This document shows, one piece after another, positions 1-64,000 of a DNA stretch of 64,000 nucleotides. Both the position numbers and the translations under genes were made by a program. Within the stretch, counting starts at the first letter, position 1, and each line of letters begins with the position of its first letter. Below the pieces are notes generated by a model, which did not search any database, had not been told where the DNA came from, and worked only from the letters and a program-made list of their open reading frames with translations. The DNA is from an uncultured Thermoplasmata archaeon (GTDB taxonomy: Archaea; Thermoplasmatota; Thermoplasmata; RBG-16-68-12), in contig CAVYJM010000011.1 of NCBI GenBank assembly GCA_963768855.1, forward strand, positions 256,001-320,000, written 5' to 3'.

Positions 1-138
1 GCGGGCGGGCGTGAAGGGGACCGACTCACCGGGATTCCTGCGCTACCCTTTTACCTACCCGCGAAGGTACAGCGTCCAGGGCGTGCTACCCTGAGTGCAA
101 AAGGTTGGCCGTTTCATCCGAAGAACTTTGCTATCATC

Positions 139-939
139 ATGGCGATTGTGTTCTTCGGGCTCCTCGTCGTCACAAGCTACATCGAGTCGGGTCTGCCGGC
201 ACAACCAGCATGGTATCTGACAGTGACCGCGATACTCGGCGTTCTCGGCGGTTCTTGCTTCACTGCATGGCTGAGCATGAGCATCTACGAGTTCATCAGC
301 AACCAAGGGCAGGAACGCGGATACAAGCGCGAGTTCGATGTTGACCTCACGAAGAACCTGTACGGTCCGCTCTACGATGAGCTGATGATCGCCCGCATCG
401 GAATCACGTACAATTTCGAATTGCGAGAGCTACCTCAACTAGACTCGCTCAAATGGAAGTACCTGAGGCTGCTGGTGCCAGAGAGCCTGCTGGATAAGCG
501 CGAGAGGTTGACCAGCCTGGCGGCTTCGTACAGGCAAAGTTTCGGCAGAACTGGCTACGCCCTTGATGTTAGGGGCGCCCAGCTCGCCACGGCCTTCGTT
601 GAGCGCCTGGGAGGTAGCATGAACGTTGAGTCCTTTTCAGGGCAGAAGGACAGGTTGCAGGGCGGAGAGTGGCGGGCAGCTCTTGGTTCCGAGAGCCTTG
701 AGGCAAACCTTGACAGGTTATGTGGCGCGGTTGGTTCGGCAACAAAGCCTGCATCACAGAACGAGGCGAGCCAACTGGCGGGTGAATTCAAGCGGGATTT
801 CACAGACGCGATAAAGAGCGACCCAGCTGCCGTCGCGCTGATCGGACTCCGTGGGGAGCTGGACGCCCTAGCTTCGGAAGTGATAACCCAATTGAAGCCG
901 CTAATCCAGACCCCCTACCTCGGAGAGCAAGCGAGCTAG
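139..939 (+). CDS. Hypothetical protein with two N-terminal hydrophobic segments; probable cargo of an integrated element; true start uncertain
   Basis: 266-aa ORF with visibly more A/T-ending codons than flanking genes. The frame is open back to position 1, so it may start upstream of the window. Confidence 0.6.
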   Translation: MAIVFFGLLVVTSYIESGLPAQPAWYLTVTAILGVLGGSCFTAWLSMSIYEFISNQGQERGYKREFDVDLTKNLYGPLYDELMIARIGITYNFELRELPQLDSLKWKYLRLLVPESLLDKRERLTSLAASYRQSFGRTGYALDVRGAQLATAFVERLGGSMNVESFSGQKDRLQGGEWRAALGSESLEANLDRLCGAVGSATKPASQNEASQLAGEFKRDFTDAIKSDPAAVALIGLRGELDALASEVITQLKPLIQTPYLGEQAS

Positions 940-964
940 TCGCGACCGTTGGGAAACAGGGAAG

Positions 965-986
965 TGCCCGCCCCGAAGGGCGGGCA
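965..986. repeat. Perfect 9-bp hairpin (TGCCCGCCC-CGAA-GGGCGGGCA) between convergent ORFs
   Basis: Inverted repeat read directly, 25 bp after the stop of 139..939. Confidence 0.7.
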
Positions 987-1046
987 TGAACCGGGCGTCC
1001 GATCAGGCTTTGAGAAGCCGGGCGGTCTGCTGGAGCTCCTTGGCGT

Positions 1047-1193
1047 CTACCTTCCAGGCCTCAGAAGCCATCGGGAAGCCCGAGCCTTCAGCCGGGCCTG
1101 CTTGGCCTCCTCGCGAAGCTGCTTGGCCATCTTGCGGCTCGCGTGGCCGTTGTTCCCTGGCGCTTGCTGACGCTGGTTGGTTTGTTTTGGCAT
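1047..1193 (-). CDS. Small basic protein (48 aa), possibly a frameshifted 63-aa gene ending at 1003
   Basis: ATG at 1193 preceded by GGTGA; translates MPKQTNQRQQAPGNNGHASRKMAKQLREEAKQARLK... No family recognised. Confidence 0.3.
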   Translation of the reverse strand: MPKQTNQRQQAPGNNGHASRKMAKQLREEAKQARLKARASRWLLRPGR

Positions 1194-1493
1194 GTCTTCA
1201 CCACGCTAGGCCATCAGAGCCTAGCCTGGGAGGTACGAGGGAAACCCCACATGTGGCGAGCGACCACGGACTAACAAGCGGGGAGCCCATCCTGGCTGGG
1301 GTGTCCTACCGATTATATCGTCGGCTAACCCGATGGTGTAAAGCCTTACTCCTCGGGTGAACGAAGGGCCAACATCCCCACCCGCGCGGGTGGGCGTGAG
1401 GGGAGCAAGACCGGGACTGGACGAAGCCCCACCAAGGGGTCAAGACGACCGGTTCCGCTTCGTGAGGCGCTGCTGTTAAGATTCGAACCGGTT

Positions 1494-1517
1494 CCGGTTC
1501 GAATCCGGTCGAGCCCA
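1494..1517 (+). other. Isolated tRNA 3' fragment (T-arm, acceptor strand and discriminator A); probable att site of an integrated element lying to the left
   Basis: CCGG-TTCGAAT-CCGGT-CGAGCCC-A followed by CCCTTTTT. No matching 5' half (GGGCTCG...) found in 1-1493. Confidence 0.6.
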
Positions 1518-1550
1518 TCCGTCCCTTTTTCGAGCGGCCCTCGCGCCCGC

Positions 1551-3035
1551 TCAGTCCCCCCCGCGGGGGCGCTCCCGCACGAGGGAGACCAGGAGCGCGC
1601 TCGCGAGGAGGATTCCCGCGTTGAGAGCGAGGGCGAGGGTCCACGTGCCCGTCGTCTGGCGGAGGACGCCTCCGACGACCGGGGAGAGAACGGCGCCGAT
1701 CTCGGCAACCAGGTTCCACGCCCCGAACGCCTGGGCCTGGAGCGCGAGCGGGGCGAGGTCCGAGGTCATTGCCATGTGGACGGTCTGCATCGCCGCGAAG
1801 GGCAGCCCGATCGCGAACAGGAGCCCTCCCAGCACGAAGAGGTTGGAGGAGCCCATGTGGACGTACGCCGCGAGGGCGGCCACGAGCAGGGCGGTCGCGC
1901 CGCCAAGGATCACGCACAGGCGGCGCCGCCCGAGGCCCCGCATGAACGACCGGTCGGCGATCCAGCCGCCGAGAGGATAGCCGATGCCGTTCGCGATCCC
2001 GAACGCCCCGGCGAACGCCCACCCGATCACCGGCGCGGTGTTCGCGGTCTCGCTGAGGATCTGTCCTGACCAGAAGCCGAACAGCCACAGGGTCCAGAGG
2101 ATCGCGATTGCCGAGACGTACATCAGGAGGAGGTTGCGGTCCTTCAGGACCGGAGCGGATTCCCGTCCGAGCCGGACATAGATTAGCGCGATCAGGGCGA
2201 AGGCGACCGCGATCACGGCCACGGCCTGGAGGACGCGCGCGAACCCGAGTCCGGCGTCCCCGGCCAGGACGAGCGGCTCCGTGAGGACGTACGTTCCCAG
2301 GAGGATCGCGAGGAAGACGGCCGAGATCCCCGCGAGGCGCGCAGCCGCTGCAAACAGGCGCGTGCGCTCCCGGAGGGCCGCGTCGGTCGGATTCGTGACG
2401 TCGTCCACGCGCACGATCCGGAGGAAGAGGAGCCCGACGGCCGCCGTGGGCACGGCAAAGAGCAGGAACACCGCGCGCCACGCGGCATCCGCTCCCCACA
2501 GGGAGGCGGCCCAATCGAGTATCGGAACCGTCCAGATCGTCGCAAGCGTCAGTCCCGTGGCGAGGCCAACGAAGACGATGCCCATGCCGAGCGCCCTCTT
2601 CGCCTCCGGGGTCACGAGGCGCACGAGGGCGCGATCGTTCGAGTAGTAGGCCCCCTCTCCGAGCCCCGTGGCCACCCGGAGCCCGACGAAGCTCAGGACG
2701 GAGCCCGCCGCCGCCGAGGCCGCGGTCGCGAGTGCGGACCAGAGGGTCGAGATCACGATCATCACCTTGCGTCCGTAGCGGTCACCCAGGTATCCCGCGG
2801 GGAATTGGGTGAGCATGTAACCCGCGAAGAACATGGAGCCGATGATGCCCCCCAGCGCGTAGGGGTAGCCCGTCGCCAGGAAGCCCACCCGGTTCGCGAT
2901 CATCCAGCTGACGATGGGCCCGGTGATCGTCCGGTCCGCGTAGGCCACGGTCCACGCGAGGAACAGGAGGATCCACACGCGCCGGTATGGCGTCGGAGCG
3001 CGGTGGTTTCTAGGACTCGACTCGGTAGCGGTCAA
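1551..3035 (-). CDS. MFS transporter
   Basis: About 12 hydrophobic helices; N-terminal YADR motif and motif A GYLGDRYGRK. Confidence 0.9.
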   Translation of the reverse strand: MTATESSPRNHRAPTPYRRVWILLFLAWTVAYADRTITGPIVSWMIANRVGFLATGYPYALGGIIGSMFFAGYMLTQFPAGYLGDRYGRKVMIVISTLWSALATAASAAAGSVLSFVGLRVATGLGEGAYYSNDRALVRLVTPEAKRALGMGIVFVGLATGLTLATIWTVPILDWAASLWGADAAWRAVFLLFAVPTAAVGLLFLRIVRVDDVTNPTDAALRERTRLFAAAARLAGISAVFLAILLGTYVLTEPLVLAGDAGLGFARVLQAVAVIAVAFALIALIYVRLGRESAPVLKDRNLLLMYVSAIAILWTLWLFGFWSGQILSETANTAPVIGWAFAGAFGIANGIGYPLGGWIADRSFMRGLGRRRLCVILGGATALLVAALAAYVHMGSSNLFVLGGLLFAIGLPFAAMQTVHMAMTSDLAPLALQAQAFGAWNLVAEIGAVLSPVVGGVLRQTTGTWTLALALNAGILLASALLVSLVRERPRGGD

Positions 3036-3156
3036 GAGCGTCGCCTCTCAACCGCTTCCTGGATTGGCGGGCTGGAAGCAGGCGAACAATGCCCGAGGAG
3101 CGCAGCTCCCTGAGGCGGGAGGACGCGGCCGTCGTTTTAGCTTTGCGGTCCAACCG

Positions 3157-5070
3157 TCATGCGAGGTGCGTTTCGAACCAGCGCAGGTAGGCTTTGAGCC
3201 GCGCGATTCGGTGTTTCGGCTTCCCCGCACGGGAGAGGTCGTGGTTCTCCTTAGGGAACAGGACCATCTCCGCCTCCTTGCCGTAGTACTTCAGGGCGGT
3301 GAAGAACTGGACCGCCTCGACGTGCCAGCAGCGGTAGTCCTCGAAGGAATGCACGAGGAGGACGGGCGTCGTCACGTTCTTGACATACCGCAGCGGGGAC
3401 TTCGCGTTCGTCGCCGCCTCGTCGTCCCACGGGTCGGTGCCGATCTGGTCGCGGGTGAAGTGGGGGCCGATGTCGCTCGTGCCCCAGAACGTCCACCAGC
3501 TCGAGATGGACCGATCCGTGACGGCGGCTCGGAAGCGGTCCGTCTGCGTCACGACCCAGTTCGTCATGAACCCGCCGTACGAGCCGCCCGCGACCGCGAG
3601 CCTCGACCCGTCCACGAAGGGATAGTGCGCGATCGCATGGTCGACTGCCTCCATGAGGTCCTGGTAGTCCCGCTCCCCGTAGCGCTTGCGAATGTCCGCG
3701 AACCCTTCCGTGTATCCGTCGCTGCCGCGGGGGTTCGTGTAGAGGACCGCGTACCCCTTGGCCGCGAACACCTGGAACTCGTGGAGGTACGTGTACCCGA
3801 AGGCGGTTTTGGGCCCGCCGTGGACGTACAGGATCGTCGGGAGCTTGCCTTCCTTCCGCGGCTTGAGGATCCATCCCTCGACGGTCACCCCGTCGCTCGC
3901 CTGGAACGTGAATCGCTCGGGCGCCAGGAGCTCGAGATCCGTCCCGGCCTTCTCGTTGAACGCGGTGAGCGTCCTCACCTTTCCGTCGAACGCATACAGC
4001 TCCGGGAGCCGCACGCGCTCCATCGCGGTGAAGACCACCGTCCCGCCGTGGACCTGGAAGGACTCCACGCTCCGCTCTCCTCCGAGGACGACCTCTGAAT
4101 GGCGGTCCGAGGGGCGGATCGCCTGCAGGTGGACCGCGCCGCCCTCGGCCACCGCGAAGTAGATGCGGTCGCCGACCCACTTCGGCTCCGTGTTCATGCC
4201 GCCCATGCGAACGTCGCAGTTCAGCCCGTTGCTCACGTTCCGGTCCAGCTGGTCGAGACGCTCGGGGGTCCCGCCGGCCGCGTCGATCCACCACACGTGC
4301 TCGTGGGACGCGAATCCATGCGGGAGGTCGTCGCCCGTGAAGGCGAGCTTCCGGTCGTCGGGCGACCAAGCGACGCCGCCGATCTCCATCGTGTGCTTCG
4401 TGAGCTGCTTCGCGACGCCCGTGGCCACGTCGAAGACGAACAGGTCTTGGAGGTAGGGGCGCAGGTTCTCCGTCGAGGCCGTGTAGGCGATCCGCCCACC
4501 GTCGCGGGACCAGTAGGCATGGATCACGTCGAACTCGCCCTGGGTCAGCTGCTTCATCTCGTTCGTCGCGAGGTCGAGGACGAAGACGTGCTTCCGCAGG
4601 TTGTAGATGAAGCCCTTGTCGTTGAACCAGAAGTTGATCCGGCGGATCGTCCGGACGTCCTCGTCGTCCGTCCCGACGTTCGACAGGAATAGGACACGCC
4701 TCCCGTCGGGGGACCAGGCGGGCGCCTCGATCCCCTCCTTGCGGCGGAGGAGGAGCTTCGCCTCGCCGCCGTCGACCGGGATCGCGTAGAGCCCGTTCCC
4801 CTTGTCGTCCTTCCCCATCTCCCGCCGCGAAGTGAACAGGATCCGCTTCCCGTCGGGCGAGAACCGGGGTCCCGAGTCCTTGCCCGCGGTCGTGAGCTGC
4901 CGCGGCGAGCCGCCCTTCAGGGGGACGAGCCAGAGGTTGCCTTCGTACTCGTCCTTCTCCAGGAGGGCGTGGTGCACCGAGATCGCGGCGAGCGTGCCGT
5001 CCGGGGAGAGGCTGGGCTCGGAGAGCATCGCGTACGCGGTGAGGTCTTCGGGTTCGATGGGGCGGGGCAT
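3157..5070 (-). CDS. S9 family peptidase (acylaminoacyl/dipeptidyl peptidase-like)
   Basis: Beta-propeller repeats (SPDG), nucleophile motif GGSYGG, catalytic Asp/His region (EDYRC, ENHDL). Confidence 0.93.
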   Translation of the reverse strand: MPRPIEPEDLTAYAMLSEPSLSPDGTLAAISVHHALLEKDEYEGNLWLVPLKGGSPRQLTTAGKDSGPRFSPDGKRILFTSRREMGKDDKGNGLYAIPVDGGEAKLLLRRKEGIEAPAWSPDGRRVLFLSNVGTDDEDVRTIRRINFWFNDKGFIYNLRKHVFVLDLATNEMKQLTQGEFDVIHAYWSRDGGRIAYTASTENLRPYLQDLFVFDVATGVAKQLTKHTMEIGGVAWSPDDRKLAFTGDDLPHGFASHEHVWWIDAAGGTPERLDQLDRNVSNGLNCDVRMGGMNTEPKWVGDRIYFAVAEGGAVHLQAIRPSDRHSEVVLGGERSVESFQVHGGTVVFTAMERVRLPELYAFDGKVRTLTAFNEKAGTDLELLAPERFTFQASDGVTVEGWILKPRKEGKLPTILYVHGGPKTAFGYTYLHEFQVFAAKGYAVLYTNPRGSDGYTEGFADIRKRYGERDYQDLMEAVDHAIAHYPFVDGSRLAVAGGSYGGFMTNWVVTQTDRFRAAVTDRSISSWWTFWGTSDIGPHFTRDQIGTDPWDDEAATNAKSPLRYVKNVTTPVLLVHSFEDYRCWHVEAVQFFTALKYYGKEAEMVLFPKENHDLSRAGKPKHRIARLKAYLRWFETHLA

Positions 5071-5092
5071 GGGTCCCGTCAGCGCTGGACCG

Positions 5093-5102
5093 GGTTTAAA
5101 CC
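5093..5102. promoter_or_regulatory. Palindromic TATA-like box between divergent genes
   Basis: GGTTTAAACC in the short intergenic gap between the S9 peptidase and MscS genes. Confidence 0.45.
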
Positions 5103-5170
5103 TCGCGCGGTCCGAGGCCCACCTTTCGGGCGAGCGCAGAGTTCAAGCCCCTGACGGATTGCGGGGCTGC

Positions 5171-5677
5171 ATGGTCGTCGTATTCGGCATCGACATCTCG
5201 GAGGACATCCTCCTGAAGGTCGCGAGGATCACCGTCATCGGCGTCGGATCCATCCTGATCGCGACCTTCCTCCGGAGGCTGTTCAACCGCCTCCTGGGCA
5301 AGGCCCCAGAGCGGGCGGTCCGGGGCGTGAGCCGGGTGCTCCAGCTGATCGTCTACGTCATCGGCGCCCTCGCGATCCTCGCGACGCTGGACGTCGACGT
5401 GTCGTCCGTGGTCATCAGCCTCGGGGCCGCGAGCATCGCGGTATCGTTCGCCCTCAGCACCCTCATCAACAATCTGGTGGCAGGATTCCTGATCCAGGCG
5501 GACGGAACAGTTCGGGTGGGCGACAACGTCTCGTTCGGGGGCATCGAAGGACGCGTCGTCCGGATGCGGACGCGGGCGATGATGGTCGTCATGAAGGACG
5601 GCGGGATCGTGTTCGTCCCGAACGCGTACTTCATGTCGAACCCCGTCGTCAACCGGGGGCGCGACACGCAGCACTAG
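5171..5677 (+). CDS. Small-conductance mechanosensitive channel (MscS family, short form)
   Basis: TM segments, then LINNLVAGFLI...VRVGDNV...G.V...VPN. Start moved to ATG 5171. Confidence 0.85.
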   Translation: MVVVFGIDISEDILLKVARITVIGVGSILIATFLRRLFNRLLGKAPERAVRGVSRVLQLIVYVIGALAILATLDVDVSSVVISLGAASIAVSFALSTLINNLVAGFLIQADGTVRVGDNVSFGGIEGRVVRMRTRAMMVVMKDGGIVFVPNAYFMSNPVVNRGRDTQH

Positions 5678-6240
5678 CCCAGATCGGGGGACGCGATCCG
5701 CCGCACGACCGCGAGGGCCATCTTCCCGAACACGGGGTTCACGTTGTCGCCCGTCTTGGCGGACGCCCAGACAGCGAAGCCATGGCTCCGCTCCGCCCGT
5801 TCCTGCGGCTCGTTCTCGTCGTAGAGGCACATGATCTCGCCCTTGAGGTCCGTCTTGTTGACCACGAGGGCGAGGGGCACCTCCCCGGCCACCTTGAACG
5901 CCGCGGAGATCCATTCGTCGAGCGCCTCGAAGGTCGAGTAGCGCGTGACGTCGCAGACGGCGATGATGCCCTGCGCGCCTTTCAGGTACTCCTGGTGGAG
6001 CGTGTCGAGGTAGGACCGCTCGCCGATGAGGTCCCAGATCGAGAGCTGGACCTCGATGTTCCGCGGCGGGTCGCTCCGCGAGGTGAGCCAGATCTTCTTG
6101 AGGCTCACCTTGCTGCCGAGGGTCGAGATGTAGCGATCGTCGAAGGAGTCCTCCACGTAGCGACGGATCAAGGAGGTCTTCCCGACGGCAGCTTCGCCGA
6201 TGAGGCAGATCTTTGCCTTCAGTATCCCGTTGAGTTCCAA
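5674..6240 (-). CDS. Rab/Ras-like small GTPase
   Basis: G1 GEAAVGKTS, G2 YISTLG, G3 WDLIGE, G4 NKTD, G5 SAK. Confidence 0.9.
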   Translation of the reverse strand: MELNGILKAKICLIGEAAVGKTSLIRRYVEDSFDDRYISTLGSKVSLKKIWLTSRSDPPRNIEVQLSIWDLIGERSYLDTLHQEYLKGAQGIIAVCDVTRYSTFEALDEWISAAFKVAGEVPLALVVNKTDLKGEIMCLYDENEPQERAERSHGFAVWASAKTGDNVNPVFGKMALAVVRRIASPDLG

Positions 6241-6314
6241 GCGGTCGCGAGTCGGCCGCGGGCGGTATCAACGCTCCGTCCTCGTTATCAGGCGTGAGAT
6301 GCGGTTGCCGGCCC

Positions 6315-7952
6315 TCATCCGTGCCGGAGGACCCGTCCGGAGCGGCTGCCCGTCGGCGCTCCTTCCCGGACCGCGACCTCGCCGTTCACGAGGACCCAGT
6401 CGATGCCTTCCGGGAAGTCGTGCGGGTAGTTCTCGAAGGGATAGGGGTGGGGCCATAGGTTCGTCGCGCGGTCCCGCACCCGGGGCAGGTCGAAGACCAC
6501 GAGGTCGGCCCAGGACCCCGGACGGACGAGCCCGCGGTCCGTGAGGCCGAGCTTCGCGGCGGGCATGCCCGTGCTCTTCCAGATCGCCTCCTCGAGCCGC
6601 AGGACCGGCTCCTTCACGACGAAGCGCTCGAGGGCGCCGGGGTACTCGCCGAAGGTGCATGGAAGGTAGGGTGCGAGCGGCGCGGTCCGCTGCCCCCGCG
6701 GCAGGATCCAGCCGTCCGAGCAGATCATGACGAGCGGGTGGCGCAAGGTGGCCTTGACCTCCTCGATGTCGATGTAGTCGAACAGCCCGACCGCCTCGTC
6801 GCGCTCCTCGATGATGGCGTCGAAGTACGCGGTCCAGGGGTCGACGCCGCGCTTCTCGGCGAGTGCCGCCACGGTCAGCCCTTCCTTCGTCTGGTCGTGC
6901 GGGCAACGCAGGAAGAAGATCCGGTCGAAGCGCTCGTGGACCAGCAGGCCGACGTACCCCGCGGCGGGCTTCTTGTCCTCTTGGATCTCGCGCTTCAGCT
7001 CCTCCCGCTTCGCGGGATCCCGCAGCATCGCCAGGAGCTCGTCCGTCGGCAGCTTCTGCGTCCACTGCGGCAGGCCGTGGCTCAGGCTCGGCCCGAAGTC
7101 CGTGTGCATGTCGTTGTCAACGGTCACCTCGACGCCTCGCGCGCGGGCCTCCTCCCAGAGCCTCTGCACCTCCCTCGCGTGGACCGTCGCCCCGTACTTG
7201 GGCGCGTTGTGGCTGATCTGGACGGGGCAGCCGGCGCGCTCGCCGATCACGATGCACTCCGCGACCGCCTCGAGAATCGTCTCTCGCTCCCCGCGGATGT
7301 GGGACGCGTAGAACCCTTCGTGCCGGGCGACGACCTTCGCGAGCTCGACGATCTCCTCCGTCGCGGCAAAGCACCCGGGCGGGTAGACGAGGCCCGTGCT
7401 CAGGCCGAAGGCGCCCGCGCGCATCGCCTCGTCCACGCTGCCCTTCATCTCCCGCAGCTCCGCCCTCGTCGGCGCGCGCTCGTCGAAGCCCATCGCCGCG
7501 AGCCGCACGGATCCGTGGCCGACGAGTCCGGCGACGTTGATCCCCACGCCCCCCTTCTCCAGGAACTCGAGGTACTCGCCGTACGTCGACCAGGTCCACT
7601 CTGACGCCTCGGCGTAGTACGTGAAACGCCGCACGGCGAGCTCGCGATACCGGTCGCTGATCGGCGCAGGAGAGTCTCCGCAATTCCCGATGACCTGGGT
7701 CGTGACGCCCTGCCGGACGGCGGCCTCGGCGGTCCGCTCGACCAGGAGGCCCACGTCGCTGTGCGTGTGGATGTCGATGAAGCCCGGGGCCACGTACTTC
7801 CCCGAGGCGTCGATCTCCAGGGCGGCTTTCCCGCGGCCCAGGTCGCCGACGCGGGCGATCTTCCCCTTCCGGATGCCCACGTCGCGCAGGGACCACGGCA
7901 TCCCGGTTCCGTCGAGTAGCCGGCCGTTCCGGATGACCACGTCGAAGGGCAT
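6315..7952 (-). CDS. N-acyl-D-amino-acid deacylase (amidohydrolase family)
   Basis: APGFIDIHTHSD, GVTTQVIGNCG, HIRGE, SDG, GSWADLVVFD motifs. Confidence 0.9.
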   Translation of the reverse strand: MPFDVVIRNGRLLDGTGMPWSLRDVGIRKGKIARVGDLGRGKAALEIDASGKYVAPGFIDIHTHSDVGLLVERTAEAAVRQGVTTQVIGNCGDSPAPISDRYRELAVRRFTYYAEASEWTWSTYGEYLEFLEKGGVGINVAGLVGHGSVRLAAMGFDERAPTRAELREMKGSVDEAMRAGAFGLSTGLVYPPGCFAATEEIVELAKVVARHEGFYASHIRGERETILEAVAECIVIGERAGCPVQISHNAPKYGATVHAREVQRLWEEARARGVEVTVDNDMHTDFGPSLSHGLPQWTQKLPTDELLAMLRDPAKREELKREIQEDKKPAAGYVGLLVHERFDRIFFLRCPHDQTKEGLTVAALAEKRGVDPWTAYFDAIIEERDEAVGLFDYIDIEEVKATLRHPLVMICSDGWILPRGQRTAPLAPYLPCTFGEYPGALERFVVKEPVLRLEEAIWKSTGMPAAKLGLTDRGLVRPGSWADLVVFDLPRVRDRATNLWPHPYPFENYPHDFPEGIDWVLVNGEVAVREGAPTGSRSGRVLRHG

Positions 7953-8040
7953 GCGAGCGGCAACCCACGCAGGAGGTTAAACCCGCCGCCGGGGCATCCA
8001 GGGGCGAGGCCGTCGCCACGCGTCCGCGTCGATTCGCAAA

Positions 8041-8060
8041 TCAACCTTGTTTAAGGTTGA
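8041..8060. promoter_or_regulatory. Perfect 8-bp inverted repeat around a TATA-like core; putative operator
   Basis: TCAACCTT-GTTT-AAGGTTGA between the divergent deacylase and MscS genes. Confidence 0.5.
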
Positions 8061-8157
8061 ATCCGCGCCGCCTCCGGAGCCGGTCCGACGGTCTCCCCGG
8101 ATTTCGTCTCCCGCTCCGCGGCCAAAACCTCTTAGAGGCTGATGGATTCGGGCTCCT

Positions 8158-9063
8158 ATGATTCTCGCGCGGGCGCGGTCCGTGTTGCGGGAGATCCTCG
8201 TCGTGGGGGTGCTCCTCGTCGCCGGAACGGCCCTCTACTGGATCCTTTCCGGACTGGGGATCATCCCGATCTCCTTCCTCATCGGGGCCCAGGTCCTCGC
8301 GGCTCTCGTCCTCGGCTACCTCGCGATCGAGGTCGGGGCGCGAGGGCTCCGCGGGATGACCGCGAGGGGGATCGGAGTGCGCCACGGCAGCGAGGTGGCG
8401 GTGGCCTTCCGATTCTTCGGCTACATCGCCCTCGCCTTCATCGTGCTCGCCCTCCTCGGTGTCACGGGGACGACCCTGCTCGCCGGCGGCACGTTCGCCG
8501 GGCTCGTCCTCGGCCTCGCCGGCACGACGGTCCTGTCGAACATCATCGGGGGCATCCTCCTCCTCATCGCTCACCCCTACGAGATCGGCGACCGCGTGAC
8601 GGTTTCGACCTGGCAGTATGGGATGGTCGTGCCCGCGTACCCGGGGAAGTACTTCTCCGACGACCGCTTCATTGTCGGCTACACCGGGGTCGTGCAGGAC
8701 CTCACCCTCACGTACACCTCCCTCGCGCTCGACGAAGGGCCGCTCATGAAGATCCCGAACAACGTCATGGTCCAGGCGGCGATCCTCCGCCACTCGACGC
8801 CCCGCTGGGTCCGGACGCGGTATGAGGTCCCCGGCCACCCGGACCCCGAGCGCCTCATCGAGGCGGTCGAGGGCGCGGTGCGCCACAACGCTTGGATCGT
8901 GGATCCCTATCGCGTGCAGGTCATGCTTCAGGCCGTCACCCCGACGTCGACGGTCCTCGCGATCGACGCGCTCTGCAAGAGCGCCTTCGAAGACCCGCCG
9001 CGCAGCTCGATCCTCGTCGACGTCTCCCGCGCCGTCTCCACGGTCACGTCCTCGGAATCCTAG
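8158..9063 (+). CDS. MscS family mechanosensitive channel
   Basis: GLVLGLAG..LSNIIGG...PYEIGDRV, KIPNN motifs. Confidence 0.88.
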   Translation: MILARARSVLREILVVGVLLVAGTALYWILSGLGIIPISFLIGAQVLAALVLGYLAIEVGARGLRGMTARGIGVRHGSEVAVAFRFFGYIALAFIVLALLGVTGTTLLAGGTFAGLVLGLAGTTVLSNIIGGILLLIAHPYEIGDRVTVSTWQYGMVVPAYPGKYFSDDRFIVGYTGVVQDLTLTYTSLALDEGPLMKIPNNVMVQAAILRHSTPRWVRTRYEVPGHPDPERLIEAVEGAVRHNAWIVDPYRVQVMLQAVTPTSTVLAIDALCKSAFEDPPRSSILVDVSRAVSTVTSSES

Positions 9064-9151
9064 CCGCTCCTTTCCCGGGTATATGCTCCCCCCGGCCCGT
9101 CTGCGCGAACGTTGTTATACCTTGCCGCCGTTCGTAGGATTATCCGATACC

Positions 9152-10516
9152 ATGCAAACGGTGGAAGAAGAACTCGAGGCGTTCCGTGTGCGCACGAAGA
9201 AGTCTGCGAAAGCCTTCGAGACGGCGAAGGAGCACATCCCGTTCGGGGTGAACAGCAACTACCGCCTGCTCGACCCCTACCCGCTCTACGTGCATCGGGC
9301 CAAGGGGAGCCGAATCTGGGACGTCGATGGCAACGAGTACATCGACTTCAACATGGCTTTCGGCGCGCTCGTCGCGGGCCATAGCCACCCCGTCCTGACG
9401 AAGGCGATGAAGGAACGCGTGGCCAACGGCACGATCTTCGGGTTCGAGGGCGACGAGGCCGCGCCGCTCGCGGAGCACATGTGCAAGCGTTTCGCGATCG
9501 ACCGGATCAAGTTCTCGAACACCGGGCTCGACGCGACCCTGTTCTCGATCCGCCTCGCCCGCGGCGTGACCGGCCGCTCGAAGATCCTGAAGTTCGAGGG
9601 CTGCTACCACGGCAGCCACGACTCCCTCATGGTCTCCATCAAGCCCACGCCGGAGCGGCAGGGCGATCCGCGCCGCCCCACGCCCGTCCCGTCGTCCCGG
9701 GGCCTCCTGCCCGAGCTCACGAAGAACACGGTCATCGCGCCGTTCAACGACCTCGACGCCACCGCGGCGCTGATCCGCGAGAACGCGGACGAACTGGCGG
9801 GGATCATCCTCGAGCCCGTGCCGATGAACATGGGGTTCATCCTGCCCAAGCCGGGCTTCCTCGCCGGCCTGCGCGAGCTCGCGGACGAGACGGGCGCCGT
9901 CCTCATCTACGACGAGGTCAAGACCTGCGGGAAGTGGTACGGCGGCGCCGAGGAGGCGTTCGGCGTGGCGCCCGACGTCAAGGTCTTCGGCAAGGCGATC
10001 GGGGGCGGCTTCCCGCTCAGCGCGGTCGGCGGCAAGGCGGAGATCATGGACCAGGTCGTGCCCGGCCAGATCGCCCACGCCGGCACGTTCAACGCGAACC
10101 CGGTGAGCATGACGGCCGGTCTCGTGACCCTCACGAAGATCCTGACGCCCGCAGGAATGAAGCACGCACAGGCGGTCGGGACGGGCCTCGCGAAGGGCTA
10201 CATCGACACGATCAGCGATCACCACCTCTTCATGAAGGTACAGTACGCCGGGATCAGCGGCACCGTGCACTTCACGCACAAGCCCGTCGTGGACTGGCGT
10301 TCCTTCCAGGGCGTCGACGTGGGCCGGTGGTGGGGCTACAACACCGCAATGCTGAACCGCGGGATCATCCCCATGGCGACCGGGCCCGACGAGCAATGGA
10401 CCTGTTCCGTGGCGCACACGAAGGCGGACGTCGAGGCGCACCTCGCGGCCTTCGAGGAGGTCGCGGAGATGATCAAGCCCCACCAGGCCGAGATGTCCCT
10501 CGTCGAGGCGATCTGA
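9152..10516 (+). CDS. Class III aminotransferase (glutamate-1-semialdehyde aminomutase-like)
   Basis: GNEYID, FEGCYHG, LIYDEVKT, PLP lysine in FGKAIGGG. Start moved to ATG 9152. Confidence 0.9.
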   Translation: MQTVEEELEAFRVRTKKSAKAFETAKEHIPFGVNSNYRLLDPYPLYVHRAKGSRIWDVDGNEYIDFNMAFGALVAGHSHPVLTKAMKERVANGTIFGFEGDEAAPLAEHMCKRFAIDRIKFSNTGLDATLFSIRLARGVTGRSKILKFEGCYHGSHDSLMVSIKPTPERQGDPRRPTPVPSSRGLLPELTKNTVIAPFNDLDATAALIRENADELAGIILEPVPMNMGFILPKPGFLAGLRELADETGAVLIYDEVKTCGKWYGGAEEAFGVAPDVKVFGKAIGGGFPLSAVGGKAEIMDQVVPGQIAHAGTFNANPVSMTAGLVTLTKILTPAGMKHAQAVGTGLAKGYIDTISDHHLFMKVQYAGISGTVHFTHKPVVDWRSFQGVDVGRWWGYNTAMLNRGIIPMATGPDEQWTCSVAHTKADVEAHLAAFEEVAEMIKPHQAEMSLVEAI

Positions 10517-10523
10517 GACGGCG

Positions 10524-10766
10524 ATGCAGGCGACCCCAGAGGCGGAAGCGCGGCAACACCTGAAACGCAGCTCGAAGGTTTTTCTTGCCGCGGCTGCCGC
10601 GGTCGTCTTCGGGATCCTCCTCGTCTACGTCACGATTGGATCGGTCTCCGGAGAATCCTCCCTCCTTTCAAACGGCGCGCTGTGGATGGTCTTGCTCTGC
10701 TGGTTCGTCATCGCCTTGGTCGCGACCCAGGTGTGGTCCAGGCCCGTTCCTCAGCGGGTTGACTGA
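10524..10766 (+). CDS. Small two-TM membrane protein
   Basis: 80 aa with two hydrophobic helices, directly downstream of the aminotransferase. Confidence 0.7.
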   Translation: MQATPEAEARQHLKRSSKVFLAAAAAVVFGILLVYVTIGSVSGESSLLSNGALWMVLLCWFVIALVATQVWSRPVPQRVD

Positions 10767-10779
10767 GGGAAATGAGAAC

Positions 10780-10914
10780 ATGCCGCGCCGGAAGTACGGA
10801 CGGATGATCAAGCCTCTCCCCGTGCAACAGAAGCCGGAGAAGTGCCGCTTCTGCAAGGCGGGGCGGCCTTGCCCCGTTCACAACAAGGACGGGACTACAC
10901 CTTCGTCCCGATGA
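10780..10914 (+). CDS. Small basic zinc-finger-like protein (44 aa, CxxC...CxxH)
   Basis: MPRRKYGRMIKPLPVQQKPEKCRFCKAGRPCPVHNK...; ATG 13 bp after the upstream stop. Confidence 0.55.
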   Translation: MPRRKYGRMIKPLPVQQKPEKCRFCKAGRPCPVHNKDGTTPSSR

Positions 10915-11434
10915 CGAGGCACGCGGCCCAGTTCAGCCGTTCGTACGACGCAAGGCGGAGCCCTGCCCGCGCGAAGAATCCCTCGTAGTCGTCGCGGGAG
11001 TAGATCGGGACGAAAGGCGCGAGGGCCCACGTGGCGGGTGAGAGGATCACGACGGTCCCTCCGGGCCGCAGAACGCGGCTCGCCATGTCCGCCCCATCCT
11101 GCGGATCGGGGAGATAGTAGAAGGATCCCGCGAGGACGACCGTGTCGAACGAGGCATCGCGGAACGGGGGCCACATGAAGTTCGCGCGCACCAAGTGACC
11201 GCGGTACCTTGCGCGAGCCAGCATCCGCATCGAGAGGTCGACGCCGACCGCATCCGCCAGGGGACCCGTCGTGTACCCCGTGCCCACGCCGACATCGAGG
11301 ACCCGACCGTGGAACGCGGCCCGCACCCTCTCGAGCCACTCCGGCCTGAAGATGCGCGCGTTGATCCAGTCGTACAGGGGCGCGAGCCGATCGAAGAACC
11401 ACCGCGCCCGGCGAGAGCCCGAGAGGAGCGGCAC
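10895..11434 (-). CDS. Class I SAM-dependent methyltransferase
   Basis: VLDVGVGTG, VDLS..ML, RVLRPGG. Confidence 0.88.
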   Translation of the reverse strand: MPLLSGSRRARWFFDRLAPLYDWINARIFRPEWLERVRAAFHGRVLDVGVGTGYTTGPLADAVGVDLSMRMLARARYRGHLVRANFMWPPFRDASFDTVVLAGSFYYLPDPQDGADMASRVLRPGGTVVILSPATWALAPFVPIYSRDDYEGFFARAGLRLASYERLNWAACLVIGTKV

Positions 11435-11474
11435 GAACGTCCCCGATGGGCGGCTTCCACTTGAAGGCGCGCCC

Positions 11475-11630
11475 TCAGGCTTCCTGGTAGATGCGCAGCA
11501 TCACGCGGGGGAAGAAGCCGAAGCCCCTCGGCGCGACGCACTTCTCGTGCATAAAATACGTGCACGTGTGGCAGCAGTCGCGGAAGCCCGCGGGATCGTG
11601 GTTCGGCGGACAGGTGTACTCGCAGGACAT
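11475..11630 (-). CDS. Small Cys/His-rich protein (51 aa), not in the ORF track
   Basis: MSCEYTCPPNHDPAGFRDCCHTCTYFMHEKCVAPRGFGFFPRVMLRIYQEA*; host-like GC3; fills an otherwise empty gap. Confidence 0.7.
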   Translation of the reverse strand: MSCEYTCPPNHDPAGFRDCCHTCTYFMHEKCVAPRGFGFFPRVMLRIYQEA

Positions 11631-11668
11631 CGCCCTTGAAATGGGGGATGAGCTGGTGTAGATGTTTC

Positions 11669-11677
11669 GTACTTACA
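11669..11677 (+). repeat. Left copy of direct repeat GTACTTACA (probable TSD, element 1)
   Basis: Identical to 13038-13046. In the end register of element 2 it reads (C/G)GTACTTAC at 11668-11676 and 13037-13045. Confidence 0.7.
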
Positions 11678-13036
11678 GTTGAGTGAACACTTGTAGGGGG
11701 GATTACCACTTTCGCTCTACTCCCTTCGCATCATTCAAGGCTTTGAGAGCTCAGAGGACATCTGTGGCCACGAAATGCATGGTCCGTAGCATTTCCTTCC
11801 CGGCCGGGTCGTTGCCGCCATCCCTCCTCCACCTCCTCGCCGAGTTCCGCCTCATCGTCAACAAGTCCATTCGCATCGCGCTGCGCGAGGACATCCGCTC
11901 TCGATTTCGGCTCGCCCGTTCGGCCTATGCGGCTCTGGCCGCCGAGCATGATGTGTACAAGCAGTACATCCCGAGCGCCTTCGGGGTAGCCCTCGGACTC
12001 CTGAAGGCGTACCGGAGGCGGGTGCGGAAAGGCAAGAAGGCGAACGTCCCGTATGTCCGCCGTCTGATGCTTAGTGCCGAGAACCAATCCTATCGGCTCG
12101 ATCGGACAACCGGGAAGCTGCGTATCCCCATCCGTCGTGGAGAACACGTCTACCTAGACTTGCCAGTCTGCGATTGGCATCTCACCTTCCTATCAGATCC
12201 CAGCTGGAGTCTCGGCTCCCTGACGGTCACCCCCGAGCGAATCATCGTGTTCGTCCGAAGGCACCCTCTCAAACCCTACGAGCCAACTTCCGCCCTCGCG
12301 TTCGACACGAACGAGGACTCCCTCGACGGCGTGCTGGTCGCGGGATCTGTAGCTCAACTCGTCAGTCTCCCTTTGGGCGGCGTTCGACAAGTGCAGACGA
12401 CGCACTTCCGTCGACGCCGACGCCTGGCAAAGAAGAAGGCTTGCGATCGACGAGTGAAGCGGCAGTTGCTCGGCCGTGAAGGGAAGCGGGAACGGAACCG
12501 TGTGAAGCAGCGACTCCACCGGATCAGCAAGGTTCTCGTGGCTAGAGCCAAGCAATGCAAAGCCGCCGTTGTCCTTGAGGATCTCACCCTTTCGGGTGCA
12601 CGCGGCCGTTCCCGCCGCATGAACCGCCGCCTGTCGTCCTGGCCCCGCGGCGAACTCCATCGTCAGATCGAGTACAAGGCCGCCCTCGCGGGCGTGCCGA
12701 TCATCAAGGTCAACCCCGCATGGACCAGCAAGACCTGCCCAGTGTGTGGCGCCCGGCGCCGAGATAGGGTGGGCCCGGATTTCGTGTGCGAGATGTGCGA
12801 CTGGGAGATGGACCGGCAGCACAACGCAGGCCTGAACATCCTGAAATCCGCCTTGGCCTCGAACGAGGCCTTGGCACGGGCTGTACGGTTCCAGCCCGGT
12901 GCCCTCCGCGATGATGTGGTGAGTCCCCTCTACGACCTGCCAGCGTTGCTGGCAGGTGCACGGGAGGAGCCGAGCGGAGTGGAGTGCGTTGCAGAGGTGG
13001 GGCCGTGAAGCCATCGTCCTCGCTACTCGCAGAACC
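11677..13036 (+). mobile_element. Non-autonomous TnpB-only element 1 (TIR/TSD type, degenerate left end)
   Basis: Single tnpB gene. Right end ...GCAGAACC matches the element 2 end ...ACAGAACC. Flanked by an 8-9-bp direct repeat; left end AGTTGAGT matches the TIR only partly. Confidence 0.75.
11764..13008 (+). CDS. tnpB: TnpB-family RNA-guided RuvC protein, RuvC-III Asp replaced by Gln
   Basis: RuvC-I AFDTNE, RuvC-II VLEDL, WPRGELHRQIEYKA, Zn ribbon CPVC/CEMC, MDRQHNAGLNI. GTG start chosen by alignment with copy 2. Confidence 0.93.
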   Translation: MATKCMVRSISFPAGSLPPSLLHLLAEFRLIVNKSIRIALREDIRSRFRLARSAYAALAAEHDVYKQYIPSAFGVALGLLKAYRRRVRKGKKANVPYVRRLMLSAENQSYRLDRTTGKLRIPIRRGEHVYLDLPVCDWHLTFLSDPSWSLGSLTVTPERIIVFVRRHPLKPYEPTSALAFDTNEDSLDGVLVAGSVAQLVSLPLGGVRQVQTTHFRRRRRLAKKKACDRRVKRQLLGREGKRERNRVKQRLHRISKVLVARAKQCKAAVVLEDLTLSGARGRSRRMNRRLSSWPRGELHRQIEYKAALAGVPIIKVNPAWTSKTCPVCGARRRDRVGPDFVCEMCDWEMDRQHNAGLNILKSALASNEALARAVRFQPGALRDDVVSPLYDLPALLAGAREEPSGVECVAEVGP

Positions 13037-13037
13037 G

Positions 13038-13046
13038 GTACTTACA
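13038..13046 (+). repeat. Right copy of direct repeat GTACTTACA (probable TSD, element 1)
   Basis: Identical to 11669-11677. Confidence 0.7.
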
Positions 13047-13084
13047 ACCCGCATTGTGGAGTAAGGAGGGAAAGAGGACAAGGG

Positions 13085-13090
13085 TTATAT
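13085..13090 (+). promoter_or_regulatory. TATA-like box upstream of the thiolase operon
   Basis: TTATAT preceded by a purine-rich tract, about 100 bp before ATG 13191. Confidence 0.4.
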
Positions 13091-13190
13091 CGGCCACCCG
13101 GGCATCGACGCGCGGCCAGCGTACCGTGCGCGAGCGGGAGGACTCCCCTCCCTTCGTGCCAGCCGTTGACCGAGTCAGGATGGCGTTCGG

Positions 13191-14357
13191 ATGAGGAAGG
13201 TCGCGATCGTCGGGGCGGGCCAGAGCCGCTATGGCGAGTTCCCGGACAAGAGCATCAAGGAGCTGTTCCACGAGGCCTACGGAGACATGGCGAAAAGCGT
13301 GGACCGGAACTTCGAACCGAAGCGGATCGGCGCAGCCTACATCGGCAACCTCGGCTGCGGCGGCTTCCAGCTTGGCAACATGTCCGCCCTCGTCTCCGAG
13401 TACGTCGGGCTGCCGTACATCCACGCGATGCGCATCGAGAACGCCTGCGCCTCGGGCGGGTACGCTCTTGTGACCGCCGCGATGGACGTCATGGCAGGCG
13501 TCCACGACGTCGTCCTTGCGGGCGGCGTCGAGAAGATGACGGATGTCTCTGGCTTGAAGACGAAGTACTGGCTCGGCGTGTCAGGCGACACGGAGTACGA
13601 GCGCCTCGCCGGCACGACGTTCAGCGGGCTCTACGCTCTGATCGCCCAACGGCACATGCACGAGTTCGGCACGACGCGCGAGCACCTCTCCATGGTCGCG
13701 GTCAAGAACCACAAGAACGGCGCGCAGAACCCGAAGGCCCAGTTCCAGCGCGAGACGACGCTCGAGAAGGCGATGAAGGCCCCCATGGTCGCCGCGCCGC
13801 TGAACTTGTTCGACTGCTGCTCGACCACGGACGGAGCGTCCGCGGTCCTCGTCACCTCGGCGGAAAGGGCGAAGGAGTTCACGGACACGCCCATCTACAT
13901 CGAAGGGTTCGGCACCGCGAGCGACTACCTGGCCATCCACGACCGTGCGTCGACGACGACGCTCGAGGGGACCCGGCGGGCCGCGACGCAGGCGTACCAG
14001 ATGGCGGGGGTCGGACCCAAGGACATCCAGATCGCGGAGGTCCATGACTGCTTCACGATCGCCGAGCTCTTGGCGTACGAGGACCTCGGATTCTGCGAGA
14101 AGGGCCAGGCCGGTCCGTACCTCGCAGAAGGACACACGGAGATCACGGGCGACAAGCCGGTCAACGCTTCGGGAGGCCTCAAGTCGAAGGGCCATCCCAT
14201 CGGGGCCACGGGCACGGGCCAGGCCTACGAGATGTTCCACCAGCTGCGGGGGAGCGTGCAGAAGCCGACGCGCCAGGTGAAGGGCGTGGAGCGGGGGTTG
14301 CTCCACAACGTCGGCGGATCGGGCGGGACCGTCGTCGTGACGGTCCTCGCGAGGTGA
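13191..14357 (+). CDS. Archaeal/SCP2-type thiolase (acetyl-CoA acyltransferase)
   Basis: ENACASGG (catalytic Cys), EVHDCFT, GHPIGATG. Confidence 0.92.
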   Translation: MRKVAIVGAGQSRYGEFPDKSIKELFHEAYGDMAKSVDRNFEPKRIGAAYIGNLGCGGFQLGNMSALVSEYVGLPYIHAMRIENACASGGYALVTAAMDVMAGVHDVVLAGGVEKMTDVSGLKTKYWLGVSGDTEYERLAGTTFSGLYALIAQRHMHEFGTTREHLSMVAVKNHKNGAQNPKAQFQRETTLEKAMKAPMVAAPLNLFDCCSTTDGASAVLVTSAERAKEFTDTPIYIEGFGTASDYLAIHDRASTTTLEGTRRAATQAYQMAGVGPKDIQIAEVHDCFTIAELLAYEDLGFCEKGQAGPYLAEGHTEITGDKPVNASGGLKSKGHPIGATGTGQAYEMFHQLRGSVQKPTRQVKGVERGLLHNVGGSGGTVVVTVLAR

Positions 14358-14361
14358 CCTC

Positions 14362-15378
14362 ATGACCCTCGGTATCTCTGGGTACGGGGTCGCGATCCCG
14401 CGGCTTCGGATCAAGCGCGAGGACTACGCCAAGGCGTGGGGCACCTTCTCGGCCGCCGGGGTGAACGAGAAGGCGGTGGCGGGCTTCGACGAGGACATGC
14501 TCACCCTCGCGACCAAGGTGTCCCAGCGCGCGCTCGAGTCCGTGCCGCTGACCCCGGACAGGATCACCCGGTTCGCCTTCGCCTCGACGACGCCCCCCTA
14601 CACAGAGAAGCTCCTCTCCGGGACGATCCTCGCGGGACTGGGCGCCCCGAGCGAGACGTACGCCACGGACCACATCTCCTCCACGCGCGCGGGGACCGAG
14701 GCGCTCCTCGCGGGCTTCGAGCACCTCGCCGGGAATCCGGGCGGGCACGCCCTCGTGGCCGCCGCGGACGCGCCGCAGGCGAGCATGTGGGACTCGATCG
14801 AGCACGGCATGGGGGCGGGCGCCGCCGCCTACGTCCTCTCCGGGTTCGCGCTCCTGGCGGAACTCGAAGGCGCCGCGAGCAGCGTGAGCGAGCACTTCGG
14901 CGAGCGCTTCCGGCCGCGGGAGGAGCTGCAAACCCGCGACCTGAATGTCAAGAAGTTCTCCGAAAGCTCCTTCGTCACAAACACGACGAAGGCGGCTTCG
15001 GCCCTGATGAAGAAGCTCGGCCGCAAGCCCGAGGACTATGTCCACGTGGTCATCCAGCAGCCCGATGCCCGCGCGCCGGCCTCCGTGGCGGCGAAGCTTG
15101 GCTTCCAGGAGGCGCAGCTCGCGGCCGGCCTGGTCTCCGTGAACCTCGGCGACCTCGGCGCGGCGTCCACGCCGATGGGCCTCGCTGCGGCCCTCGAGGC
15201 GTCGAAGCCGGGGGACCGCATCCTCGTCATTTCCTACGGCAGCGGCGCGGGCTCCGACGCGCTCAGCTTCAAGGTGCTCTCCGACCGCAAGCCGCCCTTC
15301 ACGGTCTCCAAGGAGGCGGCGCGCAAGGAGTACATTGACTACGTCCAGTATCTCAAGCTCAAGGGAGCGATCCGGTGA
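14362..15378 (+). CDS. HMG-CoA synthase-like protein lacking catalytic Cys and His
   Basis: HMGCS-fold motifs (EDMLT, MGAGAAA, SYGSGAGSDA), but STRAGT replaces ACKAGT and IQQP replaces FHQP. Confidence 0.85.
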   Translation: MTLGISGYGVAIPRLRIKREDYAKAWGTFSAAGVNEKAVAGFDEDMLTLATKVSQRALESVPLTPDRITRFAFASTTPPYTEKLLSGTILAGLGAPSETYATDHISSTRAGTEALLAGFEHLAGNPGGHALVAAADAPQASMWDSIEHGMGAGAAAYVLSGFALLAELEGAASSVSEHFGERFRPREELQTRDLNVKKFSESSFVTNTTKAASALMKKLGRKPEDYVHVVIQQPDARAPASVAAKLGFQEAQLAAGLVSVNLGDLGAASTPMGLAAALEASKPGDRILVISYGSGAGSDALSFKVLSDRKPPFTVSKEAARKEYIDYVQYLKLKGAIR

Positions 15379-15388
15379 GGTGACCCCG

Positions 15389-15814
15389 ATGGCCCATGTT
15401 TCCGTCCCGATGTACTGGCGGACGATTCCCCAGCGATACCGTCTCGTCGGCCTGAAGTGCAAGAAGTGCGGCAAGGTGAACTTCCCGCCGAAGGGCGTCT
15501 GCAAGCACTGCAACGACTCCTCCGAGTTCTCGGAGGTCCGTCTCTCCGGCCGCGGGAAGGTCCACACCTTCACCCTGATCGGCGCCGGCGGGGCCCCACC
15601 GGAGTTCGCGGACCAGGAGAAGGCGGGCGGCGTCTACCCCGTGACAATCGTCGAGCTCGACGAGGGCCCGAAGGTGATCGGCCAGATGGCCGACGTGAAC
15701 CCGAAGGACGTGAAGATCGGCATGCCCGTCCGCGCGGAGCTCCGGCGGATCTACGAGGAAGAGGGCGTCGTGCGGTACGGCTTCAAGTTCGTCCCTCTCG
15801 AAGAGGGAGCGTGA
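15389..15814 (+). CDS. DUF35 Zn-ribbon/OB-fold protein
   Basis: CKKCG...FPP...CKHC, VELDEGP, C-terminal YGFKF. Start at ATG 15389. Confidence 0.92.
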   Translation: MAHVSVPMYWRTIPQRYRLVGLKCKKCGKVNFPPKGVCKHCNDSSEFSEVRLSGRGKVHTFTLIGAGGAPPEFADQEKAGGVYPVTIVELDEGPKVIGQMADVNPKDVKIGMPVRAELRRIYEEEGVVRYGFKFVPLEEGA

Positions 15815-15818
15815 GTCT

Positions 15819-16736
15819 ATGGACAGCCACAAGGTCATGTCGATGAAGGAGGCGATCGCGAAGTTCGTGCACGACGGCGACACCGCGTACCTGGCGGGCT
15901 TCACCCACCTGATTCCCTTCGCCGCGGGGCACGAGATCATCCGACAGGGGAAGAAGGACCTGACCCTCGCCCGCGCCACGCCGGATATCATCTACGACCA
16001 GATGATTGCGGCGGGCTGCGCGAAGAAGATCATCTTTTCCTACGCAGGCAACCCGGGCGTCGGCTCCTTGCGCTGCTTCCGTCGCGCGACGGAGAAGGGC
16101 ATCCCCAAACCGCTGGAGATCGAGGAGTACACCCACTTCGACCTGTCCGGGCGGCTCTTCGCCGGCGCCACGAACATGCCCTTCCTCCCGGTGCGGACGA
16201 ACCTCGGCTCCGACCTGCCCGCGAACAATCCGAGCATCAAGCTCGTCGTCGACCCGTACACGGGCCACCCGATCTCCGTGGTCCCGCCGCTCAAGCCCGA
16301 TGTGGCGGTCGTCCACGTCCAGCGCTGCGACGCCGCGGGGAACGCGCACATCTGGGGCATCGTCGGAGAGCAGAAGGACGCGGCCTTCGCCGCGAAGAAG
16401 GTCATCCTGACCGCAGAGGAGATCGTCGACGAGGCGACGATTCGCTCCGACCCGAACCGCACCCTCATCCCCGACTTCATCGTCCATGCGGTCGTGCACG
16501 AGCCCTGGGCCGCCCATCCGTCCTACACGCAGGGCTACTACGACCGCGACAACGAGTTCTACGTGGCCTGGGACGAGATTACGAAGGAGCACGACACGAC
16601 GATGAAGTACCTCCAGGAATGGGTGTTCGGCGTCGAGGACCGCGCGGCCTACGTGAAGAAGCTCGGCCAGGCGAAACTCGAGAAACTCCGGCCCAAGCCG
16701 CTCATGAGCGTGCCCGTGAACTACGGGAGCGTGTGA
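15819..16736 (+). CDS. CoA-transferase subunit A (glutaconate/3-oxoadipate GctA/CatI type)
   Basis: KPDVAVVHVQRCD..GN, AKKVILTAEEIV, HPSYTQGYYDRD. Confidence 0.88.
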   Translation: MDSHKVMSMKEAIAKFVHDGDTAYLAGFTHLIPFAAGHEIIRQGKKDLTLARATPDIIYDQMIAAGCAKKIIFSYAGNPGVGSLRCFRRATEKGIPKPLEIEEYTHFDLSGRLFAGATNMPFLPVRTNLGSDLPANNPSIKLVVDPYTGHPISVVPPLKPDVAVVHVQRCDAAGNAHIWGIVGEQKDAAFAAKKVILTAEEIVDEATIRSDPNRTLIPDFIVHAVVHEPWAAHPSYTQGYYDRDNEFYVAWDEITKEHDTTMKYLQEWVFGVEDRAAYVKKLGQAKLEKLRPKPLMSVPVNYGSV

Positions 16737-16738
16737 CC

Positions 16739-17509
16739 ATGGAAACGTTGCAGCAGGTGAGTCCGAGCGAGCTCATGGTGGCGATCGCGGCGCGCGAGCT
16801 GAAGGACGGGGAGAGCGTCCTCGTGGGTGTGGGCATCCCGAACTTGGCCGCGAACCTTGCGAAGCGGATGCACGCCCCGAACCTGATCATGATTTACGAG
16901 TCCGGGACGATCGGTTCGAACCCGAGCCGCATGCCCCTGTCGATCGGCGACCCGTGCCTCGTCACCGGGGCGAAGTCCGTGTGCTCCATGTACGAGCAGT
17001 TCGCGTACTACATCCAGGGAGGCCGCATCGATGTGGGCTTCCTCGGCGGCGCGCAGATCGACAAGTTCGGGAACATCAACTCCACGGTCATCGGCTCGTA
17101 CAAGCAGCCCAAGGTCCGCCTCCCGGGCAGCGGCGGCGCGTGCGAGACCGCGTCGAACGTGAAGAAGATCATCGTGATCACGCCCCACGAGAAGCGCCGC
17201 TTCATCGAGAAGGTCGACTTCGTCACGAGCCCCGGCTTCCTGGACGGCAAGCCGAGGTGGGAGGCACTCCATCTCCAGGGGGGCGGCCCCTACGCCGTCA
17301 TCACGAACCTCTGCACGATGAAGTTCGACCCCGTGACCGGCGAGATGACGCTCACCGCCCTGAACCCCGGGGTCACTCTGCAGCAGGTCCAGGAGAACAC
17401 GCCGTGGAAGCTCAAGGTCGCGGACCACCTGGAGCAGAACCCCGCGCCGACGGACCAAGAGTTGAAGGTCCTGCGCTCCTTGGACCCGGAGCGAATCTAC
17501 CTCGGGTGA
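16739..17509 (+). CDS. CoA-transferase subunit B (GctB/CatJ type)
   Basis: IYESG (catalytic Glu present), GFLGGAQIDKFGNINST, LPGSGGA, FVTSPG. Confidence 0.9.
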   Translation: METLQQVSPSELMVAIAARELKDGESVLVGVGIPNLAANLAKRMHAPNLIMIYESGTIGSNPSRMPLSIGDPCLVTGAKSVCSMYEQFAYYIQGGRIDVGFLGGAQIDKFGNINSTVIGSYKQPKVRLPGSGGACETASNVKKIIVITPHEKRRFIEKVDFVTSPGFLDGKPRWEALHLQGGGPYAVITNLCTMKFDPVTGEMTLTALNPGVTLQQVQENTPWKLKVADHLEQNPAPTDQELKVLRSLDPERIYLG

Positions 17510-17515
17510 GTCCTC

Positions 17516-18859
17516 ATGGGAAGCTTCGACCCGATCGCCGAGTACAAGGCGCGCACGAAGAAGAGCGCGGCGTGGCACGCGGAAGCGAGCCAGCATCTGC
17601 CCGGCGGGGTCACGGGGAACGTGAAGTTCTACGCGCCCTACCCGGTCTATGCGAAGCGGGCGAAGGGCGGCCATCTCTGGGACCTCGATGGGAACGACTA
17701 CGTGGACTACATGCTCTGCTTCGGCCCGATGATCCTGGGACACGGCCACCCGAAGGTCCTCGAGGCGATCCGGAAGCAGATCGACCGGGACGGCACGGTG
17801 ATCTTCGGCCCGCCCCACGAGCTCGAGGTGCGGATGGCGGAGCGCCTCAAGCGCATCTTCCCGTTCGCGGACCTCGTCCGCTTTACGAACAGCGGGCTCG
17901 AGGCGACCCTCCATGCGCTGCGCATCGCGCGAGGGGTGAAGCACCGCGTCAAGATCGCGAAGTTCGAGGGCGCGTACCATGGCAGCTATGATGAGGTCCT
18001 CGTCAGCCTGACCCCCGCGGTGCCCGACGCCGGGCCTGCGGACGCGCCCAAGGCGATGTCCGGCTCCCTCAGCACGACCCCGGCCGAACTGCAGAACACG
18101 ATCGTCCTGCCGCTGAACGACCTCGACGCGTGCGTCCGCATCTTGAAGGCGCACAAGGACGAGATCGCGGCCCTCATCCTGGAGCCCGTCCAGCGCGGCT
18201 TCCTCGTCGCCGACGCGGACTTCCTCAGGGGACTGCGGGAGGCCACGAAGGCGCTCGACATCCTCCTCATCTTCGACGAGATCATGTCCGGGTTCCGCAT
18301 GGAGAAGCTCGGGGCCGTGCAGACGGTCGTGGGCGTGGAACCCGACCTCTTGACCCTGGGGAAGATCATCGGCGGCGGTTTCCCCTGCGGCGCCTTCCTG
18401 GGGACGCGGGAGACGATGGATGCCGTGAACCCGGTGACCCGCCCCGCGAACGAGCGCGTCTTCCATGGAGGCACGTTCAACGGCCACCCGACCGTGCTCG
18501 CCGCGGGCCTCGCGACCCTGGACGTCCTCGAGGAACCGGGGACCTACCCGTACCTGAACCGCGTGAGCGACCAGTTGCGGGACGGACTGAACGGCCTGTT
18601 CACGGACCTCCGCTTCGATGCGCAGGCGATCGGCCCCGGCTCGACGTTCAACATCGTGTTCGCGAAGGGGCCGATGCGGAACTACCGCGACGCGGCGAAG
18701 GCGGACAAGAAGCTCCGCCAGCTCTTCGACTTCGGGATGCTGGCTCGAGGAATCCATTTCCACCCGGACAAGCCGTGGTATACCTGCACCGCGCACACCG
18801 CCGAGGACGTGGACCGCACGCTCTCCGCGGCGGAAGGCGTTCTCAAGCAGATGCGGTGA
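17516..18859 (+). CDS. Class III aminotransferase (GSA aminomutase-like), paralog 2
   Basis: GNDYVDY, FEGAYHG, IFDEIMSGFR, LGKIIGGG, GTFNGHP. Confidence 0.9.
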   Translation: MGSFDPIAEYKARTKKSAAWHAEASQHLPGGVTGNVKFYAPYPVYAKRAKGGHLWDLDGNDYVDYMLCFGPMILGHGHPKVLEAIRKQIDRDGTVIFGPPHELEVRMAERLKRIFPFADLVRFTNSGLEATLHALRIARGVKHRVKIAKFEGAYHGSYDEVLVSLTPAVPDAGPADAPKAMSGSLSTTPAELQNTIVLPLNDLDACVRILKAHKDEIAALILEPVQRGFLVADADFLRGLREATKALDILLIFDEIMSGFRMEKLGAVQTVVGVEPDLLTLGKIIGGGFPCGAFLGTRETMDAVNPVTRPANERVFHGGTFNGHPTVLAAGLATLDVLEEPGTYPYLNRVSDQLRDGLNGLFTDLRFDAQAIGPGSTFNIVFAKGPMRNYRDAAKADKKLRQLFDFGMLARGIHFHPDKPWYTCTAHTAEDVDRTLSAAEGVLKQMR

Positions 18860-19960
18860 TCACGCCAGGCGGCCATAGCGGTCCAGGATCTCGACCACGT
18901 CCGGCACGGGCAGCTCCGCGGACGTGTTCCCGTCCCGTCCGACGACCGTCGTCGCGGTGAAGAGGGAATCCACGATCGCCTCCTCCGTCGCCTCGACGGC
19001 CGCGAGCAAGACCGGGTTGAGCGTCGCGTCGTGGACCCGTTTCTCCTGGAGCACGTCCGGCGGCGCCTCGTAGGGCACGCGGTTCGACGTCGAGAAGGCG
19101 ATCGCGATGTCCCCGCTCCCGTTCGAACTGAAGGAGCCGAGGCGAGCGAGGCCCATGAACGCCCTCCTCGCCACGCGTCCGAGCTGCCTGGAGGAGAGCG
19201 GCGCGTCCGTCGCGAGGACCGTAACGATCGATCCGCCGCCCCCGCGCGGCATAGCGGCGGCCGCCTCCTTCGCGATGAGCTCGCGGCCGACCGGCACGCC
19301 TGCGATCGTGAGGTGCTCCCGCCACCCGAAGTTCGAGAGGACGAGGGCGCCGACCGTCCACCCGCCGTCCTCTGCCTTGAGGCGGCGGCTCGCGGATCCG
19401 ATGCCTCCCTTGTACTGGCAGCACGTCATGCCGGTCCCCGCTCCCACGGCCCCCATCCGGACGTCCTCCGCCGCGACCGTGAGAGCGTCCCGGACGTGGG
19501 AGGGCTTCACATGGAGCCCGCGCGCGTCGTTCAGGAACGAGTCGTCGCACTCCGAGACGGTCGGGGCGACCGCGTCCTCCTCCTTCGCGGCCTCCGGATT
19601 CGACGCCAGCGTGGCCTCGAGGAGCCCGGTGAACACGTTGCCCACGCACATCGTGTTCGTGAGCCCGATCGGCGTCTCGAGCAGGCCGAACTCCCGCATG
19701 CTGACCGCGGAGGTGAGCTCCCCGCAGCCGTTGATCGTGTCCCACATGGCCTTGGGGCGGTCCCGCCACACGTTGCCCCGGTGCGGCACGATGATCGTGA
19801 CGCCCGTGCGGACCGGCCCCTTCCCGTGGACCAGTGAGCCTTCCCCCGAGACGAGGGTCACATGGCCCACGCGCACCTCCCCCACGTCCGCGATCGTGTT
19901 CCTCGGCCCGGGTTCGAGGATCCCGAGGCGCACTCCATACTCCCGGCATCGCGCCCGCAT
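18860..19960 (-). CDS. DmpA/P1 (S58) family aminopeptidase
   Basis: GPRNTIADV, RTGVT, ECDDSFLND, GAVGAGTG, autocleavage site NG-SGD. Confidence 0.9.
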   Translation of the reverse strand: MRARCREYGVRLGILEPGPRNTIADVGEVRVGHVTLVSGEGSLVHGKGPVRTGVTIIVPHRGNVWRDRPKAMWDTINGCGELTSAVSMREFGLLETPIGLTNTMCVGNVFTGLLEATLASNPEAAKEEDAVAPTVSECDDSFLNDARGLHVKPSHVRDALTVAAEDVRMGAVGAGTGMTCCQYKGGIGSASRRLKAEDGGWTVGALVLSNFGWREHLTIAGVPVGRELIAKEAAAAMPRGGGGSIVTVLATDAPLSSRQLGRVARRAFMGLARLGSFSSNGSGDIAIAFSTSNRVPYEAPPDVLQEKRVHDATLNPVLLAAVEATEEAIVDSLFTATTVVGRDGNTSAELPVPDVVEILDRYGRLA

Positions 19961-20195
19961 GTGTCTCCCTCTCGCCGTTCCGCGAGGCGCGGAGGAGGCT
20001 TAACCTCTTTTCGGGGCGCCCGCCCTGCACGTAGAGTTCCGATTCTCACGACGCAACGCACGAATAGAAGTTCGAAATTCCCGCGCTCGTCGCGAGGGCG
20101 AGACGCTGTCCACGATCTCCGGCCGGGTCTACCGGTTCTATCTGTACCAGGCGTGCTCCTCCTTTGCGATCTGGATCCCTTTCTGGGCGCTCTGG

Positions 20196-21380
20196 ATGCG
20201 CGAACACGTCGCCTCCGACTTCGAGTTCACCCTCGCCGACGTCGCGTTCTGGGTCGGCCTCCTGATCTTCCAGCTCCCCGTCGGCGTCTTGGCGGACCGC
20301 CTCGGGCGCAAGTGGACGATCGTACTCGCTGAGTGCTTCCGTACCGCGGGCATCCTCGGCTACGGGCTCGGGATCAACTTGCTGGGCTACGTCGCCGCGA
20401 ACATCATCTGGTCCATCGGCGGCGCCTTCTCCATCGGGACGTCCGCGTATCTCTACGAGACCCTGATGGAGGGCCGGCTCGAGGTCGAGTTTCCCCGCTA
20501 CATCGGCTGGAACACGGGGATCCAGCTCCTCTCGAACGCGGCCGCCGCCTTCGTGGGCGGCGTCCTCGTCTCGATGACGGGGAGCTTCCAGCAGACCCTC
20601 GTGTGGGGCGCGTTGATCAACGTGGTCGCGGTCGGAGTGGCCCTCACCTTCATCAACCCCGCCGTGGAGCGGCACGTCGAGCCCACGGCCCTGCGCCAGC
20701 TCGGGCAGGGACTCCGCATCGTGCGGCGACGGGAAGGCGTGTCGCTCCTCATCGGCCTCCAGGTGTTCATGGGCGTGACCCTGTACCTGATGACGGCCTT
20801 CCGCCCGCTGTACTTCCAGTTCCTCGGCCTCAGCGCGGCGGACATCGGGTTCGCAATCTTCCTCCTCCTGCTCCTCGCGGCGCTCGTCTCCGCCTTCACG
20901 GGCGCGATCTCGGACCGCCTCGGGGAGTTCGGCACCCTGTCCATGCTGACCGCCCTCGCCGCCATCCCCTTCTTCGGGATGTGGCTCGCGGGGCGTGCGG
21001 TGTGGGCCGTGTATCTCCAGGCCTCGATCTACGTCGTTTGGAGCCTGCAGCCCGCGATTCTCTCCGCCTACCTGAACCGGCGTCTCGAGCCGGGGCAGCG
21101 GGCCACGGTCCTGTCGATGGGTTCCTTCGCCTACACCCTCGGGCTTGTGATCGCGGAGCCCCTGGCCGGGTTGACGACGGCCACGACGAACGTTCTGTTC
21201 CTCGGATTGTACCTCGGCCTGCTCACCGCGATCCCGTGTGCCTACATCTTGGTCCGGTGGCGGGCGACCGTGGCGCCCTGGCCCGCGATCCATCCGGTCC
21301 CGTCGCGCCTCGTTCCCGGCGGCGCGGTGGTCTCCCGCTTCTCGCGGGTCTTCGAGCGGCTCGGTCGCCTATGGCCCTGA
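20196..21380 (+). CDS. MFS transporter (true start probably about 20106)
   Basis: GVLADRLGRK and GAISDRLGE motifs. The frame continues upstream through a TM1-like segment with no ATG/GTG/TTG. Confidence 0.88.
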   Translation: MREHVASDFEFTLADVAFWVGLLIFQLPVGVLADRLGRKWTIVLAECFRTAGILGYGLGINLLGYVAANIIWSIGGAFSIGTSAYLYETLMEGRLEVEFPRYIGWNTGIQLLSNAAAAFVGGVLVSMTGSFQQTLVWGALINVVAVGVALTFINPAVERHVEPTALRQLGQGLRIVRRREGVSLLIGLQVFMGVTLYLMTAFRPLYFQFLGLSAADIGFAIFLLLLLAALVSAFTGAISDRLGEFGTLSMLTALAAIPFFGMWLAGRAVWAVYLQASIYVVWSLQPAILSAYLNRRLEPGQRATVLSMGSFAYTLGLVIAEPLAGLTTATTNVLFLGLYLGLLTAIPCAYILVRWRATVAPWPAIHPVPSRLVPGGAVVSRFSRVFERLGRLWP

Positions 21381-21389
21381 CGGGGCGCC

Positions 21390-23237
21390 TCACGCGGTCG
21401 CGACCTCGGGGGCTTCGGCGGGCCGGGGGTTGACGAGGAAGCACGCCACGTAGTTCTCCGGCGCGACCTCAACGAGGTCGGGCTCGGCGGCGAGGTGCAT
21501 CGTCACGACGACGTCCGTTCCGGCCGCGGTGATGTCCCGGATGCCCCGGAGGGCGAGGACCTCCGCCTTCCGCTCTGCCACGAGGGTTCGGAGGCTCTCC
21601 GCGAGCGCGTCGGCGCTGCCTCCGGCCGCGGGGATCCGCAAGGTGCGCAGATCCTGGAGGACGGGCGTGCCCGTGCGTCCGGGCAACACGCTCGGCAGGA
21701 GCGGCTCGAGCGCCTCCTTGACCTCGTCCGCGTTCCAGCCGCATGACTCGAACGCCATGGGGCAGCGGGGATGGAAGCGACACCCCGTCGGGATGTCGAC
21801 GGGGTCGGGCCGTTCGCCCTTGAGGATCGTGCGGGTGGCCTTGTGGCGCGGGTCGGGACTCGGGACGACGGAAATGAGGGCCTGGGTGTACGGGTGCTTC
21901 GGGTGGGCCACGACCTGCTCCGCGGTCCCTTGTTCGACGATCTTTCCGAGATACATGACGGCAATCCGGTCCGCGAGGATCCATGCCAGGCTCAGGTCGT
22001 GGGTGATGAAGAGGTAAGTGAGGCTGCGCTTCGTCCGGAGGTCCATCATGAGCTGGATGATCTCCGTGCGGATCGACACGTCGAGCATGGAGACGGGCTC
22101 GTCGGCCACGATGAAATCCGGCTGGAGTACGAGGCCCGCCGCGATCGAGACGCGCTGGCGCTGCCCGCCGCTGAGCTCGTGGGGGAACCGGAACATGAAT
22201 TCCTCAGGCGGCCGGAGGCCCGTGTCGGTCAGCGCGCCCGCCACGATGGCCGCGGTCTCCTCGGGGCTCTTTGTCAATTTGTTCACCCGGAGCGGCTCGG
22301 CGACGATCTCATACACGGACTGCTTCGGGTTCAGGGACTCATATGGGTCCTGGAAGATCAACTGGAGCCGCTTGCGCAGCCCGCGAATCTGGATTCCGGA
22401 GTACTCCCCGGACTTCATGCGGAACGAGACCAATCCCTGCGCCACGGAGCCGGCCAGGATGGGGACCATGATGCCCGCGAGGATGAAGAAGAAGAAGTTG
22501 GTCCCCCAGGCCCTCCCGATGGCATCTGCCGCGCTCAGCGTAGCTCCCTGGAAGTAGAAGGCGGGGATCGGAGCCAGGAACCACGCCACGAAGGCGACAA
22601 CGGCGAGCGCGAGGGAGGTGCGCCGGGATGGGCGGCTCGGTGGTAGCGTCCCAATGATCCCGACCGCGACGGCGAGGCCGAGGCTGAACGCGTAGACTTG
22701 GCCGATGTCGGCGAAGGGATCCGTGAAGAACCCGATGACCGCGCTCAGGGCGAGGAGGCTAACCGCCGCTGAGACGATAACCATGAGACAGGACAACAGG
22801 TACTGATTGGCCGTCCAGGGGCGATGCTCCTTCCACGTGAGGGAGTACTTGCGCCGAAGCTCCCGCGCCGCCTCTTCCGCGCGGGCATCCTCTGCAGGGG
22901 CCCGGGTTAGCTCGCGGTACCTCTCATACTCCGCGTCGGGCATCTCCAAGAAGATGTCGCCCTCGGTCACTTCAACAAGGTGGAGGATGGCCTTGCCGGT
23001 CGTCGTCTTGCCGCACCCCGATTCGCCCACCAGGCAGAAGACCTCGCCCCGCCGCACGTCCAGGTCGATGCCGTCGACGGCTCGAACCCATCTGCTCGCG
23101 CGGGACATCATCTCCTTGAGGAGACCGCCCCTCTGGCTGAACCAGACCTTGAGGTTCCGGGCGCGAATGATCACTTCGGCGGGGGCGCTCGGGCTGTCCG
23201 CGGGACCACCTCCTGGACCTCCGGATAGAGGAAGCAA
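21390..23237 (-). CDS. Oligopeptide/dipeptide ABC ATPase (DppF/OppF-like) with large insertions
   Basis: [39 protein letters not shown]. About 150-aa hydrophobic insert after Walker A. Confidence 0.9.
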
Positions 23238-24172
23238 GCGACTTGGCGTGTCGGGGTGAGGTTAGCCAGCCCGGGTTCCGAGACGGTGCATCGGTCGAAC
23301 GCGTGCTTGCACCTCGGATGGAACACGCAGCCGGAGGGCGGCGAGATCAGGCTCGGGACATTGCCGGGGATGGCCTCGGGCATGAAGCGCTGACCACGGA
23401 TGTCGGGGAATGCGGCGACGAGTCCCTGCGTATACGGATGCTTCGGATCGGTGAAGACTTCCGACGTGGCGCCCGCCTCGGCGATCTTGCCACCGTACAT
23501 GATTACGACCTGCTCACAAGTATCCGCGATCACGGAGAGGTCATGGGAGATCAGGATCATGGAGAGGTTGAGCTCCTTCCGAAGCCGCTCCAGGAGTTCG
23601 AGGATCTGCGCCTGGATCATCACGTCCAGCGCAGTCACGGGCTCGTCCGCGATGACGAGCTTTGGGTTGCACGCGAGGGACATCGCAATCATCACGCGCT
23701 GCCGCATGCCGCCGGAGAACTCGTGTGGGTACTCGCTCAACCGTTTGCGCGGGATCCCGACCAGCTCGAGCAAGTCGCCCACCCGTTTCATCGCTTTCTC
23801 CTCGTCGACGTCCTCGTGGAGCAAGATGGGCTCCGCAATCTGCTTCCCGACCCGCTGGACCGGATTGAGCGAGTTCATCGCACCCTGGAACACGATTGAA
23901 ATGTCCTTCCACCGGATCTTCCGCATCATCGTCTCCGAGGATTTCACAAGGTCCCGTCCGCGGAACTTGATGGAACCCGCGACAATCTTCCCGTTGTACG
24001 GGAGCAGCCGCATGAGCGAGAGCGCGGTCGTCGTCTTCCCGCAGCCGCTCTCCCCCGCGAGCCCAAGGGCCTTGCCCTCCTCCAAGGAGAAGCTGACGCC
24101 TTCCACCGCACGAACCGTTCCAGCTTGGGTGCTGAACTCGATCCGGAGGTCCTCGACCTCGAGGAGGGCCAC
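23171..24172 (-). CDS. Oligopeptide/dipeptide ABC ATPase (DppD/OppD-like)
   Basis: [43 protein letters not shown] start at 24172. Confidence 0.93.
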
Positions 24173-24174
24173 GG

Positions 24175-25140
24175 TCAGCGCCTCCGGAGTCGCGGATTCA
24201 GGATATCGTCCAAGGCGTATCCGAACAGATAGAACCCGAGAACGAGGACGACGATGCACATCCCCGGCACGATCATCCACCACGGGTTCCCGATAATCAT
24301 CGCGTTCTGACTGTTCGCTTCCTCGATGATCTTGCCCCAGCTCATGTAGCTCAAGCCAGAGAGGCCGAGGAACGCGAGAACGGCCTCGGACAGGATCGAG
24401 ACCGCCACGGTCAAGATCGTGTTCGCGAAGATGAGCGGGAACGCGTTCGGGAAGATGTGGCGGGCCATGATGTGGAAGTTCGAGGATCCGATCATCCGTG
24501 CCCGCTCGACGAACATACGTTCCTTCACGGACAGCACTTGAGCCCGGATCACCCGTGCGGTAATCGACCATCCCGTCAGCCCGATGATGAGCGTCATGCC
24601 CCAGAGCTCGATATTCCCGATGATTGCAGCGACCACGATCATCAGGACGAGCCAAGGGATCGAGAGGACGATGTCGTTGAACCGCATGATGACTTCGTCG
24701 ACCCAGCCCCCGATGTATCCGGAGACAAGGCCCACGGCCGTCCCGACGACGCTCGCGATAATGGCCGAAAGGACGCCAACGATGAAAGAGACCCGGGTTC
24801 CCCAAATCACTTGGGAGTAGATGTCGTCCCCATAGTAGCTAACTCCCAGGGGATGCGCCGCATTCGGGGGAGTCAAAGAGCAATCCAGTCCCGCAGTGCA
24901 GGTCGTACCCAGCGGGACCACCCGCTGGAGGGGTCCGTAGGCGGTCAGGACCGGTGCCAGGATCGCGATGCTCATGAAGAAGATGAGGATACCGAGGCCC
25001 GCCAGAGCCATCTTGCTCCGCCGAACTTGCGTCCAGACTTCCGTGAACCGGCGGTACGCCACCTTCAGAGACGCCCTGAACGGTGAGACGACCTGAGATG
25101 TGACGACCGGCGTAGCTCCCAAGGTCCTCCCCTCAAGCAA
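24175..25140 (-). CDS. Peptide ABC permease (DppC/OppC-like)
   Basis: HPLG, EAA loop FVERARMIG...HIFPN, SWGKII, PWW...PG. Confidence 0.92.
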   Translation of the reverse strand: MLEGRTLGATPVVTSQVVSPFRASLKVAYRRFTEVWTQVRRSKMALAGLGILIFFMSIAILAPVLTAYGPLQRVVPLGTTCTAGLDCSLTPPNAAHPLGVSYYGDDIYSQVIWGTRVSFIVGVLSAIIASVVGTAVGLVSGYIGGWVDEVIMRFNDIVLSIPWLVLMIVVAAIIGNIELWGMTLIIGLTGWSITARVIRAQVLSVKERMFVERARMIGSSNFHIMARHIFPNAFPLIFANTILTVAVSILSEAVLAFLGLSGLSYMSWGKIIEEANSQNAMIIGNPWWMIVPGMCIVVLVLGFYLFGYALDDILNPRLRRR

Positions 25141-26140
25141 TCTTGATTCGCGGATCCAGGTAAAGCAAGATGAAGTCAGAGACGAAATTGGCTAGAACGA
25201 TGGCCACGCCCCCGATCACGATGATGAACTGGAGCAGCGGGAAGTCGAGATCGGTGATGGCCTGGATCGTCTCCCAGCCGATCCCTTTGTACCCGAACAC
25301 CACCTCGACTTGGTATGCCCCCCCGATGATGAATGCTAGGTCCAGGGCGATGAGGGAGACCATCGGCGGCAAACCGTTTGGAAAGATGTGCCGCCGGAGG
25401 ATCTGCCGGTCGCTGAGCCCTTTGGCCTTCGCCGTCGTGACGAAGTCCTCCGTCATCACATCAATCAGCGAGCTGCGCATGACGAGGGAGACCCCCGCGA
25501 GGGTCCCGAGGGTCAAGGTGAGGGTCGGCAGGATCAGATGCACGGCCGTGCTGGAGATGTGGCTCCAGTCCCACGCCCACGGTCCTAACCTGTCGTCGAA
25601 ATATCCGTTTCCCGGGAGGACGGGCCACCACGAGAACGTTGAGCGGATGAAGGAGTTCGGGGCGAAGCTCCAGAGGAGCATGAACCCGAGCCAGAAGGTC
25701 GGCATCCCGTAGAGGAAGATCCCGAACCCGGTGGTGACCAGGTCGAACGGCTTCCCGCGTCTCACCGCCGCGTAGGAGCCGATCAGCATCCCCAGGATGA
25801 TCGTGAGGACAGTCGAGGTCCCTACGAGGAGCAGGGTCCAGCCCAGGTCCCGCATCAGGATGTCGAAGACGGGCTGTTTGTAGTAGAAAGAGAGGCCCCA
25901 ATTCAGCGTGAACGTGTTCTGGAGGTAGATTAGGAACTGCATGTAGACGGGCTTGTCGAACCCGAACAGCTGCTGGTTATACGCGGCGAGGCCCGCGTAC
26001 TTCGGGTCATGGGGCGTGAGGCTGATGACCGGGTTCCCCGGCATCAGCCGGACGAGTATGTAGTTTAAACAAACAATCCCGAAGATCGTGATCACGGCGT
26101 TGATAGACCGCCGTGTCACGATCCTCAGGATTCTCCTCAT
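25133..26140 (-). CDS. Peptide ABC permease (DppB/OppB-like)
   Basis: PGNP, FVTTAKAKGL...RHIFPN, EVVFGYKGIG, DFPLLQ, LDPRI. Confidence 0.92.
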   Translation of the reverse strand: MRRILRIVTRRSINAVITIFGIVCLNYILVRLMPGNPVISLTPHDPKYAGLAAYNQQLFGFDKPVYMQFLIYLQNTFTLNWGLSFYYKQPVFDILMRDLGWTLLLVGTSTVLTIILGMLIGSYAAVRRGKPFDLVTTGFGIFLYGMPTFWLGFMLLWSFAPNSFIRSTFSWWPVLPGNGYFDDRLGPWAWDWSHISSTAVHLILPTLTLTLGTLAGVSLVMRSSLIDVMTEDFVTTAKAKGLSDRQILRRHIFPNGLPPMVSLIALDLAFIIGGAYQVEVVFGYKGIGWETIQAITDLDFPLLQFIIVIGGVAIVLANFVSDFILLYLDPRIKIA

Positions 26141-26180
26141 CGACTCTCACTCCCATCCGTGTGGGGTTCTCCAGGCATCC

Positions 26181-28805
26181 TTAGGGTGGCGGTTGTGCCG
26201 GAGGGCTTTGCTTTGGCTCCTCCGTGATTTCCGCCTCCTCCTTCTTGGACTGTTTCCTGCGTCTCCACACGACCGCGGCGACCGCGATGACGATTATGGC
26301 CACGATTGCGATCGGGATGCCGTAGTCGATCAGCGGGTTGGACTGGGGCGTCGTGCCACCGCCGGGTTTGCTCGGCGGCTTGATGACCTGCACGGTCGCG
26401 TTGACGCTTGGACTGTGGTTCAGGTTCAACGCGGTCTTGTTATCCGAGACCGTCGCAACCGCTTTGTACGTCCCGATCGCGCTATACGCATGGGTTTCCG
26501 ACACGGTCACCCCGTCGTGGGTTCCCGAGGCAGAGTAGCTCGTGACCGTCGCGCTGCCGTCACCGAAGCTCCAGGTGGCGTACAGCGGGTCGCCCTCGTA
26601 GTCCTTCGCGCTCAGGTTGAACCACAGGTTCTGGTCCGGGTACGCCGTCACGACATTCGGCCCGAACGTCAGGATCTGCGGCGGCAGGTTGATCGACCCC
26701 GCCGGCACGATCGTCGCGGTCGTGCTCCCGCACGCAGGGAACTCCGAGTTCGACACTCGGACCTTGATCGTATAGTTCCCGACGGATGCGTACGTGTGCG
26801 CCACCTGCGAGGAGGTCGTGTTGGCGAGCGGGCTGCCGTCCCCGAAGTCGAACGAGTAGTTCAAGGTCGACGCGTACGGATCGTTCACGGTGACCGAGAT
26901 CGTCGCATCGTTCCCGTTGACCCATTGGACGGCAGGGAAGTTCACGATGACCGGCGCCGGATTGTCGGCCGGGTCCACCTGAGCCCACAGGTTCATCAGG
27001 TCACTGTCCGGGGTGAGCCCGTTGTACTTGCCCCAGTCACCCCAGTTCATCCACCCCTGCGTCCCGGGCGTGGCCGATGCCGCTGCGTACAGGTCGTCCT
27101 TGTAGAACCCGATGATGTACGAGCTGTAGTTGTACACCATCATCTGCATCTCGTTCAGGATTACGCGGCGGGCAGCCGGGTCGATCGTCGTGACGGACTG
27201 GTTGTAGAGCGCATCGAAGGTCGCGTTCGAGTAGAAGTTGTCGCTCGTGGGTCCGATCGCCTGAGTCGTCTCGACCTCCAGGATGTCCGTGGAGGGATCC
27301 GAGGCCGGGGTGAAGACCCAGTCCCACAGCCACATGTCGTAGTCGCCACTGAGCCAGTAGCCGCTCATCTGGTTGATGCTGTACGCGCCGAATCCGGGAT
27401 TGCTGTGAACATCCGTGGTCTCGATTCCTGCTTGGTTGAGCCACGTCACCATGTCGCCGGCCGCTTTCTTCCACCAATCTTCCGTGTTCAGCGTGTAGAA
27501 GCGGAAGATGAGCCCGTTCGTTCCACCGGCTTGGTAGAGTGGGGTCGCGCCAGGGTTGAGTGTGCCGCTGGAGTCGTACTTCCAGCCGGCTGCATTCAGC
27601 ATCGCCCGTGCCGCGGCCGTGTCGAAGTGGTAGGTGTACTGAGCCGGCGGGGTGAAGTGCCACGGGTTCGTGTCCGGGACCAAGGAGTCCGCGACATTGC
27701 CCAACCCGAGCAGGGCATCTTCGATGATTCCGCTCTTGTTGATACTCATGGCGACGGCCCGACGGACTGTCCAGTTCGTCGCGAGGATCTGGTTGTTCGA
27801 GCCGGTCCTGAATTGAGTCAGCCCGCTCGCGACGTACTGAGCACGCTGCGCCGTGGTCATTACGTTGATCGAGGGTGCCTCACCCACGAAGCCCTGGTCG
27901 ACCGCCCACTTCGGGGACCAGTCCTTCAGCGTCGTCGTGTAGGTCGTCGGGTCGATGCCAATGATTGCGCTCAACCCGTTCGCCGCGTTCTGGAAGTCGG
28001 AGACCATCTGGGTCGGGTTCGTGTAGGAGATGTACCGGATCTCGTCCGGCTTCATGACCTCGCAGTAGTAGGTGTCCCAATAGTAGTTCAGACTCCTCCG
28101 GAAGACGGCCAGGCTCGCGGACGAGTTCGCGTTGTCGTAGTAGTATCCCCCCGATCCGATTGGATACTTGGGGTTGTACTTGACCGGGTTCGGGACGCCG
28201 GCCCAGACGTACTGAGGCAGGATCGGGATGTTCACCGCGGTCGAGTACATCGTCGCCACGGGGCGCTTCGTGACGATCTGGACCGTGTAGGTGTCCATCG
28301 CCGTGATCGACTTGATATCGCTCGTGTAGGTGTTCAGGATACTTGCGTTGTTATTCATCTGCAGTTGGTACGAGAACACGACATCTGCGGACGTCACCGG
28401 GTGCGCCTGGCTAGAGGGGTTGGCCGGATCCGTGAAGAAGGCGTCGTGGACGATGTTGAACGTCCAGGTGACATTGTCAGGCGCGAGGTTCCACGAGTAC
28501 GCCAGCTCGCCGCGGATCGCATATGCCTTGTCGTGGGTAAGCAACGTGCTGTACACGGTGTAGACCACGATGTATTCGTCGACCAACGTAATGGCCATCG
28601 GATTGAAGGTGGTCACCGTCCACGCTTGCGTCCCAATCCTCAACGATCGGAACTGCGGGGTTCCGACCGCCGCGGCCGAACGCGATCCGAGCGTGACCAC
28701 GCCCACGAACGCGCCGATGACAAGCACCGCGACCAGGGTCGCGGCTACGACAGACTTCACCCACGCTAGCCGAATCGGATTGTCTCCTCCCGTCACGTGA
28801 TTCAA
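26181..28805 (-). CDS. Peptide ABC substrate-binding protein with two PKD domains and a C-terminal TM anchor
   Basis: SBP family 5 motifs (GELAYSW, PVTSADVVFS, PIGSG); two W/FxFGDGS PKD repeats; hydrophobic tail followed by RRRK. Confidence 0.9.
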   Translation of the reverse strand: MNHVTGGDNPIRLAWVKSVVAATLVAVLVIGAFVGVVTLGSRSAAAVGTPQFRSLRIGTQAWTVTTFNPMAITLVDEYIVVYTVYSTLLTHDKAYAIRGELAYSWNLAPDNVTWTFNIVHDAFFTDPANPSSQAHPVTSADVVFSYQLQMNNNASILNTYTSDIKSITAMDTYTVQIVTKRPVATMYSTAVNIPILPQYVWAGVPNPVKYNPKYPIGSGGYYYDNANSSASLAVFRRSLNYYWDTYYCEVMKPDEIRYISYTNPTQMVSDFQNAANGLSAIIGIDPTTYTTTLKDWSPKWAVDQGFVGEAPSINVMTTAQRAQYVASGLTQFRTGSNNQILATNWTVRRAVAMSINKSGIIEDALLGLGNVADSLVPDTNPWHFTPPAQYTYHFDTAAARAMLNAAGWKYDSSGTLNPGATPLYQAGGTNGLIFRFYTLNTEDWWKKAAGDMVTWLNQAGIETTDVHSNPGFGAYSINQMSGYWLSGDYDMWLWDWVFTPASDPSTDILEVETTQAIGPTSDNFYSNATFDALYNQSVTTIDPAARRVILNEMQMMVYNYSSYIIGFYKDDLYAAASATPGTQGWMNWGDWGKYNGLTPDSDLMNLWAQVDPADNPAPVIVNFPAVQWVNGNDATISVTVNDPYASTLNYSFDFGDGSPLANTTSSQVAHTYASVGNYTIKVRVSNSEFPACGSTTATIVPAGSINLPPQILTFGPNVVTAYPDQNLWFNLSAKDYEGDPLYATWSFGDGSATVTSYSASGTHDGVTVSETHAYSAIGTYKAVATVSDNKTALNLNHSPSVNATVQVIKPPSKPGGGTTPQSNPLIDYGIPIAIVAIIVIAVAAVVWRRRKQSKKEEAEITEEPKQSPPAQPPP

Positions 28806-28894
28806 CCCCTGCCCCCCACGCGTCCCGCACGTCAGAAGAGGTAGATAACAGAACGCTTCGTGGGCAGTCTGATACCGTAGAAATTCTTGACATT

Positions 28895-28902
28895 CTATAT
28901 AA
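28895..28902 (-). promoter_or_regulatory. TATA box of the peptide ABC operon
   Basis: TTATATAG on the minus strand in an AT-rich gap upstream of the SBP gene. Confidence 0.5.
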
Positions 28903-29073
28903 TGCTTCTCGAAGTACTCGGCACGGCCTAGGTCGTCCTAACGATTTGTTTTCTGAGAGCGAAACAACGACCTGACGTCCATTTATGCGCTAGACCCGCC
29001 GGTCTTCATCCCCCTGCGGGTTGGCGCCTGGTCAACCGCGCCCGAGGGATGCGTGCGGCCTGGGCGGACAGGC

Positions 29074-30639
29074 CTACGCCTCGTACAGGGAGTGGCTTTG
29101 CTCGTGCATGAACTGCGGGAGGTAGAAGTATCCGCCCGCGGCCTTGCCCGAGATCCCGGACATCTTCCAGCCACCGAAGGGCTGGACCCCGACCACTGCG
29201 CCCGTCGTCGATCCGGCGGCGCGGTTCGCGTACATGACGCCGGCCGCGCACTCCCGGAAGAAGCGGTCGACCTCCGCGGGGTTCTTGGAGAAGATCCCTG
29301 CGGTCAGCCCGTAGTCCGTCGAGTTCGCGAGGTCCATCGCATCGTCCAGGCCGCTGACCTCGATGATGGACAGGATCGGGACGAACAGCTCCTCGTTGTT
29401 CACGCGGTGCTTCCTCGGGAGGCCGTCCACGATCGTGGGCTTGACGAAGAGGCCGTCTCCCTTCAGGACCTCGCCGCCGGTCAGGATCTTTCCCCGCCCC
29501 TTCTTCACATCGGCGATCGCCTTCGCGTAGGTCTTCACCGCCGCCTCGTTGATCACGGGACCGAGGTACACGTCCCGCTGGGTGGGGTCTCCCATCTTGA
29601 TCTTCTCCGTCTCCGCGACGAGCTTCTCGACGAAGGCCTTCTTGACGCGCTTGTCGACGAGCACGCGCGAGCAGGCGGAGCACTTCTGTCCGCCGAAGCC
29701 GAACGCGGCGCGCATGGCGCCCAGGGCCGCCTTCTCGAGGTCCGCGTTCTCCGTGACGATCGTCGGGTTCTTCCCGCCCAGCTCCGTGATGATCGGCTTG
29801 GGGAACGTCTCGCTGAACGTGCGGTACGCGCCGAGCCCGACGTCGCGGGATCCCGTGAAGACGAACCCGGCGACATCCGTGTTGTCGACGAGCTCCTGGC
29901 CGACCGTCGACCCGGGGCCCGTGACGTAGTTGAAGACTCCCTTGGGCACGCCGGCCTCGCGGAAGATCAGGCAGAGCTCCCACCCCATGTAGGGCGTGTC
30001 GCTCGCCGGCTTGAACACGGCCGTGTTGCCCGTGATCATCGCGCCCGCGGACATGCCGCCCGCGATCGCGAACGGGAAGTTGAACGGGGCGACGACCGCC
30101 CAGACGCCGTAGGGCTTGAGCAGGTCCCGCGTCTTCTCCCCGGGCACGTACTGCCCCATGGCGAAGTCGTAGCCGTGGTTCCGCTCCATCTCCTCCGCAT
30201 ACCAGCGGATCAGGTCCGCCGTCTCGTCCACGTCGGCCATGGACTCGTAGCGGTTCTTCCCGTTCTCGAAGGACATCAGGGCGGCGTAGTAGAATTTCTT
30301 CGCGCTGACGAGGTCCGCGGCGCGGCGGAAGATCCGGACGCGCTCCTCCCAGCCCGTGGCGGACCATGCGGGGAACGCCTTCTTCGCGGCTTCGACGGCC
30401 CGCTTCGCGTGGGCCTTCGTCCCCTTTTGGAACGTGCCGAGCACGAGCTTGCGGTTTGAGGGCGAGGTGTCCGTGAAGCTCTCCCGAGTCCAGATCTCCT
30501 TGCCGTCGATGAACAGCGGGTGCTTCGCACCCAGGTCCATCCGGACCTGCTCGACCGCGGCCTCGTAGGCCTGATGGAACTCGTCCGTCTTCCCTGCCTC
30601 GACCGCATTCTGCCACGTGCGCTCGTTCTTGAAAACCAT
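29074..30639 (-). CDS. Aldehyde dehydrogenase (delta-1-pyrroline-5-carboxylate dehydrogenase-like)
   Basis: PFNFP, KPAS, FTGS, ELGGKN, GQKCSACSR, EELFVP, QPFGG.K.SG. Confidence 0.92.
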   Translation of the reverse strand: MVFKNERTWQNAVEAGKTDEFHQAYEAAVEQVRMDLGAKHPLFIDGKEIWTRESFTDTSPSNRKLVLGTFQKGTKAHAKRAVEAAKKAFPAWSATGWEERVRIFRRAADLVSAKKFYYAALMSFENGKNRYESMADVDETADLIRWYAEEMERNHGYDFAMGQYVPGEKTRDLLKPYGVWAVVAPFNFPFAIAGGMSAGAMITGNTAVFKPASDTPYMGWELCLIFREAGVPKGVFNYVTGPGSTVGQELVDNTDVAGFVFTGSRDVGLGAYRTFSETFPKPIITELGGKNPTIVTENADLEKAALGAMRAAFGFGGQKCSACSRVLVDKRVKKAFVEKLVAETEKIKMGDPTQRDVYLGPVINEAAVKTYAKAIADVKKGRGKILTGGEVLKGDGLFVKPTIVDGLPRKHRVNNEELFVPILSIIEVSGLDDAMDLANSTDYGLTAGIFSKNPAEVDRFFRECAAGVMYANRAAGSTTGAVVGVQPFGGWKMSGISGKAAGGYFYLPQFMHEQSHSLYEA

Positions 30640-30690
30640 GGATCCTCACCCGCTGGCCGACGGATGTCCCAGCCCGGAAAATAAGGTTTC

Positions 30691-30699
30691 GGAATGTAC
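30691..30699 (+). repeat. Target-site duplication, left copy (GGAATGTAC)
   Basis: Identical to 32073-32081 and abuts the TIR. Confidence 0.9.
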
Positions 30700-30709
30700 G
30701 GTTCTGTCC
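30700..30709 (+). repeat. Left terminal inverted repeat GGTTCTGTCC
   Basis: Exact reverse complement of 32063-32072. Confidence 0.9.
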
Positions 30710-30812
30710 GAAGTCGGATGACGAACCGCTTCCCGCGCTCAGCTCCAGGGATTTTCACTTTCACCCCACTCCCATGAGAACTTCCAGCCTATGGACGCCA
30801 TTCGAGTTCCCG

Positions 30813-32060
30813 ATGGGCGTCTCACGCGTCGTCCGCAGCCTCTCGTTCACTGTCGACGAGTTGCCCGCACCCCTCCGCTGGCTGCTCAGCGAGTTCCGGC
30901 TCGTCGTCAACAAATCCATCCGCATCGCGCTCCGCGACGATCTTCGCTCCCGCTTCCGGCTGTCGAAGGCGGCGTACGCAGGCTTGTCGGCGGAGCACGA
31001 CTTGTACAAGCAGTACATCTCGAGTGCCTTCGAGGTCGCCCTCGGCGTCCTGAAGAACCACCGGAGACGAATGAGACAGAAGAGGAAATCCAACATACCA
31101 TACCTCCGCCGGCTCTTGCTCAAGGCGGAGAACCAGTCGTACCGGCTCGACCGGACGACGGGAAAACTTCGCATTCCAATCCGGCGCGGTGAGCACGTCG
31201 AGATCGACCTGCCAATCTCCCGCTGGCACCGCTCAATCCTGTCGGACCCCGCCTGGGGCCTCGGCTCGCTCACCGTGATTCCAGGGAAAATCATCGTCGT
31301 CGTTCGGAAACAGGCACCCAAAGCCTACGAGCCGGTCTCTGCCGTCGCTCTTGACACGAATGAGGACTCTCTTGACGGCGTGATGGCCGCGCGTGGCGTC
31401 GCACAGCTGGTCACCATCCCCCTCGGTGGCGTCCGCCAGGTGCAGGCGACCCACTTCCGCCGCCGGAGGTACCTCGCGTCGAAGAAGACCCATGACCGGC
31501 GGGTCGCCCGTCGTCTCCTCGGCCGCGAGGGCCGCAGGGAGCGGAATCGGGTGCGCCAGCGACTCCACCGGGTTTCGAAGACCCTAATCGCCTCGGCGAA
31601 GGGCCAGAAGGCCGCCCTCGTCCTCGAGGACCTCACCCTGCATGGTGCAGGCAGCCGTTCATGTCGAACGAACCGCCGCCTGTCGTCCTGGCCCCGCGGC
31701 GAGCTCCACCGTCAGATCGAGTACAAGGCCGCCCTCGCGGGCGTGCCGATCATCAAGGTCAATCCTGCCTGGACGAGCAAGACCTGCCCAGTGTGTGGCG
31801 CCCGGCGCCGAGATAGGGTGGGCCCGGACTTCGTCTGCGAGATGTGCGACTGGGAAATGGACCGGCAGCACAACGCAGGGCTGAACATCCTGAAATCCGC
31901 CTTGACCTCGAACGAGGCCTTGGCAAGGGCTGTACGGTTCCAGCCCGGTGCCCTCCGCCATGATGTGGTGAGTCCCCTCTGCAATCTGCCAGCGTTGCTG
32001 GCAGGTGCACGGGAGGAGCCGAGCGGAGCCGAGTCCCGATGGGCGGCAATCACCCGATGA
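30813..32060 (+). CDS. tnpB: TnpB-family RNA-guided RuvC protein, RuvC-III Asp replaced by Gln
   Basis: ALDTNE, VLEDL, CPVC/CEMC, MDRQHNAGLNI; clear paralog of 11764..13008. Confidence 0.93.
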   Translation: MGVSRVVRSLSFTVDELPAPLRWLLSEFRLVVNKSIRIALRDDLRSRFRLSKAAYAGLSAEHDLYKQYISSAFEVALGVLKNHRRRMRQKRKSNIPYLRRLLLKAENQSYRLDRTTGKLRIPIRRGEHVEIDLPISRWHRSILSDPAWGLGSLTVIPGKIIVVVRKQAPKAYEPVSAVALDTNEDSLDGVMAARGVAQLVTIPLGGVRQVQATHFRRRRYLASKKTHDRRVARRLLGREGRRERNRVRQRLHRVSKTLIASAKGQKAALVLEDLTLHGAGSRSCRTNRRLSSWPRGELHRQIEYKAALAGVPIIKVNPAWTSKTCPVCGARRRDRVGPDFVCEMCDWEMDRQHNAGLNILKSALTSNEALARAVRFQPGALRHDVVSPLCNLPALLAGAREEPSGAESRWAAITR

Positions 32061-32062
32061 TG

Positions 32063-32072
32063 GGACAGAACC
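32063..32072 (-). repeat. Right terminal inverted repeat GGACAGAACC
   Basis: Exact reverse complement of 30700-30709. Confidence 0.9.
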
Positions 32073-32081
32073 GGAATGTAC
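32073..32081 (+). repeat. Target-site duplication, right copy (GGAATGTAC)
   Basis: Identical to 30691-30699. Confidence 0.9.
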
Positions 32082-32084
32082 CGC

Positions 32085-32360
32085 TCAGGCGATGTAGGAA
32101 TCCGTCGTCCCCTCATAGCTGTCGTACTGGACGAGGACGCCGATGTGGGCCAGGAGCTCGCGGGCCCACTCCCGTGAATACGAGTTCGGAGGCAGGTCGG
32201 ACGTCGTCCCGAGCCACTCGAAGATCTCCTTGAACGCGTCCTTCTGCTCGTCCCGCGTCAGCCTCTCTCCGAGGCCGCCCACGGAGGACTCGATCCGGTT
32301 CATCGCGAGCACGAACTCCTTCACTTGGGCCAAGAACTTGGCCTTCTCCTCGCGTGTCAT
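32085..32360 (-). CDS. Hypothetical helical protein (91 aa)
   Basis: MTREEKAKFLAQVKEF...; host-like codon usage; start moved to ATG 32360. Confidence 0.75.
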   Translation of the reverse strand: MTREEKAKFLAQVKEFVLAMNRIESSVGGLGERLTRDEQKDAFKEIFEWLGTTSDLPPNSYSREWARELLAHIGVLVQYDSYEGTTDSYIA

Positions 32361-32449
32361 GGGGCCGACCTCCCGTCGACGATGCGGCCGTGGCGGGATA
32401 AACGTTTGCGAACGAAGGTTCAAGGGGGACCGGGCGGTGGCGGAAACCC

Positions 32450-32755
32450 ATGCCGGAGTCGGTGCGCGTGGCGAGCGCCTCCGAGATCCCTCCTGGGTCG
32501 GCCAAGGTCGTCGTCGTCCTGGGTCACCCCGTCGCCGTGTTCAACGTCGACGGCTCGTTCCACGCGGTCTCCAACGTGTGCCTGCATCGCGGCGGACCGA
32601 TCGGCGAAGGCACCCTCGACGGCCCGATCGTGACCTGCCCGCTCCACGGATGGGAGTACGACGTCCGCACGGGGAAGAACGTCTCGAACCCGATGGCCCG
32701 CTTGCGTACGTACGCGGTCCGGATCGAGGGCGACGACATCCTCGTGAGCCCGTGA
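32450..32755 (+). CDS. Rieske [2Fe-2S] ferredoxin
   Basis: CLHRGGP and CPLHGW boxes. Confidence 0.93.
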   Translation: MPESVRVASASEIPPGSAKVVVVLGHPVAVFNVDGSFHAVSNVCLHRGGPIGEGTLDGPIVTCPLHGWEYDVRTGKNVSNPMARLRTYAVRIEGDDILVSP

Positions 32756-32795
32756 GGCTCAGCTTTAACCGTGTTCCGGCGGTTCGGCGCCTTCC

Positions 32796-35913
<3,118 letters not shown>

Positions 35914-36034
35914 GCCGCACCGCCGCTTGGGGGAACGACCCCGTTGTCTCGGGGATTCCGACGGTGGGTTTAAGCCGGCCTAAATATTGGTCTCGGAACT
36001 GATAGCAGTCAAGGACGCAACTCTGGTGAGACCC

Positions 36035-36628
36035 ATGCCCACGACCCCCGGTGAGGAACCGGAGCTAGCCCCACGGGACGCCCCCGAAAGCGACCCTCGC
36101 GGACCACGCTGGAACGGAGCGTTCGCCGTGGTCCGGACCGTGCTCGACCCCTCTTCGTTGCAGATCCTCCGGGCGACCCATGACCGCGAGTGGAGCGCCC
36201 TCGGGCTGAGTCAACATCTCGGCATCCCGATCGTCGCCTGCTATCGTCGACTCAAGGAGCTCGAGGAGCTCGGGATCATCGCGCCCTCCGGATCGATCGC
36301 GCGTACGGCGGGCCACCCGATCCGGCTCTTCCGGTCCTGCCTGCGCTCCGCCCGGATCAGTTTCGAGGACGGCCGCCTGACCGCGACGATCGAACTCGCG
36401 CGTCCCGGTTCCCAGGCTCCGACTGAGGCCCGGTTCGAGGAAGCGCTCGACCGGAACCCAGTCCGCCGGAAGCGGTCACGCTCGGCGCGCGACCTCGGAG
36501 ACCGCGGCTCCTCGCTCGAACTTGTGCCCCATGGCGAAGAGGGCGCCCTCGATTCCGGTGAAGCAGGCCGCCAGGTCCGGGAACGAGCAGATCCCCATGT
36601 GGCCGATGCGGAAGATCTTGCCCTTTAG
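36035..36628 (+). CDS. Winged-helix (ArsR/Lrp-like) DNA-binding protein
   Basis: ILRAT...SALGLSQHLGIPIVACYRRLKELEELGII. The 3' end overlaps the convergent aminotransferase by about 150 bp. Confidence 0.7.
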   Translation: MPTTPGEEPELAPRDAPESDPRGPRWNGAFAVVRTVLDPSSLQILRATHDREWSALGLSQHLGIPIVACYRRLKELEELGIIAPSGSIARTAGHPIRLFRSCLRSARISFEDGRLTATIELARPGSQAPTEARFEEALDRNPVRRKRSRSARDLGDRGSSLELVPHGEEGALDSGEAGRQVRERADPHVADAEDLAL

Positions 36629-37609
36629 CTGGCTCTGACCCCCCGCGAGGATCACTCGATACTGCTCCCGCAGGATCTTCCGGAACTTCGCGTCGTCCAC
36701 GCCCGGAGGGTATCTCGTGGCCGTGACCGTATTCGAGGCGAAGCGGGCATCCGGGAAGAGATCCACGTCGATGGCCGCGTACGCCACGCGGGCCGCCTCG
36801 GCGAGCTTCCGCGTGCGCGCGATCCGGTTCTCCAGACCTTCCTCCTTGAGGAGGCGGAGCGCCTCGCGGAACGCGAGGAACAGCGGGACGGCGGGTGTGT
36901 ACGGCGTGTCCTGCTTCGCCAGCCCCTCCACGTGGGCCTTCAGGTTCGTGTAGAAGGACGTTTCCGAGTGCAGCGACTCGGTCGCGCGCTTCGAGAGGGC
37001 GACAGCCGCGAGCCCCGCGGGCGCGGCCAGGCACTTCTGCGAGCCCATGACGAGCGCGTCGATCCCCCACTCGTCGAAGTGGTTCTCGAGTCCGCCGACG
37101 GCGGTGATCCCATCCACGAGCAGGAGCTTGTCGTGCTTCTTCACGACCTTGGCGATTTCCGCGATCGGGTTCGTGAGGCCGGTGGAGGTCTCATTCCAGC
37201 AGACGGTCACGGCCTTGTAGGAGCCATCGGCCTCGAGGGCCTCCGCAACGCGCTGCGGGTCGACCGCCTTTCCCCATTCGAACGTGAGCGGGGTGGGCGT
37301 GGCGAAGACGGAGCAGAGGTCGTTGAACCGCTCGCTGAACTTCCCGTTGACCAGGTTCAGCACTTTGTCCTGCTTGCGCAGGAGCCCGGAGACCGCAGAC
37401 TCGAGTCCCGCGGTGCCCGAGCCCGACAGGATCGCGACGTCGCCCTTCGTGCCGAAGAGGTACTGGACGAGGTCACGGAGTTCGGTCAGGATCTCCTTGA
37501 ATTCGGGTCCCCGGTGGTTCAGCGCGGGAGCGGACATCGCCCGCAGCACCCGCGGATGCATCTTCACCGGACCCGGAAGCATAAACACGGTGTCCTCGGC
37601 ATCGGACAT
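36476..37609 (-). CDS. Class V aminotransferase (serine/alanine-glyoxylate type)
   Basis: MLPGPV, GSGTAGLE, NETSTG, VDGIT, GSQKCL, FRIGHMG. Start at ATG 37609. Confidence 0.92.
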   Translation of the reverse strand: MSDAEDTVFMLPGPVKMHPRVLRAMSAPALNHRGPEFKEILTELRDLVQYLFGTKGDVAILSGSGTAGLESAVSGLLRKQDKVLNLVNGKFSERFNDLCSVFATPTPLTFEWGKAVDPQRVAEALEADGSYKAVTVCWNETSTGLTNPIAEIAKVVKKHDKLLLVDGITAVGGLENHFDEWGIDALVMGSQKCLAAPAGLAAVALSKRATESLHSETSFYTNLKAHVEGLAKQDTPYTPAVPLFLAFREALRLLKEEGLENRIARTRKLAEAARVAYAAIDVDLFPDARFASNTVTATRYPPGVDDAKFRKILREQYRVILAGGQSQLKGKIFRIGHMGICSFPDLAACFTGIEGALFAMGHKFERGAAVSEVARRA

Positions 37610-37782
37610 GATGGCGAGCCAAGTGGCGACGCGACTTAAACGATTCGTCGATTCTGTTCGGGCTCGTTCGAGGCCTGCCTCAAGTGGCAAAAGGGCGCGC
37701 GTGGCGCGCGCTCCGCCGCCCGCGGGCCGTCCCGCTTCCACGCGAAACGGAGTTCCTTCGCATGATAAAATTCTAGCAACCA

Positions 37783-37790
37783 TTATATAT
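37783..37790 (+). promoter_or_regulatory. TATA box upstream of the RHH gene
   Basis: TTATATAT in an AT-rich patch about 70 bp before ATG 37862. Confidence 0.5.
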
Positions 37791-37861
37791 CAACAGCCCA
37801 TTGCGCCGGACAAGCGTCGGTCAAACGAGGTCGACTTGACCCACGCAAGCGGACGATCGCC

Positions 37862-38098
37862 ATGAAGGATGACACCGAGAAGATCACGCTTCGCCTGCCT
37901 AAGCGGTATCTGAAAGCGCTCGACTTCCTCGTCGAGCTCGATGACTTCCCGACCCGCTCGGAGGCAGTGCGCGCCGCGATCCGAGACCTCGTCTACGCGC
38001 GGGTCGAGCTCGTCACGGACAAGCTCAAGAGGATGCAGGAAGCCGAGAAATCGCTCGCGGACATCGAGTCGTTCAAGAAAGAGTTCCTACAGAAGTGA
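37862..38098 (+). CDS. Ribbon-helix-helix transcription regulator (CopG/NikR/CdrS-like)
   Basis: KITLRLP...LDFLV....PTRSEAVRAAIRDL. Confidence 0.88.
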   Translation: MKDDTEKITLRLPKRYLKALDFLVELDDFPTRSEAVRAAIRDLVYARVELVTDKLKRMQEAEKSLADIESFKKEFLQK

Positions 38099-38178
38099 GC
38101 AGGGTCAGAAGGGATGGATGCCGCCGGAGGGTGACTTCGCCGCCACGTCTCGACGTCACGATTACCTCCCCCCCAACT

Positions 38179-38209
38179 GGGTGGCCATCGCGCCACCCAC
38201 TTTTCTTTT
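38179..38209 (+). terminator. Hairpin plus T-tract terminator
   Basis: GGGTGGC-CATCGC-GCCACCC followed by ACTTTTCTTTT. Confidence 0.6.
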
Positions 38210-38305
38210 GAAGCTCGGACCTGCATGGTCTTCCGCTTCCTGAGAATCGCTCTCGAAAACCGGACTTGATAGCGGGCTCGCCACGGCTATACCCCCCGCG
38301 CCCCC

Positions 38306-38569
38306 GTGGGCGCCGCGATGGCGACGATCACGGCCACGGAGAGCGTGGCGGAGCTCGCGCTGCCTCCCGTCTCGCTCATCTCCGAGGTCCGGCTGTTCCT
38401 CTGGCTCGCGTCCGGGATGTTCAGCGTCTCGGCCCTCGCCCTTGCCTTCCTTGACTACTGGGTCGTCGCGTCCTCGAGTGCGGCGGAGACCCACTTCGTC
38501 GCGGCGGTCGTCTCGGCGGCGCTCTTCGGCGTGGCGACCCTCTTGAAGCTCGGGCCCGGCGAGGCCTGA
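38306..38569 (+). CDS. Small membrane protein (two TM)
   Basis: Hydrophobic 87-aa ORF, GTG start. Confidence 0.6.
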   Translation: MGAAMATITATESVAELALPPVSLISEVRLFLWLASGMFSVSALALAFLDYWVVASSSAAETHFVAAVVSAALFGVATLLKLGPGEA

Positions 38570-38630
38570 ACCGCTCCGCGTCGCGAACCCCGCCGAACGT
38601 TTATCTACGCAGGTCCCCATCGCCGCGCAT

Positions 38631-39146
38631 GTGGAGCGGGAGGTCTGGGTCCGAGCCGGGATGTTCGCGGCCATCATCGTCCTCGTGGCCCTCATCCTCG
38701 TCACGCCGAGCCTCATGGGCCATCCGTCTCCCCTCGCCCCGCCCCTCCTGATCGTCGGGGTCACGCCGGACCAGGCGAATCTCACGATTTACGTCGCGGC
38801 GTCCATCCAGGCCAACCTGTATGAAGACATTACGCTCAATGTGACGCGGCTCAACGCCGCGAACCAGAGCGTCGCCTGGACCAATGTCTCGGAGGCCTTC
38901 TCGTACGGCATCGAAATGAAGGTCCCGCTCAACCTCACCTACTGGCGGATCCATGTGTGGCTTCAGGACCAGCAGGGCAACTACTTCGAGTACAACGTGA
39001 GCCTGAGGACCTACTTGGACCGGAGCAACAGCTTCCAGCTGACCATGGCCTTCACCTCACCTGACGACAACTCGACGACGGTCGCGACCGCCGTTCCACC
39101 GGATGACTTCCGCGTCCCGATTCCACGTCGAGGGACCCTGTCATGA
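38631..39146 (+). CDS. Membrane-anchored exported protein (beta-rich, NxT/S sequons)
   Basis: N-terminal TM followed by an Ig-like beta pattern. Confidence 0.75.
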   Translation: MEREVWVRAGMFAAIIVLVALILVTPSLMGHPSPLAPPLLIVGVTPDQANLTIYVAASIQANLYEDITLNVTRLNAANQSVAWTNVSEAFSYGIEMKVPLNLTYWRIHVWLQDQQGNYFEYNVSLRTYLDRSNSFQLTMAFTSPDDNSTTVATAVPPDDFRVPIPRRGTLS

Positions 39147-39481
39147 AGCTCTCCCGCTGGACGCTCCTGTGGCTTCTGATCATCGGCGTCCTCGTGGCCA
39201 TCTGGCTCAGCGTCTTCACCGGCTACCTGACGCCTGGCGACATCGTCGGTTCCTTCCTCGGTCTGGTCTTCGCCATGGTCGTCATCTCGGTCCTGGCAAT
39301 CATCGGGGCCGTGTTCCTGGGGATGGTCATCAGCCACCGGATCATGTCGGGCCAAGGCTTCACCCCGTTCGAGGAGGAGATGTTGAAGATGCGCCAGGAG
39401 GTCCGCGAGCTCCACGACCGGATCGACGCGATCGCCGCGAAGCTGGGAGCGGGGCCGGACCCCAAGGACCGCACGCGCTAG
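39143..39481 (+). CDS. Membrane protein with C-terminal coiled coil
   Basis: Two TM helices, then EEMLKMRQEVRELHDRIDAI; 4-bp overlap with the upstream gene. Confidence 0.8.
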   Translation: MKLSRWTLLWLLIIGVLVAIWLSVFTGYLTPGDIVGSFLGLVFAMVVISVLAIIGAVFLGMVISHRIMSGQGFTPFEEEMLKMRQEVRELHDRIDAIAAKLGAGPDPKDRTR

Positions 39482-40479
39482 GCGAGCCGCTCGGGGCACA
39501 CGGAGCGCCTCGAGCAATGCACGCACTTCCCGGGACGGCTATGGTTCCGGTGCGCCTCACCCTGAGCCACGCAGCGCCGCATCTCCCCCACCTTGGTCAG
39601 GACGAGCCGCTTCAGGTCCTCGTTGTACTCGATGTCGTGGCTCGCGTCCTCGTACCGGATGACCCCGTGGGGCGGTGCCTTCCCGTACTCCTCCTCGATG
39701 AGGAGGCAGTACGCCGCAATCTGCAGGATGTGGGAGAACAGGGGTCCTCGCGGGGTGCGTCCGGTCTTCACCTCGACGGGGATGTGCTGGTCCCCCTCGA
39801 GGAGGACGGCGTCCGGACGGCCCGAGAGACCGTACCGTTTTGCGACGAACAGCTTCGGCTTCTCCCGCTCGGAGTCGATGTAGACGAGGTCGCCCTCCGT
39901 CATCGCATACTTCTCGCGGGTCTCGGTCGCCTTCGCGGCGGAGCGCATCGAGCGGTAGAGGAAGACGCTGGCCCCGATGAGCCAGGCGAGCGCGAGGGCC
40001 ATGAACGCCTCGGCGAGGAGGGAGTTCACGAAGCCGGGGATGGAGACTGCGGCGACCGCGAACACCGCGGCGCCCATCGCGAACACGAGGATGACCCGTT
40101 CGGAGAGGAACCGTTCCTGCTCCGAGGAGCGGTGCTCCGCCCGGTACAAGAAGTAGACGGCGGACAAGAGCCAAATCAGAGACACGGCCGAGAGGAGGCG
40201 CGCGATCTCGATCGCGAAGTCGACCAGGAACGTCACGCCGACGATCGCGATGATCGTGGCGGCGATCGCGAAGTACATGACGCCGGCCTCGGACTCGAGC
40301 GCCGTGGTCTCATGGACCCCGATCCCTTTCAGATCCTCCGAGACGGCCGAGTGCCGCCTCTCCCCCTCCACGATCTCCGGCCCCTCCTCCGGGGCCATCC
40401 CGCGGCTCAGCCACCAGCTCAGGGGACAGTACCCGAACTTCTCCAGATCGGCGGCGGAGATGAGCTCGGAGGCGGCCAC
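39478..40479 (-). CDS. cas4: Solo Cas4-like PD-(D/E)xK nuclease with inserted transmembrane helices
   Basis: N-terminal YCP Cys, GRPDAV, EVKTG, QIAAY, C-terminal CxxC...C. About four TM helices between the first Cys and the core. No CRISPR array in the window. Confidence 0.85.
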   Translation of the reverse strand: MAASELISAADLEKFGYCPLSWWLSRGMAPEEGPEIVEGERRHSAVSEDLKGIGVHETTALESEAGVMYFAIAATIIAIVGVTFLVDFAIEIARLLSAVSLIWLLSAVYFLYRAEHRSSEQERFLSERVILVFAMGAAVFAVAAVSIPGFVNSLLAEAFMALALAWLIGASVFLYRSMRSAAKATETREKYAMTEGDLVYIDSEREKPKLFVAKRYGLSGRPDAVLLEGDQHIPVEVKTGRTPRGPLFSHILQIAAYCLLIEEEYGKAPPHGVIRYEDASHDIEYNEDLKRLVLTKVGEMRRCVAQGEAHRNHSRPGKCVHCSRRSVCPERLA

Positions 40480-42395
40480 GTCGAATCATCCCAGCCCGGG
40501 GCTTTAGACCTTTGTCCGTCCGTCTCATTTTCCGCAGCGAGAGGGCTGACGCCACCGCGACGAACGCGTAGATCGCCGCGACGACCGCGGGGTCGTCGAT
40601 CGTACGGTCCTCCCCAAGGCCGGGCCGGCGGCCCTCCCAGTCCATGAGGAACGCGTCCTCGAACCGGGCGGCGACCTCGGGGTCCTCGAGCAGGAGCCCG
40701 ATTTCGCGGTTCTCCGTGGCGGAGCCGTGCGCCCAGTTCAGGCTCGACACGAGCGCTGCGCGACCGTCGACAACGATCCCCTTGTTGTGGACCCGTTCGA
40801 TCGAGCCGCCCGGGGTCAGGACCCGTGCCTCCAGGTCCACACCCTCCCGCATCGCCCGGTCGTTCAGGCGCGACGCGAGCTCCGCGTTCCCGGTGACCTC
40901 CGCCTCGGACGACCAGTTGCTGCCATCGAGGAGGATGCGGACCCTCACGCCGCGGTTCGCTGCGGCGAAGACCGTCTCGAGCAGGACGTTCGGTCGGTCG
41001 CCCCAGGGATCGTCCGCGTAGAAGGCTTCGACCCAGACATGGTCCCGGGCGGATGCGATGGCCTGCAGCCAGCCGTCGGTCGAGAGGGCGTCGTCCGGTC
41101 CCACGACCAGGCGGAGGGTGCGTGCGCCCGAGAGGACCGCGGGCCGCCAAGGGAGGATCGGCCCCGAGGCGGGAGTCTTTCCCGCGCTCCACCCCCGTCG
41201 CAGGGACGGAGTCGGCCCGGCTCGGGTCGAAGTCCTCCTCGAAGACCTCCCAGAGCTGCCCCGCGAGCGCGCGGTCCTCGACGATGACGGACCAGCCGCG
41301 GTTGCCCGGTTCGCCGGAGGCCGGGAACCCGGAATCCCCGAAGTTCTCCGAGCTCACGACGATCGCCTCGCCGTCCACGATGGCATACTTCGCGTGCAGG
41401 TACCGGTAGCGCTTGACCGCGTCCGCCACGGAGCTGAGGCACCGCACCTGGGCTCCGGCCGCCAGGAGATCCGACACGACGTGTCGCTCGTCCTCGTCGA
41501 TGCCTCCGACGGGTGCGCCTTCGAGGAGCACTCGGACCCGCACCCCGCTACGGGCGCGGTCCACGAGGACCGCGTCAATCGCCTCGCTCGTGAGCGTGTA
41601 CACGGCGACCTCGAGCGTCCGGTCCGCCGAGGCGAGGAACGAGAGCAGCGGGCCGCGCCCATCCTCGGGCGACAGGACGACCGCGGGGACCGCCGCGATC
41701 TCCAGGGCTGGCGGGTCGAAGGCCGACTGTCCGAGCCGGTACGCCCGGACGCCGTCCCAGTCCCCCGCCGCGTCATGATCGAGCTCCCCGTCCTCTGAGG
41801 CGGTCCGCGCGGCTACCTCGCCCTTCCCGGGCGCCGCCGCAGGCGGACCGCTCCACCCCGAGCCCGCGTACGCGGAGGCGCCGTAGACATAGGCGTCCAC
41901 GGTGGCCCCGGCCGCGTCGGCGAGGAGGACCTCGTCGCCCCCGTCCGCGAGGCGAAGGACCTCGCCCCCCATGCGCGGGGCGTCGCCCTGGTCGTACGTG
42001 AAGTCGGCGGGCCGCCGGACATCTTCCGCGTAGCTCGTCGCGTTCCGCGTCGCGACGATCCGGGTCGAGGGCGCGAGGACGGTTCCCGGGGGGAAGGTGG
42101 CGGCCGCCTCCCGGTCGGTGAGGGACCAGCCGGAGAGGTCGACCGCGGCGGGGCCAAAGTTCGCCAGCTCGACGAACTCGTCGTCGCGGGCGGCGTTCGG
42201 GTAGATGTGGGTCAGGAGCACTCCGGGCCCCAGCTCAGAGGGAAAAAGGGGGGCCGCGGGCGGTGGGGGAGGAGAGCCGGCATCCGCGCCGCGACCCGGG
42301 AGGGGGAGGCCGGACGCGAGGAGGATCGCGACGAAGAGGAGGGCCGCCGCGGACCGCGCGTCCGTCACGATGGCGGGACGCGTGGCGCGCGGCAT
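40310..42395 (-). pseudogene. Lamin-tail-domain plus two-HKD phospholipase D family exported protein, split by a single frameshift near 41178
   Basis: HAKYAIVD lies in ORF 40419..42485 and HNKGIVVD in ORF 40310..41104. Removing one A from GGGAAAG joins them in frame. Confidence 0.8.
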
Positions 42396-42533
42396 AAGGC
42401 GTGGGCGTACACGCACGCTACGTTCCTCCCTGGGAATCGGGGCGTTCCTCCCTGAAAAAAAATCAGGTGGGATAACCGTGACCACTTGGTCTTTTATCCC
42501 GGCGAGGAACGGAATGACCCGAGGCGCGTGGGA

Positions 42534-45500
42534 GTGAACTCGCGAGCATCAGCCGTCGCACTCGTGATCCTGGGGCTCCTGCTCCTGGCCCCGCTCCTCG
42601 CCCCGTGGGCCGCGCAATCCCCGGCCCTCCATCCTCGAGCCGGGGTGGCGTCCGGGATTGGACCGTCCGCACTCCCTTCGCCGGGCCCGCAGCCCCTCGC
42701 GGCGACCGTGTCCCTCGCGTTGACCACGTCCACGCGGGCCGCAGATCCGAAGGACCCAGCCCGGTTCACGGTCTACTTCAATAACACGGGCGACCAGGCC
42801 GCCCCGAGCGTCTGGATCAATTTCACGGCGCCCGGCGGCCTCCTCTTCCAGGGAGACACCGCCGCGGGGAACGCCTCGGGCTATCCCCGCTACCGCTTCG
42901 ACAACCTCGGGCTGGGCCTCCACGAGTTCCAGATCAGCTTCATCATCGCGATCGGGACAGCGCCGGGAAGCCTCCTGACCCTGTCCGCGACGATGGTGTA
43001 CTCCGACGGGACGGGCGCCCAGCGGTTCGTCGGACCCGCCACCGCATCGGTCCTCGTTGGGGTCGTGACGAAGCAGCTGTACCTCGGCTGGTCCGCATCC
43101 ACCCCGGGCGTGCTGAGCCCGGTGCCTCCCACGGGAGGGCTCCTCTCGCAGGGGACCTTCACCCTGACGAAGGGCGGACCCGCGGTGAACTTCGACCTCG
43201 TCCCGGCCCTCGCCCGGCCGTTCCGCGCGCTCAACGTGACCGCGGTCCTCTACGTCCAGCCGGTCTCCACGCCCACGAACCTGGACATGAACCTCACCCT
43301 GATCGACGTGAACGGGGCCGCCACGAACGCCGTGAAGAGCGTCGAGCAGGTCAACGCTGTCACGGGCTCGGGCTACTGGACTCTCTTCTACACGTTCCCC
43401 TCCATGAACTACCTCTTCTCCGCGGGCCACCAGATCCGCCTCCAGGTGCTGAACACCGCGGCCAGCGGGCAGAGCGCGCTCCTCGCGACGAACGCGACGG
43501 CGGAGCCCTCCCGGATCAGCGTGCAGACGACGACCTACGTGACGGTCGACTCCCTCGCCCCACCTGTGAGCCCGCCGACGTACCTCTCCCCGAAGTCCTC
43601 CCTCGTGGTCACCGCGAACGTCTCCGACCCCTTCGGCAGCCGCGAGATCGTCGACGCGCGCCTGAACCTGACCGGACCGTCCGGCGCGATCGTCACGTGG
43701 CTCTCCCTCCTCCCCGCCGCGGCCGTGGACCCCTCGAGCCCGTCCGCCTGGAAGCTGTTCCGGTACACTCGGGCCCCGTCCCTCGCGAACGGCACGTACT
43801 CGATCGAGCTCACAGCGATCGAGCGGAACGGCGTGGTCGACGTCGCGGCCGGTTCCGCGACCGTGCGCGCCCCCGCCTTCGCCTTCCAGAAGGTCTCCAG
43901 CGTCACGCAGGCGAAGTCCGGAGTCAAGTTCACGTACTCGCTCTGGTACAACAACACGGGCACGGGGCCCGCGGGCACCGTCTGGGTGAACGACACGCTG
44001 CCCAGCCAGGTGAACTTCCTGTCGACTGTGCCGACCTTCACCTCGTCGAGCGGGAGCACGTACCGCTGGGTCCTTCCGTCCGTGGCGATCGGGGCCCACG
44101 TGATCCAGATGAATGTCCAGGTCAAGGGTGGCGTCTCGGGGGTGGGCTACATCCGCAACTGGGCCAGCCTCAACTTCTCGGACGAACACGGCTTCCTGTG
44201 GCCCGCGCAGATCAGCCACGCGGACGTCGTGCTCAACGGCCCCTTCCTCACGCTCGGCGTGACGAGCGCGCCGGCGGGCTTCGTGCACTCGAACCAGCCG
44301 GTCGTGTATACGATCAACCTGACGAACTCGGGGGACGCGGCGAACACGATCTGGCTCAACGTCACCCTCCCCTCCGGGCTCGCCTACGTTGGGGACACTT
44401 CCGCTTCGCTCGGTGGCACGCGGACCGTGGTCGGGAACACCATCCGCTTCATCTTCTCGAACATGCCGTCCGGGAGCGGCACTCCCGTGACGTGGGCCTT
44501 CACGATGACCGCTAGGGCGGCCGCGGGTCTCCCCTGGGGCACGATGCTGACGAGCCACCTGGCGCTGAACGACACGAGCGCGACGAACTTGCTCATGCCG
44601 GAGCAGAGCTTGGACTTCCCGCTGACCGTCGCGTCGCCGTCGATCTCCGCCGGTACGGTGTCCTTCGGCGTGCCGGCGGCGGCCCCGCTCATCCCTCTCT
44701 CCGTCTACGTGAACTTCACGAACTCGGGCAACGAGCCCGCGAGTCCGGTCTGGATCAACCTGACCCTGGACCCGTTCCTCCGCTTCTCCAGCTCCCCCTT
44801 GCCCTCCTCGGCCACGAACCGGACCGTCCATCTCACGATGTCGAACGCGGCCACGGGTGCAGACAGCGCGTTGCTGTACGTGGTCGCCCTCGTCAACGTC
44901 ACGGACCGGCAGGTGCTCTCTGTGGGCGGCGGGCTGGCCGGCTCGGACGGGTTCGGCAACCCCGTCGCTCCCGTCTCCCTGACGAGCGGATCCGTGGCCG
45001 TGGCTCTGCCGCGACTCAATTTCACCCTCTCGCCCGGAGCGACGACCGCGGAGGCGGGGAGCGTCATCCGGTTCACGATCACGGGAGGCAACACGGGAAG
45101 CGGCGCCGCCTCGGCGGTCTGGCTGAACCTCACCCTCCCGTCGACCCTCGACTACCTATCCGACTCCCTCGGCGCGGGGCCCGTGGTCCTGGGCTCGAGC
45201 TACTCGTGGCACTGGACTACCTACGCGCCCGGCGTGCACACGTACTTCCTAAACCTCACCGCGGGGGGCTCGGCGCTGGACCGCACGAGCGCCGATCTCA
45301 CGTTCTCCGTTCAGGCGTTCGACCTCAGCAGGCGGCCGCAACCCGTCGCCACGTTCGGGGGCCGGGTGGGCTTCCTGTCGCCGATGTGGCTCCTGTCCAT
45401 CACGCCGAATCGCAACACCACCCTTCCGGGCGGGACGTGCAACTACACGGTGCGCGTCGAGAACGTCGGCTCGACCGCCGCCCACTTCCTCTGGTTGACC

Positions 45501-46268
45501 CTCAATCTCGACGCAAACCTCGTCTTGATCACGCACACCGCGCCCGTCCCGGCCGCGGGCACCACGACGTTGAACTGGACGTTCCAGGACGTGCAACCGG
45601 GACAGGTCATCGCGTTCAACGTGCTCGTCAAGGTGGCGGAAGGGACGTCCGCGAACACGCCGATCGCCGAGTTCATCGGCGCGCGCTACACGAACAGCGT
45701 GGGCACGGTCCTCGGCTACATGCGCTCCTCCTCGGTCCAGATCCAGGTCGGGGCGGACCTCCTGCCCCTTCTCTTCATCTTGGTCGGCGGATCCCTAGGC
45801 GGCGCGGCGGTCGTGGTCGTCGTGTACCGCCGCTACCGCGTGCGCATCGAGGACGTCTTCCTGATTTCCCGCAACGGGATTCTGCTCTCCCACCTTACGC
45901 CCACCCCTCCCGCGGGCAAGGACGAGGACGTGCTCAGCGGCATGCTGACCGCCGTCCAGGACTTCGTCCAGGACGCGTTCACGTACGGGGAGCACCGCGA
46001 GCTCCACCAGCTCGAGTTCGGCGACTACCATGTGCTGATCGAGCGCGGGAAGTCCGTCTACCTCGCAGTCGTCTACCAGGGGCGCGACTCGGGCCTCATC
46101 CGCAAGCGGGTCCGGGCCGTCCTGGACCGGATCGAATCCTCCTACGGGGATGTCTTCACCCGGTGGGAGGGCGACATGCAGCAGGTCGAGGGGACCCGGG
46201 AGATGCTCCGGAAGGGCTTCGTCGAGGTCGACCACCCGTGGTCCCTCTTGAAGCCTAAGGCGCCGTGA
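42534..46268 (+). CDS. Large surface protein with DUF11/Ig-like repeats, one TM helix and a cytoplasmic longin-like tail
   Basis: Signal peptide; repeated (Y/F)T..N.G...A..VW.NxTLP; TM near 45760-45825; tail IEDVFLISRNG...DEDVLSGMLTAVQDFV. GTG start 42534 preferred. Confidence 0.85.
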   Translation: MNSRASAVALVILGLLLLAPLLAPWAAQSPALHPRAGVASGIGPSALPSPGPQPLAATVSLALTTSTRAADPKDPARFTVYFNNTGDQAAPSVWINFTAPGGLLFQGDTAAGNASGYPRYRFDNLGLGLHEFQISFIIAIGTAPGSLLTLSATMVYSDGTGAQRFVGPATASVLVGVVTKQLYLGWSASTPGVLSPVPPTGGLLSQGTFTLTKGGPAVNFDLVPALARPFRALNVTAVLYVQPVSTPTNLDMNLTLIDVNGAATNAVKSVEQVNAVTGSGYWTLFYTFPSMNYLFSAGHQIRLQVLNTAASGQSALLATNATAEPSRISVQTTTYVTVDSLAPPVSPPTYLSPKSSLVVTANVSDPFGSREIVDARLNLTGPSGAIVTWLSLLPAAAVDPSSPSAWKLFRYTRAPSLANGTYSIELTAIERNGVVDVAAGSATVRAPAFAFQKVSSVTQAKSGVKFTYSLWYNNTGTGPAGTVWVNDTLPSQVNFLSTVPTFTSSSGSTYRWVLPSVAIGAHVIQMNVQVKGGVSGVGYIRNWASLNFSDEHGFLWPAQISHADVVLNGPFLTLGVTSAPAGFVHSNQPVVYTINLTNSGDAANTIWLNVTLPSGLAYVGDTSASLGGTRTVVGNTIRFIFSNMPSGSGTPVTWAFTMTARAAAGLPWGTMLTSHLALNDTSATNLLMPEQSLDFPLTVASPSISAGTVSFGVPAAAPLIPLSVYVNFTNSGNEPASPVWINLTLDPFLRFSSSPLPSSATNRTVHLTMSNAATGADSALLYVVALVNVTDRQVLSVGGGLAGSDGFGNPVAPVSLTSGSVAVALPRLNFTLSPGATTAEAGSVIRFTITGGNTGSGAASAVWLNLTLPSTLDYLSDSLGAGPVVLGSSYSWHWTTYAPGVHTYFLNLTAGGSALDRTSADLTFSVQAFDLSRRPQPVATFGGRVGFLSPMWLLSITPNRNTTLPGGTCNYTVRVENVGSTAAHFLWLTLNLDANLVLITHTAPVPAAGTTTLNWTFQDVQPGQVIAFNVLVKVAEGTSANTPIAEFIGARYTNSVGTVLGYMRSSSVQIQVGADLLPLLFILVGGSLGGAAVVVVVYRRYRVRIEDVFLISRNGILLSHLTPTPPAGKDEDVLSGMLTAVQDFVQDAFTYGEHRELHQLEFGDYHVLIERGKSVYLAVVYQGRDSGLIRKRVRAVLDRIESSYGDVFTRWEGDMQQVEGTREMLRKGFVEVDHPWSLLKPKAP

Positions 46269-46349
46269 TGCGGTCGTGCCCTTCCGTGCGCGCAGGGTCG
46301 TATTGTATGTGGGCATGGCTTATCGGCTGCGGGGTCGCTCCGTCCTGCC

Positions 46350-47105
46350 GTGTCGATCCTTCGTCCGGAGGAGATCCCGGCGATCGTGTGCAAGGATCTC
46401 TCCAAGCGGTTCGGGGAGATCGAGGCACTCCAGGGCCTGACGCTCCTCGTGCCCCGGGGCACGATCTTCGGGCTGCTCGGCCCCAATGGTGCGGGCAAGA
46501 CGACCACGATCCGCCTCTGGCTCGGCCTCACGGAGCCGAGTGGCGGGACGGCCTTCGTGCTCGGCCGCCGGATTCCGCCCCGGGAGGTCCTCCCGCAGAT
46601 CGGCTACATGCCGCAGGATGTCGCCGTCTACGGCGACCTGACCGTGGACGAGAACCTGGCCCTCTTCGGCCGGCTCGTCGGGATGACCGCGGAATCGATC
46701 GAGGATCGCACGGAGGAGGTCCTCGAGCTCGTGGACATCGCGATGCGGCGCCACCACCTCGTGTCCACGCTTTCCGGCGGCATGCGTCGGCGCACCTCCC
46801 TCGCCGTGGCGCTGCTCCATGATCCCGACCTTCTCCTCCTCGACGAGCCCACGGTCGGGGTGGACCCCGAGCTGCGCGCCGCCTTCTGGACGTACTTCCG
46901 CGACCTCACCCGGCGCGGCAAGACGGTCGTGATCACGACCCACTACATGGAAGAGGCCGCGCGCTGCGACCGCGTGGCCCTCCTGCATCAAGGGCGCCTC
47001 CTCGCGGAGGGCCCGCCATCCGCCATCAAGCAGCGGACCCGCACGGGGAATCTGGACGAGGCCTTCCTCGCCCTGGTCCGCGGAGAGCGGGAGCCGCGGG
47101 GATGA
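46350..47105 (+). CDS. ABC-2 type exporter ATP-binding protein
   Basis: GPNGAGKTT, LSGGMRRR, LDEPTVGVDP, TTHYMEEA. Confidence 0.93.
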   Translation: MSILRPEEIPAIVCKDLSKRFGEIEALQGLTLLVPRGTIFGLLGPNGAGKTTTIRLWLGLTEPSGGTAFVLGRRIPPREVLPQIGYMPQDVAVYGDLTVDENLALFGRLVGMTAESIEDRTEEVLELVDIAMRRHHLVSTLSGGMRRRTSLAVALLHDPDLLLLDEPTVGVDPELRAAFWTYFRDLTRRGKTVVITTHYMEEAARCDRVALLHQGRLLAEGPPSAIKQRTRTGNLDEAFLALVRGEREPRG

Positions 47106-48190
47106 ACGCGCGCCGTGTCCTTGCGGTCGCCCAGAAGTCCCTTTCCCAGTTCCGCCACGACAAGCGCACCCTGGTTTTCGTCGTGGGGATGCCGCTCCTC
47201 ATGGTCCTTGCTTTCGGCTACACGTTCGGGGGCCAGGTGCACGATGTCCGGACCCTCGTCGTGAACCAGGACGCGGGCCCGATGGGAGCCCGCCTCGTCC
47301 AGAACCTCACCGGGGACACCCTCTCCCTCGCCTCGTACGCGGACGTCGCGTCGGCGCGGGCGGAAGTCGAGGCGGGCCGAGCGTGGGCCGTCCTCTGGTT
47401 CCCAGCGAACTTCACCCAGGACCTCCTCGGCCGTCGTGCGGTCCTCCGCCTCCTCCTTGACGGCTCCTCGCCGCCGATTGCGGGCGCGGTCCTGTCGAGT
47501 GTCCGCGCGGCCGCGCAGACGGCCTTCGCGGGCACCCGCGGGGCGGCGGTCCTCACGATCGACTCGGCCTACGTCTACGGATCCCCGGACACGCGGTTCA
47601 TCGACTCGTTCGCCCCCGGCGTGATCGCCCTGGCCGTCCTCATGGTCACGACGATCTTCTCCGTCATCGTCATCGTGCGCGAGAAGACGGGAGGGATGCT
47701 CGAGCGCCTGTTCTCGACGCCGCTCGCTTCCCTCGAGCTCGTGCTCGGGCACGCCGCCGCCCTCTCCCTGATCGCGGTGGCCCAGAGCGCCGTCATCCTG
47801 GTTGCGACCATCCTCCTCTTCCAGATTCAGATCGTGGGGAACGTGGCCTTGGTGTTCGCCGTCCTCCTCCTGTTCGCGGTGGGCAACCAGGGGCTCGGGA
47901 TGGTCGCGTCTGCCGCGGCTCGAAACGAGCTGCAGGCCGTCCAGTTCATCCCGCTGGTCCTCTTCCCCTCGCTCCTCCTCGGGGGCGTGTTCTATCCCCT
48001 GGAAGCGATACCCGGAGGTCTGCGGCCCCTGGCCTACCTGATTCCGGTGACCTACGCGAATGATGCGATGCGGAGCGTGATGCTGCGGGGCTGGGGGATT
48101 GGCGACGTCGCGATTGACATCGTCGTGCTCGCGGCCTACGCGATCGTCGCGTTGCTTGCCGCGGCGGTCTTCATCCGCCGCCAGGCCTGA
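47102..48190 (+). CDS. ABC-2 type exporter permease
   Basis: N-terminal TM, extracellular loop, REKTGGMLERL..TP, GVFYP, PVTYA. Confidence 0.92.
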   Translation: MNARRVLAVAQKSLSQFRHDKRTLVFVVGMPLLMVLAFGYTFGGQVHDVRTLVVNQDAGPMGARLVQNLTGDTLSLASYADVASARAEVEAGRAWAVLWFPANFTQDLLGRRAVLRLLLDGSSPPIAGAVLSSVRAAAQTAFAGTRGAAVLTIDSAYVYGSPDTRFIDSFAPGVIALAVLMVTTIFSVIVIVREKTGGMLERLFSTPLASLELVLGHAAALSLIAVAQSAVILVATILLFQIQIVGNVALVFAVLLLFAVGNQGLGMVASAAARNELQAVQFIPLVLFPSLLLGGVFYPLEAIPGGLRPLAYLIPVTYANDAMRSVMLRGWGIGDVAIDIVVLAAYAIVALLAAAVFIRRQA

Positions 48191-48194
48191 AGTC

Positions 48195-48866
48195 CTACCG
48201 CAGTCCCTTCACGAGGTCCCGCAATGCCTTCTCTGGGTCCCTCGCCTTGACGACGCCGGATGCCAGCAGCACCCCCACCGTCCCGAGTTCGAGGGCCTTG
48301 CGCACGTCTTTGCGGTCCTTTACTCCGGCGCCGCAAAGCACGCTGACTGAGGAGGACACGGCATGAATCCGCTGGACGGCCCCCGCGACGATTTCCGGGC
48401 TTGCGGTCGTAACGCTGATCTTGCCGCCGATGAGCTCGGGCGGCTCGATGGCGATGTAGTCCGGTCCGAGTCTCGCGAGTGACTCCGCTTCCTTGAGGTC
48501 GTCCGCGCAGGCGATGACCTCCAGTCCAAGCGTCTCGCAGCGGGGGATGAGGACCGCGACGTTCTTGTGCGGGATCTTGCGTTCGCTGTGGTTGAGGAGC
48601 GTCCCTGCGGCTCCCGCCTCGAGGAGCGCCTCGGGCGGCAGCCAGCCGGTGTGGGCGCCCGCCTCTGCTGTGTCTGCGTGCTGTCCGAAGACGGGGATGT
48701 GGACGAGGCGGGCGATGTGGGCGAGATCGGACAAGGGAGGTGCAATCACGATCGACGCGCCCGTGTCCTCCGCGACTTTCGCGCAGGTCTTCGCGAGTTC
48801 CCAGCCGCGCTTTCCGAGGACCTCCGGATAGACCTTGAAGTTCACCACGATGGCGGGGAGACGCAC
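48195..48866 (-). CDS. tpiA: Triosephosphate isomerase (archaeal type)
   Basis: VNFKVY, LNHSER, AIEPPELIG, CGAGV, LLASGV. GTG start at 48866. Confidence 0.95.
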   Translation of the reverse strand: MRLPAIVVNFKVYPEVLGKRGWELAKTCAKVAEDTGASIVIAPPLSDLAHIARLVHIPVFGQHADTAEAGAHTGWLPPEALLEAGAAGTLLNHSERKIPHKNVAVLIPRCETLGLEVIACADDLKEAESLARLGPDYIAIEPPELIGGKISVTTASPEIVAGAVQRIHAVSSSVSVLCGAGVKDRKDVRKALELGTVGVLLASGVVKARDPEKALRDLVKGLR

Positions 48867-48997
48867 GGACCGCGGGAACGGCACGGTACCGGAAATAGGC
48901 TTGGTCCTCTCGCGGTCCGCAACCCATCGCGGCCCAGCTCCCCCTCGGAGCAAACCTCAATATGGTGTCGCACATGTTCCATGCCCGGAGTGGTTGA

Positions 48998-49981
48998 ATG
49001 CGGATCTCGATCGGCAAGCTCCGTGGCCTGCAGCAGATCTCGGACGATGCCGGCCGGTTCACGATGATTGCGATGGACCAGCGGGGTAGTCTGCAAAAGA
49101 TGCTCCATCCGGAGAACCCGAAGGCCGCAAGCTATCCGGAAATGGAGGCGGTCAAGCTCGGGGTGACCCAAGCCCTCGCCCCCTTGGCCAGCGGCTATCT
49201 CCTCGACCCCGAGTTCGGCGTGGGCCCTGCGATTAATCGGTTCGTCCTGCCGGGTCGGACGGGCCTCCTCGTGGCCCTCGAGGCCTCCGGCTACGAGAAG
49301 CAGGGACAGTGGCGTCTCACGAAGCTCCTGGACGGGTGGGGCGTCGAGAAGGTGAAGCGGCTCGGGGCGAGCGCGGCAAAGCTCCTCGTTTTCTTCAATC
49401 CCGATGCACCGCGCGAGGTCGTCGACCACCAGGTCAAGGTCGTCCGGTCCGTCGCGGATGAGTGCAAACGGCTAGACCTGGCGTTTGTCTGCGAACCGAT
49501 GTCTTACCCCGTCGACGAGGGTGACGAGGAGTTCGCTCACCACAAGGCGGACACGATTACCCGCACCGCGGAGACTCTCTCGCCGCTAGGACTCGACGTG
49601 CTCAAGGCAGAGTTCCCCGGGGATGTGAAGTTCACCAAGGATCCGGAGGAACTTCGGAAGAACTGCGAGCGACTCAGCCGCGCGACGAAGGTGCCCTGGG
49701 TCGTGCTGAGTGCGGGCGCGGACTTCGACGTCTTCCGTGGCCTCGTCGAAGTGGCATGCCGGGGCGGAGCCTCCGGGTTCCTCGCGGGACGCGCAATCTG
49801 GAAGGACGCGTTCAAGGAGAAGACCATCGAGCGGCAGATGGAGTATGTGCGGACCCAGGGAGCGAAGAACTTCAAGGCCCTCGCAGACCTGGCGCACCGC
49901 TACGGGCGGCCATGGTGGGATTTCTATGGCGGGAAGGCGAAGTTGGAAGACCACTTCGAGGGATGGTACGTCGCCTACTGA
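48998..49981 (+). CDS. Class I aldolase, LacD (tagatose/sulfofructose bisphosphate aldolase) family
   Basis: AMDQRGSL, LLDPEFG, Schiff-base lysine in DVLKAEFP, WVVLSAG, GFLAGRAIW. Confidence 0.88.
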   Translation: MRISIGKLRGLQQISDDAGRFTMIAMDQRGSLQKMLHPENPKAASYPEMEAVKLGVTQALAPLASGYLLDPEFGVGPAINRFVLPGRTGLLVALEASGYEKQGQWRLTKLLDGWGVEKVKRLGASAAKLLVFFNPDAPREVVDHQVKVVRSVADECKRLDLAFVCEPMSYPVDEGDEEFAHHKADTITRTAETLSPLGLDVLKAEFPGDVKFTKDPEELRKNCERLSRATKVPWVVLSAGADFDVFRGLVEVACRGGASGFLAGRAIWKDAFKEKTIERQMEYVRTQGAKNFKALADLAHRYGRPWWDFYGGKAKLEDHFEGWYVAY

Positions 49982-50006
49982 GACGGGACTCCGGCCGGAC
50001 GTCACG

Positions 50007-50888
50007 TTGGCCGAGCACGCGCGTACGACGGACCCTGAGTTCGCCCAGCTCCTCTCCCGGATTGCGGGACTCACGGGCCGCATTCGGCGGGAACTGCCGA
50101 TTCGCCGGGATCCCGTCGCGACCCGGAACGTCTACGGGGAGCAGCAGCTCGATCTCGATGTGTGGATGAACGATCTGTTCGTGGATATGCTGCGCGATTC
50201 CCACCTGGTCTCCCAGGTCGCGTCGGAGGAGATGGGGGACGTGAAGAAGCTGGGTCGCGGACGGTTCTCGGTGGTCTTGGACCCCCTTGATGGCTCCTCG
50301 AACGTGAAGAGCAACAACATCTTCGGAACCATCTTCGGGGTCTTCGACGGGAAGGATCTTCCGGCCCGCGGCTCCGACCTCTTCGCGGCTGGCTATCTGA
50401 TCTACGGCCCTGCGACGACTCTGGTCTACGCAACACGGGAGGGCGTCCACGAGTTCGTCCACGGCGGTGGGAGCCGGCCCGACGAGTTCTTCCTCATCGA
50501 AGAGGGCTTGCGGCTACCGCCGCGCGGGAAGCTGTACGGCATCGGAGGACATCGGGACAAATGGATCCCTCCGGTGAAGGCCTTCGTGGGCGACCTCGAG
50601 AAGGAGTTGTTGAACCTCCGCTACGGGGGCTCGTTCGTCGGCGACTTCAACCAGATCCTCCACTATGGCGGGTTCTTCGCCTATCCTGCGCAGGTCGACA
50701 AGCCGGAAGGGAAGTACCGTCTTCACTTCGAATCCAATCCGATTTCCTTCATCGTGGAGGCCGCCGGGGGTGCGGGGACGACCGGTAGGGAACGGATCCT
50801 CGACGTCTCCGCAACCGCGATCGAGCAGACCGTGCCGACGTACGTGGGGAACCGGGACCTCGTGGAGCGGTTTCGTTCGCGAGCCTAG
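50007..50888 (+). CDS. fbp: Fructose-1,6-bisphosphatase class I
   Basis: ASEE, DPLDGSSN, GTIFG, LRYGGSFVGD, KYRLHFESNP. TTG start at 50007. Confidence 0.92.
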   Translation: MAEHARTTDPEFAQLLSRIAGLTGRIRRELPIRRDPVATRNVYGEQQLDLDVWMNDLFVDMLRDSHLVSQVASEEMGDVKKLGRGRFSVVLDPLDGSSNVKSNNIFGTIFGVFDGKDLPARGSDLFAAGYLIYGPATTLVYATREGVHEFVHGGGSRPDEFFLIEEGLRLPPRGKLYGIGGHRDKWIPPVKAFVGDLEKELLNLRYGGSFVGDFNQILHYGGFFAYPAQVDKPEGKYRLHFESNPISFIVEAAGGAGTTGRERILDVSATAIEQTVPTYVGNRDLVERFRSRA

Positions 50889-50901
50889 TCCCGCCGGGCG
50901 C

Positions 50902-51507
50902 TCATCGTCGGCGGAAGACCGCGATTAACGCCCTCGGCCCTTGCGCAAACGGACCGTGGAAGAGCGCGTCTTCGATCGACAGGACCTCGAAAGAAGCTTG
51001 GAATACGCTGCGGAGCTCCGCGGGCGAAAAGTGGTACGGCCCCTCCTGCCTCGGCTCCTTGTCCGAGAAGGCTTTCAGGAAGAGAAAGCCTCGCGGCCGG
51101 AGGATGCGGTGGATCGTGCCCACGTATGTCGGTCGTGACCCCGGAGGGAGGGTGTGGAACATGCCGCGGTCGAGGATCGCGTCCACGAGCTCATCGGGGA
51201 GCTTTGATGCGAGGATATCGTCGACGCGGAAGTCGACCCGCACCTTTTCGCGGTCCGCGGCATGCTTCGCCTTTCCGATCGCCGAACCGGCGATGTCCGT
51301 TCCCGCGACCTCGTATCCGCGTTTGGCGAGCGCAATCGCCTGTGTGGCCGGACCCGTTCCCAGATCGAGGATCCGTGCGGGCGGTTTGAGGTACGTCTCG
51401 AGCGCGCGAGCGAAATCCCGATCAAGATCCGGGGTGTACCAGGGGAGCTGGGACACCTCGGAGGTGCGATACAGCTGTTCCCACCAGTTCGGCGCGCCCA
51501 CCGACAT
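50902..51507 (-). CDS. Class I SAM-dependent methyltransferase (TehB/TPMT-like)
   Basis: ILDLGTGP, DRGMFHTL, ILRPRG. Start at ATG 51507. Confidence 0.87.
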   Translation of the reverse strand: MSVGAPNWWEQLYRTSEVSQLPWYTPDLDRDFARALETYLKPPARILDLGTGPATQAIALAKRGYEVAGTDIAGSAIGKAKHAADREKVRVDFRVDDILASKLPDELVDAILDRGMFHTLPPGSRPTYVGTIHRILRPRGFLFLKAFSDKEPRQEGPYHFSPAELRSVFQASFEVLSIEDALFHGPFAQGPRALIAVFRRR

Positions 51508-51539
51508 TCCACGCGGCCCCAGGCCTTGTCGTTTTGCCT

Positions 51540-52379
51540 TCAGCCCTTTTCCGCAGAGATCATCGCGAAGCACGCGCGCGACTCCTCGAAGGGCTTGCCG
51601 CGGTACATCCGCGTGGAGTGGTCCGGGCGCGTGAAGCCAAGCTCTTCAGTGATCCGAAGGGACGCGTCGTGGTATCCGCCGACGCACATGCGGAAGGTCT
51701 TGCCCCTTGTGCTAGCCAGCGCGGATTGGAGAAGGTCCGCCGCGGCACCCGGGTCGTCTGGATCCGCCACCCACGGCCCGATGGGGTCCCGCCACTCGCC
51801 GCGTCGAACGATGATGTAGCCGCGGATCTTCCCGCGTCTCCGGATCAGGAATGCCCGGTCCGGATAGTCGGCGAGGATCGCCTCGAGGGCGCGGCTCCGG
51901 TCGAGTCCGGTCATCTCCATGTCGAAAGCGAACAAGGCCGGGTAGTCCATGGCTTTCAGCCTCATCGCCTTCGGCGTGCCTTCGACGCCGTCCGCCAGGA
52001 GGCGCCAGGACGGGTACTCCTCGATGAAGCCGAACCGCGCGTAGAACGGCTCGACGCCTCCGACGCTGTCGAGCTTCGTGCAGACGATGCCCCGGCGGTC
52101 CACGAAGTCGAGGCAGGCGCGCATCAAGGCCTCCCCGACTCCTCGATGGCGGAGGTCCTTGAGCACGATCATCGAGTGGATCCACGCAAACCCTCCGAAA
52201 GTCAAGGCCGCGGCCGTCCCCGCGGGAATCCCGTCGGCCACCGCTTTGAACGCGCCCTCAGGCTCGAGGCGCAGCAGGCGCACCCAGTCCGGAGGCGTGC
52301 GGTGCCACCCTTCCGCGTCCGTCAGGAGCATCCCGAAGGGAACGTCCGCCAGGGTCAACGCGCCGACCTCGAGCGCCAT
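51540..52379 (-). CDS. GNAT family N-acetyltransferase (tandem domain)
   Basis: Acetyl-CoA motif RHRGVGEALM, FYARFGF, IGPWVA. Confidence 0.88.
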   Translation of the reverse strand: MALEVGALTLADVPFGMLLTDAEGWHRTPPDWVRLLRLEPEGAFKAVADGIPAGTAAALTFGGFAWIHSMIVLKDLRHRGVGEALMRACLDFVDRRGIVCTKLDSVGGVEPFYARFGFIEEYPSWRLLADGVEGTPKAMRLKAMDYPALFAFDMEMTGLDRSRALEAILADYPDRAFLIRRRGKIRGYIIVRRGEWRDPIGPWVADPDDPGAAADLLQSALASTRGKTFRMCVGGYHDASLRITEELGFTRPDHSTRMYRGKPFEESRACFAMISAEKG

Positions 52380-52425
52380 GCCTCGCGGTCATCCCGCAAG
52401 GCGGACTTGACTCTTTCGCGGGAAC

Positions 52426-54096
52426 TCAGAAGAGGCCCTTGATGATCCCCTTCTCGTCGATGTCCATGTGGACCGCGGCGGGCTCAGCACCCAGGCCGGG
52501 CATCCGCATCATGTCGCCGGCGAGGGCCACTAGGTACCCCGCGCCCGAGCTGGCGCGCACGCCGCGAATCTTGAGGTTCCAGCCGTTCGGCGCCCCCAGG
52601 ACCCTTTCGTCATCCGTGAGGGACATCTGGGTCTTCGCCAGGCACACAGGAAGGTCCGCGAGCCCGGCGTTCTCCATGAACTTCATGTCGTCCCTCGCGG
52701 AGTTCACGAAGTCCACGCCCCCGGCCCCGTAGATCCGCGTCGCGATCTTGGCGACCTTCTCCTCGAACGGATCGTCCACCTTGTAGACGAACTTCAGGGA
52801 GTGGGCCGAGTGGTTCGCCGCCTCGATCACAAGCTTCCCGAGCTCGAGGCCCCCCTGGCCGCCGTCCATGTAGCCCGTGTGGGGGGCGGACCGGACGCCC
52901 TGGTCCTGGCAGTGTTCGACGAGCGCGTCGATCTCCCGCTGCGTGTCCGTAACAAAGCGGTTCACCGCGACCACGGCCGGAACGCCCAGCGCTTTCAGGA
53001 TGCGGACGTGGGCGTCGAGGTTCGGGAGGCCGGCCTCGAGGGCCTTCAGGTTCTCCTCCTTGATCGCCTTCTCCTTGATCCCGCCATGGTGCTTCATCGC
53101 TCGAACCGTTGTCACGAGGACGGCCGCGTCGGGTGCATACCCGCTCTGTCGGCAGACGAGGTCCACGAACTTCTCCGCCCCAAGATCCGAGGCGAAGCCC
53201 GCTTCCGTGAACACGATGTCCGCGGAGCCGAGGGCCAGCCGGTCCGAGAGGATCGAGTTGTGCCCGTGAGCGATGTTGCCGAACGGACCGCCATGGACGA
53301 AGGCCGGCGTGCCCTCGAGGGTCTGCACGAGGTTCGGCATCAGGGCGTCCTTCAGGAGGATCGCGCAGGCGCCGTCGGACTTGATGTCCTTCGCCCAGAC
53401 CGGCCCACCCGTGCGGTTGAACGCGACCAGGATTCGCCGCAGCCGGTCCTTGAGATCCTTGACGCCCTCCGTCATGCAGAGGATCGCCATGACCTCGCTC
53501 GCCGCGGTAATCACGAACCCGTCCTCACGGGGGACGCCGTTCTTGGGCCCGCCCAGTCCGTCCACGATGGACCGCAGCTGACGGTCGTTCATGTCCATGC
53601 AGCGGGCGAAGTTCACGTGGCCCGGGTCCACGTCGAGTTCGTTCCCGTGGAAGACGTGGGCGTCCATCATCGCCGCGATCAGGTTGTTCGCTGCGGTGAC
53701 CGCGTGGATGTCCCCCGTGAAGTGCAGGTTGATGTCCTCCATGGGGAGGACCTGGGCATGGCCGCCGCCGGCGGCACCGCCCTTGACGCCGAAGACGGGT
53801 CCGAGGGAGGGCTCCCTGAGGGTGATCGTGGCCTTGGTGCCAAGGCGGTTCGCGGCTTGGCCCAGGGTGACGGTGGTCAGGGTCTTCCCCTCGCCGTGCT
53901 TCGTCGGGGTCGTCGCGGTGACAAGGACCAGTTTCGCCCGCGGATGCTTCTTGGCCCTCTCGACGGCGCCGAGACGGACCTTCGCGATGTGCGGTCCGTG
54001 GAGGACGAGGTCCTCCGGACCAATCCCGAGGTCCGCGGCCACGTCCCCAATCGGGCGCAGTTTCGCCGACTGTGCAATCTGTATGTCCGTGGGCAT
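52426..54096 (-). CDS. fhs: Formate--tetrahydrofolate ligase
   Basis: TPTKHGEGKT, REPSLGP, GGAAGGG, HGGPFGNIAHG, TEAGF, MRMPGL. Confidence 0.96.
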   Translation of the reverse strand: MPTDIQIAQSAKLRPIGDVAADLGIGPEDLVLHGPHIAKVRLGAVERAKKHPRAKLVLVTATTPTKHGEGKTLTTVTLGQAANRLGTKATITLREPSLGPVFGVKGGAAGGGHAQVLPMEDINLHFTGDIHAVTAANNLIAAMMDAHVFHGNELDVDPGHVNFARCMDMNDRQLRSIVDGLGGPKNGVPREDGFVITAASEVMAILCMTEGVKDLKDRLRRILVAFNRTGGPVWAKDIKSDGACAILLKDALMPNLVQTLEGTPAFVHGGPFGNIAHGHNSILSDRLALGSADIVFTEAGFASDLGAEKFVDLVCRQSGYAPDAAVLVTTVRAMKHHGGIKEKAIKEENLKALEAGLPNLDAHVRILKALGVPAVVAVNRFVTDTQREIDALVEHCQDQGVRSAPHTGYMDGGQGGLELGKLVIEAANHSAHSLKFVYKVDDPFEEKVAKIATRIYGAGGVDFVNSARDDMKFMENAGLADLPVCLAKTQMSLTDDERVLGAPNGWNLKIRGVRASSGAGYLVALAGDMMRMPGLGAEPAAVHMDIDEKGIIKGLF

Positions 54097-54240
54097 CCGC
54101 GGTCCTCCTTTCCTCGACGGTAGGGGGGGTCGCCATAAATCAGTTCTGCATTTACCGGGTAATTTCGCCATGGTGTGCCGGTACAGGAGGTATGACCGCC
54201 CGCGGGCGCGAGTCGGGAAGGCGGGGCCGTTCTTCCGACA

Positions 54241-54972
54241 TTACTTCATCAACAGCGCCGCGCGGATTTCCTTCAGTCCCCGCACCCGTCCGAATTCGAG
54301 GAGCCCCTCGTGTTCGTCGACGCCGATGACGCGCGCGTCGTCGATGCCCGTCCGGTTGAGGATGGGCGAGAGGTACGGATAGGATGACACGTCCACTCCG
54401 AGGGCGAGCGGGCTGAACGCGGGCAGGACGATCAGCCGCTCCGTCACGAGGAAGGCTGGCACGCTGACGACCGCGCCGAGCTCGTCCTTGAGCTTGACCG
54501 CCGGATGCTCGTGCCCCATCACGATCGGATGGAGCGTGGAGACCTCTTCGTGGCCGTGGACGATCGTGTAGCCCCCAATGTCCGCCCGGTCGTGGAGGGT
54601 GAGGTTGAGATCCCCGAGGATCGTGGCGAGGTAGTTGTCGTGGTTGCCGCGGACCAGGACGGGCGTCACGCGCTCCCGGAGGAACCGCAGGACCTGCTTC
54701 ACCTCGATCCACTCGTCCGTCAGGTTCCGGGAGAACTCGTGCTTGAAGTCGCCCGCTACAACGACTTTCTCGGCCTTCACGCGGTCGAGCATCTTCCCGA
54801 GGCGTTCCAGGATGACGCGACGCTGGAAGCGCGGGATGGAGACGCCCTGCTCCGCGAGCGCCCCTTCGAAACCGAGATGCAGGTCCGAGATGACGAGGGT
54901 TCGTTCGTCACGGAGGAACAGGGCGAAGTCGCGGGTGACGTCCACGCCCTTCGCGACCTCGAGACGGTCCAC
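54241..54972 (-). CDS. Calcineurin-like metallophosphoesterase (COG1407-like)
   Basis: SDLHLG, AGDFKH, RGNHD, HGH, MGHEHP, LPAFS. GTG start at 54972. Confidence 0.88.
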   Translation of the reverse strand: MDRLEVAKGVDVTRDFALFLRDERTLVISDLHLGFEGALAEQGVSIPRFQRRVILERLGKMLDRVKAEKVVVAGDFKHEFSRNLTDEWIEVKQVLRFLRERVTPVLVRGNHDNYLATILGDLNLTLHDRADIGGYTIVHGHEEVSTLHPIVMGHEHPAVKLKDELGAVVSVPAFLVTERLIVLPAFSPLALGVDVSSYPYLSPILNRTGIDDARVIGVDEHEGLLEFGRVRGLKEIRAALLMK

Positions 54973-55015
54973 GTCGCACCGAACACGAAGCGCGGAGATA
55001 AGGGTTGAGTCGCGA

Positions 55016-55465
55016 TCAGATGCTCGGGCAGGTGGTCCCTCGGAACAGGCTCTCGGTGGGGTTGACGGCCCGGGGTGGCGCGATTGCGATCGTGTCAAGG
55101 ATGATGATGTGCGTCGTGTTCTCGCTCTCTGGGAGGAACGTCAAGTTGTAGTGACCCGGCCGGGGCGGGTCGTCGAAGGTGCCGGTGCAATAGAAACGCC
55201 AAGCGCCGGGAGGCGGGATGATAGGCGGCTCGCCCCAGATGGTCACGAACGGCGCGATGCCGTAGTCCGATCCCCAGGAGCCGATGAGCCGGGAGTTGTT
55301 CTCCACCAGCTGGAAGTCCACCTCAAACGGGGGCAGGCCAGGTCCCAACTGGATTCGGGTTCCGTCCGGTACGGGCAGGCCGCAGGTGTAGCCCGGGGCC
55401 GTCGTCCCGTAAACGAACAAGAGGACGAGCATTACGGCCGCAAGACTCACGGCGGGGATCGACAC
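55016..55465 (-). CDS. Hypothetical exported protein; start uncertain (55465 or 55510)
   Basis: N-terminal TM then a Pro/Thr-rich beta segment; codon usage less GC-biased than neighbours. Confidence 0.55.
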   Translation of the reverse strand: MSIPAVSLAAVMLVLLFVYGTTAPGYTCGLPVPDGTRIQLGPGLPPFEVDFQLVENNSRLIGSWGSDYGIAPFVTIWGEPPIIPPPGAWRFYCTGTFDDPPRPGHYNLTFLPESENTTHIIILDTIAIAPPRAVNPTESLFRGTTCPSI

Positions 55466-55635
55466 GCCGCGGCTCCCTCTCACGGAAGCGGAACGGTGGT
55501 CCCAGAGCAAGAATCATTCGGTGTCGTATCCCTCCGCGTCGCTGAAGGGTATGGTGAAATAAAATGTGAGCTCCGCGCCGGCCGCAGCCAGGGGAGCTCG
55601 AACTAAGAAGGTTCGTCGCTCGTGTGCCGTTGCGT

Positions 55636-55809
55636 TTAGAATCGGCGCGGCCGGCGCTTCGCGAAACAGTCTCGGCAGTAGACGGGTCGAGCAGGGTCCG
55701 GTTTGAACGGGACCTGCGTGGCCTGCCCACAGTCTGCGCATACGGCGTCGTACATCTGGCGCGGACCGCGGTCGAAGCCGCCTCGTCTGCCGCCTCTCTC
55801 TTCGTCCAT
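55636..55809 (-). CDS. CxxC-x17-CxxC domain zinc-ribbon protein (57 aa), not in the ORF track
   Basis: MDEERGGRRGGFDRGPRQMYDAVCADCGQATQVPFKPDPARPVYCRDCFAKRRPRRF*. Confidence 0.92.
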   Translation of the reverse strand: MDEERGGRRGGFDRGPRQMYDAVCADCGQATQVPFKPDPARPVYCRDCFAKRRPRRF

Positions 55810-55865
55810 TTACTTACTACCTATCCGGGATTGGACCCGGATGGCGGTGTGACACCCCTACTGAT

Positions 55866-55873
55866 TGATAAAG
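55866..55873 (-). promoter_or_regulatory. TATA-like box of the CxxC-x17-CxxC gene
   Basis: CTTTATCA on the minus strand, about 57 bp upstream of the ATG. Confidence 0.5.
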
Positions 55874-55932
55874 GTGCGTATCCGGTTTGAACTACCCGTT
55901 TCCTGGTCGCCCGTTTGGAACCGGCGCCTGGT

Positions 55933-56886
55933 TCAGCGCAGAGCACGGAGGACGACCTCGGCACGCGGGAACTGATCCTCCGTGAGACGCCCGAGGAGCT
56001 TTCTCCATCGCGGGTTCATCCTCCACGCGGCACGGGCGTCCGCGAGCGCGCCTTCCTCGTTCCCGAGGCGCATTCGCATCGCCGCCCGCCAGAAGAGCAG
56101 CTCATCGTTCCCCGGCGCCATCCGGACGGCCTCGGCGTACCGCCGCTCCGCCTCCCTCGCCCGGCCGTCGAGCACCTCCCGCTCCGCCGCGCCCCTGAGC
56201 TCGTACGCACGCTGCAGCTCCACGAGCCGCCGGAGCTCCCGGATGGGCTGCGCGTGGTCCTCGACGCGGAGGTCCGTCTTCCGCTCCGTCCACGGCTTCC
56301 CGCGCTCGCCCGGACCGACGACGAGGAGGGCGGCGGATTCCATGCCGCGCGCGTCCCCGCCGGCCCGCTGTCCCGCCTCGATGGCGGCCAGGAGGCGCTC
56401 GGCGAGGCGGCCCCGCGTCGACGTGAACGCGCGCCCCATCGCCGGCCAGACCCGGGCTGAGGCGAGCAAGTTCCCCTGGGCCGAATAGTCCCTCCCGATC
56501 ACGTGTCCGGCGTACTCGATGCATCCTGCGCCCGTCCACGCTGCGGCCCGCCCGCGCGCATCGATCACCCCGACCTGCCGCACCTCCCGTTTCGGGTCCC
56601 GGGCCGTGAGCTGACGCAGGACCTTCGAGGGCGGGAGGCGGCGCGCGAGGAGGCGCAGCGAGCGCGGCCCGTACGCCGGCTCGACGAAGGACTGGGTCGC
56701 GACCGCTCCGACGCCATAGGCGGCCCAGGGGACCGCGGACCCCACAGAGAAGTAGTGGGACTGGACCGCGATGCCCAGCTCCTTCGCCCGTGGGTCGCGC
56801 GCGACGATCGAGAAGGTGGAGGCCAGGCGGTCGGGTCCCCCACGGGTTCGGCGGGAGGTCGTAGGATCTCGCATGGGGGGCCTCAA
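55933..56886 (-). CDS. DUF1028 family protein (Ntn-hydrolase-like) with C-terminal TPR-like helices
   Basis: TFSIVARDP, GIAVQS, GAVATQS, QGNLL, GGDARG, DLRVEDH..PI.EL.RL. Confidence 0.88.
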   Translation of the reverse strand: MRPPMRDPTTSRRTRGGPDRLASTFSIVARDPRAKELGIAVQSHYFSVGSAVPWAAYGVGAVATQSFVEPAYGPRSLRLLARRLPPSKVLRQLTARDPKREVRQVGVIDARGRAAAWTGAGCIEYAGHVIGRDYSAQGNLLASARVWPAMGRAFTSTRGRLAERLLAAIEAGQRAGGDARGMESAALLVVGPGERGKPWTERKTDLRVEDHAQPIRELRRLVELQRAYELRGAAEREVLDGRAREAERRYAEAVRMAPGNDELLFWRAAMRMRLGNEEGALADARAAWRMNPRWRKLLGRLTEDQFPRAEVVLRALR

Positions 56887-56949
56887 CCGGCGTCCGCGTC
56901 ATCAGGCTGATGGGCTCGGCGGAGGGTTCCCTGAAATACGCGTCCTACC

Positions 56950-57639
56950 ATGGCGACGCCGATGCGGCTCGCGCTGCTTGCCGACATCCACGCGAACCTC
57001 CCCGCGCTCCAGGCCGTGCTGAGGGACGTGGACACCGTCGGGGCGGATCAGATCTGGGTGGCGGGGGACCTCGTTGGGTACAACCCCTGGCCCAACCAGG
57101 TCCTCCAGGTCCTGCGGGAGCGGAAGGTCCGCGCGATCCGCGGCAACCACGACCGCGCCTCCCTGAGCGGGGACACCTCCTGGCTCAACGAGCTCGCGGC
57201 CGCGGCGGTCCGCTGGACCCGCATCGTGCTCACGCCGGCGAGCGTTGGCTACCTGACATCCCTCGAGGACCGCATGCGGGTCTCCCTGCCGCACGGGATC
57301 GTCGCGATGTACCACGGCAGCCCGCGGAACGACGACGAGTACGTGATGCCCTGGGCCGCGGACGAGGCGCTCATGAGGGTCGCCCAGGCCCACTTCGTCG
57401 TCCTCGGGCACACGCACGTCCCCATGGCCTTCTCCTCCCGCTACGGGATCCTCGTGAATCCGGGGAGCGTCGGCCAGCCGAGGGACCATGATCCTCGTGC
57501 GGCGTGGGCGCTCCTGGAGACGGCGACCGGAGGGGTGCTGGAGCGCCGCGTCCCCTACGACGTCGGAGCGGCGGTCGCGGAGATCCACAAGGCAGGCCTT
57601 CCCGCCGAGCTCGGCGACCGCCTGCAGTGGGGCGTCTAG
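56950..57639 (+). CDS. Metallophosphoesterase family protein
   Basis: ADIHAN, GDLVGY, GNHD, HGSP, GHTH, NPGSVGQPRD. Confidence 0.92.
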   Translation: MATPMRLALLADIHANLPALQAVLRDVDTVGADQIWVAGDLVGYNPWPNQVLQVLRERKVRAIRGNHDRASLSGDTSWLNELAAAAVRWTRIVLTPASVGYLTSLEDRMRVSLPHGIVAMYHGSPRNDDEYVMPWAADEALMRVAQAHFVVLGHTHVPMAFSSRYGILVNPGSVGQPRDHDPRAAWALLETATGGVLERRVPYDVGAAVAEIHKAGLPAELGDRLQWGV

Positions 57640-57676
57640 CCGGAGAGATGATATCGCTCCCGCGGTTCCGGGGGGC

Positions 57677-58537
57677 GTGGTCCCCCTCTGGCTCCTCCTG
57701 GCGTCCGTGGACATGATGTCCTGGGGCGTCGGCCAGGTGCTCGTGAAGCGGGCGACGGACCGGCTCGGGGCCGTGACGATGGTCCTGTTCGTGACCCTCG
57801 TGGACGGGGTCCTGTACCTGGCCGTGTTCCTGGCGGCGGCCCAGCCGCTCGCGGCCACCCTCGAGACCTATGTGTGCGCGACCCTGACCTCGGTCGTCGG
57901 CATCACGGGGTACATCCTGTACTTCGAGGCCCTCCTGCGAGGCAACGTCTCCGTGGTGGCGACGATCACCGCGGGCTCCCCGATCATCACGATCCTGGGG
58001 GCGATCGCGTTCCTCCACGAGACCCCGACCGTCGCGGAGGCCGTCGGCATGGCCCTGCTCGTCGCGGTGATCCTGATCCTCTCCTACGAGCCTCTCGGCG
58101 GGGAGTGGAAGATCCCCCTGGCGGTCACTCTGTCCGTCGCGATCCTCCTCCTCTGGGGCGTCTGGGGCATCCTGACCAAGGTCGCGGTCGACGCGCCCGG
58201 CTTCGGCCCGTGGCAGCTCCTCCTCTTCTATAGCCTCTCGAACTTCTGCGCAGGGATCCCGTACTACCTGTGGCGGCGGAAGCGGTTCCCGCCGCCGAAC
58301 CCCTCCTGGCGCGCCTACGCGATCGGTGCGGGCGGCTTCCTCCTGATGATGATCGGCATCGTCGCCGCCACGGTCGCCCTGTCCATCGGCGACGCGTCCC
58401 TCGTGACCGCGGTTGGCGGCTGCGCCCCCGTCGTGACGTCGCTCGTGGCCTACGCGGTCCTCAAGGAGAAGGCGACCCCCCTCCGCGTCCTCGCGCTCCT
58501 CCTGTTCATCCCCGGGATCGTCCTCGTCGCGTTCTAG
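57677..58537 (+). CDS. EamA/DMT family transporter
   Basis: Two five-TM repeats, each ending near FLHE/VLKEK. GTG start at 57677. Confidence 0.88.
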   Translation: MVPLWLLLASVDMMSWGVGQVLVKRATDRLGAVTMVLFVTLVDGVLYLAVFLAAAQPLAATLETYVCATLTSVVGITGYILYFEALLRGNVSVVATITAGSPIITILGAIAFLHETPTVAEAVGMALLVAVILILSYEPLGGEWKIPLAVTLSVAILLLWGVWGILTKVAVDAPGFGPWQLLLFYSLSNFCAGIPYYLWRRKRFPPPNPSWRAYAIGAGGFLLMMIGIVAATVALSIGDASLVTAVGGCAPVVTSLVAYAVLKEKATPLRVLALLLFIPGIVLVAF

Positions 58538-58719
58538 CGCATCGGGTACCCGGTCCGTGGACGTCCTTCCGAGATTCCCATTGGAATAAAACAGACAACT
58601 GCACGCCTCCGTGCTGTGCACACGATTCATTTGTCTAATTCAGAAGGCAAGAGGGCTCGGAACGTACTTATAGCGACGAGCGGATATGATGAATGTAGGA
58701 AATCACAGGGCGGATCTCC

Positions 58720-58899
58720 ATGACGACGAACCGAGCACGGGACTGGGCCCGGCGCCACTACGACTACCCTGGCGGAGTCCCGACGTGCCCCAGCTGCGCG
58801 CGGCCGCTCGACGAGTGCGCGTGCGTCTGCCCCTTCTGCGGCGAGCGGAACGGCTGCCGATGCTGCATCGGCTACGGGATCGCGACGGGCGGCGACTGA
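58720..58899 (+). CDS. Small Cys-rich protein (59 aa, 9 Cys), not in the ORF track
   Basis: MTTNRARDWARRHYDYPGGVPTCPSCARPLDECACVCPFCGERNGCRCCIGYGIATGGD*; TATA-like CTTATAG upstream. Confidence 0.8.
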   Translation: MTTNRARDWARRHYDYPGGVPTCPSCARPLDECACVCPFCGERNGCRCCIGYGIATGGD

Positions 58900-59004
58900 G
58901 CGCTCCCCCGCGACCGCCATCGATGCACACTTTCGCGGCCGGAGGCTTCGAGGGTTGTCCAAGAACCTTTATCCCCGCGCGGGCCCACGGGAAGGCTGAT
59001 ACCC

Positions 59005-59523
59005 ATGAAGCATGCGGGCCTTTGGGCCATCGCGATCGCGGCCATCCTGGTCGTCGGTGGCATCGCCGCGTACTTCCTGCTGTACCAGGGAGAAGTGGCG
59101 GTCTACGTCAAGGATGCACCCGGCACATGGGCACACGTCTACGTGACCTTCTCGGGCGTGGCGATCCACGAATCCGGGCAGGGCAACGCGTCGTGGACCA
59201 ACGTCAGCTCGACCAGGCAGACGGTGGATCTCGCCGTGCTCACGAACGTGTCCCAGCTGCTGGGCTCCGTGCGGCTGAACCCCGGCCACTATGAGCAGAT
59301 CCGGCTCAGCGTGGTCAACGTGACGGGCGTGCTGTCGGGGACCAACCAGACCGTGACCATCAGCGTGCCGCCCGACAATGCCACGCTCAAGATCGTCGGG
59401 CAGTTCACGGTGTCGTCGGGTCAGACGACGAGCATCACGGTGGACATCTTCCTCGACCGATCGATCCGGGACGTCAACGGGACGTGGATGTTCACGCCGG
59501 TCGTCGGCTCGACCGTCCACTGA
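59005..59523 (+). CDS. DUF4382 domain membrane-anchored protein
   Basis: N-terminal TM, YVKDAP, VYVTFSGV.IH, G.YEQIRL, FTPVV. Confidence 0.8.
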   Translation: MKHAGLWAIAIAAILVVGGIAAYFLLYQGEVAVYVKDAPGTWAHVYVTFSGVAIHESGQGNASWTNVSSTRQTVDLAVLTNVSQLLGSVRLNPGHYEQIRLSVVNVTGVLSGTNQTVTISVPPDNATLKIVGQFTVSSGQTTSITVDIFLDRSIRDVNGTWMFTPVVGSTVH

Positions 59524-59565
59524 GCGCGACCGGAACCCTCCTTTCCCTTTTCTGGACCTGGGGCC

Positions 59566-59913
59566 TCAGCGCCCCAGGGCCATTTCCTTGAGAGCGATCG
59601 CCTGGTTGCGCAACGCGTCCTTGGAGCCGTAGACCAGGGTCACGTCCTCCCCTTTCGCGCGCTCCGCGATGGACCGGAGGTCTTCCCATTTCCCGCTCTT
59701 GCGGAGCTCTTCCTCGTAGCGCCGCCTGAACTCGTCCCACTTGCCCGGGTCGTGGCCGTACCACTTCCGCAGGGCGTTGCTCGGGGCGAGGTCCTTCCGC
59801 CATTCGTCCACGTGGGCCCTCTCCTTCGTGAAGCCCCGCGGCCAGAGGCGGTCGACGAGGATGCGGTAGCCGTCCTCCGGGGAGGAGGCCTCGTAGATTC
59901 GTTTGACTTTCAA
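59566..59913 (-). CDS. DUF488/YeaO family protein
   Basis: VKRIYE, DGYRILVDRLWPRG, LAPS..LRKWY.HDP, HNQA-like RNQA. TTG start at 59913. Confidence 0.92.
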   Translation of the reverse strand: MKVKRIYEASSPEDGYRILVDRLWPRGFTKERAHVDEWRKDLAPSNALRKWYGHDPGKWDEFRRRYEEELRKSGKWEDLRSIAERAKGEDVTLVYGSKDALRNQAIALKEMALGR

Positions 59914-60013
59914 CAGGGACTCGCCAACCCCCGCACAACCGTCCTTCCTCGAGAAGGTTGCGCGTTCGGGGTCCTGATCCAGACCTCGCGAGCACGCCGT
60001 TGGAATCGAGGAG

Positions 60014-60085
60014 TGGACCGGCTGGGATTTGAACCCAGGACTTCCTGCTTGCAAAGCAGGCGATCTTCCACTGATCTACCGGCCC
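60014..60085 (-). tRNA. tRNA-Ala (UGC), CCA not encoded
   Basis: Cloverleaf GGGCCGG...CCGGTCC-A with G3:U70 pair; anticodon loop TTTGCAA; T-loop TTCAAAT. Confidence 0.97.
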
Positions 60086-60294
60086 GACGCGCGCGCAGAG
60101 CGTGGCGGCGCACATGAAACTTCGCCTCGCCGAGTGCGCGGACCCCCATTTCCGCTGGACGCGCGGGGGGACGCGGTTCCGCCCCAGCGGTCATTATTAT
60201 TCATCCTCCCATATGCTGATTCCCTCCATATGTACCACCGACCGGAACCATAATGTAAGGGCGTCCGCTCAGGGTCCGACAAGGGGTTCCAAGT

Positions 60295-61992
60295 ATGCGC
60301 GCGCGAAAGGTAGTGCTAACCGTCAGCGGGTTGCTGGCGCTCTTGGTCGCGGTCTACGTCCCGGCCTCCGCCCTGCTCATCCCGGCCGTCTCTCCGGTCA
60401 CCTCCGTGGGAGGGGACGCGACCCCCGCCTCGAGCCTCGCGTCGCTGCCGGCCTACTCGCCGGCGGACATCTGGGTGAACTACACCTCGAACGGCACGGA
60501 TGGCCAGAGCGGGGTCTTCTGGACCGAACTGTGGTACGAGAGCGTCCACACGCCCCAGTGGACCCAGTATGCCCCGCCCTGGAATCCGAGCGGCGAATGG
60601 ACCGGGGTTCCTGCCACGGGGGGCCGCCAGGCGCAGACCGGTTCCATCCTTTTCGACACGCACTTCGCCGGCGGCGAGGACGCCTACAACTTCACGACGG
60701 TCTCCGTGGACCGCGGCTACCTTCGCGAGGCCGGGCCTCCAAGCTGCGCCCCGGCGGCCGCTTGCGCACGCAAGGCGCACACGACGGTCGACACGCACGC
60801 CCCGGTCCTCTTCGTCGCCCACCCAACCCCGAGCAGCTGGACGAACTCCCAGTCGCTCCAGTGGAGCGCGGTGGATGAGGTCTCCGGGGTGGGGAGCGTC
60901 ATCGTCTCCGTCGACCAGCGGTCCCCGCAGAGCTTCGCGGACGCAAGTGGCTCCGTGAACATGTCCCTCGGGACGCAGGGCGCGCACACCGTCACGGTCA
61001 CCGCGGCGGATCGCGCAGGGAACGCGATCACGGTCCCGATCCCCTTCCAGTACGACACCCATGCGCCGAGCCTGCAAATCACATCGCCTGCGGCAGATCG
61101 CTGGCTCAACACACCCGAGGTCAATGTCGAGTGGACCCTGTCGGACCCCGCGGGGATCACGAACCTCGAGCTGCGGGTCGATTCAGGCCCCGCGGCCGTC
61201 TTGCCGGCCGGGACGACCGCGTACGGGTTGCCGAGCCTCGCGGAAAGGGGTCATGTGGTCAGCCTCCTCGCGGTGGACGCCGCGGGCAACATCGCGACCG
61301 AGACGGTCGTCTTCGGGATCGACGCGACCCCGCCCTCCCTTCAGATCGTGAGCCCGGTCACGGACACGTTCTCCAACGCCCACCAGCTCCAGGCCCTGTG
61401 GATGGGCTCGGACATCGGCTCGGGGATCGACCATTACGAGGTGTCCCTCGACGGAGGATCGCCGGTATCCCTCTCCAACACGGCGGGCTATGTGTTCCCG
61501 AGCATCTCGGAAGGGGAACACGGGGTGGCCGTCACCGCGTTTGACCGTGCGGGCAACCGCGCGGAGGCCAACTCAAGCGTCCAGGTGGACTACACGCCTC
61601 CCGGGGTCGTGATCTCGGCCCCGCCCGCCGGGGCCACGGTGTACGGCGCGCCGTTCGTGAACTGGACGGCCACGGACCTCGGATCCGGCATTGCGCGGGT
61701 CCTCGTCGTGACGGACGGCGCGAGCCAGACCGCGTCGACCACCCAGGCCACCGCCGCGCTCCCGGCGTCGCTCCGCCTCGGTCCGCATGCGGTCACGGTC
61801 CAGGTGTGGGACCAGGCTGGCAACATGAACGAGGCCACGATCGCCTTCACGTACGGCGGGCTCGTGCCTCCCGCACCGAGCGGCTCCGGCCTGCCCGCAT
61901 TCGACTTCCTCTTCGTCATGGTCGTCATCGTCGCGGTGGCGATCGGTTCCGCCTATTACGCGCTGCGCCGGCGCAGGCGGCTCAAGACCTAG
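60295..61992 (+). CDS. Exported protein with tandem Ig-like (Big) domains and a C-terminal TM anchor
   Basis: Signal peptide; repeated D.T.P...I.SP / W...D..SG / H.V.V.A.D.AGN; TM followed by RRRRR. Confidence 0.88.
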   Translation: MRARKVVLTVSGLLALLVAVYVPASALLIPAVSPVTSVGGDATPASSLASLPAYSPADIWVNYTSNGTDGQSGVFWTELWYESVHTPQWTQYAPPWNPSGEWTGVPATGGRQAQTGSILFDTHFAGGEDAYNFTTVSVDRGYLREAGPPSCAPAAACARKAHTTVDTHAPVLFVAHPTPSSWTNSQSLQWSAVDEVSGVGSVIVSVDQRSPQSFADASGSVNMSLGTQGAHTVTVTAADRAGNAITVPIPFQYDTHAPSLQITSPAADRWLNTPEVNVEWTLSDPAGITNLELRVDSGPAAVLPAGTTAYGLPSLAERGHVVSLLAVDAAGNIATETVVFGIDATPPSLQIVSPVTDTFSNAHQLQALWMGSDIGSGIDHYEVSLDGGSPVSLSNTAGYVFPSISEGEHGVAVTAFDRAGNRAEANSSVQVDYTPPGVVISAPPAGATVYGAPFVNWTATDLGSGIARVLVVTDGASQTASTTQATAALPASLRLGPHAVTVQVWDQAGNMNEATIAFTYGGLVPPAPSGSGLPAFDFLFVMVVIVAVAIGSAYYALRRRRRLKT

Positions 61993-62079
61993 TTCCGGAC
62001 CCACCCGCCTCCGGGGCGGGTCTTCCCCTGGTTCCCCTTGCGCCAGAATCCTTTTCCGCGGTCGCGCGATGCCGCGGCG

Positions 62080-62604
62080 ATGCGGGAAGGCGTCGCGAAG
62101 CTGCTGCGCTGGTTCGTCGGACTCAGCCTGATCCTCGGGACGTTCGCGCTCCTCGCCGGGGCCATCGGTCTCCAAGCCTCGTCCCCATCGAACCCGTGGC
62201 TGGACCTGCTCATCGCGATCGCCGTCCTGGCGATGGTCGTCCTCGCCGCCTTGGAGCAGTCGACCGCGTGGCCGCCTTCCTGGCCGTGGTACGTTCCCGC
62301 GGCACTCCCGGTCGTGCTGCTGATGATGGGAGTCGTGTGGGCCCACCTCCAGGACCCGCAGGGACACCTCTTCCTGAGCGGTTTCGCCCCGTTCGTGGCC
62401 TTCCTTACCGGGCTCGGGTTCCTGAAGCGGCGCCCCTGGTCCTGGCCCGTCGCGTTCGCGTCGGTGACCGGTTTCGGGCCCACGATCCTCCTGTTCGCAC
62501 CCCTCGCCCTCGAGACCGTGTACGCGGCCCTCGTCCTGTTCGTGATCGATGCCGTATTCCTGCTTGCGCTGGTTCAGTCAAGCTTTGAACCGTCGTCCGC
62601 GTAG
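62080..62604 (+). CDS. Hypothetical multi-pass membrane protein
   Basis: About six hydrophobic segments; start moved to ATG 62080. Confidence 0.7.
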   Translation: MREGVAKLLRWFVGLSLILGTFALLAGAIGLQASSPSNPWLDLLIAIAVLAMVVLAALEQSTAWPPSWPWYVPAALPVVLLMMGVVWAHLQDPQGHLFLSGFAPFVAFLTGLGFLKRRPWSWPVAFASVTGFGPTILLFAPLALETVYAALVLFVIDAVFLLALVQSSFEPSSA

Positions 62605-62633
62605 CTCCGTCCGGACCGAGCGCCCGGCGGTCG

Positions 62634-62945
62634 TCACGACCGCAGGACGATCTCGATGTTGACGCCGTCGGGGACCTGGATGCGCATGAGCTGCCGCAGG
62701 GCGCGCTCGTCCGCGTCGAGGTCGATGAGCCGCTTGTGGATCCGCATCTCCCAGCGGTCCCATGTCTCGGACCCCTCGCCGTCCGGGCTCTTGCGCACCG
62801 GGACGACGAGGCGCTTCGTCGGGAGCGGGATCGGCCCGGCCATCGCGACGCCCGTGCGCTCGCTGATGAGCTTGATCTGCTGGCACACGTTGTCGACCTT
62901 CTTCGGGTCGGTGCCGCTGAGGGATATCCGGGCCTTCTGTGCCAT
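62634..62945 (-). CDS. rpsJ: 30S ribosomal protein S10 (uS10)
   Basis: [30 protein letters not shown]. Confidence 0.97.
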
Positions 62946-62985
62946 GTCTTGAATCACCAAAAGGAAGGGGAAAGGAGGAAGGAGG

Positions 62986-64000
62986 TCACCGCTTCTCGAC
63001 GTCGATGACCTGTCCGGCCGCGACGGTCTGGCCCATGTCGCGGATGGCGAACCGACCGAGTTGGGGGAACGCCTTCGCGGGTTCGATGACCATGGGCTTC
63101 GTCGGGCGGATCTTCACGCGCGCCGCGTCCCCGGTCTTCAGGAACTCCGGCTTCTCGGGCTTCGCCGCGCCCGTCTTCGGATCCAGGGCCGCGATGATCT
63201 CCTCGAACGTGCACGCGACCTGGGCCGTGTGGGCGTGGAAGACCGGTGTGTAGCCAACCGTGATGACGGACGGGTGGTTCAGCACGACGATCTGCGCGGT
63301 GAACGTCTTGGCGACCGTGGGCGGGTTGTCCACGGGCCCGGCGACGTCGCCCCGGCGCAGGTCCTTCTTGTCGACGCCGCGCACGTTGAACCCGACGTTG
63401 TCGCCCGGCTCGGCCTGCGGGATCTGCTCGTGGTGCATCTCGATCGACTTGACCTCGCCGACCTTGTCCGCGGGCATGAAGTGGACCTTCATCCCGGCCT
63501 TCAAGATGCCCGTCTCGACCCGGCCGACCGGGACCGTGCCCGCGCCCGTGATGCTGTAGACATCCTGCACGGGGAGGCGGAGCGGCTTGTCCAGCGGCTT
63601 CGGCGGCACCGTGAGGTCGTTGAGGGCCGCGACGAGGAACGGTCCCTTGTACCAGGCCATCTTCGTCGAGGCCTTGGCAATGTTCTCTCCCTTGTACGAG
63701 CTGATCGGGATGAAGGGAATCCTGTCCACCTTGTACCCGATGCTCTTCAGGAGCGTGGACACCTCGGCCTTGATCTCATTGTAGCGGGCCTCGGAATACT
63801 CCGGCTTCGTCGCGTCCATCTTGTTGACCGCGACGACGAGCTGCTCGACGCCGAGCGTCCGCGCGAGGAAGATGTGCTCCCGCGTCTGGGTCTGCGGGCC
63901 TTCCGCGGCTCCGACAACCAGCACGGCCGCGTCGGCCTGGGACGTCCCCGTGATCATGTTCTTCACGAAGTCCCGGTGGCCTGGGGCGTCGATGATGGTG
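62986..64000 (-). CDS. tuf: Elongation factor 1-alpha (5' end outside the window)
   Basis: [63 protein letters not shown]. Confidence 0.97.

Follow-up and report, generated by a model that had tools for sequence, protein, structure and literature searches.

The DNA analysed here (the ‘window’) is a stretch of 64,000 nt from a Thermoplasmata archaeon, taken from a metagenome-assembled genome of 66% GC that is 93.6% complete with 7.7% contamination. That level of contamination, together with many near-identical contig pairs, indicates that the assembly is a mix of close strains; kilobase-long pairs 88–99% identical (C1/C6 and C20/C24, for example) were seen in this genome (G000). Two elements carrying tnpB lie in the window, each bordered on its left by a short direct repeat and, outside that, by GTTTC. 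The features at the two sites are as follows.

11659–11668, reverse strand: host promoter-like motif (forward strand TAGAT-GTTTC), ~30 nt upstream of a small Cys-rich ORF
11668–11676, unstranded: left duplication copy of element 1, CGTACTTAC (alternative register 11669–11677)
11677–13036, forward strand: element 1 (second member of the family), 1360 bp; left end (LE) degenerate, right end (RE) finishing in GCAGAACC
11683–13008, forward strand: tnpB ORF of element 1 (PF07282)
12787–13036, forward strand: omega-RNA-like region of element 1, from the family alignment
13037–13056, forward strand: right duplication copy (13037–13045) and flank, the predicted guide of element 1, right of the RE
29074–30639, reverse strand: host aldehyde dehydrogenase gene (PF00171, E 2.8e-136)
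30680–30690, reverse strand: host BRE/TATA of the aldehyde dehydrogenase gene, matching the genome-wide promoter form
30691–30699, unstranded: left 9-bp target-site duplication of element 2, GGAATGTAC, single copy in the empty site L063
30700–32072, forward strand: element 2, 1373 bp, boundaries set by the empty site
30774–32060, forward strand: tnpB ORF of element 2 (PF07282), coordinates from the ORF finder
31823–32072, forward strand: omega-RNA-like scaffold of element 2, overlapping the 3′ end of tnpB and stopping at the RE
32073–32092, forward strand: right duplication copy (32073–32081) and flank, at the predicted guide position of element 2

The flank of element 2 reads AATAAG-GTTTC on the forward strand, with GTTTC at 30686–30690, and GAAAC-CTTATT on the reverse. 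The LE begins GGTTCTGTCC and the RE terminates in GGACAGAACC; the true tnpB start is probably slightly downstream of the listed 30774. The ATG of the aldehyde dehydrogenase gene, at 30639, is ~43 nt from the BRE/TATA motif, and the promoter of this gene adjoins the element; between the BRE and the stop codon of the upstream gene lie just 12 nt. The predicted guide runs into the 3′ end of a small gene on the minus strand. At element 1, GTTTC (11664–11668) is followed by the repeat GTACTTACA at 11669–11677, with a second copy at 13038–13046; in a 9-bp register the repeat is C/GGTACTTAC, at 11668–11676 and 13037–13045. The small Cys-rich minus-strand ORF near this element starts at 11630, and the promoter motif here fits the consensus less well (leave-one-out score 6.7). 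A preliminary description of the locus had reported GTTTC and the direct repeats at both elements, with a 1-nt ambiguity in the register of element 1; the sequences are as it gave them, and the ambiguity is real.

Uninterrupted versions of both sites exist. An exact-word scan of metagenome contigs recovered the locus orthologous to that of element 2 without the element (L063), which reads ...AATAAGGTTTC-GGAATGTAC-ACGTCAGGCGATG... and contains one GGAATGTAC only, an unchanged BRE/TATA motif, and the T-rich flank followed by a match to the guide of element 2 (3 mismatches in 20). For element 1, empty sites with a single GTACATACA were present in five related species (L117–L121), in the form ...TAGAA-NTTY-(C/G)GTACATACA-ACCCGCATTGTGG..., where the TAGAA-NTTY block occupies the place equivalent to the promoter-like motif of element 1 and the guide of that element matches with 2 mismatches in 20. 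Since all of these empty sites hold one repeat copy, the repeats at both elements are true target-site duplications, as had been supposed. The empty sites also fix the element boundaries as GGTTCTG...AGAACC, and place the T-rich motif in host DNA before insertion; the idea that the motif is part of the element was rejected because the empty sites contain it. The further expectation, that the right flank starts with the duplication so that an empty site consists of T-rich flank plus guide match, was seen directly in L063 and L117–L121.

The tnpB family has four copies in the source genome, with 71–78% protein identity. Family elements were gathered from related genomes and the RE, LE and duplication placed for each, giving a motif set of 22 insertions (~20 independent events) aligned at the LE tip. 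In ~10 of the ~38 elements with both ends, the third copy of the source genome included, duplication and motif were both absent. That third copy (L003, genome C21:10139–11377) has a normal RE, but its LE TIR, duplication and promoter motif are unrecognisable and its open frame extends to 714 aa; its left side has probably been rearranged.

GTTTC(G) had been put forward as the target motif of the insertions, and this did not survive comparison across the family: in the logo of the upstream flank most insertions lack it, with GTTTC in 4/22 and GTTTCG in 3/22, and what is conserved is TTT plus TWWAR. Counted from the LE tip, T is present at −11 in 21 of the 22 insertions, at −10 in 17 and at −12 in 13, as against 6 with G at −13 and 5 with C at −9. 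Sixteen of the 22 sites have TTT(N) and 21 have TT, the variants of the T-run being CTTC, ATTG, CTTG and CGT. The TWWAR (‘TATA’) block at −19 to −15 carries 0.8–1.4 bits per position, more than the T-run, and −14 and −13 are free. Duplication positions (−9 to −1) carry zero information, and the TAC to which attention had been drawn, although present in both duplications of the window, is not a family feature. On the RE side, no motif was found beyond the right duplication copy in the 22 insertions. Leave-one-out scores exceeded the 99th percentile of random genomic positions on the LE side in 21/22 cases and on the RE side in 2/22, both of the latter in back-to-back divergent promoter regions. 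Moreover, in an independent set of element tips located by TIR alone, 12/20 lay above the 99% threshold, where ~0.2 would be expected. Scores of this kind put the wider TTT + TATA motif far outside what chance would give.

On the opposite strand TWWAR-NN-TTT becomes AAA-NN-YTWWA, which is the BRE/TATA promoter consensus of this genome; the flagged GTTTC likewise reads as GAAAC. AACCTT, AAGCCTT and CTTAAG are the top enriched words upstream of genes in the source genome, in a count that used the first ATG of long ORFs and whose signal is diluted by wrong start calls. Genome-wide, RAAR-N2-3-TTWWAW has 63 matches, 41 of them with an ORF start 10–80 nt downstream (mostly 20–45 nt). Beside the insertions themselves, 19/22 sites have a divergent ORF (70 aa or longer) whose start lies 11–102 nt past the motif (mostly 33–48 nt); the left duplication copy abuts the BRE of this neighbour on its upstream side, and tnpB is directed away from that gene. 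The motif that adjoins both TnpB insertions in the window is a core promoter (BRE/TATA), that of the host gene next to each, and lies on the opposite strand. Promoter targeting had been mentioned earlier as an alternative, on the strength of the resemblance of CGAAAC to a BRE, and it is this alternative that the evidence favours.

Relatives with other arrangements were also encountered. Several mini-elements (L128 in G033:C30, L140 in G003:C211, L126, L127 and L144) consist of LE, omega-RNA region and RE with most of tnpB gone, and are in effect omega-RNA-only derivatives; L128 and L140 are still at a promoter edge. One subfamily (L008 in G067:C82 and L085 in G031:C141) lies beside a tRNA-like 3′ half with T-arm GGCAGTTCAAATCTGCC, has an 11–12-bp direct repeat and no promoter motif, and occupies an orthologous site in both genomes. 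A distant TnpB group from Methanomassiliicoccaceae assemblies (L041, L045–L048 and L056; 42–51% identity, with DRQxNAG as well) differs in its ends, which form a perfect 16-bp TIR, GCTTTGCACCTAAAGT; an 11-bp repeat bearing one mismatch occurs in L056, and A/T-rich promoter-like sequence lies 10–25 nt outside the LE.

The ends of the family are TIRs of ~22–28 bp (about 24 bp) that co-vary between LE and RE within subfamilies. Read inward, the RE consensus is GGTTCTGTCACAAATCGGGTGATG, in which the GG tips, cTGTt and caaa that are the hallmark of the IS6 family (PMC7986276) are all present. Perfect duplications of 9 bp were found in E2, L007, L021, L025, L095, L133 and L134. IS200/IS605 elements have neither TIRs nor duplications (PMC4810608, PMC13565253), and Y1 TnpA (PF01797) was found neither in the source genome nor in any of the order's 31 genomes with this TnpB. 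As for a partner transposase, PF13610 had no match in the source genome, and no intact cognate transposase with exactly these TIRs was found. IS1 (PF03400) was tried because the ends fit ‘GGnnnTG’ with 8–9-bp duplications, and it had no match in the source genome or in any of 79 genomes; IS1595 and IS256 DDE domains, sought for the same role, were not found either. The single IS4/IS5-like element of the source genome was rejected as partner, its TIRs being unrelated and 50 bp long. This element (genome C6:21005–22578; L109:595–2168) encodes PF01609 in an ORF of ~500 aa, and further, palindromic copies of its repeat are found close by. Neither further copies of the element TIR nor any multi-copy IS was detected in the source genome.

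Scanning the order for this TIR uncovered elements with the same ends and no tnpB: L134 (~0.68 kb, perfect 9-bp duplication GGAGCGTCG), L133 (~2.05 kb, perfect 9-bp duplication TCATCGAGG), L132 (~1.2 kb), and L179 and L159, which are the two ends of a single element with duplication CTCCGCGCG. In L132, L133, L134 and L159 a transposase C-terminus reads through the RE, and tblastn shows its homology to the segment that directly follows PF13610 on the C-terminal side in proteins of the order and class. Pfam gave no match on the ORF fragments of L133, because their DDE core is destroyed. The full-length relatives (~540 aa) match PF13610 at E 1e-18 to 1e-23 and have a SWIM zinc finger in addition; the closest are 63–69% identical to the fragment, with somewhat different tips. 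On the evidence of these shared ends, the tnpB elements appear to be non-autonomous IS6-type derivatives in which a cargo of tnpB and omega RNA replaces the transposase.

The tnpB-less elements, which comprise IS6-type transposase remnants and a miniature derivative, sit at the same kind of place. A BRE/TATA at the same 9-bp offset lies on the LE side of L132 (score 14.6), L134 (12.9) and L172 (11.0), with a weaker LE-side match in L133 and L135, and on the RE side of L179/L159 and of the orthologous L160–L169 set. Because elements without tnpB stand at the same promoter offset, target choice can be explained without TnpB or a TAM; the proposed coupling of target choice to recognition of a TAM by TnpB is not needed. 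Promoter-edge targeting thus seems to track the IS6-type ends and transposase, with TnpB not required, the scope of this statement being elements with these TIRs, since generic TIR and duplication detection is unreliable on the other IS6 subfamilies of the order (L146–L157). The two kinds of element do differ in the side on which the promoter lies, LE in 22/22 tnpB elements and 5 LE : 2 RE in the tnpB-less ones. This contrast is weak and the sample small (Fisher ~0.06 by hand, tnpB LE 20–22 : RE 0 versus 5 : 2), but it may be a sign that tnpB or transcription acts as a further filter on orientation.

Two further observations were made among the relatives. L160–L164 and L169 (in G370, G388, G400, G394, G304 and G173) encode an IS6-type transposase of ~520–570 aa with PF13610 and a SWIM zinc finger, at one conserved, orthologous locus throughout one family of Thermoplasmata genomes, with the RE 9 bp from a BRE/TATA; this transposase may be domesticated. 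In L165 (G160:C5) the RE of one element is followed by exactly 9 nt and then by the LE of another, a tandem arrangement that resembles IS26-type arrays.

Both window ORFs match PF07282 (TNB/Zn-ribbon, Cas12f1-like; E 1.9e-19), and TnpB/Cas12f entries of the PDB were matched down to E 4e-11. RuvC-III is DRQ(H/I)NAG in 20/20 aligned copies (DRQHNAG in element 2): on alignment to the TnpB of PDB 9nzp, Gln replaces the catalytic Asp (window positions 31866–31868 and 12817–12819), as it also does in relatives only 42–51% identical. This substitution makes nuclease-based ‘donor-site protection’ uncertain, although six TnpB branches with altered RuvC-III are considered active (PMC10691335).

The last 250 nt of the element are nearly invariant across 20 copies and contain one hairpin with 5–9 compensatory changes per pair; just past ...AGAACC the sequences diverge completely. 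Rfam has no family that matches this 3′ RNA region. Within the source genome, a 3′ part of ~330–380 nt is ~95–96% identical among three of the four copies and ~89% identical in the fourth (window 31670–32028 versus 12621–12979; genome C6:705908–706289 and C21:10153–10615), while in the 5′ two-thirds of the element synonymous divergence is saturated (dS 1.5–2.2), a contrast indicative of gene conversion or of very strong constraint on the omega RNA at the nucleotide level. The position of the guide follows the established TnpB/omega-RNA architecture. Since the RE adjoins a duplication copy, the predicted guide opens with the duplicated 9 bp, so that an empty site presents the T-rich flank followed by a guide match. 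A search of the source genome for trans targets of the four guides gave only chance-level partial matches, and the sole guide match on the TAM side is the 9-nt duplication beside the BRE. An origin of the repeat in a staggered cut made by TnpB itself was dropped, Cas12-type cuts being TAM-distal.

Among the sampled copies, no pair of elements at different sites was 88–99.9% identical. Two pairs of insertions (E4/L026 and L038/L068) are orthologous between species, with dN/dS of 0.15–0.35 and dS from 0.6 to >1.9, values that place tnpB at fixed orthologous sites under purifying selection. Taken with the lack of a PF13610 match in the source genome, these observations indicate copies that are old and immobile now, yet conserved. 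Such copies would leave room for a possible retention or regulatory role of TnpB.

The explanation we consider probable is that these are non-autonomous IS6-type transposons, mobilised in trans, that insert at the edge of a BRE, the TAM-like geometry being a by-product. An IS6-type (DDE_Tnp_IS240) transposase would make one staggered cut within 0–1 nt of the upstream edge of the host BRE, leaving promoter and gene intact. The flagged GTTTC is this BRE (GAAAC) seen from the opposite strand, and the TATA box follows directly outside it; insertion yields the 9-bp duplication with which the predicted omega-RNA guide begins, so that the empty site reads (TATA)-NN-TTT(N) plus guide match. That tnpB-less relatives with the same ends occupy the same spot makes it most likely that the insertion machinery, not TnpB, picks the site. 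We infer that the transposase, or a complex containing it, recognises the promoter, whether through its sequence or through the bent DNA to which TBP/TFB is bound. Selection after insertion could add to the pattern.

A role for TnpB in the choice of site, or in the fate of insertions once made, seems unlikely to us, although several observations speak in its favour. Here TnpB would recognise a T-rich TAM (~TTTN, the complement of the BRE) and either help to choose the target or act afterwards, cutting or binding empty alleles that present TAM plus guide match so that only those insertions whose T-rich flank lies at the LE are retained or spread, for example across the chromosome copies of a polyploid archaeon. 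The geometry is valid at real empty sites, T-rich 5′ motifs are usual for TnpB and Cas12, the motif is on the LE side in 22/22 tnpB elements (2/22 also RE) and at either end in tnpB-less relatives, and tnpB is under purifying selection despite the absence of a cognate transposase. A T-rich TAM co-adapted to the constant promoter flank is plausible. However, elements lacking tnpB reach the same sites, the TATA block, which lies outside any plausible 4–5-nt TAM, outweighs the T-run in information, and the T-run itself varies. All copies, moreover, have the Asp-to-Gln change in RuvC-III, and copy-in transposition of the IS6 type leaves no excised donor to protect (PMC7986276; argument in PMC13565253).

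A more elaborate proposal, which strikes us as rather improbable, would give this TnpB clade a TAM equal to the BRE complement (~TTTN), so that each insertion creates at once a full guide match in the empty allele and a 9-nt seed with TAM on the BRE; the Gln-bearing TnpB would then be a retention or drive device in polyploid archaea, or a self-installing promoter modulator.

Little credence, in our judgement, attaches to the suggestion that selection alone has produced the pattern, insertion being near-random or AT-rich and survivors being confined to the harmless gap upstream of a promoter in compact, 66% GC genomes. Intergenic gaps are indeed tiny (12 nt at element 2), and the sampled copies are all old, so that only survivors are visible. 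Even so, selection would have to account for a cut within 0–1 nt of the BRE edge in ~20 independent events; none of the observed insertions lies in other harmless AT-rich DNA (oligo-T terminators, for example) or farther from the promoter in the longer divergent intergenic regions, of which the one at element 1 is an example, and the fixed orientation is left unexplained.

Very unlikely, finally, is a domesticated regulator of the TldR type, in which a nuclease-impaired TnpB would tune the promoter through the first 9 nt of its guide, placed on the left duplication over the BRE: the Gln kept at RuvC-III across the clade, same-site orthologues under purifying selection (dS 0.6 to >1.9), the absence of both recent transposition and transposase in the source genome, and the 9–11-nt guides that some TldRs use at promoters (10.1101/2023.11.30.569447) are in keeping with it, but a single change in the DED triad is often compensated and six branches with altered RuvC-III are thought active (PMC10691335), the guides are without trans targets in the source genome, the neighbouring genes are mutually unrelated, and binding through a 9-nt match is hypothetical.

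The guide of a TnpB changes with each jump and its TAM cannot; in IS605 the target site of the transposase is the TAM. What use TnpB could be to DDE transposons, whose insertion creates duplications and whose targets are often loose, is named as an open point in a 2026 review (PMC13565253). A DDE-type (IS6-like) family with one defined insertion place would always set a T-rich flank 5′ of the future guide, and a T-rich TAM co-adapted to that constant flank, if true, would explain TnpB function on a DDE transposon. The pattern also suggests a ‘safe-harbour’ insertion rule for archaeal promoters, and urges caution, in that a TAM-looking motif can be plain host promoter DNA.

Fixed, harmless insertion beside the site of a TBP/TFB-type initiation complex recalls integration tethered to promoters or transcription factors: yeast Ty3 reportedly integrates at TFIIIB-bound Pol III start sites, and Tf1 at Pol II promoters. 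Those, however, are eukaryotic retroelements, and tethering is only a candidate mechanism here. With IS200/IS605 elements of the IS1341 type the family shares the layout of TnpB and omega RNA, a guide drawn from the right flank and a conserved short motif 5′ of the empty-site target; it differs in having TIRs, where IS200/IS605 elements have subterminal hairpins, and a 9-bp duplication, in carrier genomes that lack Y1 TnpA, and in a motif that is host promoter where that of IS200/IS605 is a 4–5-nt cleavage site. As regards TldRs, nuclease-dead TnpB-like repressors that have lost their transposon context and whose guides match promoter targets, one catalytic residue is changed here and the transposon ends are still present.

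The likeness to IS6/IS26 is closer, comprising GG tips, CTGT and CAAA blocks, a short duplication of fixed length, MITE-like derivatives, and relatives sharing these ends whose remnants are homologous to PF13610 (DDE_Tnp_IS240)-type transposases; the IS6 family is, besides, plentiful in archaea, and its transposition is copy-in (PMC7986276). The duplication is nevertheless 9 bp here where 8 bp is typical, the related full-length transposases are ~540 aa with a SWIM zinc finger compared with 213–254 aa in the family (PMC7986276), and the window elements encode tnpB and omega RNA with the transposase missing. Precise insertion at a BRE edge is not described for the IS6 family, for which a 2021 review lists a passenger gene in one member and is silent on TnpB (PMC7986276); in the literature searched, no description of TnpB on IS6-type ends was found.

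There are precedents both for TnpB on DDE transposons whose ends are inverted and for solo TnpBs that are mobilised in trans (PMC10691335), and ISL2, IS630 and IS1031 are DDE families named as carriers in the available text of a second source (PMC13565253). Like those TnpBs, the present ones lie at most 250 bp from a transposon end with inverted terminal repeats and, as solo TnpBs, share their ends with transposase-bearing elements, by which they are presumably mobilised in trans (PMC10691335). As far as the available text of the two sources goes, the DDE families that they name do not include an IS6-type partner (PMC10691335, PMC13565253), nor is a promoter-edge target that supplies a constant 5′ flank to the guide described for the DDE-associated TnpBs. 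DDE-borne TnpB and target preference of insertion sequences are both kinds already known, and IS6-type ends combined with a BRE-edge target are a variant of them.

What the first reader, a model, noticed from the sequence alone, without database searches (positions are those of the whole stretch)
30691..32081. TnpB carried by a TIR-bounded, TSD-generating element: candidate new TnpB-DDE transposon system
Seen: GGAATGTAC | GGTTCTGTCC ... tnpB ... GGACAGAACC | GGAATGTAC, a perfect 10-bp TIR directly inside a perfect 9-bp duplication, with a weaker extension (TCGGATG/TCGGGTG) further in. No transposase is inside the element or in the window. Known: tnpB normally rides IS200/IS605 (HUH Y1) or IS607 (serine recombinase) elements, which have neither TIRs nor TSDs. 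GGnnnTG ends with 8-9-bp TSDs are typical of DDE families such as IS1, IS6 and IS1595. Inferred: a non-autonomous element mobilised in trans by a DDE transposase has captured a nuclease-impaired TnpB, a prokaryotic parallel to Fanzor capture by TIR transposons and a possible step towards RNA-guided transposition. I cannot verify whether this family is already catalogued.
Basis: partly seen in the sequence, partly recalled or inferred. Interest (0 to 1): 0.92.

Follow-up and report, generated by a model that had tools for sequence, protein, structure and literature searches.

The report
TnpB riding an IS6-like transposon
This TnpB gene sits in a 1.37-kb transposon that cannot move itself and has the inverted ends and 9-bp target duplication of an IS6-like DDE transposon family of Thermoplasmata archaea, a real but only moderately new case because TnpB-DDE pairings were already surveyed in 2023.

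Summary
GGAATGTAC flanks the element on both sides and GGTTCTGTCC / GGACAGAACC form its tips. The closest relative genome has the uninterrupted site with a single GGAATGTAC.

This holds for the whole family. Sixteen TnpB elements from Thermoplasmata MAGs show 8-10-bp duplications and an imperfect inverted repeat of about 25 bp (GGTTCTGT..TCGGGTGA). The same ends and 9-bp duplications bound elements without TnpB: a 680-bp MITE-like one and others carrying TerC or DUF1801 genes. Several of these keep the C-terminal stump of an IS6-like transposase. One metagenomic contig (L157) holds an autonomous copy with a 393-aa SWIM/DDE_Tnp_IS240 transposase, a restriction-modification cargo and a perfect 9-bp duplication.

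The partner family is now identified as IS6-like. This genome has no such transposase, no Y1 TnpA and no IS607-type recombinase.

Insertions lie at the upstream edge of host BRE/TATA promoters, in TnpB-less members too. Whether TnpB reads that motif as a TAM is untested.

RuvC-III reads DRQxN in at least 115 of 120 family members, so the site is altered but not shown to be dead.

The kind is known (Altae-Tran 2023). First-reader notes on this genome had already flagged the other copies.

The parts
30678..30690 (-). Host BRE/TATA-type promoter motif of the aldehyde dehydrogenase gene (ATG at 30639, minus strand). It is also the target motif of the transposon family. Plus strand reads AAAATAAGGTTTC.
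   Evidence: It is conserved in the empty sites of 5 relatives while the rest of the spacer varies. Its reverse complement matches the RAAAsCCTTAAA-type consensus seen 30-45 nt upstream of this genome's tRNA genes. The same motif abuts the left duplication in 16 of 16 TnpB elements.
30691..30699 (.). Left copy of the 9-bp target site duplication, GGAATGTAC.
   Evidence: It is present once in the empty sites of G009 and G014.
30700..30721 (+). Left terminal inverted repeat: GGTTCTGTCC, 4 nt, then TCGGATGA.
   Evidence: It is homologous to the left ends of other TnpB elements and of TnpB-less and autonomous elements, for example L157, L122 and L153.
30774..32060 (+). tnpB ORF of 428 aa. The gene call in the protein collection starts at 30813 and gives 415 aa. 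RuvC-I is ALDTNE, RuvC-II is LVLEDL, the zinc finger is intact, and RuvC-III is MDRQHNAG with Gln at the canonical Asp.
   Evidence: The alignments to solved TnpB/Cas12f chains place the Gln opposite the catalytic Asp of NADxN.
31690..32035 (+). Highly conserved 3' block: the C-terminal coding region plus a putative omegaRNA scaffold. It includes a covarying hairpin at 31986-32004 and an almost invariant stretch at 32007-32035.
   Evidence: Identity is 95-96% among the four copies of this genome and 84-92% to other genomes, against 60-70% in the 5' part. The hairpin has 5 pairs changed on both sides in 7-14 of 28 sequences, plus one more in a single sequence.
32033..32066 (+). Terminal stem-loop (GUCCC...GGGAC) closing 6 nt before the element end. 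Its 3' arm is part of the right inverted repeat.
   Evidence: In 8 of the 10 copies folded, a hairpin closes 6 nt before the element end, with different sequences, for example GUCGC/GUGAC and GUAA/UUAC. Single-sequence z-scores are modest.
32051..32072 (+). Right terminal inverted repeat, ..CACCCGATGATGGGACAGAACC. The family-wide terminus is ACAGAACC.
   Evidence: 38 distinct right ends.
32073..32081 (.). Right copy of the 9-bp target site duplication, GGAATGTAC. If the omegaRNA reads out of the right end, this is the first 9 nt of the guide.
   Evidence: The guide role is inferred, not tested.
11669..13046 (+). Second element of the same family in the window. The duplication GTACTTACA lies at 11669-11677 and 13038-13046, the element at 11678-13037, and tnpB at 11764-13008. 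The left end is degenerate.
   Evidence: The empty site in G013 has one GTACATACA.

Best explanation
The 1373-bp element at 30700-32072 is a non-autonomous derivative of an IS6-like transposon family of Thermoplasmata archaea. The family's transposase has SWIM and zinc-finger domains and a DDE_Tnp_IS240 catalytic domain. In this element the transposase gene has been replaced by a tnpB gene with its 3' structured RNA.

Shown:
- It has the family's inverted ends of about 22-25 bp.
- It was inserted with a 9-bp staggered-cut duplication into a site that is intact in relatives.
- The same ends and duplication bound autonomous, cargo-carrying and MITE-like relatives.
- Insertion sites lie directly upstream of a host BRE/TATA promoter, with the left end next to the BRE.

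Inferred:
- It moves only when a family transposase is supplied in trans. None is in this assembly, so the four copies here are probably stranded now.
- The RNA transcribed through the right end would carry the duplication plus the right flank as guide. The uninterrupted site (promoter motif, then 9-mer, then flank) would then be its perfect target, as in IS605 homing.
- Whether this TnpB cuts, given RuvC-III DRQxN, or only binds is open.
For: - Empty sites hold one copy of the duplicated 9-mer for three of the four copies in this genome.
- Sixteen TnpB elements show 8-10-bp duplications and inverted ends.
- The inverted-repeat pattern gave 42 hits against 0 for the control.
- TnpB-less elements with the same ends and 9-bp duplications are L120, L122, L103, L153 and L147.
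- Transposase C-terminal stumps run into the right inverted repeat.
- Full-length transposases are 74-80% identical to the stump.
- L157 has both inverted repeats, the perfect duplication CTGTCAGCG and a 393-aa DDE_Tnp_IS240 transposase scoring 78 bits.
- IS6-family repeats have GG tips and a cTGTt motif, and 8-bp repeats are typical (PMC7986276). Archaeal members give 8-9 bp (PMC6807381).
- This genome has no Y1 TnpA and no IS607-type recombinase.
- The 3' hairpin covaries.
Against: - No locus was found with tnpB and the transposase inside one pair of ends, and no family transposase is present in this MAG or in the representative genomes of its genus. Mobilisation in trans is therefore inferred from shared ends, not seen.
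- The left ends of some copies are truncated (L018, L036) or degenerate (L002, L004), yet the duplication abuts them.
- The duplication is mostly 9 bp, not the 8 bp typical of IS6.
- The 'caaa' motif of IS6 repeats is absent.
- MAGs assemble multicopy insertion sequences poorly, so absence of the transposase is weak evidence either way.
Confidence: 0.85

Rival explanations
1. It is an ordinary IS200/IS605 (IS1341-group) or IS607-type TnpB element whose flanking repeat and inverted tips are coincidental, or part of a Y1-type end structure.
For: TnpB normally rides such elements. The right end contains a subterminal hairpin, as IS605 ends do.
Against: The duplicated sequence differs at each of 16 insertions and is single in the empty sites. 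The ends are shared with elements encoding a DDE transposase. No Y1 TnpA or IS607-type recombinase is in the genome.
Confidence: 0.02
2. The TnpB copies are domesticated, immobile, nuclease-dead RNA-guided regulators (TldR-like). The transposon features are relics.
For: The canonical RuvC-III Asp is Gln throughout the family. ORFs are intact. No transposase is in this genome. Every copy sits beside a host promoter.
Against: Insertions are lineage-specific with perfect 9-bp duplications and are absent in the closest species. Hundreds of diverged copies sit at different loci. RuvC-I Asp and RuvC-II Glu stay conserved, which dead derivatives usually lose. A guide taken from the right flank has no TAM-adjacent full match in the occupied locus.
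Confidence: 0.08
3. TnpB itself creates the insertion: its staggered RNA-guided cut is filled in and the element is captured, producing the duplication.
For: Cas12/TnpB enzymes leave 5' overhangs of several nucleotides. The duplication lies next to a T-rich, TAM-like motif.
Against: TnpB-less elements of the same family have the same 9-bp duplication and target motif. TnpB cuts 15-21 nt from the TAM (established for ISDra2), not at positions 1-9. The defined inverted ends are typical of a transposase.
Confidence: 0.01

Closest known systems
DDE-transposase-associated TnpB branches (DDE-1 to DDE-6) and solo TnpBs mobilised in trans (Altae-Tran et al. 2023, PNAS, PMC10691335). The partners listed in the review PMC13565253 are ISL2, IS630 and IS1031.
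   Same: A TnpB with its 3' RNA module sits within about 250 bp of a transposon end, and the ends are symmetric and inverted. A solo TnpB is flanked by ends that match those of transposase-bearing relatives.
   Different: The partner here is an archaeal IS6-like (DDE_Tnp_IS240) transposase, which the text I could read does not name. The paper's supplement was not available, so I cannot exclude that this family is one of DDE-1 to DDE-5. No copy with tnpB and the transposase together was found.
IS6/IS26 family, archaeal IS6-like clades (Varani et al. 2021, PMC7986276; Harmer and Hall 2019, PMC6807381)
   Same: DDE_Tnp_IS240 catalytic domain, an E..x...K.R motif, GG tips followed by CTGT in the inverted repeats, and an 8-9-bp duplication.
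   Different: The transposase is about 390 aa with an N-terminal SWIM domain and a second zinc finger. The repeats are about 25 bp and lack the 'caaa' motif. The duplication is mostly 9 bp. Many members carry passengers (TnpB, TerC, DUF1801, a restriction-modification pair), whereas only one passenger-carrying IS6 member was listed in 2021. The target is a promoter edge.
IS200/IS605 IS1341-group TnpB-only elements
   Same: They encode a homologous TnpB, have a structured RNA overlapping the 3' end of the gene, and are non-autonomous.
   Different: Those elements have no inverted ends and no duplication, and they insert directly 3' of a 4-5-nt target that serves as the TAM. Here 9 duplicated bp lie between the candidate TAM and the left end.
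Fanzor genes inside eukaryotic TIR transposons (Bao and Jurka 2013, PMC3627910)
   Same: A TnpB-family gene is the passenger of a DDE cut-and-paste-type element with inverted ends and a duplication.
   Different: This case is prokaryotic, the element is non-autonomous, and the transposase family differs.

Membership tests
IS200/IS605 (IS1341 group) | No terminal inverted repeats and no target site duplication | tested here: not met
   Inverted ends of about 22 bp and a 9-bp duplication are present, with the duplicated 9-mer single in empty sites.
IS200/IS605 (IS1341 group) | Mobilised by a Y1 (HUH) TnpA | tested here: not met
   PF01797 gave no match in the 93.6%-complete genome, while the control genomes did match. 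The ends are shared with DDE-encoding elements.
IS607 | Serine recombinase TnpA with an N-terminal MerR-like HTH; no inverted ends or duplication | tested here: not met
   The four resolvase-domain ORFs have an N-terminal catalytic domain and none is near a tnpB.
IS6-like (archaeal IS6/IS26) transposon family | DDE_Tnp_IS240 transposase between the ends | tested here: met
   This is met in autonomous relatives, not in the window element itself. L157 scores 78 bits and L147 75 bits against a cut-off of 27. Stumps of the gene occur in L103, L120, L122 and L095.
IS6-like (archaeal IS6/IS26) transposon family | Inverted repeats with GG tips and a cTGTt motif (PMC7986276) | tested here: met
   GGTTCTGT is at both tips of the window element and in 42 pattern hits. 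The 'caaa' motif is absent.
IS6-like (archaeal IS6/IS26) transposon family | 8-bp target duplication | tested here: inconclusive
   Most elements have 9 bp. Four TnpB copies have 8 bp: L023, L025 and L031 (one subtype by their ends) and L020. Archaeal ISPfu5 is recorded with 9 bp.
IS6-like (archaeal IS6/IS26) transposon family | Replicative transposition through cointegrates | not testable with these tools
   This needs a transposition assay.
TnpB / OMEGA effector | TnpB fold with the TNB zinc-finger domain | tested here: met
   PF07282 at E 1.9e-19. Matches to solved TnpB/Cas12f chains reach E 4e-11.
TnpB / OMEGA effector | Complete RuvC D-E-D catalytic triad | tested here: not met
   RuvC-I Asp and RuvC-II Glu are present, but RuvC-III reads DRQHN with Gln aligned to the catalytic Asp. 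Relatives at 40-46% identity have Q or H there.
TnpB / OMEGA effector | Structured omegaRNA overlapping the 3' end of the gene and ending at the element boundary | tested here: met
   There is a covarying hairpin and a terminal stem conserved in shape in 8 of 10 copies folded. No Rfam family matches. Transcription was not observed.
TnpB / OMEGA effector | TAM 5' of a target that matches the flank-derived guide | tested here: inconclusive
   A T-rich motif abuts the left duplication in 16 of 16 elements, but TnpB-less elements show it too.
DDE-associated TnpB (Altae-Tran 2023) | Solo TnpB flanked by ends that match those of transposase-bearing elements | tested here: met
   The left end is homologous over about 35 nt, and the right tip is homologous to L157, L122 and L153.

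The most novel reading that the evidence does not exclude
The DRQ-type TnpB may not be a homing nuclease. It could be an RNA-guided DNA binder that works with the IS6-like transposase. It would read the BRE-side T-rich motif as a TAM and use the duplication plus the flank as its guide. It would then mark uninterrupted sites, or its own left junction through the 9-nt seed, to steer or regulate DDE transposition. That would be natural RNA-guided transposition outside CRISPR-associated transposons.
Probability: 0.08. Interest if true: 0.9.

Novelty: new member of a known kind. Interest (0 to 1): 0.55.

Why it matters
It gives a clean, abundant natural example of a TnpB/omegaRNA module living on a DDE transposon. 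Its ends, its duplication and its empty sites are known, an autonomous transposase of the family has been identified, and TnpB-less sister elements serve as built-in controls. This makes it directly testable what TnpB does for a transposon that duplicates its target, and which may not excise without a scar if it transposes as IS6 elements do.

It also shows an archaeal transposon family that inserts precisely at the upstream edge of BRE/TATA promoters and shuttles varied cargo. Finally, it adds a family-wide RuvC-III Asp-to-Gln TnpB whose activity is unknown.

Tried and rejected
- Searching this genome for the 10-mer or 8-mer tips alone found nothing beyond chance.
- Self-BLAST of the MAG found strain-level duplicate contigs but no multicopy insertion sequence.
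- IS6-like genes of the same genus found through PF13610 (L062-L066) are a different lineage, about 30% identical to the partner clade, and I could not find matching ends. L067 has a family inverted repeat next to a 5'-truncated transposase of that other lineage.
- Rfam gave no match for the 3' RNA.
- The supplement of PMC10691335 is not held, so the identities of DDE-1 to DDE-5 could not be checked.
- No paper linking TnpB with the IS6 family was found.
- No RNA holder is listed among the public runs. Contigs laid on the locus gave only a weak empty-site joint.
- L003 could not be given a clean empty site because its flank next to a tRNA gene is rearranged in relatives.
- L155/L156 carry the transposase and the right end, but I found no left end.
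- The orientation bias of the promoter motif (16 of 16 on the left for TnpB elements) does not by itself prove a TAM. Five of six TnpB-less elements also have it on the left.
- Structure prediction was not run because the tool returns no coordinates with which to judge active-site geometry.

Full report
**1. The observation**

The sequence is exactly as described.
- GGAATGTAC lies at 30691-30699 and again at 32073-32081.
- GGTTCTGTCC lies at 30700-30709 and its reverse complement at 32063-32072.
- An inner imperfect match pairs TCGGATGA with TCGGGTGA.
- Between them is one long ORF (30774-32060, 428 aa) that matches Pfam Cas12f1-like_TNB.
- The window is part of a 2.87-Mb MAG in 24 contigs, 93.6% complete and 66% G+C. 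Database names and record titles of close relatives place it in Thermoplasmata, near Methanomassiliicoccales.

**2. The duplication is real**

A DNA search of 40 relatives found the two flanks adjacent.
- In the closest genome (G009, flanks 86-89% identical) the site reads ..AAAATAAGGTTTCGGAATGTACCGCTCAGG.., with one copy of the 9-mer.
- G014 has the same 9-mer once. G013 and G023 carry variants of it, also once.
- A wetland metagenome contig joins 30689 to 32072 with 10 ambiguous letters. This is weak because only 20 letters lie on the shorter side.

The genome has three more copies, 74-77% identical at the DNA level.
- The copy at window 11678-13037 is flanked by GTACTTACA. Its empty site in G013 has one GTACATACA.
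- The copy on contig C6 is flanked by TGTAAAGCC / TGTAAAGGC, with a single copy in G009.
- The fourth copy lies by a tRNA gene in a region that is rearranged in relatives. Only a degenerate repeat remains.

**3. The pattern holds across the family**

I examined copies fetched from relatives and from public MAGs.
- The right terminus ACAGAACC is conserved in 38 distinct right ends.
- In 16 TnpB elements the 8-10 nt after that terminus recur, with at most one mismatch, at the left border.
- The ends form an imperfect inverted repeat of about 25 bp, GGTTCTGT..(5-8)..TCGGGTGAT.
- Some left ends are truncated (L018, L036) or diverged. One subtype has GGCTCCGTAAC at the left and an 8-bp duplication.
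- The pattern GGTTCTGT-N5-8-CGGGTGA occurs 42 times in 79 genomes of the order. The reversed control pattern occurs 0 times.

**4. What the ends belong to**

Inverted pairs of the pattern on one contig also bound elements without tnpB:

| Locus | Size | Duplication | Content |
|---|---|---|---|
| L122 | 680 bp | GGAGCGTCG, 9/9 | MITE-like, no intact gene |
| L120 | 941 bp | GCCCCGTCG, 9/9 | transposase stump |
| L103 | 1222 bp | 7/9 | weak DUF1801-like ORF (below Pfam cut-off) |
| L153 | 2058 bp | TCATCGAGG, 9/9 | TerC gene |

- L103, L120, L122, L095 and L104 end on the right with a remnant of the C-terminus of an IS6-like transposase. The remnant runs into the inverted repeat.
- A protein search with that remnant found full-length transposases 74-80% identical to it, all with Pfam DDE_Tnp_IS240.
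- One of them lies on a 3746-bp metagenomic contig, L157. There the left repeat at position 31 and the right repeat at 3716 are flanked by a perfect CTGTCAGCG.
- Inside L157 are a PD-(D/E)XK nuclease gene, an N6/N4 methyltransferase gene and a 393-aa transposase. The transposase has SWIM-like and zinc-finger domains and scores 78 bits for DDE_Tnp_IS240. Its stop codon lies inside the right repeat.
- L147, from another family of the class, is a 2094-bp element with a 411-aa transposase and the perfect duplication GGTCCAAGG.
- The left ends of the TnpB elements are homologous to those of these elements over about 35 nt.

The TnpB element is therefore one of several non-autonomous, cargo-carrying derivatives of one IS6-like transposon family.

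The ends fit the published IS6 signature of GG tips plus cTGTt (PMC7986276). The duplication fits the 8-9 bp of archaeal members (PMC6807381). The 'caaa' motif is lacking and the transposase is longer than usual.

**5. No partner in this genome**

- PF13610 (DDE_Tnp_IS240) has no match in this genome.
- The transposase remnant has no match either.
- Y1_Tnp has no match.
- The four resolvase-type ORFs are ordinary N-terminal-catalytic recombinases.
- Only the four tnpB copies match PF07282.

Mobilisation in trans is thus an inference from shared ends. The copies here may be stranded. MAGs also lose multicopy insertion sequences during assembly, so the absence is not strong evidence.

**6. Target choice**

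- In 16 of 16 TnpB elements the left duplication is preceded by ..TTAAGGnTTn. T occupies positions -3 and -2 in all 16, and A occupies -7 in 15.
- The reverse complement of this motif is the BRE/TATA-type consensus seen 30-45 nt upstream of this genome's tRNA genes.
- In the window the motif is the conserved promoter of the aldehyde dehydrogenase gene.
- TnpB-less members show the same motif: on the left only in 3, on the right only in 1, and on both sides in 2.

The preference therefore belongs to the transposon family, not to TnpB. The geometry (motif, 9-mer, flank) is what a TnpB with a guide read out of the right end would need as TAM plus target in an uninterrupted site. That remains a hypothesis.

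**7. The TnpB and its RNA**

- RuvC-I Asp and RuvC-II Glu are present.
- RuvC-III reads DRQHN. The Gln aligns with the catalytic Asp of solved relatives.
- DRQxN is found in at least 115 of 120 family members.
- Representatives at 40-46% identity have Q or H at that position. Those at about 30-36% have DRDxN.
- This matches the 'rearranged RuvC-III' branches of PMC10691335. It does not show that the enzyme is dead.
- The last 350 nt or so are far more conserved than the rest: 84-92% between genomes and 95-96% within this genome, against 60-70%.
- A hairpin at 31986-32004 has 5 pairs with compensatory changes in many sequences, plus one more in a single sequence.
- In 8 of the 10 copies folded, a terminal stem closes 6 nt before the end, using different sequences.
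- No Rfam family matches.

**8. Comparison with what is known**

PMC10691335 reported six DDE-associated TnpB branches with inverted terminal repeats, and solo TnpBs mobilised in trans. A 2026 review lists ISL2, IS630 and IS1031 as the partner families. An IS6-like partner is not named in the text available to me, and the paper's supplement was not held. I therefore file this as a new member of a known kind.

It is not a member of IS200/IS605 or IS607, because their defining lack of inverted ends and of a duplication is contradicted here.

**9. Verdict**

- It is overstated on novelty, and unproven on nuclease loss and on RNA-guided transposition.
- First-reader notes on the same genome had independently flagged the other copies, the Gln, the mosaic 3' end and the TAM-like motif. 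My tests agree with them, except for the reading of these genes as domesticated repressors.

Noticed in passing
window 11669-13046: A second TnpB element of the same family lies in the window. Its duplication is GTACTTACA and its left end is degenerate. Its empty site is present in G013.
   Followed up: yes
window 30678-30690; left flanks of L004, L025, L035, L079, L081, L105, L122, L157 and others: The IS6-like family inserts exactly at the upstream edge of host BRE/TATA promoters. In L157 both flanks carry the motif, as a near-palindrome around the 9-bp duplication. I do not know of promoter-edge targeting by an archaeal DDE transposon.
   Followed up: partly
L153:517-2574, L103:1501-2722, L157:31-3716, L120:1501-2441: The same transposon ends carry varied passengers: a TerC membrane protein, a weak DUF1801-like protein (below the Pfam cut-off), a PD-(D/E)XK nuclease with an N6/N4 methyltransferase, and an 89-aa ORF. 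IS6-family elements with passengers were considered rare.
   Followed up: partly
L126:1468-1520 and L143:1688-1740: Two element ends abut tip to tip with exactly 9 bp between them. This could be adjacent insertions sharing one duplication, or a junction of the kind seen in tandem or circular forms.
   Followed up: no
L128, L129, L131, L137 (four genomes of another genus of the class): A transposase of the partner clade, 50-60% identical to that of L157 and with a long N-terminal extension, sits directly upstream of ftsZ in four genomes. No recognisable inverted repeats flank it. This may be an old shared insertion or a domesticated gene.
   Followed up: no
window 31690-32035 against the other three copies (L002, L003, L004): The 3' 350 nt are 95-96% identical among the four copies of this genome but 84-92% identical to other genomes. 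This hints at within-genome homogenisation on top of the family-wide constraint.
   Followed up: partly
L159:1447-1462 and 2720-2737: A TnpB lineage 41% identical to this one (RuvC-III reads DKQ) is flanked by a different inverted repeat of 15-16 nt, TTTGTACTTAAATAG. The contig ends there, so no duplication could be checked.
   Followed up: no
G000 contigs C1, C3, C5, C19, C20, C22-C24 against C6, C15, C21: Several small contigs duplicate parts of large ones at 88-99% identity. This points to strain heterogeneity in the MAG (7.7% contamination) rather than to repeats.
   Followed up: no
G000:C6:144028-145657: Two resolvase/invertase-type serine recombinase genes lie close together. They are unrelated to the TnpB elements.
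   Followed up: partly
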